From Candidatus Bathyarchaeota archaeon (GTDB taxonomy: Archaea > Thermoproteota > Bathyarchaeia > TCS64), in the NCBI GenBank assembly GCA_963771885.1, contig CAVYVF010000022.1:160001-224000 (forward strand): DNA of 64,000 bases, read 5' to 3'. Every line of letters starts with the position of its first letter. Position 1 is the stretch's first letter. Made by a program: the position numbers and the translations under genes. The notes under the pieces were generated by a model. The model did no database searches. It saw only the letters and a program-made list of their open reading frames with translations, and had not been told where the DNA came from. Positions 1 through 64,000 of the stretch are shown here, piece after piece.

Positions 1-544
1 ATCCTGTCCGCAACCACCCTTATTGCGGGTTTATCCTATAACCAGAAGAGCGGACGAGACATTCCATAGAATCAGTGCCACTATCTTCGCGACTAGTGTC
101 CATACAAGCTACGATATGGCCAAGTTCAAGTTCAACGCGACGATATCAAACATGGGGTCGCTAGACCTCCACCTAAGCGGTCTTAAGGTTGTTATCACTA
201 TCGGTGGAGCCCCGGTCTACACTGGAGAGCTTGGTCCGTGTACAGTGAAGCCTGATTTACCTTTAACTGTCGTGCTCAACGAGGGCGTTCTGGCGGTCCC
301 CGTTGCGAGTGAGGCTTTTGCTGATGTAGGTTCAGGCATGATCCGGTTGGGGGTGACTTTCAATGGGGCTGCTTCTGCGGGTGGCTTTACCCGCGTGGTC
401 TCATTCTTGGAGAAGGGTTCGCTCCTTTTTGGAATCGTTCTTAGAAGCTACTTCTTCATAAAAATGGGATGTCCAGATGCGTATTTTAGTAATATTAAAA
501 ATGTATGTGTAAATAAAAAGGCGTGTGAAAGACATCGTTTCTAA
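1..544 (+). CDS. Hypothetical LEA-2/WHy-like beta-sandwich protein, probably 5'-truncated by the window edge and/or frameshifted
   Basis: ORF 23-544 has FKFNATISNMGSLDLHLSGLKVVITIGGAPVYTG, a LEA_2-like pattern. A hydrophobic stretch (ILSATTLIAGL) lies in another frame at 1-45. Confidence 0.35.
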   Translation, partial: SCPQPPLLRVYPITRRADETFHRISATIFATSVHTSYDMAKFKFNATISNMGSLDLHLSGLKVVITIGGAPVYTGELGPCTVKPDLPLTVVLNEGVLAVPVASEAFADVGSGMIRLGVTFNGAASAGGFTRVVSFLEKGSLLFGIVLRSYFFIKMGCPDAYFSNIKNVCVNKKACERHRF

Positions 545-703
545 AAAATTTTTAAAACACGCTAATCCTATATCTTATTTGAAATCTCTGTCATGTCACA
601 TCTTCTTCACATACGTAGATTCCCGAACATCGTTAAGGCACTAAAACGGCAGGGTGCCCCAGTAGAATAATGCCCTTCAGAATCGAATGGCCAAGGACTA
701 CGG

Positions 704-1126
704 CTACGCAACCCACCTCCATCCCCCAAGAGTCTCGAAGGCGTGACCATCACGCTGCAGAGCCTTAAGCAGCAGCCGAGTCTCCTCAACGGGAAACCCA
801 ACACCCCGAGCGAAATGCTCTTCCCCGACGCCCCGATGCCCGGCCCGACGAAGCACCTCAGCCACCTTATCTAGATGCTGCCTGAGCATCGGCGACAACT
901 CGTCGCCAGATTTAGCTACTTTAGCTGTCTCATGCGGCTCCTGAGGCTGTATATATGCCCTACGGGTGGAGGTAGAGACTTCGAGTTTAGCCTCGCTCGG
1001 CTTGCCCGAATTTTTCACATCACCCACTCCCACCCCCAGCGCATATAGTCTCGTGCTCCTCTTGTCACTGGGGTCCGTCCTTTCCTCGAGGAAGCCCGCC
1101 TCCTCAAGAGACTGGATAAGGCGGCG
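704..1126. repeat. Direct repeat copy 1: 3' end of the helicase-like gene (partner 4511-4933)
   Basis: 704-1079 is identical by eye to 4511-4886; 1080-1126 differs from 4887-4933 at 7 of 47 positions. Confidence 0.95.
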
Positions 1127-1138
1127 CCGCGCGCGCAT
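704..1138 (-). pseudogene. Orphan C-terminal (winged-helix) fragment of the element helicase-like protein
   Basis: The translation matches the C-terminus of ORF 4511-5491 except for one K/R change and has no ATPase portion. Confidence 0.8.
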
Positions 1139-1298
1139 ATCCTGAGCCCTGCCCTTGGTTGAATTAATTTTTTTGTTTCTTTTTTAAACGTTTTCAGAAC
1201 ATAAAGTGCCCGAGATTCATCCCCCTCAATTCCGTGAGCTCATTCGTGCATGATATAGTCATTTTTTTAACTGAATTATTATGTGTGAATACCCCTTA

Positions 1299-1788
1299 TT
1301 AGGCAATTAAAATAATAGCACTTAAAGAAACATTATACTCATCTATTTCAACTTTCACTAAAAAGGTTCCCGCACCAACTTCTTTATCCACCATATCTCT
1401 TTGTCCCCCAAATATCGTCAATATTTATTACCCGCATGGAATTTGGTTTAATCACAATAGACGATTCAAAATTTGATACTCGAGATGAATTATATATCTC
1501 TTTAATGCTTGAAGAATTATTTACGACGTAAATAAAGACTTTATATTCGATCTTCTCCAAAATCATTTCAGAAGCGGACGTATTCACAATGGTAAAATTA
1601 CCCGATATTTCTTCTCCTATAGCAAAACTATGTTTTGGTAAAAAGATAGTCGCAGATACAGTATCTTGAGCCATATCTCCTCGATGATAAAAGCTATAAT
1701 TCAATAGCAGCGCCGTAGCACCGCCAAGAAGAACCATCAAAACAACTAGCGAAGTAACCTCTTTACCAGAATGGGGGACAGTCGCCAA
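1299..1788 (-). CDS. Membrane-anchored Ig-like (BsuPI-like) protein, frameshifted at a G5 run near 1405-1409
   Basis: N-terminal TM (SLVVLMVLLGGATALLL). Removing one G gives WGQRDMVDKEVGAGTFLVKVEI..., ending at TAA 1299-1301. Confidence 0.5.
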
Positions 1789-1813
1789 ACGTATACACTT
1801 CGATTTAGATGGT

Positions 1814-2263
1814 CTAATCACTGTCACGTTGATACACCTCAAGTGGAATAATTTTATAGAATTGAATAGTTTCATACACGTTAATTAACGTACTTAATAA
1901 CGAGATTGTAAAAGGTATGAATAACTCTGTATTAACGCTAGCCAAGAATAAAAAGACTGCAGAAATCGATAAGAAAAACATCGCATAAAAAAATGAGCGC
2001 GGTATGAACCATATTCCATACTGATAGAAAAACCTGAGAACTCCAATCCTCGTAGCAACATCTAGGTAATACACTCCATATTGTTTACGAAGCAGCTTAT
2101 GTTTAACGAGTTTCTCAAGATGCAGTGAGGCGAGCGAGGGACTAGATAGTTCTAGGTCGTTGGCTACTTTACGAGCAGTTGCTTCCTTAAATCTCATCAT
2201 ATAAACGTAAATCTTAAAGGTGTTATACTGGCCCGCAACGTCTTTCTCCAGCGAACTCTCCAA
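1814..2263 (-). CDS. Winged-HTH transcriptional regulator with two C-terminal TM helices
   Basis: ATARKVANDLELSSPSLASLHLEKLVKHKLL HTH followed by two hydrophobic segments. Confidence 0.75.
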   Translation of the reverse strand: MESSLEKDVAGQYNTFKIYVYMMRFKEATARKVANDLELSSPSLASLHLEKLVKHKLLRKQYGVYYLDVATRIGVLRFFYQYGIWFIPRSFFYAMFFLSISAVFLFLASVNTELFIPFTISLLSTLINVYETIQFYKIIPLEVYQRDSD

Positions 2264-2384
2264 AGGTTCACCGCCGCCATCGGAGTCGTCTCTACCGTAT
2301 CTAGATCAGATAAGGAGTCTACGTACCAAGTATTTTAAACTAAAACCAGATCAAGGTGTTCAAATGTTAGAATAAAATAAACGG

Positions 2385-3080
2385 GTGATAGAGTATACCT
2401 CGGGGATGGTTGATTTGTTAGTATATAGAAAGTTGATTCTCCTCTGCGTTGTTGCGTTTATTTCCATAATGTTGATGAATGTAAACGCAAAACCGGAGGG
2501 TGAGGAAGTTGCTGTTGGCCAAGAAGAATCGATTGAAAAATACCTCGGAAAAGAGGTCCTAGCAGGTGAGGGAGTGCTAACAAAACTTGACTCGTTGATA
2601 GGGGAGGAATATCCAGGGCAACAGATTGGCTACGTCTTAGAGATTCTGGACGAGAAGGAATGTGGAGAATACGATGTGATGGGGATCACGACAAGCTTCA
2701 CGAAATTGGAGAAATATAGGGTCGTGGAGGCTATCGTGGGTCAGACCGCTTTAACCTCTAGCCCCGAGGGGATTACACGTTCGTATCAGTATGGGGCAAC
2801 TCTCAGCCCAGGGTACATATATGCACATGGGAACTACTACTTGACTGGGACCGCCGAGTTTTCAAGCACTACTTCTTGGAATCCAGTCTATTCTTTCCAT
2901 ATTGGTTTATACAATCGCGATACTGAATATTTTGGATATGTTACTAAGACTAGTAGTCCTTCCTATGTTCTGAGCTATAATTGGGACTATCCTTACTACT
3001 ATGCTCATGCTGTGAGAAACCCTTCTGGTAGTGCGGGTGACGTAACGTTTTCCTGTATCTATGATTGGAACTACCCTTAG
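2385..3080 (+). CDS. Secreted hypothetical protein (signal peptide, acidic region, Tyr-rich beta domain)
   Basis: RKLILLCVVAFISIMLMNVNA signal-like segment; ends WNYP. Confidence 0.7.
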   Translation: MIEYTSGMVDLLVYRKLILLCVVAFISIMLMNVNAKPEGEEVAVGQEESIEKYLGKEVLAGEGVLTKLDSLIGEEYPGQQIGYVLEILDEKECGEYDVMGITTSFTKLEKYRVVEAIVGQTALTSSPEGITRSYQYGATLSPGYIYAHGNYYLTGTAEFSSTTSWNPVYSFHIGLYNRDTEYFGYVTKTSSPSYVLSYNWDYPYYYAHAVRNPSGSAGDVTFSCIYDWNYP

Positions 3081-3116
3081 TTCGTGTGAAAAGTAAATAC
3101 AAACTCTGGTGAAAAT

Positions 3117-3554
3117 ATGGAAAACGAAAAACAAAGATTAAGAAAAGGAAATATTAAACTAAATACCGATAGAATAGGAAACGTTATTATTCTCGGTTTA
3201 TTAATGAGTGCAATTGTTATCCCTCTAATTTCTGGTACCATTCAAGATTATGAATCAATTAATTGCTCTGTAAGCGCCTATGACGCTTGGCATGAGTGGC
3301 CAAGTGAAGGGGCATTCTATGGATCAAGTGTTCGAGTCACAATCGACTCTACTAATCCCTCTGGCAAACACGTCGCCGTCTGCATAGTACCTCCATATCC
3401 TCCGTTCGAACCATACTATGATGAGAGTCGAACTGCTGGTCAGAGTACGGGGTGGGTAGATACATACGGTCAATACGCTCCATTCTATGTACAAATTAAC
3501 TACAATGGAGACGTTTGCTCGATGACAGGGCATATAGAATGGATCTACCCATAA
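3117..3554 (+). CDS. Secreted or membrane-anchored hypothetical beta-rich protein
   Basis: Basic N-terminus then a hydrophobic segment; ends WIYP, like the upstream gene. Confidence 0.7.
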   Translation: MENEKQRLRKGNIKLNTDRIGNVIILGLLMSAIVIPLISGTIQDYESINCSVSAYDAWHEWPSEGAFYGSSVRVTIDSTNPSGKHVAVCIVPPYPPFEPYYDESRTAGQSTGWVDTYGQYAPFYVQINYNGDVCSMTGHIEWIYP

Positions 3555-3596
3555 TGTTTTTTTTTGGTTTCGTGAAAATCTAAATGAGTAATCTGT

Positions 3597-4239
3597 TTGA
3601 AACTTAATAACGCTTTATTAGTTATTTTAATACTAGCATCAGCGTCAGTTCTCACAAATATATATCAATATATGGAGGTACAGACCTCAAATCAAAAAAT
3701 AATCGAGTTAACTACAAATTTAGGAGCTATATCAAACGTCATTAATTTGCTTGATGATACCACAGTGCTCAGAAAAGAATCTAATCTATTGTTCCGTTCA
3801 TACTCGAATGTGAATAATTATTATATTACTTTTTTATAACAATGAAAACAGTTCTACTCTCATCGTCGATATTTATCTTCAAGCTTTAAACACCACGATT
3901 CCGTTAAGAGTACAAAAAGGAAACGTATTAAATGAAACTGACGCAACTAGCGAATACACTTTTTATCATCTATATAATGGTACTTTTGTTCCCTATACCT
4001 TAAAATGTGCACCTGTCACCTTTTTCCAAAATATTACAACTACGACAACGGTGAAAATACCCCTCAAGGAACGAGGGTGGTATACTTTAAGCATATTAGG
4101 ACCAATTTCCTTAAGTGATAGATTCTATGGCGTGAGGGAAATCTTTACCGCCAATACATTGTATGTAGAAGCCTCTTACCAAATTGAGAAAAATGGCTCT
4201 CCAACGCTATTCGGTGAAAGAGTCAAGCTTCAAAGGTAA
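3597..4239 (+). CDS. Membrane-anchored hypothetical protein (~214 aa), frameshifted at a T run at 3830-3835
   Basis: N-terminal TM plus short coiled coil. The frame of ORF 4051-4239 is open back to the T run. Confidence 0.6.
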
Positions 4240-4510
4240 TATGAAATCCGATAATATATAGGGCCATTTTCCACCTTCCTCCACTTCTCGTCGTGATGTC
4301 CGCATACGGGTTAAAAAGAGAGGATCTGCGGGTAGCATCTCCATATTTATCTAGTTCAAACCTCAGAGTCCGCATTGGCTAAACCCCACGTCTAGTCATT
4401 TCATCTTCCTAAAGGCAGATTCTCCCGGATCTCCTTAAGATACTCCAAGTGCAGACGCGCCAAAGTAAAAAACCCCATCAAAACCAATTAACCAAAGACG
4501 TCCACTACAA

Positions 4511-4933
4511 CTACGCAACCCACCTCCATCCCCCAAGAGTCTCGAAGGCGTGACCATCACGCTGCAGAGCCTTAAGCAGCAGCCGAGTCTCCTCAACGGG
4601 AAACCCAACACCCCGAGCGAAATGCTCTTCCCCGACGCCCCGATGCCCGGCCCGACGAAGCACCTCAGCCACCTTATCTAGATGCTGCCTGAGCATCGGC
4701 GACAACTCGTCGCCAGATTTAGCTACTTTAGCTGTCTCATGCGGCTCCTGAGGCTGTATATATGCCCTACGGGTGGAGGTAGAGACTTCGAGTTTAGCCT
4801 CGCTCGGCTTGCCCGAATTTTTCACATCACCCACTCCCACCCCCAGCGCATATAGTCTCGTGCTCCTCTTGTCACTGGGGTCCGTCTTCTCCTCGAGGAA
4901 ACCCGCCTCCTCGAGGCTCTGGATAAGGCGGCG
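4511..4933. repeat. Direct repeat copy 2 (partner 704-1126)
   Basis: Same sequence at an offset of 3807 bp. Confidence 0.95.
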
Positions 4934-6304
4934 TCTGCCCTTCTCGCTCAGCCGCGACTTAAACCTAAGATAGTAGCTCTGGCTAAACCCCACCTTGCTC
5001 AGACCCTCATCCCCAGCCGCCTCCAGCAGCCCCCTGAGCGTATCCCGCCACCAATCATAGACATACGGCGGAAGCCCAATACGGTTACTGATAATCGTGC
5101 GGCTGAGGATCTCCTTCGCCGCCTCAATATCCTCCGGCTCCGCGTAGAGCACGCCGCCAACCGTATACTTCCGCTGAGGAAGATTGAAGAGGGCGTGCCC
5201 CTTCGCCATAGCCACTATCCTCGGGAAGTCCCTCTGATCACGCGGCGACAGATCCCGGGGCTCACCGCCTACTCCACCCTTGAACCAAGCGAGAAGCCCC
5301 GCCATGTCCTCCGGCTTGATTACGACCTCCCGTATGTTAGCGGCTTTGACCATCTCGATCCTGACGCGTAGCATGTTCCCCTCAGGGTCGCCATCGAGCC
5401 TAGCCGAGAACGTCTCCCTATTCCCAAGGCTCTCAGCCTGAAAATCAAGGGAGTCGCCGAGCTTCTCCTGCGTCATATCCGGGGAAATCACGCTGAAGCG
5501 TGTACGCTCCTAATCATCGGGGTTAAAGCTCGCCTGGCAGAAGATCATCGTCGGGTAGCCGACCAGCTTAACCGTCTTCGTCAGGTTCCCACCCGACGAG
5601 CTCTTATCCGTGATGTCGGCGAGGAGCTCCTTCTCGTCATGTGACAGCAGGCTGCGCAGCGGCGAGAGGACCTGATCGTCGGGCGTGTCCTTAAAGATCT
5701 GTATCCGCTTCTCAAGGTTGACCACGTAGAGCTTAGGTACCGCGTCCCACTCATCGCGAAAGCGCCGATAGACGGCCTTGCGTTCCTCCCGCCTCCCCGC
5801 GGCCCGCCTCCTCTCCGCGACGGCCTTCTGGGAGGCGTCGCTCGTGTCGGGTGCGTAGACGGGTGGGTGCTCGCCGTCCCACTCATCCATTCGGCGCTTG
5901 AGGTATTCGGCTCGGTCTTCGAGCGGCTTCCCGTCGGCGGTCTGCAGCTCGCTGTTCTTGTGGAAGAAGGCGCGGCGACTCGTGTAGCCCCGCTTGTCAA
6001 CGTCCTCCTTGGGGAAGTACTTCGCGCACTCTAGTGCGATGTAGCTCTTGCCGGTGCTGCTTGGGGCCTGGAACATTACGTTCTGCTGGTCCTGGTAGGT
6101 ATAGTTCAGGATCATGCTGAGGAAGGTGATGAGCTTGTTGTCGTCGTCGCGCTTGATGGTGCGGCTCAGCACCCTGAGGAGGAAATCTCTGTCCATCTTC
6201 CCGGCGGCGGCCTCGTGTGCCTGTTTCCAGAGGCGCATCTTTTCAGCGGCATCGCTGAAACTATGTGCGCTGTGGGTGGGGGTGGTTGTGTCGTTTTTTT
6301 CCAA
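4511..6304 (-). CDS. Mobile-element replication protein (P-loop ATPase/helicase-like with C-terminal wHTH), interrupted by an in-frame TAG at 5510-5512
   Basis: Walker A APSSTGKS. ORFs 5510-6304 and 4511-5491 are in one frame: NPDD*ERTRFSVISPD. SPRDQR motif and C-terminal wHTH-like segments. Confidence 0.7.
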
Positions 6305-6318
6305 GGTTTGTTCTCCGG

Positions 6319-6489
6319 TCAGTGTAGCGGGTACGCCTCTTGGCGCCGCTTGATCTCAGCGTCCTCCGCCGCGGTTCTGATCTTCTCCTCATCGGTTAGG
6401 ATGTCGAGCTCGGCGGGGTCGACTATACACCAGCTGTTGTCGCGGGGCTGTCGTCTTCTTTTCCGGCGCCTGAAGCTGAAGAGGGTCAA
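6319..6489 (-). CDS. Small hypothetical protein (56 aa)
   Basis: TTG start overlaps the upstream TGA (TTGA); reads MTLFSFRRRKRRRQPRD... Confidence 0.5.
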   Translation of the reverse strand: MTLFSFRRRKRRRQPRDNSWCIVDPAELDILTDEEKIRTAAEDAEIKRRQEAYPLH

Positions 6490-6881
6490 GTCGAGCCCCT
6501 CGGCTTCGCCCTGTTGAGGAACTTGCCGTCCCTGCTTAGGGTGATCTCGTAGCCTGCCTGGGCGACTTTGCCCATCCGCTTCACAGCTTCGACGAGCTGA
6601 GCCCTGCCAGGCGGGATTGAGCCGTCCCTCTCCTGGACGAAGCCCCACGCCCAACCATCCTCGGCATTCGCAGGTCTTCTTATGCCCGTGTTCTTCTCGG
6701 TCACCCACCACTCGACGACGTCGCTAGGTATGTTGCCCGGTGTGGGTTGCTGTGTAACTGGCGGCTTCGAAATGTATCCGTCTGAGCCCAGCGCTCCGAT
6801 GTAGTCGAGAAGGTCCTGAGCCATGTTTCTAAGCGCCACCATCTCATCAGCCCTAATGGTGACGTAACCGCCCTCGCTCAA
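6486..6881 (-). CDS. Hypothetical element protein
   Basis: 131-aa ORF translationally coupled on both sides. Confidence 0.65.
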   Translation of the reverse strand: MSEGGYVTIRADEMVALRNMAQDLLDYIGALGSDGYISKPPVTQQPTPGNIPSDVVEWWVTEKNTGIRRPANAEDGWAWGFVQERDGSIPPGRAQLVEAVKRMGKVAQAGYEITLSRDGKFLNRAKPRGST

Positions 6882-7030
6882 TGCTGGGCTCTCCTGGCGG
6901 CTACCCTTGCCTGAAGGTACTCGAGGAGACGATCAACCTGCTCCTCTTTAATAGGCGAGTCAATCCCTTTTTTGATAGGTGCCTGGGCAGCGCTCTTCCC
7001 TGGCCGGAACGGTTCCGCTTCAGGCACCAC
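6878..7030 (-). CDS. Small hypothetical protein (50 aa), absent from the ORF track
   Basis: GTG start after GGAGGAGA; MVPEAEPFRP...ARRAQH; its stop overlaps the next TTG start. Confidence 0.55.
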   Translation of the reverse strand: MVPEAEPFRPGKSAAQAPIKKGIDSPIKEEQVDRLLEYLQARVAARRAQH

Positions 7031-7212
7031 TATCTGTCTCCTCCCTCACGCTTCGGTGGGATGTAAGGGCGGATTGTGAGAACACCGTCCACCTCTATGG
7101 CGACGGAATCGATCCGCCTCCCCGCTTCGGCTTCGCAGTAGTCGAGCCAGTCTTTCGGAAGGTAGATCGCCTTTGAGCCTCCACTATTGATGAGTTTCTT
7201 AATCATCGGCAT
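7030..7212 (-). CDS. AbrB/MazE/SpoVT-family DNA-binding protein
   Basis: KKLINSGGSKAIYLPKDW swapped-hairpin motif. Confidence 0.8.
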   Translation of the reverse strand: MPMIKKLINSGGSKAIYLPKDWLDYCEAEAGRRIDSVAIEVDGVLTIRPYIPPKREGGDR

Positions 7213-7256
7213 GATTGTCCGGTATAGGATAAACAGGACAAACCATATATAGGAAA

Positions 7257-7925
7257 TTGATAGGTAATATTACACATGGAGGTATGTATACTTTGGTAGG
7301 TATAGTTAAACGCAGTTTAGGAAGGGAAAGGCGACCATTGACGAACAGTGAGAAGGTGGTTCTATCCTACATTCTAGAGAAAGGGCCATCCCATGGCTTC
7401 GGAATACATGATGAGACTGGGGTAACAGAGAAGACAACTTACACGGCATTGAAGAGCTTGACTAAAACGGGATTGTTAAAACCTCGTGCCGAGGGGGAGG
7501 GAGGTAAGCTGAGGCCGGGACTAGAGGCCAAGTTTTACCACTTGACATTGAAGGGCTTGGTTGAGGGACTCGTGACCAACAAGGGCGCGTGGAAGAAGAT
7601 AGACAGGATTGCTGAACAGTGGGAAGGGACACTACCTCTTGTTTTTAATAAATGGAATTATATCACCGCGTCGGGGGTGAGGGCAGTCGCTATAGAACAG
7701 CTTGAACGCATCATTACCGAGGTACACAGTGGACTCGTTGACACGCAGGAACTCCCCAAGGAGTTCTACACGGGAGGTAATGTATACGTGAGAAACGAGG
7801 ACTGGTTTAAGATGCTCGTAAACGACCAGGAGCTGAAGACAATTCTCACAGCTAAGATCAGAGAATGGGATAGAGAAAACGACATGGAGCGCCAAGATAT
7901 TGAGACCCTGAAGAAGAGGCTTTAA
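7257..7925 (+). CDS. Winged-HTH transcriptional regulator, probable element repressor (true start likely later)
   Basis: LTNSEKVVLSYILEKGPSHGFGIHDETGVTEKTTYTALKSL...FYHLTLKG; divergent from the AbrB operon. Confidence 0.7.
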   Translation: MIGNITHGGMYTLVGIVKRSLGRERRPLTNSEKVVLSYILEKGPSHGFGIHDETGVTEKTTYTALKSLTKTGLLKPRAEGEGGKLRPGLEAKFYHLTLKGLVEGLVTNKGAWKKIDRIAEQWEGTLPLVFNKWNYITASGVRAVAIEQLERIITEVHSGLVDTQELPKEFYTGGNVYVRNEDWFKMLVNDQELKTILTAKIREWDRENDMERQDIETLKKRL

Positions 7926-9126
7926 CCCGTTCTTTTTGAAGCCTTCTCGAGGAGCGCTGGATTTTCCTCGATGAGCACCTTGAGGTAGTCCCTCATCTCT
8001 GTTTTCATTTCCTCTTTGATCTTCGCGATATCACGATCCTTCTCAGCTTCCACTCTGTCGAGCTTAGCCTGAAGCTCAGCGACAGTGTCCTCACTAACAA
8101 GACCATAGGGCTTCGAGGAGGTAAGTAGATTCAGGTACGGCAGCCGGGTCCTGAAGTGGCTCTTCATCTTGTCAACCACCTGCTCCCCATGAAAATAGCC
8201 ATTAGCATCGACTTTGTGACCCATCATAAACTCGATCTGCTCAGCGTCGCCCCGTCCCCTCTGCGTCCAGTTTGTTCGGGCAAGATCCCTAAGGTTGTGA
8301 AGACCTCGTCCGTACCTGGGTATCTTCCTACTCCCAGGCAGTGGCTTGAGAAGACCTAGGGCTCGGAGCTGCCTAAGCCAATACTCCTGGAGGGACTTTT
8401 TCTCCATTGGATCATGGAACTGGTTCTGGAAAATTGGCCCATTATCTAAACCTCGCCTCTCCTCGATGTACACCTTTAATGCCTCGAAGGCATCACCACC
8501 GAAGAAGGTGCTAAATGAAGTCGTAAATCGGGTGTTCTTACGACCAGGCAACGTAACTGTAACGATATCGATGCCTGAGTCTATCTGCTTCTTCAGGTCT
8601 CGCCATCCCTCATTCGACCAGGTAACGAGGCTCTCCTGATCAAGGGTACTCTGGAACATGATCAAGTAGATAGCCCTGAAGGTCACATTCGACCTGTCGA
8701 TGACAAGCCGAATCTCGTCGAGTGTGAGATCGCAGGGAACCGGCGCGAAGTCGCCCCTAATCCTAAAACTCCGTCCCGGGGAAGGGTCGCCCGGTTGAAC
8801 TCCATGAAGCTCCTCAGAGTCTTAACGTGGTTCTCTAGGTAGCCCTTGCGCCCCTTCTTAGACCTCACCCACTTCTGAATATACTCGTAGAGAAGGTACT
8901 CGGCGTCCTCCTCATCGCTCTTGCGAGACTGCTTCTGATAAGAGACAAGCTCATCAGGCGTGAGGCCTCCAAGCTCCGGGCTATTCAAAGCCAGCCACTT
9001 CATGAAGGACTCGAAAAGGTAGATGTACCCCCGATAGGTACTGGCCCCTAGACCCTCTCTCCAACGCTGCACAGACTGATACTTTTCAAGCCCTGAGATC
9101 GTCGACGAGCCCTTAACACCCTTCAA
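7922..9126 (-). CDS. Tyrosine recombinase/integrase, frameshifted near 8770
   Basis: N-terminal SAM-like domain; HNLRD and FMMGH...GY motifs. A shift after LPRD restores SFRIRGDFAPVPCDLTLDEIRLVIDRSNVTFRAIY. Confidence 0.85.
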
Positions 9127-9243
9127 ACCCTTACCCGCGAGTGAAGTCGTCGGATTAATACTTAAGTTTTCTTGGATTACCGAAGCTGACTACGCGGATC
9201 GGCATATAGGTACTTTGGACGTTTCACGTTGAAAAGGAAGGCG

Positions 9244-9657
9244 CTAACCCGCGGGCTTGCTCCCTATCTCCTGCGCGAACCTGAGGAGGTACCCGTCGGG
9301 GTCCTGAATGAGGAACTCCTTGACCCCGTAAATGGTGTCTCCTCCTCTATACCAGCTCTCCTTCGGGGGACGGAAGAGGGGGATGCCTTCTACCTCGAGT
9401 GCTTTAAGGAGAGCATCTACGTCGTTCGCATGGAATTGGAAGTTGATGCCCCGCCCGTATGGGTATTCAAGTTCTCCCGTCGCCCAGTGCCCGTTCGTCT
9501 CCTCAATCATCAGCTGCGCGCCTTCACGGCTCAGGTACATGAACTTGTTAGCGGGGCGCTCGTACTCTACCTTGAACCCGAGTGTGTCGACGTAGAAGGC
9601 TCGGCTCCGCGGGAGGTTGGAGACGCTTATCTCGGGAACTAGGGAGTTGAACTGCAT
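9244..9657 (-). CDS. VOC/glyoxalase (bleomycin-resistance-like) protein
   Basis: LVPEISVSNLPRSRAFYVDTLGF...EFLIQDPDGYLLRF. Confidence 0.9.
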   Translation of the reverse strand: MQFNSLVPEISVSNLPRSRAFYVDTLGFKVEYERPANKFMYLSREGAQLMIEETNGHWATGELEYPYGRGINFQFHANDVDALLKALEVEGIPLFRPPKESWYRGGDTIYGVKEFLIQDPDGYLLRFAQEIGSKPAG

Positions 9658-9748
9658 GTGCAGGATATCGTAGTCGAGTGACTAAAGGTTGTGGGATCTT
9701 CTTCGCAAGTGTTAAAATTGGTTCAGCCTGATTCTATACGGTGTTCTC

Positions 9749-10600
9749 TTGGCGAAGATGATAATTACGGCTGCCCTGACGGGAGGCGAACCCGTGCACA
9801 AGGGGATGACGCCCTACGTTCCGAGTTCCCCCGAGGAGATAGCTGAGGAGACGTACAAGTGCTGGGAGGCAGGCGCCTCAATAGTGCACCTTCACGCGAA
9901 GGACCCCGTGACAGGGAAGCCTGCTTCAGACCCTAACCCCTACTTCAAAAAGTACGCGAAGATGATCCGAGATAGGTGCGACATCATCATTAATATGACG
10001 ACCGGAGGCGCACGCCCGACGACTGGCGACAAGCTCGACGAGATGGTTAAGGAGCGCTGCGGCCTCGGTGCAGAGATGATGAGCCTCAATATGGGCACAA
10101 TCAACCTCTGGACTCCCCCATACGAGAACGTCTTCATGAACGAGATACCCCGCATCAAGAAGTGGGTGGGGTACATGTACGAGGCGGGCATCAAGCCGGA
10201 GCTGGAGTTCTACGACACGGGTATGATCAATGCGACGAAGATGCTCGTCAGGGACGGCGTAATGAAGGAGCCACTTCACGTTCAGTTCGTGATGGTTGGG
10301 ACGACTGGCTGGTCGCCGACGCCTAAGGCGCTCATGTACGGCGTGGAGCAGCTAAATCCGAACTGGACATGGAGCGTCTGCTCCCTAGGACGCACCCAAC
10401 TCCCCATGGGGGCGTTCGCGATGACCCTCGGGGGACACGTACGCGTCGGCTTCGAGGACAACATCTACATCCGCCACGGCGAACTGGCGAAGAGCAACGC
10501 CGACCTCGTAAAGAGGATAGTCACAATAGCTGAGGCGTTAAACATCGAGATCGCGAAACCCGACGAGGCGAGGAAGATACTCGGGCTACATAAACCCTAG
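9749..10600 (+). CDS. 3-keto-5-aminohexanoate cleavage enzyme family (BKACE)
   Basis: IITAALTG, GASIVHLHAKD, GGHVRVGFEDN. Confidence 0.92.
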   Translation: MAKMIITAALTGGEPVHKGMTPYVPSSPEEIAEETYKCWEAGASIVHLHAKDPVTGKPASDPNPYFKKYAKMIRDRCDIIINMTTGGARPTTGDKLDEMVKERCGLGAEMMSLNMGTINLWTPPYENVFMNEIPRIKKWVGYMYEAGIKPELEFYDTGMINATKMLVRDGVMKEPLHVQFVMVGTTGWSPTPKALMYGVEQLNPNWTWSVCSLGRTQLPMGAFAMTLGGHVRVGFEDNIYIRHGELAKSNADLVKRIVTIAEALNIEIAKPDEARKILGLHKP

Positions 10601-10760
10601 TTCCCTCATGCCTTTATGCTATTCGTCGCAGGTGAATGAGAGGTAACAGAACAAAAATAGGACTATCTTATGGTTGTTTCGCTTAGTCCCTTTTTTCGAT
10701 AGTCCCCACTAATGATTAATATCCCAAGGTTCCCTTGTCTCATTCAGAAGGTTGTGAAGA

Positions 10761-11738
10761 ATGGCTGTAAAGACAACGCCCGAGTATATCGATCTACTCA
10801 ACCATGCGATTGAGAGGGAGATACAGGTAAGCATCCAATACCTCCTCCAGCACGCCAAGATGGAAAAGTTGATAATGAAAAAGATCCCGGAGAACATCCT
10901 CCTCGAGAAGACGACCTACGAGGCCGTGGGAAAGTTCCTCCGCGAGTTCGGAATAGTGGAGATGAAGCACGCCGCCGCTCTGATGGAGAGAATCTACTAC
11001 CTCGGCGGCGAGGCGACGACGAAAGCGAAGAAGCCAACCATCGGCGACTCGCTTAGTCAGTTCGCGAAGCTCGGCGTAGGCGCTGAGGAGGAGGCACTAA
11101 TCCTGTACCGGAAGATCATAGACGAGTCACGCAGGATGGGCGACTATGAGACCCACGACCTCGTCGAGAAGATATATGGGGACGAGGAGAAGCATCTCTT
11201 CAAGTTCCAGGAGTACACGGGCTTCCAGGACGAAGAGCAGAAGGAGAGCATTGAGCTCTCCCCGTGGCGCAAGATATTCACCGAGGACTACTACGCTCTG
11301 CTGAACAAGGCGGTCGCAAGTGAGATCATGGCGATACTCCAGTACACGAACCAGCATGAGAAGGCGGCTCTCCTCAGCCTGCGCATGAAGGAGACGCCTC
11401 TTGAGGTCATCGCCGAGAAGAACAAGACAAAGGCGGTCAGCGAGCTCCTCAAGCCCATTTTTATGCAGGAGATGGACCACCTCGAGAAGATTGCGGAGAG
11501 ACTCTACCTAATCGAGGGCGAAGCCGTCGTCATGCCCAACCCGTTCCCCGTCGTAGGCGCTAATGCGGACGAGTTCCTTCTCCTCGACCACCAAGCGGAG
11601 AACGACGCCATCGTCCTATACAGACACATCATCGACGAGGCTATGAAGAAGGGTGACACCACTACGAGGCGCCTATTCGAGGAGATTGTCCTACAAGAAG
11701 AGCAGCACTACTGGACGTTTGACGACTACGTCCGGTAA
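10761..11738 (+). CDS. Tandem two-domain ferritin/bacterioferritin-like protein
   Basis: Two repeats with E..QY..QH, EMKH/EMDH and EEKH/EEQH di-iron ligands. Confidence 0.85.
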   Translation: MAVKTTPEYIDLLNHAIEREIQVSIQYLLQHAKMEKLIMKKIPENILLEKTTYEAVGKFLREFGIVEMKHAAALMERIYYLGGEATTKAKKPTIGDSLSQFAKLGVGAEEEALILYRKIIDESRRMGDYETHDLVEKIYGDEEKHLFKFQEYTGFQDEEQKESIELSPWRKIFTEDYYALLNKAVASEIMAILQYTNQHEKAALLSLRMKETPLEVIAEKNKTKAVSELLKPIFMQEMDHLEKIAERLYLIEGEAVVMPNPFPVVGANADEFLLLDHQAENDAIVLYRHIIDEAMKKGDTTTRRLFEEIVLQEEQHYWTFDDYVR

Positions 11739-11917
11739 TCGTCATCATCTATATGATAGATTTTTTTTAGTGGCAGTATTGATTTGAGTGATAAGAAAAC
11801 ATGCGAACGTGTATAACTCCCTCATAATCGAAGAGAAGCTCCTCAGATTTCTAGTCGACCAGTTCGGGTCCTTGCTCTATGGGTCGATGCCCTAGACGGT
11901 GGCCGCCGTGAGAGGCT

Positions 11918-12331
11918 CTATGCGCCGAGGTTACGCCGCAACAGCGCCTCAAGGCCCTGTCGTCCTACGGCGCCGAGCACCTGATCTGCCGCCCTTCCAC
12001 CCCTGAAGAGGATGAAGAGTGGTATACTCATGACCCTGAATCTGGTTGATACTGCCTTATTCTGGTCCGTGTTGATTTTGGCGAAGTATGCCTTTCCCGA
12101 GTAATCCCTGGCGAGTGCCTCGGTTATCGGCGCCATCATCCTACATGGCCCGCACCAGTCTGCCCAGAAGTCGACAAGCAGGGGTAACCCAGTCGACGCT
12201 AATGCCTGATCGAAGTTGGTGTCTGTTAGGATGTTAACAACGCCATCCTGGAGCATGCTTGGCTTCGGAGGAGCCATCATCCTCTCAAGCATCCGTCGCT
12301 TTATCTCATCGAGTTCCTTGTCCTCTGACAT
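11918..12331 (-). CDS. trxA: Thioredoxin
   Basis: VDFWADWCGPC. Confidence 0.95.
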   Translation of the reverse strand: MSEDKELDEIKRRMLERMMAPPKPSMLQDGVVNILTDTNFDQALASTGLPLLVDFWADWCGPCRMMAPITEALARDYSGKAYFAKINTDQNKAVSTRFRVMSIPLFILFRGGRAADQVLGAVGRQGLEALLRRNLGA

Positions 12332-12397
12332 TTAAGGTGACTCAGGCACCGCATAATAAAAGGAGTGCCCGGAAAAAAGGCCGGATTCGGGGTCTCG

Positions 12398-12865
12398 CTA
12401 CTTCTTGAGGAAGTTTGGGTTTGTGGAGTCGTACTTGTCGGCGTCCTCTGGGCTCTTCGAAATATCCTTGAGCCACTTGTCAGCGGCGTCGCGCTTCCAG
12501 TCGCCAGCCTTCGCGTGCATTTTCACATAGTTCGCGGGCATGGGGTGCGTACCGACTTTGACGGGAAGCCCGACGACGTTCTCGATGTACTTCTTGTGGT
12601 CTTCGATGTATGGACAGATTGGGTAGCCGGCAAGGTAGCAGCTGGCAAGGTAGATGACCTCAGCGCCATACTTCTTCATGTCAGCGGGGGCCGCTTCTAG
12701 GCGCTCCCCAGGGCAACCGCCGCACGCCATCCAACCAACGACCTCGATGGGCTCGCTCTTCGGGTAGTCCGCGAAGACGCCGTCCCTCTCGATGATGCTC
12801 TTGAAGCACTTATTGCCCGTGCAGGTTCGGTTCCGGTCACAGATCATTATACCGACTTTTACCAT
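12398..12865 (-). CDS. CGGC-domain metal-binding protein
   Basis: MACGGCPG plus further conserved Cys and GTH. Confidence 0.9.
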   Translation of the reverse strand: MVKVGIMICDRNRTCTGNKCFKSIIERDGVFADYPKSEPIEVVGWMACGGCPGERLEAAPADMKKYGAEVIYLASCYLAGYPICPYIEDHKKYIENVVGLPVKVGTHPMPANYVKMHAKAGDWKRDAADKWLKDISKSPEDADKYDSTNPNFLKK

Positions 12866-12899
12866 GCCTCATACACTCGGTGAGGTTAGAGATAATTGT

Positions 12900-13229
12900 T
12901 TACTCAGAGGCCTCGATGCCCCTCTTTATACGGGTTAACAGCTCAGTGGAAGGGGAGGCGTAAGGGCTTATCCACCGCTCATAGACCTCCCTTATTGGGG
13001 CAACGTTGAGGTAGTTCCAGCGGCGGCGCCCATCTCTCTTCGCTATGACAAGCTCCGCCTTCTCCAGGACACCGAGGTGCTGCATCACCGTACAGCGGTC
13101 GAGGTCGGGGAAATGTCCGATTAGGTCACCTGTAGTGAGCGGCTTCTCCTTCAGCATGTCGAGTATCTCGCGTCTCGTACCCTCGGCGAGCGCCTTAAAT
13201 ACCCGCTCTTGCCTCGCTCCCTCAGACAT
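12900..13229 (-). CDS. ArsR/SmtB-family regulator
   Basis: VFKALAEGTRREILDML...VMQHLGVLEKAELV. Confidence 0.92.
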   Translation of the reverse strand: MSEGARQERVFKALAEGTRREILDMLKEKPLTTGDLIGHFPDLDRCTVMQHLGVLEKAELVIAKRDGRRRWNYLNVAPIREVYERWISPYASPSTELLTRIKRGIEASE

Positions 13230-13234
13230 CACAG

Positions 13235-13260
13235 TATATGTTACAATAGTATAACGTATA
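13235..13260. promoter_or_regulatory. Inverted repeat, probable ArsR operator
   Basis: TATATGTTA-N8-TAACGTATA between the divergent ArsR and SRPBCC genes. Confidence 0.7.
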
Positions 13261-13298
13261 TATTGCTGTCCCCAACAAATCACCCAGAGGAGTCCGAG

Positions 13299-13787
13299 AT
13301 GAAGCTTAAGTTCCAGGTCCAGGCCAAAATACAGAAACCCCTAGCCGAGGTATTCGACGCCGTCTACAACCCAAAGAAGCTGAGTGCATACTTCACATCA
13401 GGGGGCTCAGACGGTCCACTCGACGAGGGACGCACCGTCCTATGGACCTTCGCTGACATGGCGGGGCAGAGCGAGACCGTCCCCGTCAGGGTCGAGAAAA
13501 TGATCCGGAACAAGCTCATCAGGTTCATGTGGGCCGCGAGCGAGGGCATCTACGCCCCTGAGGAAGGCAAAATGCCACACCCCGGCGGCTATGACACCAC
13601 AGTTGATATCACATTCGAGGCCCTCGGCAAGAAGGAGACACTCGTCAAAATTATTGAGGGCGAGTGGCATCCAACAGAGGACGGTCTGCAGGGTAGTTAT
13701 CAGAACTGCCAGGGCTGGACGAACATGAGCTGCTGCCTCAAAGCCTACCTTGAATACGACATCAACTTGAGAAAGGGGTTCTTCTGA
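13299..13787 (+). CDS. SRPBCC/AHSA1-like domain protein
   Basis: IQKPLAEVFDAVYNPKKLSAYF...GWTNMSCCLKAYLE. Confidence 0.9.
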   Translation: MKLKFQVQAKIQKPLAEVFDAVYNPKKLSAYFTSGGSDGPLDEGRTVLWTFADMAGQSETVPVRVEKMIRNKLIRFMWAASEGIYAPEEGKMPHPGGYDTTVDITFEALGKKETLVKIIEGEWHPTEDGLQGSYQNCQGWTNMSCCLKAYLEYDINLRKGFF

Positions 13788-14446
13788 TGAAGAGGGACCG
13801 CTACTACTCCGAGAAGGAGCTACGGAGCATCGCAGCCGACCTCACCTCCGCCGAGGCCATCCCCGTAAACGTCGAGATAGAAGCGGAGCATCGCGTCCTC
13901 GACCTTAGCGAGGTGGAGAAGATCCTCAAACACTCGGAGAATATTTTCCTCCAAGACTGTGGATGCCGTTCACAGTTCCATAACTGCGACGCTCCCCTCG
14001 ACACATGCCTCGTAGTGAATGTCGGCGCCGACTACGCCGAGAAGTGGCCTAATAACCACTCAAAAAGGGTTGACGTCGATGAGGCGCTCAGAGCGCTGCG
14101 TCGGAGCCATGAGGCTGGGCTCGTTCACATGGCTTACGTTTCCAAGGGGGATGAGGAGCCTCAGCTCATCTGCAGCTGCTGCACATGCTGTTGTCACACC
14201 CTCGGGGGAATAGTCGATCACGGTATCACTACGCAGGTGCTCACCTCAAAGCTCATTGCACAGGACGATGAGGCGAAATGCGTCGGTTGCGGGAAGTGTG
14301 TGGAAAGGTGCTTACTCGGGGCGAGGAAGATGACCGGAGGTAAGATGGATTATGACGCCTCCAAATGTCTCGGCTGCGGCCTTTGTATAACCACCTGCCA
14401 AAAGGGCGCGATTAAACTCGTGGACCGGAAGAAGATCTTAGATTAG
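13787..14446 (+). CDS. 4Fe-4S dicluster protein
   Basis: CGCR, CSCCTCCC and two CxxCxxCxxxC motifs. Confidence 0.9.
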   Translation: MKRDRYYSEKELRSIAADLTSAEAIPVNVEIEAEHRVLDLSEVEKILKHSENIFLQDCGCRSQFHNCDAPLDTCLVVNVGADYAEKWPNNHSKRVDVDEALRALRRSHEAGLVHMAYVSKGDEEPQLICSCCTCCCHTLGGIVDHGITTQVLTSKLIAQDDEAKCVGCGKCVERCLLGARKMTGGKMDYDASKCLGCGLCITTCQKGAIKLVDRKKILD

Positions 14447-15430
14447 TTTGCCGCAGTGGAAGGTCCAGTCCCCAGGGTAGACTGTGGGCTGGTACCTCGT
14501 ATCAAAAATGACCGACCGGTATGGCGCCCTGCACTCCTCGATTACTCTCCCCGCCGTGTCCTTCAAGACGCCGAGAAGTCTGCCCTCATCGACGACAGCT
14601 CCCAGCTCACACGTATTGTACATGACACCGCCGTGCTGCGTCTTCGGCCAGCTGCTTCCGTCACTCACGAGCTGATCCGAGTCTAAACCTACCGGCTCCT
14701 CGTTCAGCATCCCAAGGCCAATCATGGCGTTCTTCACACCCTGTACGCCAGTCTGGACAAGGTTCTCCCAGAGGCGTCCTCCACCGCCCAATTCGGGGCT
14801 GAGTGTCGGTATCCCCGCGAGCCCGGCCTGTATACTCAGGCTCCCCATCATGCTGGGGCGCGTATTGATACCGCCGAGGACTGGGACACCCTGCCCGAAG
14901 AAACGGTAGAGCCTCCTATTGTGCTCCCCGACGAGCCTTTCCGTCTCCGGCGTACCCCTCGAGTGTATGTACCTCGCCATGAAGCCCCGCCCGCCCTCGT
15001 GAAGGTCCACGACCAACTCTGAGTCCTTAATGGCTTGATCCCAGATCTGGGCGGCTATCCTCTCCATGAGTAACCCTTTCGGGTCTCCCGGCCAGACCCG
15101 GTTCATGTTGAGGTTCTCGTAACCCATCGGGGGAGGGGAGGCGCGCTCTGCAGCGTTGAACGCGAGTGGGTTGGAGACGGGGATAGATATTAGCGATCCC
15201 TTGAACTGCTTCACGTCTACGCTGTCGAAGACCCTATTGCTAATTTCCATGCCGCCGTACTCGTCGCCGTGCTGCAGGCCGAGCATGGCCATCCGTGGCC
15301 CATCGCGACTCCCGACAGCGACCCTGATCGTCAGCCCAATCGGCGTGCCGTCTGCGTACTCCCCAACCTTGACGGAAAAGGTCTCAGATTGCCCACGCTT
15401 GATCCTGTGCCTAAAGACGCTCAGCGACAT
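14438..15430 (-). CDS. Succinylglutamate desuccinylase/aspartoacylase (M14-like) family
   Basis: QHGDEYGG, NMNRVWPG, VDLHEG. Confidence 0.92.
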   Translation of the reverse strand: MSLSVFRHRIKRGQSETFSVKVGEYADGTPIGLTIRVAVGSRDGPRMAMLGLQHGDEYGGMEISNRVFDSVDVKQFKGSLISIPVSNPLAFNAAERASPPPMGYENLNMNRVWPGDPKGLLMERIAAQIWDQAIKDSELVVDLHEGGRGFMARYIHSRGTPETERLVGEHNRRLYRFFGQGVPVLGGINTRPSMMGSLSIQAGLAGIPTLSPELGGGGRLWENLVQTGVQGVKNAMIGLGMLNEEPVGLDSDQLVSDGSSWPKTQHGGVMYNTCELGAVVDEGRLLGVLKDTAGRVIEECRAPYRSVIFDTRYQPTVYPGDWTFHCGKLI

Positions 15431-15501
15431 ACATATTCAGCTTGGCGGTGAGCCGTTAAAACCTCGACGCCCTTAATAGTTGATTCAGCGGGGTCTCAGC
15501 C

Positions 15502-16032
15502 ATGGGGATATGGAGGCGCGTCGCCGAGCTCATGGAGTCGCAGAAGGCGGCGAGGCCCGAGATGAGGGCTAGGGACGCCTACAAACTTCTCTACCAGGGC
15601 GTCTTCGGCGTCGGCCACATAATGGGTCCCGGAGCGTGGGACTATCTCCAGAGCGAGGCAACTGCACTGGACATAAAGGATCACTCTGCAGACCCGATTA
15701 TCGAGGAAGTAGCTCTCGACGGCTCCGTTGTCAGGGTAAACCTCCGCCCCTTTCTCCGCGAGGGCTACTCTCTTATCAAACTCATGGAGGCGATGAGGCT
15801 ATCCGACATCGCAGGGAGCCCCGCCGCATTCCTCGAGGCCTGGAACGCATTCGCCGAACTCGTCTGGTCAGGTCAGCTCGACTTCGAGCATAACGAGGTC
15901 GACACTATCAACAAGGTGTTGGACAGGGCAAAGCCTCAGCCAATGCACCACACCCAGCAATATCGAGATGCCTACTACCCTGCCTATAGGGTCGTCCGTA
16001 GGCGCGAGATCCTCTGGATCATCGGCATCTAG
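15502..16032 (+). CDS. Conserved hypothetical protein
   Basis: DAYKLLYQGVFGVGH and PMHHTQQYRDAYYPAYRVV motifs; native codon usage. Confidence 0.75.
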   Translation: MGIWRRVAELMESQKAARPEMRARDAYKLLYQGVFGVGHIMGPGAWDYLQSEATALDIKDHSADPIIEEVALDGSVVRVNLRPFLREGYSLIKLMEAMRLSDIAGSPAAFLEAWNAFAELVWSGQLDFEHNEVDTINKVLDRAKPQPMHHTQQYRDAYYPAYRVVRRREILWIIGI

Positions 16033-16069
16033 CAGGTCTATTATAGAACCAGGGATTCAATTATTCCTC

Positions 16070-17509
16070 ATGAGCCTTGAAAAGACGAAGAAGGATGCCC
16101 TCGACTGGATTGAGAGTAATAGGGAGAGCGTCGTCAAGGTCAGCGACGAGGTCTGGGACTACTCAGAGCTCGGCTTTATAGAATATAGATCGGCGAAGCT
16201 CCTCTCCGACACGCTGGAGCGGCATGGATTCAGGGTTGAGCGGGGCGTTGCGGGTATCCCAACAGCCTTCGTCGCGTCGTGGGGTTTAGGTGGCCCCGTC
16301 GTGGGTGTGATGGGGGAGTACGACGCCCTAATGGGGGTCTCACAGAAGAAGGCCCCCACTCGTGACCCGATAGTCGTCGGTGGGAACGGCCACGGCTGCG
16401 GCCACAACATCCATGGCGCATCAGGCATGGCGGGGGCGATCGCCGCTCGTTACTCGATGGAGAGGAACGGCGTTAAGGGAACTATCAGGTTCTTCGGCAC
16501 TCCCGCCGAGGAGAGCGGCAGCGGTAAAGTCTGGATGGTCCGATCAGGAATATTTGACGGTGTCGACGCCGTGCTGAGCCACCATCCGGGCGCCATGAAC
16601 TACGGCGGACTCGGCAGTAGCCTCGCAAACAACAGCGTCAAGTTCCACTTCTACGGGAAGACGAGCCACGCGGCGGGGAGCCCTGAGCAGGGAAGGAGCG
16701 CCTTAGACGCCGTTGAGCTGATGAATGTCGGCGTCAACTTCCTCCGCGAGCACGTTGTCCAAGATGCTCGCATGCACTACGTTATCGAGTCCGGCGGTGG
16801 ACAGCCAAACGTCGTACCCGACTACGCCCGCAGCTGGTATCTGATCCGCGCCCCGGAGCGGGATCAGGTTGACTCCATTTACGCACGAGTCCTCAAGATA
16901 GCAGAAGGTGCCACGCTCATGACCGAAACCACCCTAAAGGTCGAGTTCCTCAAGGCGGTCTACAACAAGATCCCCAGCAAGGCGCTTAGCGAGCTCATCG
17001 CCGATAATATGCGACTTATCGGAACCCCAAAGTACACGCCTGAGGAGACGCAATTCGCCGAGGAGCTCTCCCGCAACGTCCCAACGGAGCAGAAGAGGGA
17101 CGCCCTCAGGAAGTCGAAGCGCCCCGGTTGGGAGAAGTTGGAGGGCGTAGTGATGGACGGCAGCGTCCCCGACGCGTGGGACGAAGGGGAGGTCAGCCAC
17201 GGTTCCACCGACGTCAGTGACGTGAGTTGGAAGGCGCCGACGATGGAGTTCTCGACGGCGACCTGGCCACTCGGTACCCCGGGGCACAGCTGGATGAACG
17301 TCGCCGCATCGGGAACGGGCATCGGCCACAAGAGTCTCATATTCGCCTCTAAGATCATCGCCACCTCAGTGATTGACCTAGTATCGAAGCCTGAGTTGCT
17401 CGCTAAGGCTAAGGAGGAGCAGGTCAGAAGGACAATGGGTAAGACTTACAGGAGCCCGCTTCCCGCCGACGCCCAGCCACCCCTCAACATGTGGGGAAAG
17501 ACTAGCTGA
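16070..17509 (+). CDS. M20 amidohydrolase, AbgB-like
   Basis: GEYDAL, GHGCGHN, GTPAEE, GSTDVSDVSW. Confidence 0.92.
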   Translation: MSLEKTKKDALDWIESNRESVVKVSDEVWDYSELGFIEYRSAKLLSDTLERHGFRVERGVAGIPTAFVASWGLGGPVVGVMGEYDALMGVSQKKAPTRDPIVVGGNGHGCGHNIHGASGMAGAIAARYSMERNGVKGTIRFFGTPAEESGSGKVWMVRSGIFDGVDAVLSHHPGAMNYGGLGSSLANNSVKFHFYGKTSHAAGSPEQGRSALDAVELMNVGVNFLREHVVQDARMHYVIESGGGQPNVVPDYARSWYLIRAPERDQVDSIYARVLKIAEGATLMTETTLKVEFLKAVYNKIPSKALSELIADNMRLIGTPKYTPEETQFAEELSRNVPTEQKRDALRKSKRPGWEKLEGVVMDGSVPDAWDEGEVSHGSTDVSDVSWKAPTMEFSTATWPLGTPGHSWMNVAASGTGIGHKSLIFASKIIATSVIDLVSKPELLAKAKEEQVRRTMGKTYRSPLPADAQPPLNMWGKTS

Positions 17510-17526
17510 GAAGCGAGATCCGATAA

Positions 17527-18165
17527 CTACGGCTTGTAAATTTCGCCGGTTTTAAGAATAACGACCTTCGTGGCGCCGCCTGCCTCGACCTTCTTCTTGA
17601 AGACATTTGGGTCGGTGTCCCAGATGTGCATGGGCAGGGCGACCTTCGGCTTGATGGCGAGGGCAAGCTCTGCAGCCTCGTCATTGTCCATTGTGTAGGT
17701 GCCGCCGGTGGCGATGAGCATCACATCGATGCCCTTGAGCATCCTTATCTCGGGGACAGCCTCGGTATCGCCGGTGTGGTAAACGGTCTTCCCCTCGACA
17801 CGGATGAGGTAGCCAACTCCGAAGCCCTTGGGGTGGAAGGGGACACCGGGGCTCCTCATCCTCACTGCATTATAGGCCTCGACTGCCTCAACTTCGACGT
17901 CACCGATCTTGATCTTGTCGCCGGGCTTGAGGCTGGTTGGCTTGATGCCGACCTTGGCGCAGTCGGAAGGAGCAATGAAGATCGTCCCGGGTCCGACGGC
18001 CTGCTTGACCTTGTCCTCCTTGCAGTGGTCCTGGTGAGAGTGGCTGCAAATTACTATGTTCCCCTTCTCCGGATATTCGCCCTCGTAGGGGTCGATATAG
18101 ATCGTCTTACCCGCACTCTTGAGCATCCAACTCGCGTGGCCCAGCCATTTAATCTCCAATAGCAT
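17527..18165 (-). CDS. MBL-fold metallo-hydrolase
   Basis: WLGHAS, SHSHQDH, YHTGDT, PMH. Confidence 0.92.
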   Translation of the reverse strand: MLLEIKWLGHASWMLKSAGKTIYIDPYEGEYPEKGNIVICSHSHQDHCKEDKVKQAVGPGTIFIAPSDCAKVGIKPTSLKPGDKIKIGDVEVEAVEAYNAVRMRSPGVPFHPKGFGVGYLIRVEGKTVYHTGDTEAVPEIRMLKGIDVMLIATGGTYTMDNDEAAELALAIKPKVALPMHIWDTDPNVFKKKVEAGGATKVVILKTGEIYKP

Positions 18166-18196
18166 TCACGTGGTGTTGGTCGTTATAGAGGTTTAT

Positions 18197-19409
18197 CTAA
18201 CTTGCCGTGGCTGGCTTTGACTCCCTGATGCCCAGGAAGGCGAATCCAATCGTGAATCGGAGGAAGGCGGTGAATAGGAGGGCCATGCTGATGGCAGAGT
18301 AGTCGGTGGAAGCTATGAAGCCTTTTGTCACCATCCCCATGATGTAGGAGCCTAAGAAGTTTGAGACGCCCATCGCCGTCATGCTGGCCGCGAGGTAGGT
18401 CGCCCTGAGCCTCGGCGGTGCGATGTCGATTATGTACGTCGACTGGCTGCAGGCCCAGGCAGCGAGCTCGATGCCGACGAAGGCCTCGACGGCGACTATC
18501 TGCCACCAGTCGGTGGCGAGGGCGTAGACGACTGTGGAGGCGGCCATGCCGACGCGGCTGAAGACGATGACGGGGCGTCTTCCCACCTTGTCGATGATCC
18601 TCCCGAAGACCCTCTGACTGACAACGCTGAGGGCGAGGTTGGCCGCCGCGGTGGCTGCTATCTGCCATACACTCATCCTCAGCTTGCCGACGGTGATGAA
18701 GGAGAAGAAGGGGGAGGCGGTTGCGGCGCCGAAGCCGAAGACGAAGCTGACTATGAGGAACTTCCGTCAGGTCATGGTCGGCGAGGAGGGAGGCGAATTC
18801 GAGTTTACGTCTACCCGCCGTTTTTGGTGCCCTCTCCTCGGTTAGGGAGATGAAGAAGGCGGAGGTGAAGCTGGAGACAGATGCAAGGATGAGAAGCGGT
18901 GTGAAGGAGGCCATGCTCATAGGCCCAGTCTGGGTGAGTGTGATGAGGAGGGCCATCATCATCGCGGCGAAGCCCCCGATCTGGGCGACGCTGTTGATCC
19001 TTCCAATGATGGTCCCCCTTCGCAGCTCTCCCGCGTAGTCGCCGACGAGGCTTCCCCAGGCGGGCTGCGCCATCGCTATCGAGACGCTGACGGCGACGAC
19101 CATGGCGAGCAGCCAGAAGGGGGTGTTAACGAATGCTAGCGCCGCGAAGGTGATACCGCAGAGGACGCGTCCCGCGATGATAAGTCGCCTCTTCCCGATC
19201 TGGTCGGCGAGCCCCCCGAAGAATACTTGCGGGAGGGTGAGTGCTAGCTGTCTACCGCCGTTTATGAGCCCCGACTCGGCAACGTTCGACCCGACGGCGA
19301 CCGCCATCGTGCTCGTGAACCTGTCGATAATGGTGTCAGGAACTGACTGGCTCGCGCCGGCGAGGTAGAGCGCCTTGGACTCTTTGAGGTGCTCCTCGTC
19401 GGCTCCCAT
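18197..19409 (-). CDS. MFS transporter, frameshifted near 18770
   Basis: GGLADQIGKRR and GRIIDKVGRR motif-A copies in two frames; paralogue of the neighbouring gene. Confidence 0.85.
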
Positions 19410-19443
19410 GGCTCCATGGGTGTGAGCTATAGGTTATTTGAAG

Positions 19444-20655
19444 CTATGGTTGCCTCTTCGGCCTGGACTCGTAGGCGGTGACGAAGGCGAAGCCGAGGGT
19501 GAACCTGAGCACGGCGGAGATGAGAAGCCCCGTGGTGATCGCCTCCAAGCCACCGCTTGAGAGCACGTGCTCGGTGACGTAGCTACCGAGGAGGCTACCT
19601 GCGAAGCTGGCAAGGCCAAAGGCGGTGGCGCTAGCGGCGAGGTATGTGGCGCGCAGTTCCCCCGGTGCGAGGTCGATGGCGTATGTACTCTCCGAGCTCA
19701 TCCACGCCCCCATGCCCATGCCCAGGAACACCTCGGCGACAACTATGTGGAGCCAACTAGTCGCCAGTGCGTATGAGAGCGGTGCGAGGGCCATTATCAT
19801 CCGGCTGAAGACGATGACCGGTCTTCTCCCCGTACCGTCCATGAATCTCCCCGCGAACCTCTGCGTCATGAGGTTCGCCGCGGTCTCCGTGATCGCTAGT
19901 ATAGCGACCTGCCAGACGGGCATACCCAGCTTCTCAGTTATTATAAAAGGGAACAGGGGCCAGGCGAATGCCATCCCGATGCCATAGGACGTGTTGAGCA
20001 GGAGATACCTCCGAAGCCTGATGTCGCCGATGAGCTTAGAAAAGTCGAGTGTCTTGCTAACCTGAGCGTGATGCTTCTCTTTTGTGAAAAGCACGAGGAC
20101 GCTCGAAAGGAAGCTGGCGCCTGAGGCCATAGCCATAACGGGGAGGTAGCTGGCACGCGTGCTTGGTCCGTCCTGGGACAAGGAGATCGCGAGTGCTATG
20201 AGCATCGCCGATAGTCCGCCGATCTGCGCCAGTGAGTTTATGCGCCCGATTACCTCCCCACGCCTACCCTCAGGTGCGTAGTCGCCGAGAAGGCTGTTCC
20301 ACGAAGGGAGCGCCATCGAGACGAAGATAGAACACAGTACTATGAGGGGTATCAGCCACTCGGGAGCCTCGATGAAGATCACGGCAGCGAGGATAACGCC
20401 GTTAAGGAACCTTCCGACCGCTATAAACCGTCTCTTCCCATACCTGTCCGCCATCCTCCCGAAGAGTATCTGGAAGAGGTTGCTCGCGACGCTCTTCACG
20501 GCGTTAAGGACGCCGAGTTGGTCTACAGTGGCTCCAACGGCTATAGCGAGGAGCTGTATGAAGCGGTTGTAGAGCTGGTCGGCGAAGACCTGGAAGCCCC
20601 CCGTCAAGACGAGCGGCTTCGATATCTTGAGCGGCTCCTCACCGGCCTCCGTCAT
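19444..20655 (-). CDS. MFS transporter
   Basis: GRMADRYGKRR, GRFMDGTGRR, about 12 TM segments. Confidence 0.92.
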   Translation of the reverse strand: MTEAGEEPLKISKPLVLTGGFQVFADQLYNRFIQLLAIAVGATVDQLGVLNAVKSVASNLFQILFGRMADRYGKRRFIAVGRFLNGVILAAVIFIEAPEWLIPLIVLCSIFVSMALPSWNSLLGDYAPEGRRGEVIGRINSLAQIGGLSAMLIALAISLSQDGPSTRASYLPVMAMASGASFLSSVLVLFTKEKHHAQVSKTLDFSKLIGDIRLRRYLLLNTSYGIGMAFAWPLFPFIITEKLGMPVWQVAILAITETAANLMTQRFAGRFMDGTGRRPVIVFSRMIMALAPLSYALATSWLHIVVAEVFLGMGMGAWMSSESTYAIDLAPGELRATYLAASATAFGLASFAGSLLGSYVTEHVLSSGGLEAITTGLLISAVLRFTLGFAFVTAYESRPKRQP

Positions 20656-20741
20656 GGGCACTCTGTCTCCGGTCGGGGCTATAAACACAGACGGCTCTGG
20701 GTATAGCTTTTAAAGAGGACTCGTTTCTAGTTAGAGGCGTC

Positions 20742-20826
20742 GCAGGGGTTCCCGAGTGGCCAAAGGGGTCAGGCTTAGGACCTGATGGTTAGTCCTCCGT
20801 GGGTTCGAACCCCACCCCCTGCACCA
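20742..20826 (+). tRNA. tRNA-Leu(UAG), intronless, CCA encoded
   Basis: Acceptor GCAGGGG/CCCCTGC; anticodon arm TCAGG-CTTAGGA-CCTGA; long variable arm; GGTTCGAAC; upstream TTTTAAA TATA box. Confidence 0.97.
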
Positions 20827-21020
20827 TTTCCCTTTACACCCCATTAGTTAACAATTGTTTAGTGGTTGAATAGGTTGAGTGTGATTCTTGTTGGGGGGGA
20901 TTACGCGCGGGCTTCAGTTATTTTAACAGACGAAAGGATCGTTTTCACTCGCGCTCCTGCTTATGCCCCGAACCTATAATAACCACGCACCCACAGATTA
21001 TGAAAGAGTGAAATAAAAGT

Positions 21021-21143
21021 ATGCCAACGAAAAGAATGACGAAGAAGAAGGATCACAATAGAAAACCTCATAAAAAGGAGTTGAAGGGAGATAGACTTCG
21101 ACACACACCCAAAAAGGTCGAAGATGCCCCAATTACAGCTTAA
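21021..21143 (+). CDS. Possible small basic protein (40 aa)
   Basis: MPTKRMTKKKDHNRKPHKKELKG...; no homology evidence. Confidence 0.3.
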   Translation: MPTKRMTKKKDHNRKPHKKELKGDRLRHTPKKVEDAPITA

Positions 21144-21188
21144 TTCTATTAAGGATCAAATGACGCCAAGCGCGCGCAATTGGCCACA

Positions 21189-21527
21189 TCAACCAGACTC
21201 GTCCCAGATATAATCCCGAATATCAACCTCATTCTTCCGAGTCCAATTCTCGAGAACAAATTGTTTCCTCATCACCTTCCCGAGAGGATCCCAGATAATA
21301 AAACCCCCAGCCTCAGGCGAATAGGCTCGAATAATCTTCTGCTCCTCAACAACCCCCGTGTATCTATTCATCCTATACCGCTTATCAGGAGAGTAAGCGA
21401 ATATTTTATGCCAAACTATCAATAAGATGAGTACTCCTGCTAAGATGAGTAAGGCGAAATCGATTATTACATCGATAGTTGTGAGAGGATAACCCACTTG
21501 AAAATACACGAGTTTGGCGTTGCACAA
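21189..21527 (-). CDS. Hypothetical single-TM protein in the AT-rich islet
   Basis: Hydrophobic VIIDFALLILAGVLILLIVW segment. Confidence 0.55.
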   Translation of the reverse strand: MCNAKLVYFQVGYPLTTIDVIIDFALLILAGVLILLIVWHKIFAYSPDKRYRMNRYTGVVEEQKIIRAYSPEAGGFIIWDPLGKVMRKQFVLENWTRKNEVDIRDYIWDESG

Positions 21528-21600
21528 CTCCTGAACACGAGGACCGCGTTTGGTATATATTACAATCAGGTGTAAGTGAGGATAAGATTTTTTATACGTT

Positions 21601-21646
21601 AGATGAGGCTAACTGGAAAGAGTCTTGGGATTATGGTTTCTTAATG
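21601..21646. repeat. Imperfect direct repeat copy 1 (partner 22147-22193)
   Basis: AGATGAGGCTAAyyGGAAAGAGwCTT..GATTA...TTTCTTAATG; about 38 of 47 positions match. Confidence 0.8.
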
Positions 21647-21726
21647 GAGTATAAATTCACACATGCATTGTCTACTCTATAGAATGTTGAATATTCTAAA
21701 TCCTAGGATAGTACACTAAAGATCGG

Positions 21727-22152
21727 ATGAAACTTTACCAGATACTAGCTACACTCCTAATGCTCCAACTCCTAGTATTTCTGCCACCGATTAAACTATA
21801 CTCGGATTCATTTAATCAAAAATATCCCATAATTTACCCTCATTTCGATGTTGCCACTTACGGAGAAAAAGTACTCTCTCTCGCATCTACGGGCGGCATC
21901 GGCCCAGTAGTATTTCTAAGACAGGACACAGTTGGGGTTGTTATCAGTGATCTGGAGATCAGGTGGGAATACCATTATACTGCTGCTTATCTGGGAAACA
22001 CTCTTTTGGATATACTACTCATAGGTCTAGTTATCTCAACATATAGAATAGAAAACTCGGTTACTACGCATACTCTTACAAAGATACGCAGAGGGTTAGA
22101 CCATCTCATGATGAGCGCGCGCTTAGCACGCGTACGAGTTCTTGTAAGATGA
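21727..22152 (+). CDS. Hypothetical two-TM membrane protein
   Basis: N-terminal and C-proximal hydrophobic segments; AT-rich. Confidence 0.6.
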   Translation: MKLYQILATLLMLQLLVFLPPIKLYSDSFNQKYPIIYPHFDVATYGEKVLSLASTGGIGPVVFLRQDTVGVVISDLEIRWEYHYTAAYLGNTLLDILLIGLVISTYRIENSVTTHTLTKIRRGLDHLMMSARLARVRVLVR

Positions 22153-22193
22153 GGCTAATCGGAAAGAGACTTTAAGATTAAATTTTCTTAATG
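22147..22193. repeat. Imperfect direct repeat copy 2 (partner 21601-21646)
   Basis: See copy 1. Confidence 0.8.
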
Positions 22194-22236
22194 AGGCGCA
22201 TGCGTTTCCAGAATCTAATAGGGAGAGGTAATAAAA

Positions 22237-22944
22237 TTAGAGGTTTGTTTCCGCGATGATGGCTCCGCTCTGTGCATACTTGACGACCTTGACACCAATT
22301 CTACCTTCGAGCGTGTCACACATCGTCCTAATTATCAAATACATCGTCGTGGCGCCTATGTCCTGGTGCCCTCTGCTACGCTCCCCGAGGTAAGCTGCTC
22401 GCCCCTTCGTCGCCACGAGGTCGATAGTACTTTCGAGGCCGCTCTTCGCCGCGGCAACAGCCCTCCCCAGCGCTCCGATTAGGTTTACCGATGAGTCGCC
22501 AACCGACTCGTTAAGCGATTTCACAGCAGGGTCAAGGGCGTCAATTATCGTCTTCTCCCCCGGCTTCGTCCCACCGCTCATTTCAAGCATAGCTGCGTAG
22601 CCAGATGTGAAAACGGAGGCAAGAGCCACCTTATCGATATTTTTTCGTCCCTGAAGCGACGCTCCTCCCCCTGTGAAGAACATTCCATAAAGGGCACCAG
22701 CAGAACCTGCAGCTCCCTCCATCACAGCCATTCCCACCGTGTTGAGGACCTCCTCCACACTTGGGTCGTTGAGCGCAGAGACTCTCTCATGCACGAGTCG
22801 GAAGCCCCGGACCATATTGATGCCGTGGTCCGCGTCCCCTATCTCTGCGTCGAGGCTCGTCAGGTAGTCCTCGTTCGCCTCTATGACCTTTAAAATGTTG
22901 TTCATCATCCTGATGAGTGTCGAGGAGTCTATGGCGTCGACCAA
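22237..22944 (-). CDS. dhaL: Dihydroxyacetone kinase subunit L
   Basis: LDAEIGDADHG, GEKTIIDAL, ATKGRAAYLGERSRGHQDIGA. Confidence 0.93.
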   Translation of the reverse strand: MVDAIDSSTLIRMMNNILKVIEANEDYLTSLDAEIGDADHGINMVRGFRLVHERVSALNDPSVEEVLNTVGMAVMEGAAGSAGALYGMFFTGGGASLQGRKNIDKVALASVFTSGYAAMLEMSGGTKPGEKTIIDALDPAVKSLNESVGDSSVNLIGALGRAVAAAKSGLESTIDLVATKGRAAYLGERSRGHQDIGATTMYLIIRTMCDTLEGRIGVKVVKYAQSGAIIAETNL

Positions 22945-22976
22945 AGCGTCTCTGATCTCGCGGGTAGGCTAAGCCT

Positions 22977-23981
22977 TTAAAATAATATCGGGCCGGGCTG
23001 CCTGATTGCAATAGACTCGGAGGGAGCCGAAAGTAGTCTCTTAAGCTCATCATCAAGCTTAAGGAGAGTCACAGATGTGCCAGCCATCTCTAGGCTCGAC
23101 ATGAACTCGCCGATCCATGAGACATGTATCTTCACCCCTCTCTCTGCGAGGTTCTTGTTGACGCGCCTGTAAAAGATCAGTTTCTCCATAATGGGTGTGC
23201 CCCCGTTGCCCTGCACGAGGACGACGACCTCGTCCCCTTGAATTAGCCCGAGGTCATTCGCGCATGCATCGGTGAGGGTGTCTGCCGCGTCGTCGGCAGT
23301 CATCATCTTGACCCGCTTCACACCACGCTCGCCGTGTATACCTGTGCCGAGCTCCATCTCGTCGTCCGCCAGCTCGAAGCTGGGCTTCCCCGCTCGGGGA
23401 ATGGTGCAGGGTGTGATGGCGCATCCCATCGATCGGACGTTGGCGATGGTCTTCTGGGCTACCGCCTTGACCTCTTCGAGTGTGGCGCCCTCCTCCGCTT
23501 TTGCGCCGGCGCACTTGTGGACTAGAACAGTCCCTGCTACGCCGCGGCGCATCTCCGGTTTCTCTATCGCGACATCGTCGTTTACGATGACCCATTCGGT
23601 CTTTATTCCGCTGGTACGCGCCATCTGTGCGGCGGTGCGGAAGTTCATCACGTCTCCATTGTAGTTCTTGATGATGAGAAGTGTCCCGATTCCTCCGTTG
23701 ACTGCCTTTATTGCAGCCAGTACCTGTGGGACAGGGGGTGATGTGAATACCTCGCCACAGCATGCTGCTGATAGCATCCCCTTTCCCACATAGCCCGCGT
23801 GAGCAGGCTCGTGTCCACTCCCTCCGCCGCTCACAAGAGCCACCTTCCCCTTCACTGGTGCGTCCGGCCTCAAGATGTTGTTCCAGTTAGGCATCTTCGC
23901 CGCCAACGAGGGGTAGGCAAGCACCATGCCCTCGAGCATCTCCTGGACCTCATCGCCGGGTCTGTTGATCAGCTTTTTCAA
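22977..23981 (-). CDS. dhaK: Dihydroxyacetone kinase subunit K
   Basis: SGGGSGHEPAHAG, KNYNGD, GIHGERG. Confidence 0.95.
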   Translation of the reverse strand: MKKLINRPGDEVQEMLEGMVLAYPSLAAKMPNWNNILRPDAPVKGKVALVSGGGSGHEPAHAGYVGKGMLSAACCGEVFTSPPVPQVLAAIKAVNGGIGTLLIIKNYNGDVMNFRTAAQMARTSGIKTEWVIVNDDVAIEKPEMRRGVAGTVLVHKCAGAKAEEGATLEEVKAVAQKTIANVRSMGCAITPCTIPRAGKPSFELADDEMELGTGIHGERGVKRVKMMTADDAADTLTDACANDLGLIQGDEVVVLVQGNGGTPIMEKLIFYRRVNKNLAERGVKIHVSWIGEFMSSLEMAGTSVTLLKLDDELKRLLSAPSESIAIRQPGPILF

Positions 23982-24126
23982 CGTTTAAACACCGAGTAAG
24001 AGACCATTCGTGAGCACATATATTAAATCCAACACGTGACGCGCGTCGGTTCGATCTGCATTGTCTCCATGCAGCCTCTCCTTTGCGGGGGTGCATCTTT
24101 ATCACTTCACGGAGAGTTATTCACTT

Positions 24127-24759
24127 ATGTCGACGAGGATACTCCCGGCGATAATCGCCTCCACCCAGGAGGAACTCGACGGGATGTTTACCCGCCTCGA
24201 GGGTAAAGTCGAGTGGGTCATGCTAGACCTAATGGACGGGGCTTTCGTCTCCACAAAGGCGCTCATGTTCCCCTTTAGACTCAGGAAGGGCCTTCGCTAC
24301 GAAGCGCATCTCATGGTCAAGAGACCCCTCGACTACCTGCCCGCCCTCAAGGGCATAGTCGAGGCGGTGATCATCCATGTAGAGTCAGACAACTTCCATA
24401 AGGCACTCACGAAAGCGCGTAGCCTCGGATTCGAGGTAGCCGCAGCCATAAACCCCGGCACATCACTACAAAAGCTGGAGCCACACCTCAAGGAAATCGA
24501 CAGGGTCCTCGTTATGACCGTCGAACCTGGAAGATACGGTGCACCTTTCGTTCCAGCCACGCTGGAGACCGTGAAGAAGCTCAAGGTAACAGCCCCTAGC
24601 CTACCCGTCGAGGTCGATGGCGCAATGAATCCCGAGAACGCCAGGAAGGCACGCGTAGCTGGCGCCACAATCTTCGCTTCAGGGAGCTACCTCATGAAGT
24701 CATCGGATTTAAAGGCAGCATTAAAGACCCTGAAAGAGGCGATCAGTGATATAGCGTGA
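24127..24759 (+). CDS. rpe: Ribulose-phosphate 3-epimerase family
   Basis: LDLMDGAFV, EAHLMV, VMTVEPG, EVDGAM. Confidence 0.9.
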   Translation: MSTRILPAIIASTQEELDGMFTRLEGKVEWVMLDLMDGAFVSTKALMFPFRLRKGLRYEAHLMVKRPLDYLPALKGIVEAVIIHVESDNFHKALTKARSLGFEVAAAINPGTSLQKLEPHLKEIDRVLVMTVEPGRYGAPFVPATLETVKKLKVTAPSLPVEVDGAMNPENARKARVAGATIFASGSYLMKSSDLKAALKTLKEAISDIA

Positions 24760-24958
24760 GAATTGCTCCTTCCTGGTGTAGTTTGTTACTTCGTTGAATT
24801 TCTAGTCAAGATTGGGTCTAGGTAGTCGTTTTATTAAATCATATGCCGAGTTGACACAGGAGACTTACAAACGGCGCGAGTGACCACCTCAATGCGCGCG
24901 CGCATGTTAGATCGCTACGAAACCGTATTGCGCGTGCGCTGGGAAGTGCACATCTGGA

Positions 24959-25910
24959 TTAGGGAAGAGGTATTGTCCCCGCGACCCTGAGCCTGCCGCC
25001 GTCGAGGTAGACGAGCACGGCACGAGCCCCCGTAGGGTGAACTAGGGGACGTTCAAGTGTGATCCTTAACTCGGGCTTCCTGTCGCCTGTGTCTGTGATC
25101 TTTGTTACTCTGGCGAGGTTGAGTTGGAGCCAGTGACCTAGGTGGAGCGTGCTGCCCTCGTGGAGTTGCGCTTGGAAGAATGGTATCATATCCGCCTTAG
25201 CCGATATGGTCGTTGTCTGCATTAGTTCCGCTCCGGTGAGAACAGTACCCCTATCGATGTCCTCCGCCTCTACCCCCTTGAGGGCGATGCCGACGTGGTC
25301 TCCAGCCTCCGCGGATTCAAAGTCCTCGTCATGCTTCTGAATATTTCTGACCTCGGCCACCTTATCCCCTGGGAGAACCTTGAGTTGGTCGTGCTTCTTG
25401 ACGGTGCCACTCTTGATGTTTGCGAGGGCGACGGTGCCGATTCCTCGGACGTTGAAGGCAGCGTCGACGGTTAGCGTACCCGGCCTGGGCTGGGGCTGCT
25501 TCGGCGCCTCAGCCAGGGCGATGAGCCTGTCCCTCAGCTTCATCGGGTCGTCCTCCATCACCGTGTAACTCTCAAGAACAGTGCCCTTCCTCAGCGCTTT
25601 GAGTTGGTCCTCGGTGATATAGTTACGGAGCACTATCGTGCCCTCCTTTACGCCACAAGCGTTGATCATGAGGAGGCTCTCGCCGAAGTACTGGTCGAAT
25701 CTTTTCGGCCACGAGGACGGCGTGCTCCCCGAAGGCAGCAGAGTAGTAGAGGCTCTGTATCTTCTCAGGGTACCGGCTCGGCTCGACCATGGTGACGACT
25801 GTCTCACTCTTCTTCAGGTCGTAGAACGTTACGTCTGTCTCGCCGCTCTTCTTCCCGAGCTGCTTGGCGTATCCGGGGCTGCCTATGACTGAGGCGTTGA
25901 GGCTGGGCAC
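24959..25910 (-). CDS. Archaeal SelB-like/EF-Tu-domain protein with degenerate G domain, frameshifted near 25705
   Basis: LGKKSGETDVTFY, YPEKIQSL, VDAAFNVRGIGTVAL, IQKHD, GIALKG. Confidence 0.8.
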
Positions 25911-25988
25911 ATTGGCTGAGGACTGCGAGGCGGTTTATATGGGTTGAGGATGGGCTAGGCTTAAATCACATCCCTCACCGGGTATCTC

Positions 25989-26201
25989 TTGATAGCATTG
26001 GGCAAGATTGATAAGGGCCAGAAATGTACGGTCAGGAACTGCAAGAACGACGCAGTGCGCTCAGTCAACGTTGCCAAGGCGAAGGTCGCCGGCCTCGACG
26101 TCGAGGGTAAGAACGCATACGTCTGCGAGGAGCACTACAAGCAGTTCAAGAAGGGAAACAAGAAGTCAGATCAGATAGAGAAGTGGCGCCACCCGCTCTA
26201 G
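25989..26201 (+). CDS. Small zinc-finger-like hypothetical protein
   Basis: CTVRNC...VCEEHY pattern; basic. Confidence 0.75.
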
Positions 26202-27655
26202 ACGCTGAACTTTGGGCGCTGCTGTAGGTACCGTGGGACCGGCAACGGGCGCCACGGCTTGTCGCCAACGACGCCCTTGATCTCCGCGGCGAGGTCCGCG
26301 GGAGAGTACTCTGAAAGCTTCCCCGTCTCCCTGACGCGTACGGGTATCTTCTCCTTCCCCGCCTCCTTCTCGCCGATGACGAGGGTGTAGGGTATCCATT
26401 CCTTCTCGGAGTCCCTAATCTTCTTCCCCACGGACTCGTCCCTGTTGTCGACGTCGACCCTGATCATTTCAGACTCAATAGAGGCGGCGATCTTGTCGGC
26501 TGCGCCGAGGTAATCCTGGCTGACAGGGATAACTCGGACCTGTGTTGGCTGGAGCCAGAGAGGGAGCATGGGGCGCTTGCCGACCTTCATGTCGAATGCA
26601 GCCTTCTCGAGAAGGGCGTAGATGTCCCTCTCTATGGCGCCGCTGGGGCTGCAGTGGAGGATGTAGGGGTGCTTGGTGGTGCCGTCCTCCTCCATGAACT
26701 TGATATCATAGCGCTCACCGTTCTCCACGTCGATCTGGTCGGTACTCAACGCTGACGCCTTGTCGAGGTTGTCGACGAAGTTCCTCTCCCACTTCAAGAT
26801 GAAATAGAAGATGCGCTCATGCCACATCTCAACGAGGACCGGCTTGCCGTGGGTCTTGACGAGGTTTACGACGAAGTCCTTGTTGTTCTGCCAGAACTCC
26901 TCGGTTAGGCGGACGCCGAGCTCGTAGTCGCTGTTGTGGATGCCTATGCCCTCGAGGACGTTGGCGCTCATGTTGAATCGGACCATGAATTCCTCCTTCG
27001 CCTGCTCGAGATCGCGGCACATTGCGTGCACATCAGGCATGGTGAAGCTGCGTAGCCTACGGAGCCCGGTGAGCTCCCCCTTCTGCTCCCTGCGGAAGCT
27101 GTAGCGAGTCAACTCGTAGATCTTCAGGGGGAGATTCTTGTAGCTGATGGTGGCGTCCTTTGCCATCAGGAACTGGCCGAAGCAAGCGGCGAAGCGGAGG
27201 AAGTACTTGTCGTCGTCCGACTCGATGGTGTACTGGCGGGCGGGGAAGCGGTTGAGGTAGTTCGCGAGGGTCGGGTGGTTAAGGTTATACATGATGGGAG
27301 TCTCGACCTCCATGCCGCCGTACCTGCCGACCTCCCTAGAGACGTACTCCTCGAGCAGCGCCTTAATCATCCTGCCCTTGGGGTAGAAGCGCATGTTCCC
27401 TGGGTCGCTGGCAGGCTCGTAGTCGACGAGCTCAAGCGCCTTCATCATCGTGACGTGTGGGGGCTCCTGCTTGACAGTCCTGTCCTTGTCGACCTCGTAG
27501 CCCGCGAACTTACGCAGGTTGTCGCGGCCCTTAAAGTTGAACTTATCAATTTCATGCAGGTTGCCCTCGGTGTCGAGGATGTACCAGTGTGACTTGAGCT
27601 TCTCCTCCGCCTTAAGGGCGGCTGAGACTACCTCTTCCTTCTTCTTTTCAGCCAT
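26198..27655 (-). CDS. thrS: Threonyl-tRNA synthetase, archaeal type, without the N-terminal editing domain
   Basis: [30 protein letters not shown] and anticodon-binding domain; starts at the linker [16 protein letters not shown]. Confidence 0.95.
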
Positions 27656-27795
27656 TGTTTATGCCTTCCAGTTGGAGGCGGCGACCACTAACCCTTTTTT
27701 AGGTTGCTTCCTTAGAATCTCGGGGGAGCGTCTGGGGTTGCTCAGGGCCTTGCGGCCTAACCTGTTTGGCGGGCGGTCACCGCGCTCTCCTCTGA
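27656..27795 (-). promoter_or_regulatory. Structured 5' leader of thrS (candidate cis-regulatory RNA)
   Basis: GC-rich helices, a GCAA tetraloop and alternative pairings, downstream of a TTAAAAA TATA-like box at 27818-27824. Confidence 0.6.
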
Positions 27796-27820
27796 ACATC
27801 AACGGTGAGGAGGATTGTTT

Positions 27821-28504
27821 TTAACCTTTATGTGCTTTGGGGGCGAGGTGAGCACCTTTCACGGCGTAGGTGCCGCTCGTGCCCTCCCAGACCACCTCGG
27901 CCTCATCGATGACGAGCCTCTCCTTGAACCAAGGAGCGTCGACGACCAGGCTCTCGTACTCACCGCCCTCACCACAGACATTAATGCCATACTTTTCACC
28001 CAGCTTCGCCAACTCCACCGCCGCGGCCTCATCGATCCTCCTGCCGAGCCAGCTCTTGTCTAGCCCGTTGGCGGCTACGTGGACCATGACAATCTCCATC
28101 CCCGACGCTATCTCGTCATCAAGAACCTCCCGCGGGCTCCTCCCCCAGAGCGGTGAGAGGTGGCTTATCCCGAGTTCGTTACAAACCCTATTGACTCTGT
28201 CGCGCTGATAAGTCGAGGCTATTGCGCCGGTAACGACACCCTCCACGTCGAGTAGCTCGATCAGGCTCTTCAACTCGTCGACCTCCTTCTCCTTCTCACC
28301 GCTGCTGGGGGCTGAGGTGAGTGGCTTGCCCAGCGCCTCGGCGATGAGGGGGGTGAGGTGGATGTTAACGCCGTGGAACATGTAGCTGTCCCCACGGGCG
28401 GGGCACATACTTGCGAATATGGAGACCTCGTGCCCCCCCTTCTCCACGAGGTGGGCCGCGTATGTGCTGTCCTTCCCCCCGGAGAACAGAGCAGCCAGCT
28501 TCAT
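27821..28504 (-). CDS. Diphthine-ammonia ligase (Dph6)-family PP-loop ATPase
   Basis: LFSGGKDS, DSYMFH, CGEGGEYES. Confidence 0.92.
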   Translation of the reverse strand: MKLAALFSGGKDSTYAAHLVEKGGHEVSIFASMCPARGDSYMFHGVNIHLTPLIAEALGKPLTSAPSSGEKEKEVDELKSLIELLDVEGVVTGAIASTYQRDRVNRVCNELGISHLSPLWGRSPREVLDDEIASGMEIVMVHVAANGLDKSWLGRRIDEAAAVELAKLGEKYGINVCGEGGEYESLVVDAPWFKERLVIDEAEVVWEGTSGTYAVKGAHLAPKAHKG

Positions 28505-28574
28505 GGTTGGAAAAGGGTCGCCGAGTCTTTATTAGATGTAGTGCGTGGAATTAGGCTTCACTTGTTGGAGGAAG

Positions 28575-29882
28575 TTAGTAGGCTTCCTTCTTGTCGGCGT
28601 CGTACCTCTCGTACTCCTTGTTGTCGACGATGGCCTTAAGGTGCTGTACAACCTGCCAGATCTCCTGGTATGAAGTGTAAAGAGGGATTGGGCTGAGGCG
28701 TATCGTCGTCGGCGGTCGGAAGTCAGGTGGGACGCCACGGGCGGTGAGCGCCTCGCAGATGCGGCGCGCCTCCCTATGCTCGCAGGCGACGTGTCCGCCG
28801 CGCCTCTCGGCTTCTCGGGGGTTGCCGACGCTGAAGTTGTAGGGCTTCTTCGTGAGCTGCTCGTCGATGAGGTACATAAGGTACTCAGTAGCCTTGAGGC
28901 TCTTCTCCCGTATCCTGTCGAGTCCCGCCTCGACTATCATCTTGCTGCTGGCGTAGACTGGGGCAACGCCGAAGCCTATGCTGAGGTTGCTGCCGAGGTG
29001 CCATGAGGCGGCGTTGCCCGTTGGGGTCCACTCCTGCTTGAAGTCGAACCTGTTGCCGGGGTTATTACCCCACCATGTGGGTAGGCCGGGGGTCTCCTTG
29101 AAGTGGTCGCGGTGGACGTAGAGGCCCGCGATGGCGCCGGTGCTGCCATTCATGTATTTGTAGTTGCACCAGAGGGCGTAGTCGACGCCCCAATCATGGA
29201 ACCTGTGAGGTACGACGCCAACGCTGTGACAGCAGTCGTAGCCTATGATGATGCCGTGGTCGTGAGCCGTTTTGGTGAGGCGCTTGATGTCGAGGAGCTG
29301 GCCACTGACGAAGTATACGCTTGGAAGGTGACAGACACTCACCTCGTCACTCATGGCGGCGATAATGTCCTCCTCGGCGATGGTTCGCCCGTCGCGGCTC
29401 TTCACGATTACAAGGTCATTCTCGGGGTCCCTGCCCCTAAGACGGACGTCGCCGGCGAGTGCGTAGATGTCGCTGCTAAAGTTTAACTCGTCCGCGAGTA
29501 TCTTCGTCCTCTTGCCCCTGGGTTTGTAGAACGTTGTGACGAGGGCGTGGATGTTGACGGATGCCCCGCCGGTTACAATGACCTCCTCCTTCTCGGCTCC
29601 GACGAGTTTCGCCTGCAGTTCGGCGGTCTTTTTATCGATGCCGCTCCTGCGAGCAGTGAGGTTCTTCCACCTCTCGAACTCCTCCTTGAGTTCTTCCTCG
29701 GCGTCCTTTGAGGCGAGGCCGAGGCTATTGCCGTCCATGTATATGATGGGCTTGACGGACTTTGTTTTCCCGTCCATGCCAAGGCTCTCCCTCTCAGGGA
29801 TGTAGAACCTCTTCTTGTAAGCTGCTAGTGGATTGGCCTTGTCGAGCTTCTTGGCAAAGTCGAGGTCGGTCTTGTATTCCAT
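28575..29882 (-). CDS. kynU: Kynureninase
   Basis: YMDGNSLG, DCCHSVG, WCNYKYMNG, RRGGHV, DFRPP. Confidence 0.9.
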   Translation of the reverse strand: MEYKTDLDFAKKLDKANPLAAYKKRFYIPERESLGMDGKTKSVKPIIYMDGNSLGLASKDAEEELKEEFERWKNLTARRSGIDKKTAELQAKLVGAEKEEVIVTGGASVNIHALVTTFYKPRGKRTKILADELNFSSDIYALAGDVRLRGRDPENDLVIVKSRDGRTIAEEDIIAAMSDEVSVCHLPSVYFVSGQLLDIKRLTKTAHDHGIIIGYDCCHSVGVVPHRFHDWGVDYALWCNYKYMNGSTGAIAGLYVHRDHFKETPGLPTWWGNNPGNRFDFKQEWTPTGNAASWHLGSNLSIGFGVAPVYASSKMIVEAGLDRIREKSLKATEYLMYLIDEQLTKKPYNFSVGNPREAERRGGHVACEHREARRICEALTARGVPPDFRPPTTIRLSPIPLYTSYQEIWQVVQHLKAIVDNKEYERYDADKKEAY

Positions 29883-29944
29883 TGAGATCGTTTGATGGTC
29901 GGTTCTGCGCTTATATTACCTGTCTTTTCTCCACCACTTTTATA

Positions 29945-29962
29945 AGACCGTCCGGTCGGTCT
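29945..29962. promoter_or_regulatory. Near-perfect palindrome, probable TetR operator
   Basis: AGACCGTCCGGTCGGTCT, directly after TTTATAA and before the TetR start. Confidence 0.8.
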
Positions 29963-29970
29963 GATTATTA

Positions 29971-30582
29971 ATGTGCCCCAACGCCACACATGAGGAACGC
30001 CAGAAAACACATAAACGTATACTAGAATCGGCCGAGGCGCTCTTCCTCAGAAACGGCATAACTCAGACATCGATGAACGACATAGTCACCGAGTCCGGCC
30101 TAAGCAAGGGGGCGCTCTACAACCACTTCGAAAGCAAGGAGGCGCTACTACTCGCCATACATGAGAGACAAGTTGAGAAGACGCTCGGACAACTCGTTGC
30201 ATCCTTCCCCGAAGACGCGACCCCCATCGAAAAACTGAGGATGCTCGGTGACCTTGTCTTCGCCTCAAGCGCCCATTTCCCGCGGGAGTTCCTCGCCATG
30301 AACATAGAGTTCTTCGTAGTCGCGTCAAGGACACCTTCCCTCGCCCCGGGGCTTGTGAGGCGGTACAGAGGCGTCCACGGCTTCATAAAGAGGATAATAG
30401 AGGAGGGAGTCGAGTCGGGCGCCTTCAGGGATGATGTCACCCCAGAGCATGTATCGGCGATCCTCTTCGCGACTGCGGATGGACTCAACCTCCACTACGC
30501 CACCGCCGGCGTTGACTTCGACTGGCGCCACACCGAAGGGGCGTTCCTCGACATCGTATTCAACGGCTTGCTAAGGAGGTGA
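29971..30582 (+). CDS. TetR/AcrR-family regulator
   Basis: TSMNDIVTESGLSKGALYNHFESKEAL. Confidence 0.95.
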   Translation: MCPNATHEERQKTHKRILESAEALFLRNGITQTSMNDIVTESGLSKGALYNHFESKEALLLAIHERQVEKTLGQLVASFPEDATPIEKLRMLGDLVFASSAHFPREFLAMNIEFFVVASRTPSLAPGLVRRYRGVHGFIKRIIEEGVESGAFRDDVTPEHVSAILFATADGLNLHYATAGVDFDWRHTEGAFLDIVFNGLLRR

Positions 30583-30586
30583 ATAC

Positions 30587-30721
30587 ATGGACTTCGAAAT
30601 GCGTCTATATTCGTTGGTCATCTGGCTTTCCGCAAGCAAGTCGTTCAGGTGGGTCGTAGCCGCGTACAAGCATGCTGAGGCGTGGTGGTGTACGAACCTT
30701 TTCCATTGTAAATCACATTGA
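30587..30721 (+). CDS. Putative 44-aa small protein, absent from the ORF track
   Basis: Perfect GGAGGTGA SD overlapping the TetR stop; MDFEMRLYSLVIWL...WWCTNLFHCKSH. Confidence 0.55.
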   Translation: MDFEMRLYSLVIWLSASKSFRWVVAAYKHAEAWWCTNLFHCKSH

Positions 30722-30757
30722 TACCACTTTTTAAACGGTGAGTGTATCGATCGGGTT

Positions 30758-31321
30758 ATGGTTACTAGTAATCAAGTTCTCGACGTAATCAAGAGGAGAC
30801 GCTCGTGGCGTGCTTTCGAGGCAAAACCTGTGCCGAGGAAGCTCTTACAGGAGGTTATCGACGCTGGTAACGAGGCGCCCAGCGGTATGAACAGACAGCC
30901 GTGGCGCTTCGTCGTCGTCGAGAGCGAGGCGATGAGGAGGAGGCTCTTCGACGCCGCCTACCCGAAATGGAGGAAGGTCTACGAGGACCTGATGAAGAAC
31001 CCAGCCTCCGCTAAGGACGCGGCGAAGTATGGCCTGATGGAGGACCCGGTCTACTACCGGGCCCCAGTCGTGGTCTTCGTTATTGGGCAGGGCGCTGTGA
31101 ACTGCGCCCTCTGCTGCGAGAACATGATGCTCTCCGCCGAGTCCCTCGGCCTCGGAAGCTGCTATGTCTACTTCGGCTCACTGATCAAGGATGACCCTGA
31201 GATCGTGGAGGTGTTGGAACTCGGGGAGAAGGACGAGATATACGGCCCCATCCTTCTGGGCTACCCGAAGGGGGAGCCCGAGGTGCCGCTGAAGAAGCCG
31301 GCGAAAGTGAAATGGGTCTAA
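30758..31321 (+). CDS. Nitroreductase family protein
   Basis: RRSWRAF, APSGMNRQPWRF, AESLGLGSC. Confidence 0.95.
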   Translation: MVTSNQVLDVIKRRRSWRAFEAKPVPRKLLQEVIDAGNEAPSGMNRQPWRFVVVESEAMRRRLFDAAYPKWRKVYEDLMKNPASAKDAAKYGLMEDPVYYRAPVVVFVIGQGAVNCALCCENMMLSAESLGLGSCYVYFGSLIKDDPEIVEVLELGEKDEIYGPILLGYPKGEPEVPLKKPAKVKWV

Positions 31322-31322
31322 T

Positions 31323-32927
31323 TTACCAGCCGAGCGCTTGTCCGTCGCCGCGTGGGTCGCTGCCCGCGGTTAGAGCGCCCGTCTTGTGGTTCCTGTAGAT
31401 TATCTGGCCTTTGCCGAAGATGATGCGGTTGGCTCCAGCGACGGGGATGACCTCGTGGCCCATGCGGGCTAGTGTCGCCATGGTGTCGACGGGTATCCCC
31501 TCCTCGAGACTGACCTTGCCGCCAGCCGTGCCGTCGAGTATGCAGAAGCGGGGCGCGTCGAGTGCATCCTGCGGCCCCATGCCGTAGTCTATCATATTCG
31601 AGACGACCTGTACGTGGCCTTGTGGCTGCATGAAACCGCCCATGACTCCAAATGGGGCGAAGAGGTCGCCGTTCCTCGTCATCATACCCGGGATTATGGT
31701 GTGGTAGGGACGCTTTCCGGGGCTGAGGACATTAGGGTGCTCCTTCTCTAGTCTGAAGCCCGAGCCCCTGTTCTGGAGTGTGAAGCCGCAGCCCCGGGGG
31801 ATGAGGCCGGTGCCGAAGCCGCTGTAGTTGCTGTTTATGAAGCTGCAGGCGTTGCCCCAGCGGTCGACTGTGCAGAGGTAGACGGTGTCACTGCCTGTGA
31901 CGGGTGAGCCGTGTACCCTGTCTAGGACGGCCTTGGCGGGGTTTATGTGCTGGCGCCTCTCCTCGGCGTAGCCCTTGGAGATGAGCTCATCGATGGGGAC
32001 GTGTGTGACGGATGGGTCGGCGACGTACCATCGGGTGTCGGCAAACGCCGTTCTCATAGCCTCGATGAGTAGGTGGAGCCTCTGCGGCGAATCGTAGGGG
32101 ACATTGCTGAACCTGAAGCCCTCGAGTATATTGAGTGCGATGAGCGCGGTGATGCCCTGACCGTTCGGGGGTATCTCCCAGACGTCGACGCCGCGGTAGT
32201 TGACGGTGATGGGCTCGTCGAAGGTCGACCTGTGGTTCTTGAGGTCATCGAGAGTCATCGTGCCCCCCTTTAACTGGATGAGTTCGACGATGGACTCGGC
32301 GACGCGGCCCTCGTAGAAGCCTGCCTTGCCGTGTTCGACGACCTCGCGCATGCTCCCGGCGAGGGTCGGGTTCCTCATGATCTCGCCTGCGCCTGGTGCC
32401 CTGCTGTTTATCAGCATCTCGTCTCCGTATGGGCCGGTTTTAAGAAGGGGTACACCCGCGGCCCATGCGCGTGCCGTGAGTGGCGAGACGGGGTATCCGC
32501 CCTCTGCGAGTTCGATGGCTGGAGTAAGCACGTCCTTTACGGTTAGTGTTCCGAACGTATCGATGGTGTCGACCCAGCCGGCGACGGCGCCTGGGACGGT
32601 TACTGTGTGGACGCCGTTCGAGGGCATCTTCGTGAAGCCCTCCGAGAGCAGCATCTCAGGGGTGAGACCTGCGGGTGCGCGCCCGCTGCCGTTCATTCCG
32701 AGGACGCGGCCCTTGGATGAGTCGTAGTAGAGTGCGAAGCAGTCCCCGCCCATACCGGTGCTGCATGGCTCGGTGACGTTTAGCGCGGCGGCGACGGCGA
32801 CTGCGGCGTCGGCGGCGTTACCGCCCTTCTGGAGTATGCGCATCCCGGCCTCGCTGGCTAGGGGCTGGCTGGAGGCGACGGCGCCCCGGATCCCGTAGAC
32901 GGGTGAGCGCCGCGAGTTGAACCACAT
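31323..32927 (-). CDS. ggt: Gamma-glutamyltransferase family
   Basis: GGNAADAAVA, DTVYL nucleophile, PGKRPYHTI, SDPRGDG. Confidence 0.95.
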   Translation of the reverse strand: MWFNSRRSPVYGIRGAVASSQPLASEAGMRILQKGGNAADAAVAVAAALNVTEPCSTGMGGDCFALYYDSSKGRVLGMNGSGRAPAGLTPEMLLSEGFTKMPSNGVHTVTVPGAVAGWVDTIDTFGTLTVKDVLTPAIELAEGGYPVSPLTARAWAAGVPLLKTGPYGDEMLINSRAPGAGEIMRNPTLAGSMREVVEHGKAGFYEGRVAESIVELIQLKGGTMTLDDLKNHRSTFDEPITVNYRGVDVWEIPPNGQGITALIALNILEGFRFSNVPYDSPQRLHLLIEAMRTAFADTRWYVADPSVTHVPIDELISKGYAEERRQHINPAKAVLDRVHGSPVTGSDTVYLCTVDRWGNACSFINSNYSGFGTGLIPRGCGFTLQNRGSGFRLEKEHPNVLSPGKRPYHTIIPGMMTRNGDLFAPFGVMGGFMQPQGHVQVVSNMIDYGMGPQDALDAPRFCILDGTAGGKVSLEEGIPVDTMATLARMGHEVIPVAGANRIIFGKGQIIYRNHKTGALTAGSDPRGDGQALGW

Positions 32928-32977
32928 CGCCACACCCATACAACGATCAGCAGAATAAGGTTAACCCTCAATCGCCG

Positions 32978-33568
32978 TCAGTAGTGCTTCTCTATCCCAC
33001 CAAAGCCAAACTGCCTGTTCTTCTCGGTCATCCTAAGGAAATGGTTTAGCCGCTTCTCGAACTCCGCCGGACGCTTCCTCGCGCCTTCGATGTAGGCTAC
33101 GCGGATTCTCCTATACTCAGGCGAGAATCTTTGGTAGTTCTCCCACGCCTTCTTATTCTCCTGTAGAGTCTTCAGGATATCAAAAGGTACGACATATTCC
33201 TCGTCCAGTATCCCCCCTATCTTCACCACCACTGACGGCATGACCTTACCCTGCTTGACGAGCGCCCTAAGCCGCTGTTTGTTGGCCTCGGAGTACTTAC
33301 TCCCCGGGTTCCGCGGGGTGAACCGTTGGGCGTAGGAGTATTCGTCAATCTTCTTGGCGGTGCTGTCAATCCAGCCAAAGCACAGCGCCTCCTCGACGGC
33401 GTCGTTGTAGAGGATGCGTGGTTTACCGCTCACCTTCTTGGGGTAGAGGAGCCAGACCTCCTTCTCCTTATCATGGTTCTCGGAAAGCCATTCCCGCCAC
33501 GCTTCCCTGTTCGCGAAGTATAGCTCGGTGCCCACGTACGTGTAGTAGCGATCATCGAGAATTAACAC
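32978..33568 (-). CDS. YdeI/OmpD-associated family protein (true start may be later)
   Basis: WREWLSENH, VEEALCFGWIDS, RFTPR. Confidence 0.9.
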   Translation of the reverse strand: MLILDDRYYTYVGTELYFANREAWREWLSENHDKEKEVWLLYPKKVSGKPRILYNDAVEEALCFGWIDSTAKKIDEYSYAQRFTPRNPGSKYSEANKQRLRALVKQGKVMPSVVVKIGGILDEEYVVPFDILKTLQENKKAWENYQRFSPEYRRIRVAYIEGARKRPAEFEKRLNHFLRMTEKNRQFGFGGIEKHY

Positions 33569-33629
33569 TGATCTGGCGTTCGCCTCGACAAGTTATATCC
33601 TCATCCGCCGAGTCTACTTCTGAGCATCA

Positions 33630-34790
33630 ATGAGTCAGACGAGGCAGTTCAGGGCGCCCGGGGTCATCAGCACGGGGCCTGGGGCGGCGAGGGAGGCCGG
33701 GGTGTACGCTAAGCAGCACGGTGGTAAGGCGCTCATAATCACGGACGCCAACTTGGAGAAGATTGGGTTACTCGCCGATGTGAAGGCGTCATTAGAAACT
33801 GCTGGTGTCAGCTACTCCGTATACGACCAAGTAGTGATGGAGCCCGTCGTCGAGTATGTGGATGATGGACTGCGCGCCCTCAAGGATGCGGAAGCGAACG
33901 TTGTAGTCGCCGTCGGCGGCGGAAGCCCGATTGACACCGGCAAGGCTGTCGCAGCGATGTCGCGCAACCCGGGGAGGATCAGCGAGTATATGGGCGCTGG
34001 AAAACTGGGACAGCCCTCGGTGCCCCTCATCGCCATACCAACGACAGCGGGGACGGGCAGCGAGGTCACCCCATTTACAATAATCACCGACCCAGCCACC
34101 GACGTCAAGATGCTAATAGCAAGCCCCCACCTCATCCCCTCAGTCGCCCTCGTCGATCCGCTGATGACGATGAAAATGCCCCGAAGCATCACCGCCGCGA
34201 CGGGTCTCGACGCCCTAACCCACGCTATAGAGGCTTACGTCTCAGTAAAGGCGCAACCACTCACAGACACGTTCGCCCTAAGCGCGATCCGCCTCATCTC
34301 CGCCAACCTACGCCGCGCCTACACCCAACCCGACGACCTCGAGGCAAGGAGCAACGTTTTAATGGGCGCCTTACAAGCGGGGCTCGCCTTCGCAAACTCC
34401 TCCGTGGCTCTCGTGCACGGAATGGCGCGCCCAATAGGGGCCTATTTCCACGTCGCCCACGGCATATCCAACGCCGTCCTACTCCCGACTGTCATCGAGT
34501 TCAGTGTTTCTGGCAACCCCCGCAGGTATGCGGACATAGCAGAAGCGATGGGGGAGCAGACTAGGGGACTCCATGTCAACAATGCTTCGGTAAAGACGGT
34601 CGAGGCGGTGAGGAGGCTTAACGCCGACCTCCAGATACCCACCTTAAGGGGTTTGAAGATAGATGAGGCGAAGTTCGACACCGTAGTTGGGAAGATGGCG
34701 GCGGATGCTATCGCCAGCGGGAGCCCCAGCAACAACCCCCGCAAGGCATCCCCCGAGGAGATAATCACCCTCTACCGTAAGGCGCTATAG
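33630..34790 (+). CDS. Iron-containing alcohol dehydrogenase
   Basis: GGGSPID, PTTAGTGSE, DALTHAIE. Confidence 0.95.
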   Translation: MSQTRQFRAPGVISTGPGAAREAGVYAKQHGGKALIITDANLEKIGLLADVKASLETAGVSYSVYDQVVMEPVVEYVDDGLRALKDAEANVVVAVGGGSPIDTGKAVAAMSRNPGRISEYMGAGKLGQPSVPLIAIPTTAGTGSEVTPFTIITDPATDVKMLIASPHLIPSVALVDPLMTMKMPRSITAATGLDALTHAIEAYVSVKAQPLTDTFALSAIRLISANLRRAYTQPDDLEARSNVLMGALQAGLAFANSSVALVHGMARPIGAYFHVAHGISNAVLLPTVIEFSVSGNPRRYADIAEAMGEQTRGLHVNNASVKTVEAVRRLNADLQIPTLRGLKIDEAKFDTVVGKMAADAIASGSPSNNPRKASPEEIITLYRKAL

Positions 34791-34835
34791 GTCACATTTC
34801 TTAAGCCCACGGTGCCCAACTCAGACCGATGCGAG

Positions 34836-36599
34836 ATGCCTGAGTGCGATCTCCTGATAAAGAACGCTAGGATCGTGGACGGTAGCGGCACCCCAGCCTT
34901 CAAAGGCGCCGTTGCTGTCGAGGGTGAGAGGATAAGCGCCGTCGGCAGGGTCGAGGGCGAGTTAAAAGTAGAGGCGAAGCAGGTCATCGACGCCAAGGGG
35001 CTCGTCGTCAGCCCCGGCTTCATCGACGCCCACAACCACGGCGACTGCAGCATACTCTACTATCCCAAGGCAGAGAGCTGGGTACACCAAGGCGTCACCA
35101 CCTTCGTCGGCGGCAACTGCGGAACCAGCCCCGGCCCATACGGGGATAGAATGGATGCTGCATACTTCCTCTTCGACATCTACAACGAGATAGCCCCTGA
35201 CATGTACTACGGGGAGCGCCTCCAGCCCATCGAGAAGATCAATGAACTCCACATGAAGAGGTACGGCTGGAAAATCGACTGGCGCACACTCGGCGAGTGG
35301 ATGAACTGCGTCGAAGCGAAGGGAACTGCGGCGAACGTCGCCCCTATCGCCGGCCATGGTGACATACGCTACCTCGTCATGGGCCTCGACTACCGACGAA
35401 AGGCGACAAAGAAGGAGGTCTCAGCCATGCAGGATCAAGTGGATAAGGCGATGCAGGAGGGCTGTGGAGGCATAAGCGTGGGCAGGGATTATAACCCCGG
35501 CTACTGGGCAGACCCCACAGAGTTAGTCGCCTGCGCCGAGGCTGCCGCCAAATATGGCGGCGTCTACACGAGTCACAGCCTGCGCACGGGACTCAGGGAA
35601 GACCGTCGCCCCGGTGATCCATCACCATCCAAGATGGGCGGCGTCCTCGAGGCGATCAACGTTGGCAGAAAAGCGAAGATAAGCGTCGAGATCAGCCACC
35701 TCAGCCCGCTCTATGATGTCTATCCTCCGGGGAGCAAGGATATGGCAGAGGCAAGTGCGATGGCCACACTCAAGGCGATAGACGACGCCCGCGACGAGGG
35801 CATAGACGTCAACTTCGACCTCATCCCCAACACAACGGGCGGCATCTACGCGATCCCCCACCTCGCTTCCACCCTTATGCCCTGGCTGAGGGTAGCAGGC
35901 AGCCTGAACCAGCTCGGTAAGGTACTGAGAATGCCCGCCCTCAGGGAGGAGATCAAGACGACCATCATGTCAGGCAAGTGGTACAACCTCAACCCCAACC
36001 TCACACCCACGTGGGCAATTGGTCCGACAGTCGCCGAGTGCAGGGAGAAAAAGTACATGGGCAAAACTATCGCCCAGATCGCCAAAGAGCAGAAGATCGG
36101 GGAACTCGACGCTCTCATGGACGTCCTCGCCGCTGACCCCCACACGAAGGCAAACATACAAGGTGGTGTCCCAGGTTACATGATGCTAGTCAAGCACCCC
36201 GCTGCCATGATAGGCATCGACACTTTCGGCGTCGACGACAAGTTCGAGATAAAGACGCCCCCCGGCATCCTGCCAAACGAGAACACCTACGGAGGCCACC
36301 CGCGGTACCTCCGCACCGCTGTAAGGGAGGCAAAGCTGCTGACGCTCGAGGAGGGTATACGGAAGATAACGAGCCTACCCGCCTCCAAATTCAAGCTAAA
36401 CGACCGCGGCGTCCTCAGAGAAGGCGCATACGCCGACCTCACCATCTTCGATCCCGACACAATCACCGACCGCGGCAACACGCTGAAGCCCCGCGTTTAC
36501 CCGAAGGGAATCGAGTACGTCGTCGTGAACGGCAAGCTCGTCATCTCTGGGGAGAGGCACACAGGCGCGACTCCAGGTAAGGTCCTCCGCCGGAAGTAA
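34836..36599 (+). CDS. N-acyl-D-amino-acid deacylase (D-aminoacylase) family
   Basis: PGFIDAHNHGD, GVTTFVGGNCG, GAYADLTIFDP. Confidence 0.92.
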   Translation: MPECDLLIKNARIVDGSGTPAFKGAVAVEGERISAVGRVEGELKVEAKQVIDAKGLVVSPGFIDAHNHGDCSILYYPKAESWVHQGVTTFVGGNCGTSPGPYGDRMDAAYFLFDIYNEIAPDMYYGERLQPIEKINELHMKRYGWKIDWRTLGEWMNCVEAKGTAANVAPIAGHGDIRYLVMGLDYRRKATKKEVSAMQDQVDKAMQEGCGGISVGRDYNPGYWADPTELVACAEAAAKYGGVYTSHSLRTGLREDRRPGDPSPSKMGGVLEAINVGRKAKISVEISHLSPLYDVYPPGSKDMAEASAMATLKAIDDARDEGIDVNFDLIPNTTGGIYAIPHLASTLMPWLRVAGSLNQLGKVLRMPALREEIKTTIMSGKWYNLNPNLTPTWAIGPTVAECREKKYMGKTIAQIAKEQKIGELDALMDVLAADPHTKANIQGGVPGYMMLVKHPAAMIGIDTFGVDDKFEIKTPPGILPNENTYGGHPRYLRTAVREAKLLTLEEGIRKITSLPASKFKLNDRGVLREGAYADLTIFDPDTITDRGNTLKPRVYPKGIEYVVVNGKLVISGERHTGATPGKVLRRK

Positions 36600-36660
36600 C
36601 TCCTATACTTGATACGCGCGCGCGGAATTCGCCCTTAGGTTCGGGAAATACAACAGAGGG

Positions 36661-36744
36661 ATGACAGTCTTCCTCAGCGTTGTCTTCCTACTCGCAGTTG
36701 GCCTCTTTGCCCTCGTCTTCAACCAGATAATCTCCGCCATATAG
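36661..36744 (+). CDS. Possible 27-aa single-TM microprotein
   Basis: MTVFLSVVFLLAVGLFALVFNQIISAI after AGAGGG; native C-ending codons. Confidence 0.4.
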   Translation: MTVFLSVVFLLAVGLFALVFNQIISAI

Positions 36745-36782
36745 GGGCAACCCCTTTAACCGAATCTCACGACGGATAAACT

Positions 36783-37196
36783 ATGAGAGTCCTCCAGTTA
36801 CATTGCAGCAGCTTCGGCTATGAGATAAAGAAGGAGACACCAGTAGCCGAGCAGCCCGCTGACCCCAAGAGCGAGACACTGGAAAACGTACTTGTCTGCC
36901 TCACGTGCTTCGAGAAACAGGACGAGACGCACATGGATGAGATCATGAATGCCTACATGGAGAACATCAAGGTTGACACTGGGCGAATCGGGACAAAACG
37001 CGTGCTCATACACCCCTATGCTCACCTTAGCAAGCAGTTGGGCTCCCCACGCCTCGCCAAGGAGTTCCTCAAGAAACTACAGGAGAAGCTTCTAGCCGAG
37101 GGCTTCGAAGCGCACAGGAGCCCGTTTGGATGGTACAAAAGCTTCACCCTCACAAATATTGGCCACCCCCTCGCCGAATCCTACCGCGAGTACTAG
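36783..37196 (+). CDS. Free-standing archaeal ThrRS editing domain (DTD-like fold)
   Basis: MRVLQLHC, PYAHLS, SPFGWYKSF, GHPLAE; no anticodon-binding domain. Confidence 0.92.
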   Translation: MRVLQLHCSSFGYEIKKETPVAEQPADPKSETLENVLVCLTCFEKQDETHMDEIMNAYMENIKVDTGRIGTKRVLIHPYAHLSKQLGSPRLAKEFLKKLQEKLLAEGFEAHRSPFGWYKSFTLTNIGHPLAESYREY

Positions 37197-37249
37197 CATC
37201 CATCCAAACGTTATCTAAATAATAAAAATCAACTAAGAAACGTGATTAC

Positions 37250-37367
37250 TTGAGAGGAAACCGACCTACGGGTGTAACGATTCTCGCCATCCTCCAGATC
37301 CTCGCGGGGCTAGTGTACGCATCGCGGGGGCGGGTATAGTATTCCTCGGCGGAACCCTTGCAGGCTA
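37250..37367 (+). pseudogene. Truncated membrane-protein fragment (RPTGVTILAIL type)
   Basis: RGNRPTGVTILAILQILAGLVY, then the frame breaks. Confidence 0.5.
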
Positions 37368-37517
37368 ATGCTTCATCTTCTGAAGTTACTCGTAGAGTTG
37401 CTTCTGGTACCCCGCCAGGGCGTCCATCTTCTTTGAGAGTTCATCAACTCGGGTCTAAAACGCTGTGACCCTCTCTGTCAGCGTCGCTTTCTTTGGCGGC
37501 TCAACGGGTTCTGACAA
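37365..37517 (-). pseudogene. Decayed ~50-aa coiled-coil protein with two in-frame stops
   Basis: MSEPVEPPKKATLTERVTAF*TRVDELSKKMDALAGYQKQLYE*LQKMKH*. Confidence 0.55.
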
Positions 37518-37568
37518 GTGGATCAATGAGAGGAAGGTTCAACAATCATTAAACTTTTTATGGAGGCT

Positions 37569-38963
37569 TCAACCCCAAATCTTGTCAGGGTTTAGAATGC
37601 CGTTGGGGTCGAAGACCCTCTTAATACCCTTCATCAACTCGACTTGCGTCTCGCCGACTTTCCTTACGAGGTACAGACGCTTCGTGTAGCCGAGACCGTG
37701 CTCACCACTAACTGTGCCACCCATGCTGAGGCCGAGGTCGATGAGGTCGGCTATGGATGCTTCGAGTGCCTCGTGCCATTCCTCATCGGTTCCGCCCAAG
37801 CGTATGATGTTGCAGTGGACATTTCCGTCCCCCGCGTGGCCCACTGGGACAATCTGGACGCCGTGCTTCGCCTCAACGCCCGCGAGTTCGTCTATAAAGT
37901 CGGGGACCCTGCTCCGAGGGACGCAGATGTCAGCCTCGTCGAGCTCGTAGAAGGTGTTGTAGGCGTCGTAGACGGCTTTTCGGCTCTCCCACATCTGGCG
38001 CTGCTTTTCTGCCGTGTCCGCGATGAAGGCGTCGACGGCGCCGTTCTCGATGCAGACCTCGCCAGCCGTCTCAATTTGGGTGCTAAGCTCGGATTCGCTG
38101 TTGGACTCCACGCCTACGATTAGGTAGGCGGGGTGAGTGTCGTCGGGGAGCTTGCGCTCGAGGTATCGCTCGACGGTCTCCACGGCGTGTTTACTCATGA
38201 GCTCGAGGGCGAATGGCTGCACTTTACGACGTATGATCTCGCTTACGGCCTTGGCGGCGTCGTGTGTCGACTCGAAGGGAGCATAGATGAGGGCGGTGTG
38301 CTTTGGCTTGGGCACTAGGCGGAGCGTCGCCTTCGTCACGACTCCGAGGGTACCCTCGGAGCCGATTAGGATGTCGAGTAGGCTGTAACCCGTTGTGTCC
38401 TTGACGACCTTGCCTCCCACGTTGATTATTTCACCGCTAGGGAGCACGACCTCTAGTGCCTGGACGTAGTCGCGCGTCGTGCCGTACTTGAGGGCGCGCA
38501 TTCCGCCGGCGTTCGTGTTTATGTTGCCGCCGATGCTGCCTGATTCTTGTCCAGGGTCAGGTGGATAGTAGAGGCCAACCTTCTCCACGGCCTTGTGGAC
38601 GTCTTCGACGAGTGCAGCCGGCTCAACGACTGCCATGAGATTCTCCTCATCGATCTCAAGGATCTTATTCATGCGCTCGAGACTGAGGGCGATGCCTCCG
38701 CGGATGGGATGGCTCGCGCCGGCGAGGCCCGTCCTGCTTCCCTGAGCGACGACTGGAATCAGTTTCTCGTTCGCCAGCCGCATAACCGCGGAGACCTCGG
38801 CGGCGCTACTCGGCTTGACAACGACCTCCGGAGGATGGGGCTCAAGTGGACTCTCGTCCACGCTAGCCTTCTCTATATCATCCTTGGAGAAAGAGACGTT
38901 CTTCGCGCCTACGATGAGTTCTAGAATGCGCTTGATGTCATCGTCGATGCTAGGGTGTACCAC
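37569..38963 (-). CDS. FAD-linked oxidase/dehydrogenase, GlcD/LctD type
   Basis: YPPDPG, GGNINTNAGG, GSEGTLG, GHAGDGNVH, SGEHGLG. Confidence 0.93.
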   Translation of the reverse strand: MVHPSIDDDIKRILELIVGAKNVSFSKDDIEKASVDESPLEPHPPEVVVKPSSAAEVSAVMRLANEKLIPVVAQGSRTGLAGASHPIRGGIALSLERMNKILEIDEENLMAVVEPAALVEDVHKAVEKVGLYYPPDPGQESGSIGGNINTNAGGMRALKYGTTRDYVQALEVVLPSGEIINVGGKVVKDTTGYSLLDILIGSEGTLGVVTKATLRLVPKPKHTALIYAPFESTHDAAKAVSEIIRRKVQPFALELMSKHAVETVERYLERKLPDDTHPAYLIVGVESNSESELSTQIETAGEVCIENGAVDAFIADTAEKQRQMWESRKAVYDAYNTFYELDEADICVPRSRVPDFIDELAGVEAKHGVQIVPVGHAGDGNVHCNIIRLGGTDEEWHEALEASIADLIDLGLSMGGTVSGEHGLGYTKRLYLVRKVGETQVELMKGIKRVFDPNGILNPDKIWG

Positions 38964-40149
38964 CGGCTTTGCTCTCCTTGATTCTCTCTATGAGGCGTGG
39001 AACAACCTCATAAAGGTCACCGACAGCGGCGAGGCTACTTATCCTGCAGATGGGGGCCTCCCGGTCCTTGTTTATAGCGATGATGACGTCACTCGTCTTC
39101 ATCCCAGCCTGATGCTGGACGGCTCCGCTAATACCACAGGCCAGGTAAAGCTTCGGGCGAACCGTCCTGCCGCTGAGGCCGACCTGGTGCCTGTACTCGA
39201 TCCAGCCCTCATCCACGGTCGGGCGGCTCGCACCGACTGCTCCACCGAGCGCTACAGCTAGCTGCTGAATTAGCTCGAAACCCTTGGGCTCCCCAAGCCC
39301 CTTCCCTCCTGAAACCACTACATCGGCGTCGACGATGCTGACCTGCTCTTTAGCGGCCTCGAAGCCGAGGACCTTGACGCGATCCTGTAGACTCGACGGA
39401 TCGACCGTCTTCTTGACCACCTCACCATAGTGCGCGGGGTCGATTTTTGCCTCGGTCATAACCTTGTATCGAACAGTAGCCATCTGTGGGCGACTGTTCT
39501 GCGTGTAGATGGTCGCCATGATGTTTCCGCCGTAGGCGGGGCGAGTCTGGAGCAAAACCTTCATCTGGGGATCGATGTCTAGGCTCGTGCAATCTGCGGT
39601 AAGCCCGGTCTTGAGCTTGGCGGCGACGCGTGGACCGAGTGTGCGCCCTATGCTTGTGGCGCCGATGAGGAATATGCTGGGCTTCAGCTCCCTCGTAGCT
39701 TCGGTGAGTATCTGGGCGAAGGGGTCGTCGCGGTAGGCAGCCAGACTCGGGTGGTCGTAGACGAGGACCTTATCGGCGCCGCGCTTGATGAGCTCTCCCG
39801 CGGCCTTGTCGAGCCCCTCGCCGATGATGACGGCGTAGACTGGCTCGCCGAGGGTCTCGGCTAGCTCTCGGCCCCTTCCAAGTAGCTCGTAGGCGACCGG
39901 GTGCACCGTACCTTCCCGCTGCTCGGCGTAGATGAGGACACCGCGCCAATCCTCCCAGGTCTGGGGACCCTCGCTCTTCTTGATTGTGATTGCCTTCACA
40001 GGGCAGACGGGCTCACAGGCACCGCATACGCGGCAAGCATCGCCGATCTGCGCCTTGTTCCCCACTATCGTGATTGCGCCAAATGGACAGGCGGACACGC
40101 ATACTCCGCAACCTGTGCAAGCGTCACCGACGTTCACTGGCTTACTCAT
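38950..40149 (-). CDS. etfA: ETF alpha subunit with an N-terminal 2x[4Fe-4S] domain
   Basis: CTGCGVCVSACP, CRVCGACEPVCP, GLTADCT, GISGAVQH. Confidence 0.95.
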   Translation of the reverse strand: MSKPVNVGDACTGCGVCVSACPFGAITIVGNKAQIGDACRVCGACEPVCPVKAITIKKSEGPQTWEDWRGVLIYAEQREGTVHPVAYELLGRGRELAETLGEPVYAVIIGEGLDKAAGELIKRGADKVLVYDHPSLAAYRDDPFAQILTEATRELKPSIFLIGATSIGRTLGPRVAAKLKTGLTADCTSLDIDPQMKVLLQTRPAYGGNIMATIYTQNSRPQMATVRYKVMTEAKIDPAHYGEVVKKTVDPSSLQDRVKVLGFEAAKEQVSIVDADVVVSGGKGLGEPKGFELIQQLAVALGGAVGASRPTVDEGWIEYRHQVGLSGRTVRPKLYLACGISGAVQHQAGMKTSDVIIAINKDREAPICRISSLAAVGDLYEVVPRLIERIKESKAGGTP

Positions 40150-40943
40150 ACGATCTTCGCCTCCCTGAGCTTCGCGAAGATCGCATCCGCGAGCTGGTCT
40201 GGGGTGCCCTCGATGACCTCGCCCCCGGCGTGCGGCTCAGGAGTAAAAATCTTCGTGACACGTGTGTAACTCCCGTCAAGGCCGAGTTCCTTAGGGTTCA
40301 TCCCCATCTCCTTGTTCGTGATGGTTTTGATGATGGCCTTCTTGGCGGCAAGCCTGCCGCGGAGCGTGGCGAGGCGCGGCTGACCAACGTCCTTGGATAC
40401 GGTGATTATGAGGGGTAGCGGAGCCTCCAGTGTCTCGACGCCGTCGTCGAGGTTACGTTTGAGTGTGACCTTCCCGCTATTTACGTCAATTATCTGGCTG
40501 ACGTAGCTTATGCATGGTTCGCCGAGGTGCTCAGCCATCTCAGGGCCGGTCTGGCCGGTGTCCCCGTCGGTCGTTTTAAGGCCGCAGATGATTAAGTCGT
40601 GGGGTCCGCTAAGTTGTATGCTCTTGGCTAGTGTGAGGCTGGTTGCCCAGGTGTCAGCTCCACCGAATACGCGGTCGCTGACAAGGACGCCTTCGTCACA
40701 TCCCATGGCTATGGCATCGCGCAAGCTCTGCTCAGCTGCCGGCGGACCCATGCTTATGACTCTGATCCTGCCGCCGTGTTTTTCACGGAGGCGGAGCCCC
40801 GTCTCTATGGCGTACTCGTCGAATGGGTTGATGACCGCTGCGACGCCTTCACGCTTAAGGCGACCCGTCTCCTTATCGAACTCGACCTCGGTCGTCTCCG
40901 GAACCTGCTTTATGCAAATGACGATGTTAAGACCGACACTCAA
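40146..40943 (-). CDS. etfB: ETF beta subunit
   Basis: CIKQVP, NPFDEYA, GADTWATS, DGDTGQ. Confidence 0.95.
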   Translation of the reverse strand: MSVGLNIVICIKQVPETTEVEFDKETGRLKREGVAAVINPFDEYAIETGLRLREKHGGRIRVISMGPPAAEQSLRDAIAMGCDEGVLVSDRVFGGADTWATSLTLAKSIQLSGPHDLIICGLKTTDGDTGQTGPEMAEHLGEPCISYVSQIIDVNSGKVTLKRNLDDGVETLEAPLPLIITVSKDVGQPRLATLRGRLAAKKAIIKTITNKEMGMNPKELGLDGSYTRVTKIFTPEPHAGGEVIEGTPDQLADAIFAKLREAKIV

Positions 40944-41005
40944 CGAAGTATCACCCTGCTTTTGCTGAGACTACGCTCTGGAGTGGTGGTATAAAAGTGT
41001 AGGCG

Positions 41006-41425
41006 CTAAGGTGCGTGGGGGAACTTTGCGCCTAGCAGGCTGTAAGCCTTCTCCGGCTCTGTTACACCGAGGACTATCCGGGTCCGCGTCGCGTTGTAAA
41101 AGAACTCAATATTCACGCCAGCGTCGGCGATACGGCGGGTCACCGCGGCTAACTCACCGGGACGGTCCCTTATGTCTATGACGAGGGCCTCCCGCTCCTC
41201 CTCGATCTTTATCCCGGCGTTAACAAGCGCCCTCTTGGCCGGAGTGGCGTCGTCGACGAGTATGTGCGCTATATGTGTGACAAATTCGCGGTCCTCACCG
41301 CCCTTAATTTCGCGCGCGAATCCGGCAATGCCCTCGATGTTCACTCCAGCCTTGCCGAGTGCCTCGCTAAGGTCAGCGAGAGTGCCTGGGCGGTTCTCTA
41401 GTGTCACCTTGAGGTCCTTCATCAT
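41006..41425 (-). CDS. Tandem ACT-domain protein
   Basis: ENRPGTLA...GVNI and DRPGELA...GVNI. Confidence 0.9.
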   Translation of the reverse strand: MMKDLKVTLENRPGTLADLSEALGKAGVNIEGIAGFAREIKGGEDREFVTHIAHILVDDATPAKRALVNAGIKIEEEREALVIDIRDRPGELAAVTRRIADAGVNIEFFYNATRTRIVLGVTEPEKAYSLLGAKFPHAP

Positions 41426-41489
41426 GGTGGTTCTGGTGTATCCCGGGAACGGTGGGGCATAAGATTTTGGACACATAGGCCTGACTAAG

Positions 41490-41921
41490 CTACTTGTATT
41501 CACCGCTCGTGGAGAAGCCAACTAGGAAATGCGGAGAGTCGACCCTCCTGTAAACGAAGTTGTGGCGGAGGCCGCGGGGTATGTATACCCCGGCGGTCCG
41601 CGTTATGACATGGATCTCCTCCTCGTCGCCGAGGAGTATCTCGATCTCTGCCCCCAGCTTGGTGATATCGTGAGGGTCCGTGCCCATGAAAAGTATGACT
41701 TCGTCGTGTGGATGGACATGGGGCTTGAGCCAGGGATTGGGGTCGGGAACCGTGTGTATGCCGGATATAAAAATGTGTAGAGGTGCCCCCTTGATTAGGG
41801 CGTCCTCGATGTATGTGTGGCTTAGCGTCCTGCCCTTGACACGTTGGCCGTCGGGGAGAACCCCGTTTGCTAGCTTCTGTACCCTCGGCGAATCTATGAT
41901 ATACTTGCCATACTTTGACAA
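41490..41921 (-). CDS. Cupin-like hypothetical protein
   Basis: PHVHPHDE...YIPRGLRH. Confidence 0.8.
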   Translation of the reverse strand: MSKYGKYIIDSPRVQKLANGVLPDGQRVKGRTLSHTYIEDALIKGAPLHIFISGIHTVPDPNPWLKPHVHPHDEVILFMGTDPHDITKLGAEIEILLGDEEEIHVITRTAGVYIPRGLRHNFVYRRVDSPHFLVGFSTSGEYK

Positions 41922-41934
41922 AACGCGCCTCTCC

Positions 41935-43017
41935 TTATAGCCTGTACTCTGAAAACTCATACTCACAGGGCGGCCCGCATGTCGCGTACATTACCTTGTC
42001 CTCGGGTACTATAATGACCGAGGATACGCTCATCGAACGTGCATGTGGAGGCATCTCCTCGTTGGGGTGGCCACATATGGCGTGAGGGTAGTTGCCGTGG
42101 TCCGACATGAAGCGCATCATTATCTCCGGCGTTAGCTCCCCGTAGTGTTGCTCGATCAATCTGTTCAACCTTTGTACACGCACATAGGTGCTCCCCCTGA
42201 CCTCTGGAATGGCGTTGTCCCCCATCTTGAAGCGTGGGTCGTGGTAGTGGTTGCCATGAACGAGCACATCGCGCATAGGCTGCTCCACATTGAAGCCCGT
42301 GGGATGAGTTTCGACACTGAAGATGTCCCCCTCTGCACTGCCTATGATGTAATGGAGCATACTCCGCCCATGCGTGCACATCTCACTTAAGGCGTCGCCC
42401 ATCCGCTTCTGCCTCATCACTTTGGGCATCAAGCAGCAACACGGCACATTGAGCCCCTGCTGGCTCGTCGGGCTAAGGACTACGTTCAGCACTATGCCCA
42501 GCCCCGCGCCCGTGAGCGTCAGCTCTCCGCCGCCCCAGAAAACTAGACTCAGCTCCTTGCCCCCGTCATCCCTCTTGATCCTAACCATATCCAAGGTGAT
42601 GCCAGGGAGGACATCAAAATTCTGACCAATTATCGCCTTTCCGTCCTTTGTGGCGCTGCCCGTGACGGCGAAGGAGGTGCAGAGGGTTTGAAGGTGTTTG
42701 TAGTAGAACCGGAGTTCAAACCAGCACCTGAGGGCAAAAACCTCGTCGAATGAGACGCCGGCGCCCTCAGCCTGCCCCTTGAGCTGGTTGATGAGGACTG
42801 GGTCATACTTCTCCACAGCTGGGAGGTACTTCCTTGTGTTTGCCAGGAGGTCGACCTTATTGGCTCCAGCGCTCGCCTCCATCCGCGTCACGAGAGTGTC
42901 AATGCTCTGGACGATGTTCGCCTTCGCAGCAACTCCATACTGATGCCCTATCTCGTAGGGGGAACCGCTGCACCCTATGATGTCAAGCCTCTGTACTTTT
43001 TTCAAATCGGTCACCAA
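41935..43017 (-). CDS. C45-family autoproteolytic acyltransferase/hydrolase
   Basis: GSPYEIGHQYG, CTSF nucleophile, GQNFD, HGNHY. Confidence 0.92.
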   Translation of the reverse strand: MVTDLKKVQRLDIIGCSGSPYEIGHQYGVAAKANIVQSIDTLVTRMEASAGANKVDLLANTRKYLPAVEKYDPVLINQLKGQAEGAGVSFDEVFALRCWFELRFYYKHLQTLCTSFAVTGSATKDGKAIIGQNFDVLPGITLDMVRIKRDDGGKELSLVFWGGGELTLTGAGLGIVLNVVLSPTSQQGLNVPCCCLMPKVMRQKRMGDALSEMCTHGRSMLHYIIGSAEGDIFSVETHPTGFNVEQPMRDVLVHGNHYHDPRFKMGDNAIPEVRGSTYVRVQRLNRLIEQHYGELTPEIMMRFMSDHGNYPHAICGHPNEEMPPHARSMSVSSVIIVPEDKVMYATCGPPCEYEFSEYRL

Positions 43018-43278
43018 TGATAAGTAGTCTATATGATGCGTCTACGGGAATTTGGATTTAACACTTATCGGGTAAAATTTCATATCGCCCAACATTTGGT
43101 GGACTAAAGTTTCAGCCAAATAGAGATGATTGAAATAATTTCTTATGTTTCCCGGCAACGCTATGCGTGCGCAGGTTGCTTGACTCAAGACAAACTTACT
43201 GGATGAGTGGGTTCGAGCTACACCCGTCGCAGGGCTCAATGCTTATCCAGAGAAGGGGGAACTCTTAGCTGATCCCAG

Positions 43279-44616
43279 TTGCCTGTCCACCCAATAGAGT
43301 TCAGGTACCGCTACCCCGAGATGTACGCAGTCTTCACAGAGGAGGCGAAGCTGCAGAGCTGGCTCGATGTAGAAGCAGCACTCGCGTGGGCGCACGCTGA
43401 GCTAGATACGATACCCAAGGCAGCGGCGAAGGAGATAGAGAGGAAGGCCAAGGTCGACACGGTTAAGGTGGAGAGGGTCAAGGAGATAGAGGAGAAGACA
43501 AGGCACGACCTCCTCGCCATGGTTTACGCCCTCCAGGAGGTCTGCGAGGGGAACGCCGGCGGCTACATCCACCTCGGTGCGACTAGCTACGACACCGAGG
43601 ACACTGCATTGGCCCTCCAACTGCGCAGAGCTATGGACATTATCGAGGGAGACCTTAAAACGCTTCTCAAGGTGCTGCTCGACAAAGCGGAGGAGCATAG
43701 AGAGACGGTCTGCATAGGGCGCACCCACGGTCAGCACGCCCTCCCAATGACCTATGGATTAAAATTCGCCCTCTGGGCGTCGGAGGTGAGCCGCCACCTC
43801 GATAGACTTTCCGAGACTCGGAAACGCATCGAGGTCGGAAAGATGAGCGGCGCTGTTGGCACGATGGCGAGCTTCGGACAAAAGGGTTTCGAGGTCCAAC
43901 GCCTAACCATGGAGAGGCTCAAACTGGAGCCCGCCTTAGTCACGAATCAGATAATCCAGAGGGACCGTCACGCTGAGCTCCAGTGCCTGCTTGCCCTCAT
44001 CGCAGGCACCCTCGACAAGATAGGGCGAGAGCTCCGCAACCTCCAGCGAACGGAGATAGCTGAGATCAGCGAGCCGATGCGCAGCCCGAGCAGCACGATG
44101 CCTCAGAAGATGAACACCAGCAACACTGAACGCATCTGCGGACTCGCCAGAATCGTCAGAGGGAGCGTGAACGCGAGTCTTGAATCAATCGCCCTTGAGC
44201 ACGAACGGGACATAAGCAATAGCGGAATGGAGCGGGTGAACATCCCCGAGGGTTTCATACTCACCGACTACATCCTCCGTCAGATGACAAGCATCGTGAA
44301 AGGACTCACATTCGACTCGGATAAAATCGAGAAGAACCTGAACATGACCCTCGGGCTCGTCCTCACTGAGCGGGTGATGATCGAGCTAATCTCCAAAGGC
44401 GTTGGGCGGCAGGAGGGACATGAGTTAATGCGGCGCCTTGCCCTCAAGGCATGGAAGGAGAAGCGCTCACTCAGGCATGTTATGGAAGAGGACGAGGAGG
44501 CGACACACCTCATAGCCCCCGCTGAAATGGATGAGTGGCTCAACCCACATACTTACATCGGCACCAGTGTGGAGCAGGTAGACAAGGCCGTAGCCGCGTT
44601 GAAGAAGAAGCTATAG
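43279..44616 (+). CDS. purB: Adenylosuccinate lyase
   Basis: HLGATSYD, GRTHGQHA, SSTMPQKMN. Confidence 0.93.
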   Translation: MPVHPIEFRYRYPEMYAVFTEEAKLQSWLDVEAALAWAHAELDTIPKAAAKEIERKAKVDTVKVERVKEIEEKTRHDLLAMVYALQEVCEGNAGGYIHLGATSYDTEDTALALQLRRAMDIIEGDLKTLLKVLLDKAEEHRETVCIGRTHGQHALPMTYGLKFALWASEVSRHLDRLSETRKRIEVGKMSGAVGTMASFGQKGFEVQRLTMERLKLEPALVTNQIIQRDRHAELQCLLALIAGTLDKIGRELRNLQRTEIAEISEPMRSPSSTMPQKMNTSNTERICGLARIVRGSVNASLESIALEHERDISNSGMERVNIPEGFILTDYILRQMTSIVKGLTFDSDKIEKNLNMTLGLVLTERVMIELISKGVGRQEGHELMRRLALKAWKEKRSLRHVMEEDEEATHLIAPAEMDEWLNPHTYIGTSVEQVDKAVAALKKKL

Positions 44617-44700
44617 CATGCGCGCGCATCGAGGAATATTGACTGCCTCTACACAAAGAACAGTTTTACATAGATAAAGCATTGAGAGGATTGAAAATAT

Positions 44701-45381
44701 TTGGATACCCACGCCATAAAGGTCTTTGATTGGGGCAGGGAGCTCATCAAGTGGGTGGCCATAGTCACGATGACGGTTGACCACATCGGGCTTCTATTCT
44801 TCCCCGAGTACCCGATCTTCAGGATCGTAGGCAGGCTCGCGTTCCCCCTTTTCGCTTATCTGCTGGTCCTCGGAATGGAGAGCACACACAATATAAGGGC
44901 TTATTTTACGCGACTACTCGTCTTCGCCGTCCTGTCGCAGGTTCCCTTCACGCTGGTCAATGGCACAGTGTGGTGGGAGTACGTCAACATCTACGGGACA
45001 CTACTACTCGGACTCGCCATGATCTACCTCATCGAGAGGAGCAGCGTCTTCTTCGTTGTCCCACTCGCCTTGTCGGCGGTTATACCCGTCGACTACGGCG
45101 TTTACGGCACTGCGACGGTACTACTCCTCTACCTCTTACGCAAGGACTGGAGGGTGGGCGCCAGCATATTCGTCGTACTCAATCTCGTGCTCGCAGCCAC
45201 GGGGGCGCAAACGCAGCCGTGGTCCATTCTCGCGCTCGTCCCCATACTCATCCACAACTCAGGGAGACTCAGCATCAATTCGGAGAAGGCGCCGGGGCAT
45301 TTGATCTTCAGAAAATACTTTTTCTACGCGTATTACCCAGTTCACCTTGCGGTGCTCTACGTGTTAAAATTGCTCCCCTAG
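44701..45381 (+). CDS. TraX-family membrane protein
   Basis: IKWVAIVTMTVDHIG, GRLAFPLF, FFYAYYPVHL. Confidence 0.9.
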   Translation: MDTHAIKVFDWGRELIKWVAIVTMTVDHIGLLFFPEYPIFRIVGRLAFPLFAYLLVLGMESTHNIRAYFTRLLVFAVLSQVPFTLVNGTVWWEYVNIYGTLLLGLAMIYLIERSSVFFVVPLALSAVIPVDYGVYGTATVLLLYLLRKDWRVGASIFVVLNLVLAATGAQTQPWSILALVPILIHNSGRLSINSEKAPGHLIFRKYFFYAYYPVHLAVLYVLKLLP

Positions 45382-45424
45382 CTACGGCGAAACCATTTAT
45401 CATTTCTAAGCATAGTCAGAGGCG

Positions 45425-45880
45425 ATGCTCGAAGCCGAGAGGTTTCTTACAGAAAGGGGGGTACCCTACCGCCTCATCGACCTAACGGACAAGGCCATGA
45501 CGGTTGCCGATGTCCTTCGCTTCAGCAGAGGCGACTTCCCCGCCGAAGAGGTATGCAAGACCGTCATCATGCGCGACTCAGAGGGAGGGTGCTATGCATT
45601 CTTCCTCCAAGGAAACGACCGCGTCGACTTCCTCAAGGCAAAAGGAGCAACGGGAAAGAAGCTCAGGGTCGCGTCGCCTGACGAGGTTCGGGAGGCCGCC
45701 GGCGTCGACCCTGGAGCAGTCTGCCCATTACTCCTACGAATCCCCCTATTCGTGGACATACGAGTCACCAGGCTGCGCCGCGTCAACTTCGGCTCAGGCC
45801 ACCACCTCCACGGCATCGAGTTGACGACGACCGACCTCCTTAGAGTAGTCCCCCACACCGTCACCGACGTAGTCCAGTAA
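45425..45880 (+). CDS. YbaK/ProX-family aminoacyl-tRNA deacylase
   Basis: VCKTVIM, GVDPGAVCP, NFGSG. Confidence 0.88.
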   Translation: MLEAERFLTERGVPYRLIDLTDKAMTVADVLRFSRGDFPAEEVCKTVIMRDSEGGCYAFFLQGNDRVDFLKAKGATGKKLRVASPDEVREAAGVDPGAVCPLLLRIPLFVDIRVTRLRRVNFGSGHHLHGIELTTTDLLRVVPHTVTDVVQ

Positions 45881-45937
45881 AAGAGAACAAACAAAATAGT
45901 AAAGAAAATAAACATACCCGCATTCACACACACTGAC

Positions 45938-46453
45938 ATGTCCTCGGAGCCACCGAAACCAAAGCCGAAGCGGCAGAAGGCGGAGGAACGCATCGCCGAG
46001 CTAGAACAGCAGCTCACCGACACAGGCAAGCAACTCGAAGCTACTATGAACCAGCTCAAATATGCGAAGGCAGACCTCGACAACCTCCAAAAACTGACGG
46101 GGAGGCGCATCGAAGAAGCGTGCGACAGGAACAACGCCCGCCTGCTGGGCCAGCTGATAACCATAGCAGACGAGCTTAAAATTGTAGCTGCCAGCACGAA
46201 GAACGAGGCGGACAACATGATCCACATAAAGCTCCTCCGGCTTCTCGAAGCCGAGGGTGTTAAGCCCATCGAGGCACAGGGCAAGCCCTTCGACCCCTAC
46301 AAGCACGAGGCGATCCTCGAGGTCGAAACGGACACTTGTCCCCCCAGCAGTGTAGCAGAGGAGATAAGGAGCGGTTACACCTACAAAGACAAGGTACTGC
46401 GCGCCGCCATGGTCAAGGTCGCGAAGGAACCAAGCACAAAAAAGGAAGAGTAA
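45938..46453 (+). CDS. grpE: Nucleotide exchange factor GrpE
   Basis: ADLDNL, FDPYKHEA, GYTYKDKVLRAAMVKV. Confidence 0.95.
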   Translation: MSSEPPKPKPKRQKAEERIAELEQQLTDTGKQLEATMNQLKYAKADLDNLQKLTGRRIEEACDRNNARLLGQLITIADELKIVAASTKNEADNMIHIKLLRLLEAEGVKPIEAQGKPFDPYKHEAILEVETDTCPPSSVAEEIRSGYTYKDKVLRAAMVKVAKEPSTKKEE

Positions 46454-46456
46454 ACG

Positions 46457-48353
46457 ATGTCTGAGAAACGAGAAAAGATAATAGGAATCGACCTAGGAAC
46501 GACAAACAGCGCCGCCGCGGTAGTAATGGGCGGTAAACCAGTCGTAATCCCAAGCGCTGAGGGCCCGACGGTCGCGGGGAAGATGTTTCCCAGCGTCGTC
46601 GCCTTCACCAAGGACGGACAACTGCTCGTAGGCGAACCCGCGAGACGCCAAGCGGTAACAAACCCGGAAGGCACTGTCCGCGAGGCAAAGCGCCTCATGG
46701 GCACCAGCAAGACAATCACACTCCAGGGGAAGGACTACACACCCCAACAAATCAGCGCCTTCATCCTTCAGAAGATACTCAGAGACTCCGAGACCTTCCT
46801 CGGCGAAAAGGTAACGAAAGCGGTCATCACCGTTCCCGCTCACTTCAACGACAACCAGCGCCAAGCGACCATAGACGCAGGAGAGATAGCGGGGCTAAAA
46901 GTGACGAGGATCGTCAACGAGCCGACCGCAGCAGCACTCGCCTACGGAGTCGACAAAGCCGACAAAGAGCTAAAGATACTCGTCTTCAGCTTCGGCGGAG
47001 GCACAAACGACACCACAGTTATGGATTTCGGAGGAGGAGTCTTCGAGGTCCTCTCCACAAGCGGAGACACACAGACCGGCGGAGCCGACATAGACAAGGT
47101 GATAATGGACTACCTAGTCGACGAGTTCAAGAAGAGCGACAGCGTCGACCTTCGCAGCGACCTCAAGGCTATGGCGCGCCTTAAGGAGGGAGCGGAGAAG
47201 GCGAAGATCGAGCTGAGCGGTGTGCTCAGCACCGACATCGACCTACCATACCTCGCGATGGGTGCGAGGCGGCCCAAAGAACATGCACATTACCCTCACA
47301 CGCGCCAAGCTCGAGCAGATCGCTCGCCCGATAATCGAGCGTATACGTGCGCCCATCAACCGCACCATCGAGGACGCAAAGATTAGCAAAGACAAGATCG
47401 ACAAGGTCATACTCTTCGGAGGAATGACAAAGATGCCCCTCGTCCAGCAGATAGTCGAGGAGACCATCGGCAAAAAGCCGGAGAGGGGTCTTGACCCTAT
47501 GGAGTGCGTAGCAATGGGGGCAGCCATACAGGGCGCCATCATCGCGGGCGAGATCAGCGACATAGTCCTCCTAGACGTCACCCCACTCAGTCTAGGCGTT
47601 GAGACGCTCGGCGGGGTCATGACAAAGGTACTGGAACGCAACACCACGATACCCACAAAGCAGACCCAGACATTCAGCACAGCCGCCGACATGCAGACAG
47701 CCGTCACAATCCACGTCCTCCAGGGCGAGCGCGCCATGGCTAAGGACAACATCAGCCTTGGCCGGTTCGACCTGACCGGCATTCCACCAGCCCCACGCGG
47801 CGTCCCGCAGATTGAGGTAACATTCGACATAAACACCGACGGAGTCCTCAACGTCTCCGCCAAAGACCTTGGCACAGGCAAGAAGATGGGCATCACAATC
47901 CAGGCCTCCACCAAGCTCAACCAAAAGGAAAAGGATCGCATGATGGAGGAGGCCGAGAAGTACGCGGAAGCCGATAAGAAGGCGAAGGAGGAGGCCGAGA
48001 CGAGGAACATAGCGGACAGCCTCGCCTATACAACCGAAAAAACTCTCACAGACGTCGGCGACAAGCTACCAAGCGACCTCAAGAACAAGATCAGCGACAG
48101 CCTCACCGCCCTCAAGGAGGCACTCAAGGGCACAGATATCGAAGCCATCAAGGCGAAGAGCGACGAGCTCACAAAGATCGTCCAAGAAGCCGGAACTGAG
48201 ATATACAAGCAGACTCAAGCAGCCCAGCAACAGCAGCAGCCGAGCCAAGAGCAGGCCCAACCCGGCGCCGAGCAGAACGACACTCAGGGTCCCAAGACCG
48301 TCGACGCCGAGTACAAGGTACACGACGACGAGAAGAAGCCCGACTCTTCCTAA
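46457..48353 (+). CDS. dnaK: Chaperone DnaK, frameshifted near 47267
   Basis: [27 protein letters not shown] and PRGVPQIEV across two frames. Confidence 0.95.
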
Positions 48354-48443
48354 ACCATCAACATTTATCGGAGGCGCACGCGTCACCGGGTAACGTTTTT
48401 AAGCGGTCTGGCTCGGAGAAGACACTGAAACCGGGGGACGAGC

Positions 48444-49565
48444 TTGTCTGCGAAGCGCGATTACTATGAGATACTCGGCATCAGTAAGGACGCGTCCCCC
48501 GAGGAGATCAAGAAGGCGTTCAGGAAGCTCGCATTCGACCTCCACCCCGACAGGAATAAGAATTCCGGCTCTGAGGAGAAGTTCAAGGAGGTAAGCGAGG
48601 CCTATGCGGTTCTGAGTGACCCGGAGAAGAAGCAGAAGTACGATGCTTATGGTCACGCGGGCATCAGTGGTGCCTACAGCCAGGAGGACATCTTCCGCGG
48701 CGCCGACTTCAGCGGCTTCGGCATCGACATGGAGGATATCTTTCGCACATTCTTCGGTGGGGCGTTCGGGGGCGGCTTCGGTGGCTTCCAGCGCCAGCGC
48801 GGCGGACCCCAAAAGGGCAGAGACCTCCAGACAGGTGTTGAGATCACCCTCGAGCAAGCAGCCACAGGAACGAACGTGGAGCTCAACCTCAACCACCTAG
48901 AGCACTGCAGCAGGTGCGGGGGAAGCGGAGCCGAACCCGGGTCAAGCGTCGTGACATGCCCAAAATGTGGGGGATCGGGGCAGGTGCAGAGAAGCGTTCA
49001 AAGCCCATTCGGAAGGATGATCACGGTCACGACATGCGACCGCTGCCAGGGGAGGGGTCGAACGGCTGAGAAGCCATGCTCTAAGTGCCACGGCGACGGT
49101 ATCGAGGAAGCGCGCCGAAAAATCGATGTTAAGATACCCCCGGGCGTTGACAATGAGATGTTCCTCACCCTCCGTGGGCAGGGCGACGCCGGGCTTTACG
49201 GCGGCCCCCCAGGCGACCTCTACGTCGGAATCAACATAAAGCCCCACAAGTACCTCCTCCGCAAGGGTACGGACACGATTTACGAGGCGGAGATTAACGT
49301 CGCCCAGGCAGCGCTTGGCGCCGAGATAACCGTCCCGATAATCGGGGGGCAGGAAAAGATCAAAGTTCAAGCAGGTATTCAGAGCGGCGACATCATCAGA
49401 CTCAAGGGTAAGGGGATGCCCAGCCGCTATGGTAAAGGAGACCACCTCGTGCACGTCACAGTCAAAGTACCTAGCAGGTTAACGAAGCGCCAGCGCGAGC
49501 TCATGGAGGAGCTTTCAAAGGAATTCGGAACCAGTGACCAGCAAAAGAAGGGCTTTTGGAGCTAA
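48444..49565 (+). CDS. dnaJ: Chaperone DnaJ
   Basis: HPD J domain, G/F region, four CxxCxGxG repeats. Confidence 0.97.
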
Positions 49566-50563
49566 CGCCTGTCGATCAAATCGTCGACGCCAGGCCCCGT
49601 GCCTATGAGAGAGACGGGTATCTTGACCTCGTCCTCAACCTTCTTGACGAACTTTTTCGCGTCAGCGCCTAGCTCTTGGTACTTCTGGGTGCCCTTACAG
49701 TCGGGGAAGAGAACGTCGAGCTTGGTTAGCCCTATCATGGTCGCGCCGTTTATCATCTTGGCGCGGCGAGCAAGTTCATAATCGAAGGGCGCTGCGCGTC
49801 TCTGGCGGCCAGTGACCGTGCCATACTCGTCCCAGCCCCTCTTTTTAGCCTCTTCATGGCTTATTTCTCCGGACAGCTCGCCTCCGCCCACGCGGGTGAC
49901 GTAGCTCTTAAGGACCATCACCACATCAGTAACGCGTGTCGGCCCGACGCCGACATCGCTGCATGCCGCTGCGGCGCAGACGTCCTTGCTCGTGACGTAG
50001 GGATATTGCCCGTAGTATAAGCTGATGAATGTGCCCTGCGTGCCCTCGATGAGCAGGTTCCTACCATCATCCAGCGCCTTGTTGGCGATAGCGGGAACAT
50101 CAGCTAGGTACTTTTTGAGTTCGGGTATCTCACGAGCCATCTTGGCAATGCGCATAACACGGTCCGCGTTACACGGACCGGTGCCAGTTCCGGTCGTTTT
50201 AACGGTGTTCTTCAGGTTTGAGTCTGTCTGGTCGAGTTGTATGTGCTTGGGTTCGATAATAGCGCACTGTGGGTCAATGCCAAAACGCTTCTCGATGCCC
50301 GTCTCGCCGATCTCCTTCAGGACTAGCTCGGGGTTGACAAGCACGCCGGGGCCAATGAGCATCTTCGCCTTGGGGTTGACGAATCCGCAGGGAACCATGC
50401 GCAGCTTGTACGCCTTACCGTCCTTGACGACGGTGTGTCCCGCGTTGGGGCCGACGCCCGCCCTCGCTACGACGGCGACATCGTCAGCAACTGCGAGGTA
50501 GCTGATTATCTTTCCCTTGCCAGTGTCTCCATAGAAACCGTCAACGACGACAGTGCAGCCCAT
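49562..50563 (-). CDS. purA: Adenylosuccinate synthetase (short archaeal form)
   Basis: [27 protein letters not shown]. Confidence 0.96.
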
Positions 50564-50847
50564 CGTGTCTCACCTGAAACCAATGGATTGGGGCGAGACT
50601 ATGCTTTTAACCCTTTTCATCTAAAGTCTGAGGGTTATTTAATCTCTATAATTGACTAATCGGTGTAATAAAGTCTTCGATGAACTGGACCCTGTACGTC
50701 CTCAGATTGCATCCCTCGACACAACAACGAGAACCTTTGGATAAGGGATCTAACCAATATTACATCTGCTGTGATTAGCAGACGCTCTTGACTGATACGT
50801 GTAAGGGGGCAAACCCCTATACGCGCCGCTCAACACCATTAAGCGGG

Positions 50848-51645
50848 TTGACAAAACAGGTCGCCATCATAACCGTCGGCAACGAGATACTCGACGGCAT
50901 CATACTCGACACAAACACGAAGTGGATGATCGAGCGCCTCAAGCCGCTAGGGCTCATGGTCGAGGAGGTGCTTATCGTCCGCGACGACGTGCCCGAGATC
51001 GCCCGCGCCATAAGGAGGGCGGTAGAAGACGGCTGCGACCTAATCATAACAAGCGGCGGCCTCGGCCCCACACACGACGACATGACTCTCAAAGGCGTCG
51101 CAGAGGCGTTTAACCTCCCCCTGGAGGTCAACGAGGAGGGCCTCGCCATAGTCGCCCGCCAGTACAGGCAGCTTCATGATGCCGGGAGGATAGAGTCCGG
51201 GGAGATCACGGAGGCCCGCAAGAAAATGGCGATCTTCCCCAAAGACGCGCGTCCACTCGATAACAGGGTCGGAGGAGCCCCCGGAGTCTTACTCCACGGT
51301 GACGGCGCCGACATCATCTCCCTACCCGGCGTCCCATACGAACTAATGTGGATATTTGACAACCAGCTCATACCACACGTGAGCGAGCACATCGAGGGAG
51401 TGTACTTCGAGAAGGTGCTCAGCCTCCCCCTGAGGGACGAGTCGACGCTCGCGCCGCTAATAGACGACGCGATGAGGCGGGTCCCTGGCGTTTGGATAAA
51501 GTCGCTGGTCAAGCCTTACGGTGAGCGGGGGATTAAGTTCTGGGTGAGCGCCCGCGGCGGGGATCGCGCTGAGCTAGAGGCAAGGGTCGAGGAAGCGATT
51601 CGTATCCTCATAGGGCTCACGGGGGAGCGCCTCCCTATGGGTTAG
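50848..51645 (+). CDS. CinA-like molybdopterin-binding domain protein
   Basis: ITVGNEILDG, SGGLGPTHDDMT, LPGVPYE. Confidence 0.9.
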   Translation: MTKQVAIITVGNEILDGIILDTNTKWMIERLKPLGLMVEEVLIVRDDVPEIARAIRRAVEDGCDLIITSGGLGPTHDDMTLKGVAEAFNLPLEVNEEGLAIVARQYRQLHDAGRIESGEITEARKKMAIFPKDARPLDNRVGGAPGVLLHGDGADIISLPGVPYELMWIFDNQLIPHVSEHIEGVYFEKVLSLPLRDESTLAPLIDDAMRRVPGVWIKSLVKPYGERGIKFWVSARGGDRAELEARVEEAIRILIGLTGERLPMG

Positions 51646-51696
51646 ACGTCAAACCAGACTTATATCGAGCCGCCTCCAAGCCATAGGGGAATAGAG

Positions 51697-53958
51697 ATGC
51701 TTGTGGCGGACCTACCCATCCCCGAGGAGGTTAAACGGCTCCTCGCACTGAAGGGGATAAGGGAGCTGTATCCGCCGCAGGCGGACGCGATTAACACGGG
51801 CGTCTTAGAGGGAAAGAACCTAGTCCTCGCCAGCCCGACGGCGAGCGGGAAGACTCTCATCGCAGAACTCTGCGCCTTGAAACATGTACTTGAGCGCAGG
51901 GGCAAGGTCCTCTACCTAAGTCCCCTACGCGCCCTCGCGTGGGAGAAGTTCGAGGGCTTCGAGGAGTATACGAGCATCGAGAAGCAGGGCGGGGGCAAGA
52001 TGCGTGTGGGTGTAAGCTCGGGTGACCTGGACAGCAAGAGCCCGTGGCTCGAGGGCTACGATATTGTAATCACAACGAACGAAAAGTGCGACTCGCTGCT
52101 CAGGCACAGGAGCGCGTGGATGAGCAATGTGTCGCTCGTCATCGCTGACGAGGTGCACCTGATTGGCGACGAGCGTGGGCCGACGCTTGAGATCGCCATC
52201 GCCCGGCTCCGCCAGATGAACCCCGAGATGCAGGTTCTCGCCCTGAGTGCTACAATAAAAAACGCAGATGAGGTTGCCGAGTGGCTCAAGGCCGAGTGCG
52301 TTACGACGGAGTGGCGCCCAACGAAACTATACGAGGGCGTCGCACACGGGAATACTATAATCTTCCGCGACGGCGCGGTGAAGAAACTCAAGCCCCTCAA
52401 CACGATGGACGCATTGAACATCGCGATGAACAGCGTCCTCGACGGCGGGCAGGCGCTCATATTCGTCGAGTCACGTAAGCGTGCAGAGAGCATGGCGCGC
52501 GAGGCGGCGACAGCTCTGAACGGGACCCAGAGCAGGAAGACGCAGACAGATCTTGACGGGCTCGCCTCAGACATCGAGGTCCACGGAGAGAAGACGAGCC
52601 TCACGGATGCACTGACCTTCGCCGTCGGCAAAGGCGCGTCGTTCCACCACGCCGGGCTCAACACGGAGCACAGGCGCATCGTGGAGCGCGCCTTCAAGGC
52701 GGGCACACTCAAGATACTCACAGCCACTCCCACGCTCGCAGCCGGTGTCAACCTCCCAGCCCGAACCGTCGTCATAGCCAACTACAAGCGCTTCGTCGCT
52801 GGCTACGGCATGTACCCCATCACCGTCCTAGAGTACAAGCAGATGAGCGGACGCGCCGGACGCCCACAATATGACCCATATGGCGAAGCCATACTCATCG
52901 CAAGCAGCAGCGACGAACAGGACCAGTTGATGGAGAACTACATACTCGCCGACCCCGAAAGATTATACAGCCGCCTCGCACAGGAGTCGGCTCTCCGAGG
53001 GCATACGCTTGCCGCGATCGCCAGCGACTACGCCCACACGGAGCAAGGGCTACTCGACTTCCTCGGCGGCACATTCTACGGCTTCAACTACCCGCCAGCG
53101 AGCATCAAGCTCATCACGACGGGCGTCCTCCGCTACCTCGTCAAGGAGCAGATGCTCGAGGAGAAGGGGGACTACATCTACGCGACAGACTTCGGGCGCC
53201 GCGTATCCGAACTCTACATCGACCCCCTCACGGCAGTAGTTCTCCGCAACGGGCTCCGCCGCGGCGCAATGGACGTGACCGACTTCACGTGGCTCCACCT
53301 CATCTGCCACACACCCGACATGAGACCCATCCTCCGCCCCCGCCGCGGCGACCTCGACATGGTCGAGACATACGCCGAGGAGAGGCATGAGGAATTCGCC
53401 ATCCCTGTTAACCAGGAGGGGGGCGACTACATTGAGCGCGAGCAGTTCCTCGGCGAGGTCAAAACCGCCATGGTTCTCAACGACTGGATAACCGAGAAGA
53501 CGGAGGCAGACATCCTCGAGCAGCATGGGGTCCAGCCAGGTGACCGATACTCCGCCGTCCACAACGCAGAGTGGCTTCTCTACAGCGCCCACGAGATCGC
53601 AGACATCGTCGGTGCACCCGACCACAGGCGCCAATTAGGCGAACTGAACGACCGCGTCAAGCACGGCGTCTCCAAGAAGCTGCTCCCGCTTGTACGCCTC
53701 AAGGGAATCGGGCGTATACGCGCCCGTATCTTGTACAACAGTGGGCTCACGGGCATCGCCGAGCTCAAGAAGGCGCCCCTCCAGCGCCTCGTCGCCATCC
53801 CCCTGATCGGCCCTAGACTAGCTAAGGCGATAAAGGAGCAGGTGGGCGGCCTCGTGGAGGAAGGGGAGTGGAAGAGCCTCGATAAGGTGGAGTCGGAGCA
53901 GAAAGCGCTCACTGACTTCGTCGAGGAGAAGTACGAGCCCGAGAAGAGTGAGGATTAA
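51697..53958 (+). CDS. hel308: Ski2-like DNA helicase Hel308
   Basis: PTASGKT, DEVH, FHHAGL, QMSGRAGRP, C-terminal HhH. Confidence 0.95.
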   Translation: MLVADLPIPEEVKRLLALKGIRELYPPQADAINTGVLEGKNLVLASPTASGKTLIAELCALKHVLERRGKVLYLSPLRALAWEKFEGFEEYTSIEKQGGGKMRVGVSSGDLDSKSPWLEGYDIVITTNEKCDSLLRHRSAWMSNVSLVIADEVHLIGDERGPTLEIAIARLRQMNPEMQVLALSATIKNADEVAEWLKAECVTTEWRPTKLYEGVAHGNTIIFRDGAVKKLKPLNTMDALNIAMNSVLDGGQALIFVESRKRAESMAREAATALNGTQSRKTQTDLDGLASDIEVHGEKTSLTDALTFAVGKGASFHHAGLNTEHRRIVERAFKAGTLKILTATPTLAAGVNLPARTVVIANYKRFVAGYGMYPITVLEYKQMSGRAGRPQYDPYGEAILIASSSDEQDQLMENYILADPERLYSRLAQESALRGHTLAAIASDYAHTEQGLLDFLGGTFYGFNYPPASIKLITTGVLRYLVKEQMLEEKGDYIYATDFGRRVSELYIDPLTAVVLRNGLRRGAMDVTDFTWLHLICHTPDMRPILRPRRGDLDMVETYAEERHEEFAIPVNQEGGDYIEREQFLGEVKTAMVLNDWITEKTEADILEQHGVQPGDRYSAVHNAEWLLYSAHEIADIVGAPDHRRQLGELNDRVKHGVSKKLLPLVRLKGIGRIRARILYNSGLTGIAELKKAPLQRLVAIPLIGPRLAKAIKEQVGGLVEEGEWKSLDKVESEQKALTDFVEEKYEPEKSED

Positions 53959-53991
53959 CATTAATTGCACAGTATCTATTAATTGTAACTG

Positions 53992-54400
53992 ATGTGTCGT
54001 CTTGATAACCCCCTCAGGATTAGCAGAGAGGAGTAGCTTGAACAGGTCTTTCATATCGATAAATACTACACAGCCATCATGCGCGACTACAAGCGTAGTA
54101 CACCCATTCTCCTCGCCATGAAGGTGAGGGGAACACGACTCCTTCGTCGGCTACGGTATTGTGGATAAGGTCAAGATGCTGTGGTAAATGTTGCAGGAGG
54201 AGGACCAGCACGGGGCACGGCTGGAACCCGGATTTATCTTCAAGAGACTAACACGATTTCAGAAGCCCTCCTTCCCAATGGCAAGTCGTGCCTCAGTGCT
54301 GACCCGCGAGTGGCGCCTCCCTCAACGGCGCAAGCCAAACTGAAGACCAGGTCGGCTCCATCCTCGAAGCCGTATAGGAGTACGAGGGATAACCTGAAAC
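53992..54400 (+). pseudogene. Decayed hypothetical gene (PUA/EVE-like pattern)
   Basis: LRISREE*LEQVFHIDKYYTAIMRDYKRSTPILLA, then a frameshift to DSFVGYGIVDKVKMLW*. Confidence 0.5.
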
Positions 54401-54425
54401 ACGCAGCCATCTCCCATCAAAGGGG

Positions 54426-55853
54426 ATGAGCCAACTAGCTGGGCTAATTAGCTGTAGAGGCGAGGATGTAACCCAGCGGCTACTGAGGATATTGGGTTCG
54501 CCGGTTCGCCACGACGCCTACGGCATCGCCACAGCCACGAGCGTCGAGTACAGCCCACAGCCCCTCGCCTTCACTTCACTAAAGGGAAGCGCCGCGGTCG
54601 GCTACAGGCTTCTCAAGGTTCTCCCTACTGATAACCCTCAGCCAATCCATGATAATGATAGGGCAATCGCATTCATCGGCAGGCTAAACGACCCGGAGCC
54701 TAATGCACTCGTTATGGCTGACAAGCTCAGGGGCGGCGCCGAGGAAGGCCTGAGGAAACTTCTAACTGAACACTCGGGTTCATGGGCAGCAGCCGTCACC
54801 GAGGGGGATTCAATAATCTGCGCCCGCGACCCGATAGGAGCCGTACCTCTATACTACGGTAAAGGCCCCGATTTAATCGGCGTCTCCACCGACACAAAGA
54901 CGATAAAACGCCTTGGAATGGAGCCGCGAAGAGTCGCACCGGGTCACATAGTAACGCTTAGCCCCAGAGAAATACTCGACAAAGTAGTTGCCTCACTGGA
55001 GGAGCCGCCACAGATATCAATAAGCCTCAATGAAGCGGTGGACGAACTCGATAGGTTGCTTATTAACGCGACTTCTCGGGCCTGTAAGGGATTACAGTCG
55101 CCAACTCTCGCTTTCTCCGGCGGCATCGACAGCGTGCTCATCGCTCACTACATGCGTCTCGCCGGGTCACACCCAAGACCAATATGTGTAGGCGCACCCG
55201 ATTCAGCCGACTTCCCAGCCGCGGAGAAAGCTGCCGACGCCCTCGGGCTCCCACTCAGCATCAAGACCTTCACGGAGAACGACATCGAAGAGTACCTCAA
55301 AGCAATCCTAGCTAGCGTCGAGGAGGCGGACCCAATGAAGGTCAGCGTCGCGGTGCCATTATACTACGTTGCGCAAGAGGCAACTTCGAGGCCTTGCAGA
55401 GCGATCTTCACCGGAAATGGTAGTGATGAACTCTTCGGCGGCTACGCCAAGTACGTCGACGAGTACCAGAAGCCCAGCGAAGGTATAAAAGCGATGATGT
55501 TCAGCGATGTAGCTCGCTCATACGAGGTGAACTTGGAGCGGGACTGGAAGGTCTGCTCTGACCTCGGATTTGAGCTCAGGCTTCCCTACACTGATCCTGA
55601 TATTACCCGGTTTGCTCTGAGCCTCCCGCTCAAGCACAAGCTGCCAGTGACCGGGCGTGAACCACGGAAGATCATACTCAGGCAGCTGGCTAAGAGGCTT
55701 GGGCTTCCTGACGAGATCGCCGCGAAGCCGAAGAAGGCGGCGCAGTACTCCTCCGGCTCGGGTAAGATCATTGAGAAACTGGCGAGGAAATGTGGTAAAA
55801 CCACCGAGGGATACCTCGCTGAGAAACTTCTTAGGGTGACGAGCGGTGAATAA
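54426..55853 (+). CDS. Asparagine synthetase-like protein lacking the N-terminal Cys
   Basis: ARDPIGAVPLYY, AFSGGIDS, GNGSDELFGGY, KKAAQYSSG. Confidence 0.88.
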   Translation: MSQLAGLISCRGEDVTQRLLRILGSPVRHDAYGIATATSVEYSPQPLAFTSLKGSAAVGYRLLKVLPTDNPQPIHDNDRAIAFIGRLNDPEPNALVMADKLRGGAEEGLRKLLTEHSGSWAAAVTEGDSIICARDPIGAVPLYYGKGPDLIGVSTDTKTIKRLGMEPRRVAPGHIVTLSPREILDKVVASLEEPPQISISLNEAVDELDRLLINATSRACKGLQSPTLAFSGGIDSVLIAHYMRLAGSHPRPICVGAPDSADFPAAEKAADALGLPLSIKTFTENDIEEYLKAILASVEEADPMKVSVAVPLYYVAQEATSRPCRAIFTGNGSDELFGGYAKYVDEYQKPSEGIKAMMFSDVARSYEVNLERDWKVCSDLGFELRLPYTDPDITRFALSLPLKHKLPVTGREPRKIILRQLAKRLGLPDEIAAKPKKAAQYSSGSGKIIEKLARKCGKTTEGYLAEKLLRVTSGE

Positions 55854-56469
55854 GGCGGAGAATGCGTTAGCTAAGCTTAAGGCATACTACGGTGAGGATG
55901 CCTTCATCGTCGAGATGGAGGATCCCTTTCGAGCCCTCATAGGCTGTATACTCTCGCAGAGGACACGCGACGAGAACGCGTCAAAGGCCGCAAACGCTTT
56001 ATTCGCAGTAGCCTCCACGGCAGAGCAGATACTTGTCCTCGACCCTGAGAGCCTCAAGAGGCTCATACGTCCATCGGGATACTATAACCAGAAAGCTAGG
56101 TACATATTAGGCGCTTGCAGGGCGATCACCGAGAGATTCGAGGGAGAGACACCTAGAACACGGGAGGAGCTGCTGTCGCTCCCCGGCGTCGGTCCAAAGA
56201 CAGCTGACATAGTGCTGAGCTACGGCTACGGCGAAGCTGCGATCGCCGTCGACACGCACATACATCGGACCTCGAAGAGGCTTGGGCTAGCCCCGAAAAA
56301 ATCCAAGCCCACAGAGGCGAAGGAGGCGCTCGAATCAGCGCTCCCACGTGGCGACTGGACATACGCTGACGGTGCGCTGCTCCAGCTCGGGAAAGATTAT
56401 TGCAGACCGAAAAAGCCAAGATGCGGCGAATGCCCGCTCGGGGAATATTGTAACGAGAAAAGGGTTTAA
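55846..56469 (+). CDS. nth: Endonuclease III
   Basis: LSQRTRD, LPGVGPKTA, VDTH, 4Fe-4S Cys cluster. Confidence 0.95.
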   Translation: MNKAENALAKLKAYYGEDAFIVEMEDPFRALIGCILSQRTRDENASKAANALFAVASTAEQILVLDPESLKRLIRPSGYYNQKARYILGACRAITERFEGETPRTREELLSLPGVGPKTADIVLSYGYGEAAIAVDTHIHRTSKRLGLAPKKSKPTEAKEALESALPRGDWTYADGALLQLGKDYCRPKKPRCGECPLGEYCNEKRV

Positions 56470-57680
56470 CGGAGTCCTACATGGCCGTCCGCGAGCGCCG
56501 TGCAGAACTCGTCGAGGTGGTCGAACTCGTCCGATATGATCTCGTTGATGCTGGACTCGAGGCTCTTCATAGATACTCCGTTCTGTGGGATGACCTGAGC
56601 CGAGACGACGCTCGGCTCGTTAATCGGGCGGCCAATCCTACTCAGGAGCCAGACGTACGTCTCATCGACGCCGTTAACCTCGGCGACAATCCTGTCGGCT
56701 ATCCTATAACAGAGCATGTTGTAGATCTTGCCGACGTGGCTGACTGGGTTCTTGCCAGCCGCTGCCTCGCTGCTCATGGGACGGAGGAGCGCGATGACGC
56801 CACGGACATTGTTACCCCTCCCGACCTGGCCCGAGTCACCCGCCTCGGCTGATGTGCCGAGCACCGTCAGATAGAGCCCGTCCATACCTCTTCCACGAAC
56901 GTCGAGGGCGTTAAGGCTCACGTTGACCTCCTCGAAGCCCCCCTTGGCGTCAATCCATGTGTTAATAGAGTCAAAAATCTCGTCTTTGCGCTTGAAATAG
57001 TCATCCTCACTCTTGATGAAGCGGTCAACCATCGCCATAGCAACGGTCAGGTCGACCTTTTTCCCCCTTCGGAGAGCCATTATCTTAATGTCCTCACCGG
57101 CCTCCGGGTGCTCCTTCTTGTATTCCTTCGAGTTCAGGTACTTTTCCAGGCCGAGGATTAGTTTCTCCTGCTCCGTATAAGGCGCGAAACCCACAGCGGC
57201 GCTAGTGTCGTTTGCACCGAGGTACTCCCCCTTTTTCTTCCTGCTGAAGATGTCCTGTAGCGCTGCGGAGCCAGGCTTAATCTCGCTCTGAAACTTGAGG
57301 TGTACCTCAGGGTCGACGAATCTAAGGTTCTTCTTGAACCACGCTTTGGTGCTCTTCTCGGCAATCTCGTTGACGGGGACTTCCTCGTCTCCTATCTTGA
57401 AGGTAGCGCGGTCGCCGTAGACGATGAGTATCGGTTTATTCACTTTGCCTCCACCGAAGTTCACTGAGGTCTCGCCCGCTGCGATGAGTCCTTTGTCCAT
57501 GTTGTGGTGGTAGATGTTCCCAAACCTCTTCATGTACTCGGTTGAAAGATCGACGCTGATTTGGTTCATGATGTTATCGCACATCGTGTCAGGGTGCCCC
57601 AGACCTTTCCTCTCCGTGATCTCGAGGGACCTATTCTGGAGCGGGACCTGACTAAGCTCGTTGATGAAGACATTGTTCAA
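56466..57680 (-). CDS. mat: Archaeal S-adenosylmethionine synthetase
   Basis: ERKGLGHPD, GANDTS, EAAAGKNPVSHVGKIYN. Confidence 0.96.
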   Translation of the reverse strand: MNNVFINELSQVPLQNRSLEITERKGLGHPDTMCDNIMNQISVDLSTEYMKRFGNIYHHNMDKGLIAAGETSVNFGGGKVNKPILIVYGDRATFKIGDEEVPVNEIAEKSTKAWFKKNLRFVDPEVHLKFQSEIKPGSAALQDIFSRKKKGEYLGANDTSAAVGFAPYTEQEKLILGLEKYLNSKEYKKEHPEAGEDIKIMALRRGKKVDLTVAMAMVDRFIKSEDDYFKRKDEIFDSINTWIDAKGGFEEVNVSLNALDVRGRGMDGLYLTVLGTSAEAGDSGQVGRGNNVRGVIALLRPMSSEAAAGKNPVSHVGKIYNMLCYRIADRIVAEVNGVDETYVWLLSRIGRPINEPSVVSAQVIPQNGVSMKSLESSINEIISDEFDHLDEFCTALADGHVGLR

Positions 57681-57890
57681 CGCTTTTACCTACCCTATAA
57701 GGCAAGTTATTCCCAACCTGCCTTTTTAACCGTTCCCCATATTCTCAGAGGGTTAATAGGGAGGTTTTGAAAGAAATATGCGCGCGTGGCATAAAAAAAC
57801 GAATGAGTAGGTAGAAACCTGACACCCAGTTCCAGAGAAAAGAAAGGCTAATAACATAATACTCCGTCACATAATCGAGAGGAAAACGAT

Positions 57891-58172
57891 TTGAATGATA
57901 AGTCACTCGGCTACGCGATCATGATCATAACTGCGCTGATAATGATCTGCTACTTTGTATGGTCATTCGCCCCATTCCTAGGAACTATGTTCGCATGGCT
58001 CGCGCCATTCACCGAGTGGGCATACAAGCTACCGATTATTGCGGCGGTTTACATGGTCCTCTTTATAGTGCTCTGGATCGGCTATACGATGGCTACTACG
58101 CCGCCCCCGATACCCCTCGACAACCCCCTCGATCTTGAGAGAGAGGGAGAAGAGAAGACCGAGGATAAGTAG
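57891..58172 (+). CDS. Small two-TM membrane protein, DPM2-like
   Basis: DKSLG...YFVW...PFL...AYKLPI...WIGYTMATTPPP. Confidence 0.75.
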   Translation: MNDKSLGYAIMIITALIMICYFVWSFAPFLGTMFAWLAPFTEWAYKLPIIAAVYMVLFIVLWIGYTMATTPPPIPLDNPLDLEREGEEKTEDK

Positions 58173-59019
58173 TCAGATTATCTTCGCGTCTATCCTTATT
58201 TTCCACGCAGAGGGGCTGTACTGGGACACCCGTACACGTCTCCAGCACATCCATTCTCCTCCCAAAGACATCTACAGCTTCTGCGAGTATACGTTCCCCC
58301 TCGGAGAAGGGATCATCTCGAGATGCCCAGTGGTAGAAGTGTAGTGTACCCCCGGGCTTTACCATCGGTATGGCGACATCGAGGAACTCGAAGGCACCCT
58401 TTGGCAAAGGCATGAGAACCCTATCAAACGTCTCACCTAGCGTAGGGCATACAACTCGGACATCGCCCTGAATGGCTTTGACTCTGTCAGCCACCTTATT
58501 TAAGCGAATATTCTCGAGACAATATGCATGGCCATCCGGGTTCAGCTCAACGGCGACACAGCGGGACTCGGGCTGCCTCTTCGCTATGCAGATGGCGAAG
58601 GGCCCGACACCGCTGAACATCACGAGCACATCCTCGCCGGGGGAGACCTTCGTGGATACCTTCTCCCTCTCCGTCGACTCCCTAGGCGAGAAGTAGGCCT
58701 TTCTCGGGTTGACCTTGAAGACGCAGCCAGACTCCTTGTGCAGTACCTCGGTATTTGGATCACCGGCTAGAAGCACCATATCACGGACGCGGAACTCACC
58801 CCTCCGCTCAGTGCCTTTCGAGAGGACGCTCTGGACGCTCCGTTGAACCCTCATCAGGGCCTCGCCGATCTGCAACCCATAGGGCTCAAGCTCCTCAGGA
58901 ACCTCGATGACCGCGACGGCCCTCCCCTTGGAGCCTATGACGTCGAATGAACGCGACACAAGCGGGAGGAGATGATCGGGGATGACCCCGGAAAGCTCTC
59001 CGCGGATATCCCGTTTCAT
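58173..59019 (-). CDS. Trm5/Taw2-family tRNA methyltransferase, frameshifted near the C-terminus
   Basis: YFSPRESTER, MFSGVGPF, ELNP, DRVLMPLP. Confidence 0.9.
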
Positions 59020-59040
59020 AACCAAGCCTGCGCCTGGAGC

Positions 59041-59332
59041 CTAATAGATGCTCCTGTCACCGGCCTTCTTGGCCAGCTTGCCCTTCGCCCTCATCTCGGG
59101 GAGCCTGAAGTTTTCCGGCTCGGAGTCCTCACGAGTCTTCCTCTTTGATCGTGAACCCGCATACACCATTCTCGAGCAGTTGCCTCTTGTAGCAGACGGC
59201 GTAAGTGCACTTCGTAGGCTCGCATTCCGCCTCCGTCCACTGGCACCACGTAACCTTGCCGCGGAAGGACATCGCTCTTTTGGTACACGTAAAATCTCGA
59301 CACCTAGAGTCACAAAGTTTAGATTCTGACAA
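59041..59332 (-). CDS. Small Cys-rich (8 Cys) protein, frameshifted near 59143
   Basis: CDSRC..FTC..WCQW..C...C.YAVC..GVC, continuing as RKTREDSEPENF...RSIY in another frame. Confidence 0.75.
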
Positions 59333-59618
59333 AATGGTTACCCCAAACTTAGGCTAGATAACCTTTAGTAATTTGAAACCTTGGTAGCAAGATATAAACT
59401 TTGAGTCGTATTAGGAAAAGTGCCCGTGAAAAATGATTATATTTTTATTATAATTAATAAATAAACTAACTAATATCTCGTATTAAAGATACAAGCAATT
59501 TAGCTGAAATTGATGTGGATTCTTTAATACAGTAGGGGATTGAATTCATTATTTAACCACTTATAAATTGATTTAAATAGAAAGAGTTCTTAGTAACTGA
59601 TCATCCTATAATCCAACC

Positions 59619-60119
59619 TTGATGACTGTACATAAATTTGACAGGGATGCCAATGTGAGCTACGCCACGCTGATGCGTGAAGCGTTTGAAGCGGCGGTAA
59701 AACTTGCTAGGACCATTGAGCGGGAACTTGGAGTGGAGAGGGCACATGAGATACTATACACGAGCCGGGTCGAGGGGGACCTCGCGATGGTCGCCAAGCA
59801 GATGGAGGGAGAGCCACCCATAAAGACCTTCGCCGAGTTCAAGAAGCTCATGAAGGGGCTACACGAAAACCAATTCGCCAAGAACCTGTTCACGATCACC
59901 TACCCGGTCGACAACGACCACGAGGTCGAGTTCAGGACCACTGAGTGCATATTGGCCAAGGTCTTCAGGGAGATGGGCGCCGAGGACCTCGGAGAGATAA
60001 TGTGCTGCAAGCCCGACTTCGACACGACCCCGGCTTACTGCAAGCGGGTGAGCCTGAAGAGGACCAAGTCCCTGATGAAGGGGGACGCCTACTGCGACAC
60101 GAAGTACTGCTGGAAGTAA
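59619..60119 (+). CDS. ATC-hydrolase (L-2-amino-thiazoline-4-carboxylate hydrolase) family
   Basis: TECILAK, MCCKPD, LKRTKSLMKGDAYCD. Confidence 0.88.
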   Translation: MMTVHKFDRDANVSYATLMREAFEAAVKLARTIERELGVERAHEILYTSRVEGDLAMVAKQMEGEPPIKTFAEFKKLMKGLHENQFAKNLFTITYPVDNDHEVEFRTTECILAKVFREMGAEDLGEIMCCKPDFDTTPAYCKRVSLKRTKSLMKGDAYCDTKYCWK

Positions 60120-60120
60120 A

Positions 60121-60739
60121 TTAGTCTTCCTCGTCTTCCTCAGCTTTGGGCTTGGCGCCTCGGCGTCGCTCTTCTTACCGAAGCTGACGATGAGGTCTAC
60201 TAGCTGCTTCTGGTCGACCTCGGCGCGGCTCCTCCAGTCCATGTAGAGGACGCCCTTGTCGTCCTCGCCTAGGTAGCCCTGCTGAGATGTAGCGGTCGAT
60301 GCTCATCTTGACGCGCCAGCCGGGGAGCTTCTCCTGAAGGATCTTCTCGACATCGGTGCGGGGCGCCTTGCCCTGCTTGCTGATTATGTATGCAATGGCG
60401 ACTGCGAGGCCTGCGATGTCGTCGACGCGCCACCCGATGGTTTTCGCCGCCTTCTGGTCGATGCTGCCACGCATCGTGATGTAGTAGCGGGCGTCCGCGA
60501 GCTGGGTCTGGTCGGGGTCGATGATGTTCGGGTCGTCGAGCACCCGCGTGACCTGTAGGTCGAGGGTCTGGAGCTGCTTGTCGAGCACCTCTAAGACGTT
60601 CTGCCAGTCGGGGCCGAGCTCCTGGCGTAGCTCCCAGCCCGCTTACGCCGGGTAGCCTGTGGTGCTGGAAGAACAGCAGATGGACCGCGTCCTTTAACTT
60701 CCGGGCGTAGCCGGCCTCTGCTCTTACCCTTTTCGCCAT
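60121..60739 (-). CDS. Kite/ScpB-like tandem winged-helix protein, frameshifted
   Basis: Fragments KLKDAVHLLFFQHHRLPGV, ELRQELGPDW, LAGLAVAIAYIISKQGKAPR and LYMDWRSRAEVD; third gene of the SMC operon. Confidence 0.65.
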
Positions 60740-61513
60740 CTTTTCCACTCCTCGTAGTCGACCAGCGTGGGGATGCTGACCTTCTGCTTGCCCCGGGTCG
60801 GGGCGTGGCTCCCGGTTGTGCGTTATCTGACGTTCTCCCCGAAGCCTGTCGGCCTCGATGTTGGCGTAGCCGTAGCTGACCATGAAGACGGTGAGGTAGG
60901 CGCGCTTGACTGTCTCCTCGTATGTGTCGGCGCCTATCCAGTCCAGTAATCGATAGTGCCACCCTTGCCGACGCGTGCGTCCGAGCTCGCATCCAGAAGC
61001 CCTCGATGATGTCGGCGAAGCCCTCCTCGGGGAGATAGCCGAGGGCGCGCGCCTCCTCCATGCGTGGCGGTGCCCGCGTCGACCATCTCGACGTTCGACT
61101 CCTTCCACCTCTCCGCGAGGGGGATGAGGTCGGCCCAGTAGCCGAGGCTCCCCGCCAGCGTCTTCGCGGAGAGCTGCTCCATCTGCACCATCGGGTGCCA
61201 GCTCCTGAGGAAGCTGTCCGCGATGGCGCTGATGTCCATCTTCAGTGATCTGCTGGTTGAGGAGGAACGGGTCCTTGTAGAGGGTAGTGCTCTGGTGCTG
61301 TATCCAGTCGTTCTGGCTCTGAAGCACCTCGCTCAGCCCTTTGATGGCCGCGGCGTCGGTGCAGAAGTCCTGTAGGTTATCGGTCTCGGGGTAGTAGCGG
61401 CGTATGACCTCTAGCATGTAGTCGATGTCGACAGCGAAGGGCTCGACGCTCCCCGCCTGAACGGCGCGGCAGAGGCTTATGACGCCTTCGAGCTCGTCCC
61501 GCTTCTTGCTCAA
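60724..61513 (-). CDS. Kleisin/ScpA-like protein, multiply frameshifted
   Basis: EPFAVDID N-terminal motif resembles ScpA DPWDIDI; C-terminal wHTH-like ETVKRAYLTVFMVSYGY; directly follows the SMC gene. Confidence 0.6.
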
Positions 61514-63567
61514 TTCCTCTACCAGCCTCACTTCGCTCGATGTCCTCGGTCTTGTGGACCATGACGATGTGGACGTCTTTGCCCTTGAAGGTGACCTGGC
61601 TCGGGGTGATGGCCATGTACTGGTCTGCGTCCCCTCCATTGTGGAGACGATGAACTCGGAGACGACCTCCTTGTTCTTCGGGTCCATGTGGAGGTCGAAC
61701 TCGTCGACCGCCCTGAAGGGGCTGAGGACGTTCTGCTGCAGGGCGAGGAGGAAAGCCATGACGGTTGTGCTTCTCTCGCCTCCGCTGTGCGTGTACGGGT
61801 CGAGCCTGCTAGTTGCCCGCCCTTGAAGCTGACGAATATCTCGAGCCCGGCCTCCTCGATGTCGGAGGGGTTGATGAGGCGTGTCTCGCCGCGTGCCTGA
61901 AGCCTGCTGAGGAGGCTCTGGTAGCGGGCGTTGACCTCGTCGAGAAGGTTGTGGATGACGTCGCCCCACTTGCGTGTGCGCTCCTCTATCTCCGCCATGA
62001 CCTGGCGGCGGTCCTCGTGGACCTGCGCGACCTTCTCCTGTATCTCCTTGTAGGTCTTGTTGTAGGAGTCGTACATCTCCTCGGCGTCCTCGGGGACCTC
62101 GGCCAGGCCGATGAGGATGCCGGAGGTCTTCCTGATCTCGTTAAGTACATCGTCGCCGGTGCGCCCGGTCTCGACGCGGGCGCCCTTGATCGAGTGCCTC
62201 CGCCTCAGCGTCGCGGCGCTCCTGTTGGCGCGGTCAATCTCGGCCTTGAGCTCCTCGATCCGCCGCTTAAGGCGGCCACGCTTGTCCTTGAGGAGGGCGA
62301 GCTGTATCCTGCCCTCGACGTGCTGGTCGGTGGCGGCGTCTACCTTGACCCTGAGGACCTCCATGTCCTCGAGACTACGCGCCCCACGGCCGACTCAGCG
62401 TCCTCAAGCTGTCTGCTGAGCTGCTTGATCTTGGCCTCGGCCTCGCTCCTCTGGGTGATGAGTTCCCCGCTCCACCCTCGAAGGTCTCTGTCTGGGTCTT
62501 CTCTAGCTCATCAATGAGTGTTGAAGTAGTCGTCGAGCTTCGTGGGACCCTTCTTAAGTGTGGACCTGAGAGTCTGGGCGGTGAGTTCGAGTTTCTTGCG
62601 CTGCTCGCCGCTGCTGCCGAGCATCCTGTTTAAGGCTCTGTATGCGGTCCTTGGTGGAGTTGATGCTGAACTCGCTTACTCCGAGTGCTTTCTCGGCCTC
62701 TACGCGGCGCTCTATGAACTCCATCCACTGGCTGCGCAGCGTTTTTAGGGCCTCGTCGCTGTCGACGACTGCCTTGCTGAACCTGTTCATCTCCTCCTCT
62801 GCGCCGTAGAGGTCGGCGTCTGCCTGGTCTAGCTCTTGCTCCAGCTCCTTGACGTTCCCCTCGAGTTGAAGAACGCGGCTCCACGCCATTTCGCGCTGGA
62901 GGAAGTTCATGCGTGTCTGGAGCTTCTTCTTCTCCTGTAGACGCTCGTTCTGGTCGCGCCAGTAAGCGAGCGTCTCGCGTGCACGGTCTAGGAGCTGGTT
63001 TAGGCTCTGCTCCTCGCTGAGTATGCCGCCGAGGCGCTGTTTTGCCTCTACGACGTCGCGGCGGAAGGTGTTGAAGCCGACCGCCTCTTCGAGCATGACG
63101 AGGCGTTCCTGTGGGCTGAGGTTTGCGAAGCGGCCCGGCATGTTCTGGTGCATGATGATGAGCATGTTGTCGGGGTCGAAGCCGAATCCCTTGAGGAGTT
63201 CGGTGACCTCGGCCTTGGTGACGTTTCGCTGGTTTAGTTCGAAGGTATACTTGCCGTCGCGGCGGATGTTGCGGGTGAGGCGTACCTCGTCCACGTTGAA
63301 TGTGGGGACGGGACGTTTTCCGTCGTCTCGCTTGCTGTTGTCGAGTATGAGGCTGACCTCGGCCTGGTCCTGTTCCCAGCGTATGAGGTCGCTGAGCTTT
63401 TTGCTCCTCTCAGTGTAGGTGTCGCCTAAGGCGACGCAGATGGCGAGGAGAAAACTCGATTTTCCGGAGCCGTTCGGGCCGCAAACTACGTTTACCCCGT
63501 CTCTGAGTGGGATGCGGGCGTACTCGTACGACATAAAATTCTTGATAATGACCTCTCTGATGAGCAT
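61510..63567 (-). CDS. Short (~685 aa) SMC5/6-like ATPase, multiply frameshifted
   Basis: IKNFMSY, GPNGSGKSS, IMHQN Q-loop, coiled coils, SGGERS signature, PFRAVDEFDLHMD, AITP. Confidence 0.88.
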
Positions 63568-63711
63568 CCGCGACGCCTCTAAACTCCTGAGTCTAACAGT
63601 CCTCTGTTTTTAAACCTACCCGCCAATTTTCCTTGGGGTAGACTGAAAGTGAAGGTGGGCAGTTCCCCTTAAACCTTTTACAGGTAACCGCCCACCCTTG
63701 AGGGGATTGTA

Positions 63712-64000
63712 ATGGTGATTCTCTCGAAAAAGCAAGAGGAGGAAGCGGCGCGCATCCACAAAGAGGCGGTCGTCATAGATACCCATTGCGATACGCTAAT
63801 GCAGCTGACGCCGGGTCAATACGGCGGACAGCCCACGAGAAGGTTCGGGGAGCGGAGCGACAAGGGGCACCTCGACCTCCCCCGAATGATTGATGGGGGA
63901 ATTGACTGCCAGACATTCGCTATGTACACGGGGCGCCGTGAGGGACAGCCCGACGCCCTCTACACCGCGATGGTGATGACAGACGCATTCTACAGGGAGA
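63712..64000 (+). CDS. Membrane dipeptidase (M19) family, 3'-truncated by the window edge
   Basis: VIDTHCDT, GHLDLPRMIDGG. Confidence 0.88.
   Translation, partial: MVILSKKQEEEAARIHKEAVVIDTHCDTLMQLTPGQYGGQPTRRFGERSDKGHLDLPRMIDGGIDCQTFAMYTGRREGQPDALYTAMVMTDAFYRE

What the first reader, a model, noticed from the sequence alone, without database searches (positions are those of the whole stretch)
27656..27825. Riboswitch-like structured leader upstream of archaeal thrS (possible tRNA-sensing RNA)
Seen on the minus strand: a TATA-like TTAAAAA (27818-27824) and then about 135 nt of GC-rich leader before the ATG. Many neighbouring genes start much closer to their TATA boxes. Helices: GGAGAGCG (27783-27790) with CGCUCCCC (27723-27730); a GGCC-GCAA-GGCC GNRA hairpin (27746-27757); AACCU-A6-GGGUU; and a final hairpin GCCUCCA-ACUGGAAGGC (27663-27679) that hides a GGAAGG SD-like sequence. 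GCGGUGACCGC (27773-27783) can fold on itself or form 11 bp (two G-U) with GUGGUCGCCGC (27678-27688), which overlaps the base of the SD hairpin. AGCAACC occurs twice and contains the Thr codon ACC, and a UGGU could pair with a tRNA NCCA end. Known: T-box RNAs and the E. coli thrS operator control synthetases in bacteria; I know of no archaeal T-box. Inference: a translational switch sensing tRNA-Thr or ThrRS. The canonical T-box consensus is absent.
Basis: partly seen in the sequence, partly recalled or inferred. Interest (0 to 1): 0.72.

Follow-up and report, generated by a model that had tools for sequence, protein, structure and literature searches.

The report
Threonine-sensing frameshift switch in archaea
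In sediment archaea, a tiny upstream reading frame with one threonine codon probably makes the ribosome slip one base when threonine-loaded tRNA is scarce, and the slipped ribosome then reaches and switches on the threonine-charging enzyme, a way of sensing amino acids that we did not find described for archaea.

Summary
The leader is real and conserved, but it looks like a ribosome-read switch, not a tRNA-binding riboswitch. Its invariant core is a Shine-Dalgarno (SD) site plus a 7-codon uORF (27780-27757, GUG...CAA-ACA-x-UAG) with Thr codon ACA in 61 of 62 leaders. The -1 frame entered there stays open to the thrS start in 59 of 61 leaders (18 expected) and 54 of 59 metagenome leaders, ends at the AUG, and has no conserved start or peptide. 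Sister elements precede thrB (ACA, 48 of 50) and ileS (Ile codon instead), using the +1 frame; six thrB genes have an in-frame stop just before the site and no other start, so they need a frameshift. An internal SD lies 4 nt (+1 type) or 8 nt (-1 type) before the P-site codon, echoing prfB and dnaX. Best reading: a hungry Thr codon causes frameshifting, then termination-reinitiation on thrS (0.75). Nothing is shown experimentally; the -1 re-pairing is poor. T-box features are absent. Not found in ten literature searches; this scan noted a similar layout earlier in nanohaloarchaea (e1-6915435).

The parts
27818..27832 (-). BRE/TATA-like promoter (CATAAAGG-TTAAAAA); it overlaps the TAA stop of the upstream diphthamide-synthase-family gene
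   Evidence: Sequence; fixed spacing to the core in relatives; start site inferred, not mapped
27787..27792 (-). SD of the uORF (GAGGAG), 6 nt before the GUG
   Evidence: median duplex with the 16S 3' end -7.2 kcal/mol; 16S end GGATCACCTCC found in the genome
27757..27780 (-). uORF1, 7 codons, M-T-A-R-Q-T-G-stop (GTG ACC GCC CGC CAA ACA GGT TAG)
   Evidence: start GTG 59 / ATG 3 of 62; codon 5 CAA 60, CAC 2; codon 6 ACA 61; codon 8 a stop in 61 (TAG 59, TGA 1, TAA 1)
27777..27781 (-). Internal SD-like GGTGA, overlapping the uORF start; 8 nt before the P-site codon CAA; proposed -1 stimulator
   Evidence: GGTGA in 54 of 62, others GATGG, AGTGA, GGTGG, GGTGT; spacing rule from PMC5009743; role inferred
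27763..27769 (-). Proposed shift site C-CAA-ACA (hungry Thr codon ACA at 27765-27763)
   Evidence: Invariant columns; site inferred by analogy with thrB, where a stop pins it
27746..27757 (-). GGCC-tetraloop-GGCC hairpin starting 5 nt after ACA; candidate 3' frameshift stimulator
   Evidence: At least 3 of 4 pairs in 56 of 62; three pairs with two-sided changes; role inferred
27659..27766 (-). Bridge ORF in the -1 frame (35 codons, then TAA at 27661-27659, ending 3 nt before the thrS ATG); no conserved peptide or start codon
27723..27730 (-). Pyrimidine segment able to pair with the uORF SD region (27783-27790)
   Evidence: 77% of cells paired, two-sided changes in 6 of 6 pairs on a MAFFT alignment; function unknown
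27678..27688 (-). Segment able to pair with the uORF start region (27773-27783); long-range alternative helix
   Evidence: Beats shuffled targets at p<=0.05 in 19 of 58 leaders; clear covariation in L024, L028, L029; weak in genus g8
27664..27669 (-). thrS SD (GGAAGG), inside the end of the bridge ORF as at coupled gene pairs
26198..27655 (-). thrS, 485-aa catalytic ThrRS without the N-terminal editing domain
   Evidence: Pfam; PRK03991 profile positions 142-612 of 613
36783..37196 (+). Free-standing archaeal ThrRS editing domain (no such leader seen)
   Evidence: PF08915

Best explanation
A ribosome loads at the SD-led GUG near the 5' end and translates the 7-codon uORF. With enough Thr-tRNA(UGU) it reads ACA, stops at UAG about 100 nt before thrS, and thrS stays low. 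When charged tRNA-Thr is short, the ribosome waits with CAA in the P site and ACA in the empty A site. Helped by the internal SD behind it and the hairpin ahead, it moves into the -1 frame, runs through a stop-free bridge ORF, unwinds the leader, terminates on or next to the thrS AUG and reinitiates there. Shown by comparative genomics: the uORF, the invariant cognate codon, the open bridge frame and its end at the AUG, the codon swap in ileS, and the need for a frameshift in six thrB genes. Inferred: that the shift happens at ACA in thrS, how the -1 step is made (P-site slip, or out-of-frame reading of AAC by tRNA-Asn), reinitiation, and the direction (starvation turns it on).
For: uORF: codon tallies; start varies GUG/AUG and stop varies UAG/UGA/UAA while codons 2, 3 and 7 vary freely. 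Bridge: -1 frame open to AUG-12 in 59 of 61 (shuffles 18; +1 frame 6; 0 frame 17); 23 of 24 clusters below 70% identity (6.8 expected); metagenome leaders found with a pattern that does not constrain this frame 54 of 59 (19.9 expected), 9 of 10 among those under 80% identical to the first set. Stop within -10..+8 of the AUG in 53 of 61, the range in which archaeal reinitiation works (PMC10666635). No conserved start in that frame: 30 of 62 lack one within 30 nt upstream, 13 of 62 have an in-frame stop within 16 nt. In G038 and two metagenome contigs thrS itself is in the -1 frame with no AUG after the uORF. L026 lost ACA, the stop and the open frame together. Sister elements: thrB 48 of 50 distinct leaders, ACA in 48 of 48, P-site codon AAA 22 / CAA 20 / GAA 6, six with a TAG in the ThrB frame directly before the site; ileS 30 of 30 loci, Ile codon in 27 of 28 distinct leaders, +1 frame open 28 of 28 (12.9 expected), -1 frame 3 of 28, and 20 further loci with the element. 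Spacing of the internal SD fits direction (3 nt for +1, 9-14 nt for -1 in bacteria; PMC5009743).
Against: No experiment, proteomics or ribosome profiling. CAA re-pairs poorly on CCA (middle mismatch) and C-CAA-ACA is not an X-XXY-YYZ heptamer. The 8-nt SD spacing is just under the bacterial 9-14 nt. In thrS no stop pins the shift site. The bridge closes more than 12 nt early in 2 of 61 and 5 of 59 leaders. thrS has its own SD and its start region is not unusually closed in silico, so direct initiation could make coupling minor. In this genus a TTG/GTG 22 nt before the uORF is in the bridge frame in 11 of 12 leaders and could be a leaderless start. In the +1 elements the GTG of GGTGA is in the +1 frame and could itself start most copies. 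Genomes are related, so counts overstate independence. ACA is not the rarest Thr codon here (12.2 per 1000; ACT 7.6; rough count).
Confidence: 0.75

Rival explanations
1. Leader-peptide attenuation without frameshift: a ribosome stalled at ACA prevents the long-range helices and so frees the thrS start or prevents premature termination.
For: uORF with cognate codon; helices that pair the uORF SD and start region with downstream segments; U/C-rich tracts after the distal segment in some leaders; ileS leaders show similar complementary segments by eye.
Against: Modelled stalling lowers the cost of opening the thrS start by more than 1 kcal/mol in 6 of 61 and raises it in 23 of 61. It does not explain the stop-free -1 frame, the in-frame fusions, or the thrB genes with a stop before the site. 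The helices may still tune the switch.
Confidence: 0.1
2. The bridge ORF is started directly (leaderless at the 5' end, or at a non-standard codon) and couples constitutively to thrS; the uORF competes with it.
For: In-frame TTG/GTG/ATG 16-22 nt before the uORF in many leaders, including ATG 27799 and TTG 27802 here; 32 of 62 have a start within 30 nt.
Against: 30 of 62 have none and 13 of 62 have an in-frame stop within 16 nt upstream. A ribosome stalled on an overlapping uORF would repress on starvation, the wrong direction for a synthetase (inference).
Confidence: 0.07
3. A folded RNA that binds tRNA-Thr (T-box analogue with ACA as specifier), ThrRS (operator) or threonine (riboswitch).
For: Conserved hairpins with some covariation; a codon that changes with the gene (ACA versus AUY) is also what a specifier does.
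Against: No Rfam match; UGGNACC in 3 of 62; no conserved NGU in the 7-nt loop; RNAalifold finds only 4 consensus pairs and no covariation term; ileS and thrB elements keep the codon and frame but not the hairpins; start, stop and frame conservation need a ribosome.
Confidence: 0.05
4. The open frame is a decayed remnant of the lost N-terminal editing domain, or an assembly artefact.
For: This ThrRS lacks the editing domain; this assembly has several split genes.
Against: The bridge is usually not in the thrS frame (37, 19 and 6 leaders in frames 0, 1, 2), its length varies by non-multiples of three, and it recurs in dozens of independent assemblies and before unrelated genes.
Confidence: 0.03

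Closest known systems
prfB (release factor 2) autoregulatory +1 frameshift
   Same: Short first ORF, internal SD just 5' of the shift site, slow A-site codon as sensor, product made only after the shift (PMC5009743 passages). The thrB and fused ileS elements match this layout closely.
   Different: The sensor is a sense codon for the cognate amino acid, not a stop codon; host is archaeal; thrS uses the -1 frame and a non-coding bridge with reinitiation.
ermCL ketolide-induced frameshift
   Same: Frameshift in a leader ORF sends ribosomes through the spacer and turns on the downstream gene (PMC5009743).
   Different: Trigger is an antibiotic, not tRNA supply; no selected stop-start overlap is described in the passage seen.
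SD- and hairpin-stimulated -1 frameshifts (dnaX, IS911)
   Same: SD upstream and stem-loop downstream of the site.
   Different: Those use a tandem slippery heptamer and give fixed ratios; here the site is not such a heptamer and the spacing is 8 nt.
Hungry-codon and non-cognate frameshifting (Gallant; Ty1; tRNA-Ser3/tRNA-Thr -1 reading)
   Same: Shift when the A-site aminoacyl-tRNA is limiting.
   Different: The 2016 review says no example is known of such shifts making starvation-specific products; here the site is conserved and tied to the cognate genes.
Bacterial leader-peptide attenuators (thrL, pheL, pheST; recalled)
   Same: Ribosome on a short leader ORF reads the cognate codon to sense charged tRNA.
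   Different: They use runs of codons and terminator/antiterminator switching; here one codon and a frame change.
T-box riboswitch and E. coli thrS operator
   Same: Same regulatory purpose at thrS and ileS; cognate codon as specificity element (T-box).
   Different: No T-box bulge, no Rfam match, no anticodon-like loop; the codon is decoded by the ribosome.
Archaeal fucA1 -1 frameshift
   Same: Programmed -1 shift in an archaeon; the only demonstrated case as of the 2021 review (PMC8211752).
   Different: Single gene, slippery heptamer, no known sensor.

Membership tests
T-box riboswitch | Match to the Rfam T-box models | tested here: not met
   No hit at E<=10 on the window region; none at gathering score on six loci
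T-box riboswitch | Antiterminator bulge UGGNACC pairing with the tRNA NCCA end (feature recalled) | tested here: not met
   UGGNACC in 3 of 62 leaders
T-box riboswitch | Cognate codon that changes with the regulated gene | tested here: met
   ACA at thrS and thrB, ATT/ATC at ileS; but it lies in a reading frame, not a stem I loop
T-box riboswitch | Direct binding of uncharged tRNA | not testable with these tools
   Needs probing or binding assays
E. coli-type thrS operator | Hairpin loops that mimic the tRNA-Thr anticodon (NGU) | tested here: not met
   The conserved hairpin loop varies UGAACGC / UGAUGUC / UGGACGC and the tetraloop varies freely
E. coli-type thrS operator | ThrRS binds the leader and blocks initiation | not testable with these tools
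   Needs biochemistry
Leader-peptide attenuator | Translated leader ORF with cognate codon | tested here: met
   SD, start, ACA and stop conserved; translation itself not shown
Leader-peptide attenuator | Stall switches structure to open the downstream start or remove a terminator | tested here: not met
   Opening cost falls in 6 of 61, rises in 23 of 61; equilibrium folding only, termination not modelled
SD-stimulated regulatory frameshift (prfB-like) | Short ORF1 overlapping a second frame that lacks its own start | tested here: met
   thrS; six thrB genes with a stop before the site
SD-stimulated regulatory frameshift (prfB-like) | Internal SD at the spacing proper to the direction | tested here: inconclusive
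   4 nt for +1 elements (bacterial value 3); 8 nt for thrS (bacterial 9-14)
SD-stimulated regulatory frameshift (prfB-like) | P-site tRNA can re-pair in the new frame | tested here: inconclusive
   Met for +1 (NAA-A to AAA); poor for thrS (CAA to CCA)
SD-stimulated regulatory frameshift (prfB-like) | Measured frameshifting that responds to the signal | not testable with these tools
   Needs reporters, proteomics or profiling
Termination-reinitiation pair | Upstream stop overlapping or within about 10 nt of the downstream start | tested here: met
   53 of 61 within -10..+8; 13 ATGA overlaps and 30 at +5
Known stand-alone ncRNA (SRP, RNase P, tRNA) | Family match; single genomic copy | tested here: not met
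   SRP and RNase P RNAs lie elsewhere in the genome; no tRNA here

The most novel reading that the evidence does not exclude
Bathyarchaeia use a modular family of 'frameshift attenuators' as their counterpart of T-boxes and attenuators: one cognate codon in a tiny uORF, an internal SD whose spacing sets the direction (4 nt gives +1, 8 nt gives -1), and either a fused gene or a peptide-free bridge ORF that hands the ribosome to the next gene. It controls thrS, the thr operon, ileS and a panB-like gene, and has been moved in front of three unrelated ThrRS types.
Probability: 0.65. Interest if true: 0.93.

Novelty: new variant of a known kind. Interest (0 to 1): 0.88.

Why it matters
How archaea match synthetase and amino-acid biosynthesis genes to tRNA charging is largely open (own knowledge): we found no T-box or attenuator account for them in the papers searched, and a 2021 review lists one demonstrated archaeal frameshift. 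If right, this is a natural, selected use of hungry-codon frameshifting as an amino-acid sensor, which a 2016 review said had no known example. It is compact and testable in model archaea or cell-free systems, with built-in controls: codon swap, SD spacing, stop in the bridge. It also means thrB and many ileS genes in this class have mis-called starts.

Tried and rejected
Rfam: nothing near a family threshold. Other copies of the full leader in the genome: none significant by blastn, nhmmer or the covariance model; the best weak nhmmer hit (C7, E=1.6) later proved to be the thrB element. Model R1 was built with the outer helix out of register by one column, so its searches rest mostly on sequence; pair counts used the corrected register. 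RNAalifold gave only 4 pairs; two registers of the first hairpin are both possible, and much of that conservation is better explained by codons and SD. tRNA 3'-end pairing and anticodon mimicry: considered by eye on the alignments, not conserved. Resemblances to fluoride, THF, glycine, SAM-I and pistol RNAs were recalled leads with no Rfam support. RNA runs: shares were small and only contigs were held; 12 short pieces laid, none informative on start, strand or level. Promoter-to-start calibration failed. Stall-induced opening of the thrS start: not supported. Hopping to a matching Gln codon: some bridges have none (L022). Polymerase slippage: A runs of 3-4 are too short (own knowledge). Other synthetase genes of this genome: 19 leaders read besides thrS; only ileS has the element; genome-wide scans found thrS, ileS and thrB only as clear cases. 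Of 65 genome-collection matches, 52 have thrS downstream, 2 are cut-off copies of the leader and 11 bacterial matches lack the flanks and were treated as chance. Literature searches found no description; the library lacks most subscription papers and no supplements were read, so lists of predicted frameshifts (for example in PMC3711429, seen only as a listing) could bear on novelty.

Full report
Observation. The downstream gene is a 485-aa ThrRS without its editing domain; the editing domain is a separate gene at 36783-37196. No Rfam family matches, and SRP and RNase P RNAs lie elsewhere. Named records carrying the motif are nearly all Candidatus Bathyarchaeia.

Conservation. Loci were fetched by ThrRS protein similarity and by pattern. 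All 59 of 59 short-thrS leaders tried carry the core (L010 had no upstream DNA, L002 and L075 were set aside as duplicates). The two full-length ThrRS loci above 55% identity lack it, and full-length thrS genes of other orders start right after the upstream gene. A covariance model found it in 27 of 151 class genomes: 23 of 27 in this family, one in each of two sister families, and one weak hit elsewhere that is not at thrS. The conserved part is the first 50 nt after the likely start site.

What the core is. Read in triplets, the invariant columns are an SD, 6 nt, then a 7-codon ORF. In 62 distinct leaders codon 1 is GTG (59) or ATG (3), codon 5 CAA (60) or CAC (2), codon 6 ACA (61), codon 8 a stop in 61 (TAG 59, TGA 1, TAA 1); codons 2, 3 and 7 vary in amino acid. 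The expression used to anchor these leaders constrained codons 1, 5, 6 and 8, but no short-thrS leader was lost by it. A tRNA-Thr(UGU), the only reader of ACA, is in the genome.

The bridge frame. From the ACA onward the -1 frame is free of stops up to 12 nt before the thrS AUG in 59 of 61 leaders; shuffles predict 18, and the +1 and 0 frames give 6 and 17 (G038 had no AUG to assign). Among 24 clusters below 70% identity it is 23, against 6.8 (clusters are still kin). In metagenomes, a pattern fixing only the uORF gave 85 loci: 59 distinct ones with thrS and an AUG, 2 duplicates, and 24 without a thrS match in range (8 cut-off copies, 2 fusions, 14 unrelated by eye). The frame is open in 54 of 59 (19.9 expected), 19 of 23 below 90% and 9 of 10 below 80% identity to the first set. 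The stop falls within -10..+8 of the AUG in 53 of 61, mostly as ATGA (13) or at +5 (30); part of this placement comes from the ATG-AGT-GA start of thrS itself. Reinitiation in Haloferax drops by 40-60% at 13-14 nt and is near zero at 22-23 nt (PMC10666635, abstract and section 5); downstream genes of such pairs were not initiated on their own there (PMC6728339, passages). The bridge peptide is not conserved and has no conserved start. In G038 and contigs L277 and L285 thrS is in the -1 frame with no AUG after the uORF; an in-frame ATG lies 28 nt upstream, inside the promoter spacer, so it is probably not transcribed (inference). L026 lost ACA, the stop and the open frame together.

Sister elements. 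The ileS leader of this genome reads GTG TCC GGT GAC CGC CAA ATC TAG, with an Ile codon in the sensor place and a +1 frame ending ATGA on ileS. It is present in 30 of 30 ileS loci examined (30 of 60 matches in the order); in 28 distinct leaders the codon is ATT or ATC in 27 (ACC in one), the +1 frame is open in 28 (12.9 expected) and the -1 frame in 3. Twenty more loci all show it (one was mis-anchored by the script). The homoserine kinase gene thrB, first of a thr gene cluster by eye, carries it in 48 of 50 distinct leaders (54 loci; 2 without the anchor motif, 2 duplicates), always with ACA, and the gene is in the +1 frame. In six genomes of three genera a TAG stands in the ThrB frame directly before the site and no start codon follows before the conserved N-terminal motif, so the enzyme needs a +1 shift at NAA-ACA. 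One thrB leader that lost the uORF start gained an ATG in the ThrB frame (L360). Four genomes of this genus have a different, full-length ThrRS preceded by the +1 form; in the three with complete DNA the +1 frame ends ATGA or GTGA on the start. One bacterial-type thrS (L206) has a Thr-rich uORF with the same R-Q-T and an open -1 frame. A class-wide pattern for the +1 form hit 54 of 131 genomes against 4 for the reversed control; 20 of 21 loci outside this order lead into an ileS-like gene by eye, fused or coupled (six of them plus G038 checked by profile), and one is replication factor A.

Mechanism. All forms hold GGUGR: 4 nt before the P-site codon in the +1 forms and 8 nt before it in the thrS form, where it overlaps the start codon. 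In bacteria an internal SD 3 nt upstream stimulates +1 shifts and 9-14 nt upstream stimulates -1 shifts (PMC5009743, passages). The thrS form alone has a hairpin 5 nt after ACA (56 of 62), where -1 stimulators sit (own knowledge). For +1 the P-site tRNA on NAA can re-pair on AAA. For -1 re-pairing of CAA on CCA is poor; a possible route is out-of-frame reading of AAC by tRNA-Asn, like the non-cognate -1 reading by tRNA-Ser3 and tRNA-Thr in E. coli (PMC6920855, abstract and introduction; PMC5009743). That step is speculation. The long-range helices are partly supported and may limit loading or direct initiation, but modelled stalling does not open the thrS start.

Against. No functional data; RNA runs were uninformative. 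The GTG in GGTGA could start most +1 copies directly, and upstream TTG/GTG codons could start the thrS bridge in about half of the leaders. Seven leaders in the two sets close the bridge early. This assembly has split genes, so only cross-genome evidence was used.

Comparison. It works like prfB (layout, internal SD), like ermCL frameshifting (leader shift activates the next gene) and serves the purpose of T-boxes and attenuators. It is not a T-box or an E. coli-type operator (PMC6542539, passages; T-box features recalled, listing only). A 2021 review lists one demonstrated archaeal frameshift (PMC8211752, passages), and the 2016 review knows no starvation-specific product of hungry-codon shifts. 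Ten searches of the held library found no description. An unchecked note of this scan (e1-6915435) reports a similar layout before synthetase genes of nanohaloarchaea; I had the frameshift reading before seeing it (note), it encouraged the look at other synthetases, and it is not counted as support.

Verdict. Real feature, different mechanism: most likely a Thr-tRNA-sensing programmed frameshift coupled to thrS (0.75), part of a wider family whose +1 members are better supported. New variant of regulatory frameshifting; interest 0.88.

Noticed in passing
L350:1400-1530 (G000:C7:112180, minus): thrB (homoserine kinase) fused in the +1 frame to a Thr-codon uORF, ahead of thrC-, aspartokinase- and asd-like genes.
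   Followed up: yes
L297:430-530 (G000:C2:329742, plus): ileS leader with the same element and an Ile codon; found across the class.
   Followed up: yes
L450, L452, L453 (genus g8): A panB-like gene (PRK00311 family) is fused in the +1 frame to an ACA element, which suggests threonine control of this enzyme; in L451 the frame closes after 18 codons.
   Followed up: partly
L191-L194 (family f4, upstream of bacterial-type thrS): A different conserved leader: a long GGCGTCGG/CCGACGCC helix around GG(G/T/C)TTCGACAC, with one frame (GVGGKGFDTS...) open to just past the thrS start. No start codon identified.
   Followed up: partly
L298 and L299 (cysS and trpS leaders of this genome): Short ORFs with a cognate codon: MRLLCTVVQV before cysS and MVVYQPDWALA before the trpS-like gene (read). 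Conservation not checked.
   Followed up: no
L187-L190, L208 (G001, G004, G010, G015): Four genomes of this genus carry a divergent full-length ThrRS in place of the split form, with the +1 version of the element.
   Followed up: partly
window 25990-26200 (+): Small Cys/His-rich (zinc-ribbon-like) gene convergent on thrS; a similar gene lies directly upstream of full-length thrS in other orders, by eye.
   Followed up: no
window 24959-25910 (-): EF-Tu-domain (SelB-like) gene split over two frames; ileS, a class II LysRS-like gene and gluS of this genome are also split, which points to indel errors in the assembly.
   Followed up: no
L111, L123: Two records labelled as bacterial bins hold the leader and an archaeal-type thrS at 72-73% identity; probably mis-binned contigs.
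   Followed up: no
window 20742-20826 (+): tRNA-Leu(TAG) gene.
   Followed up: no
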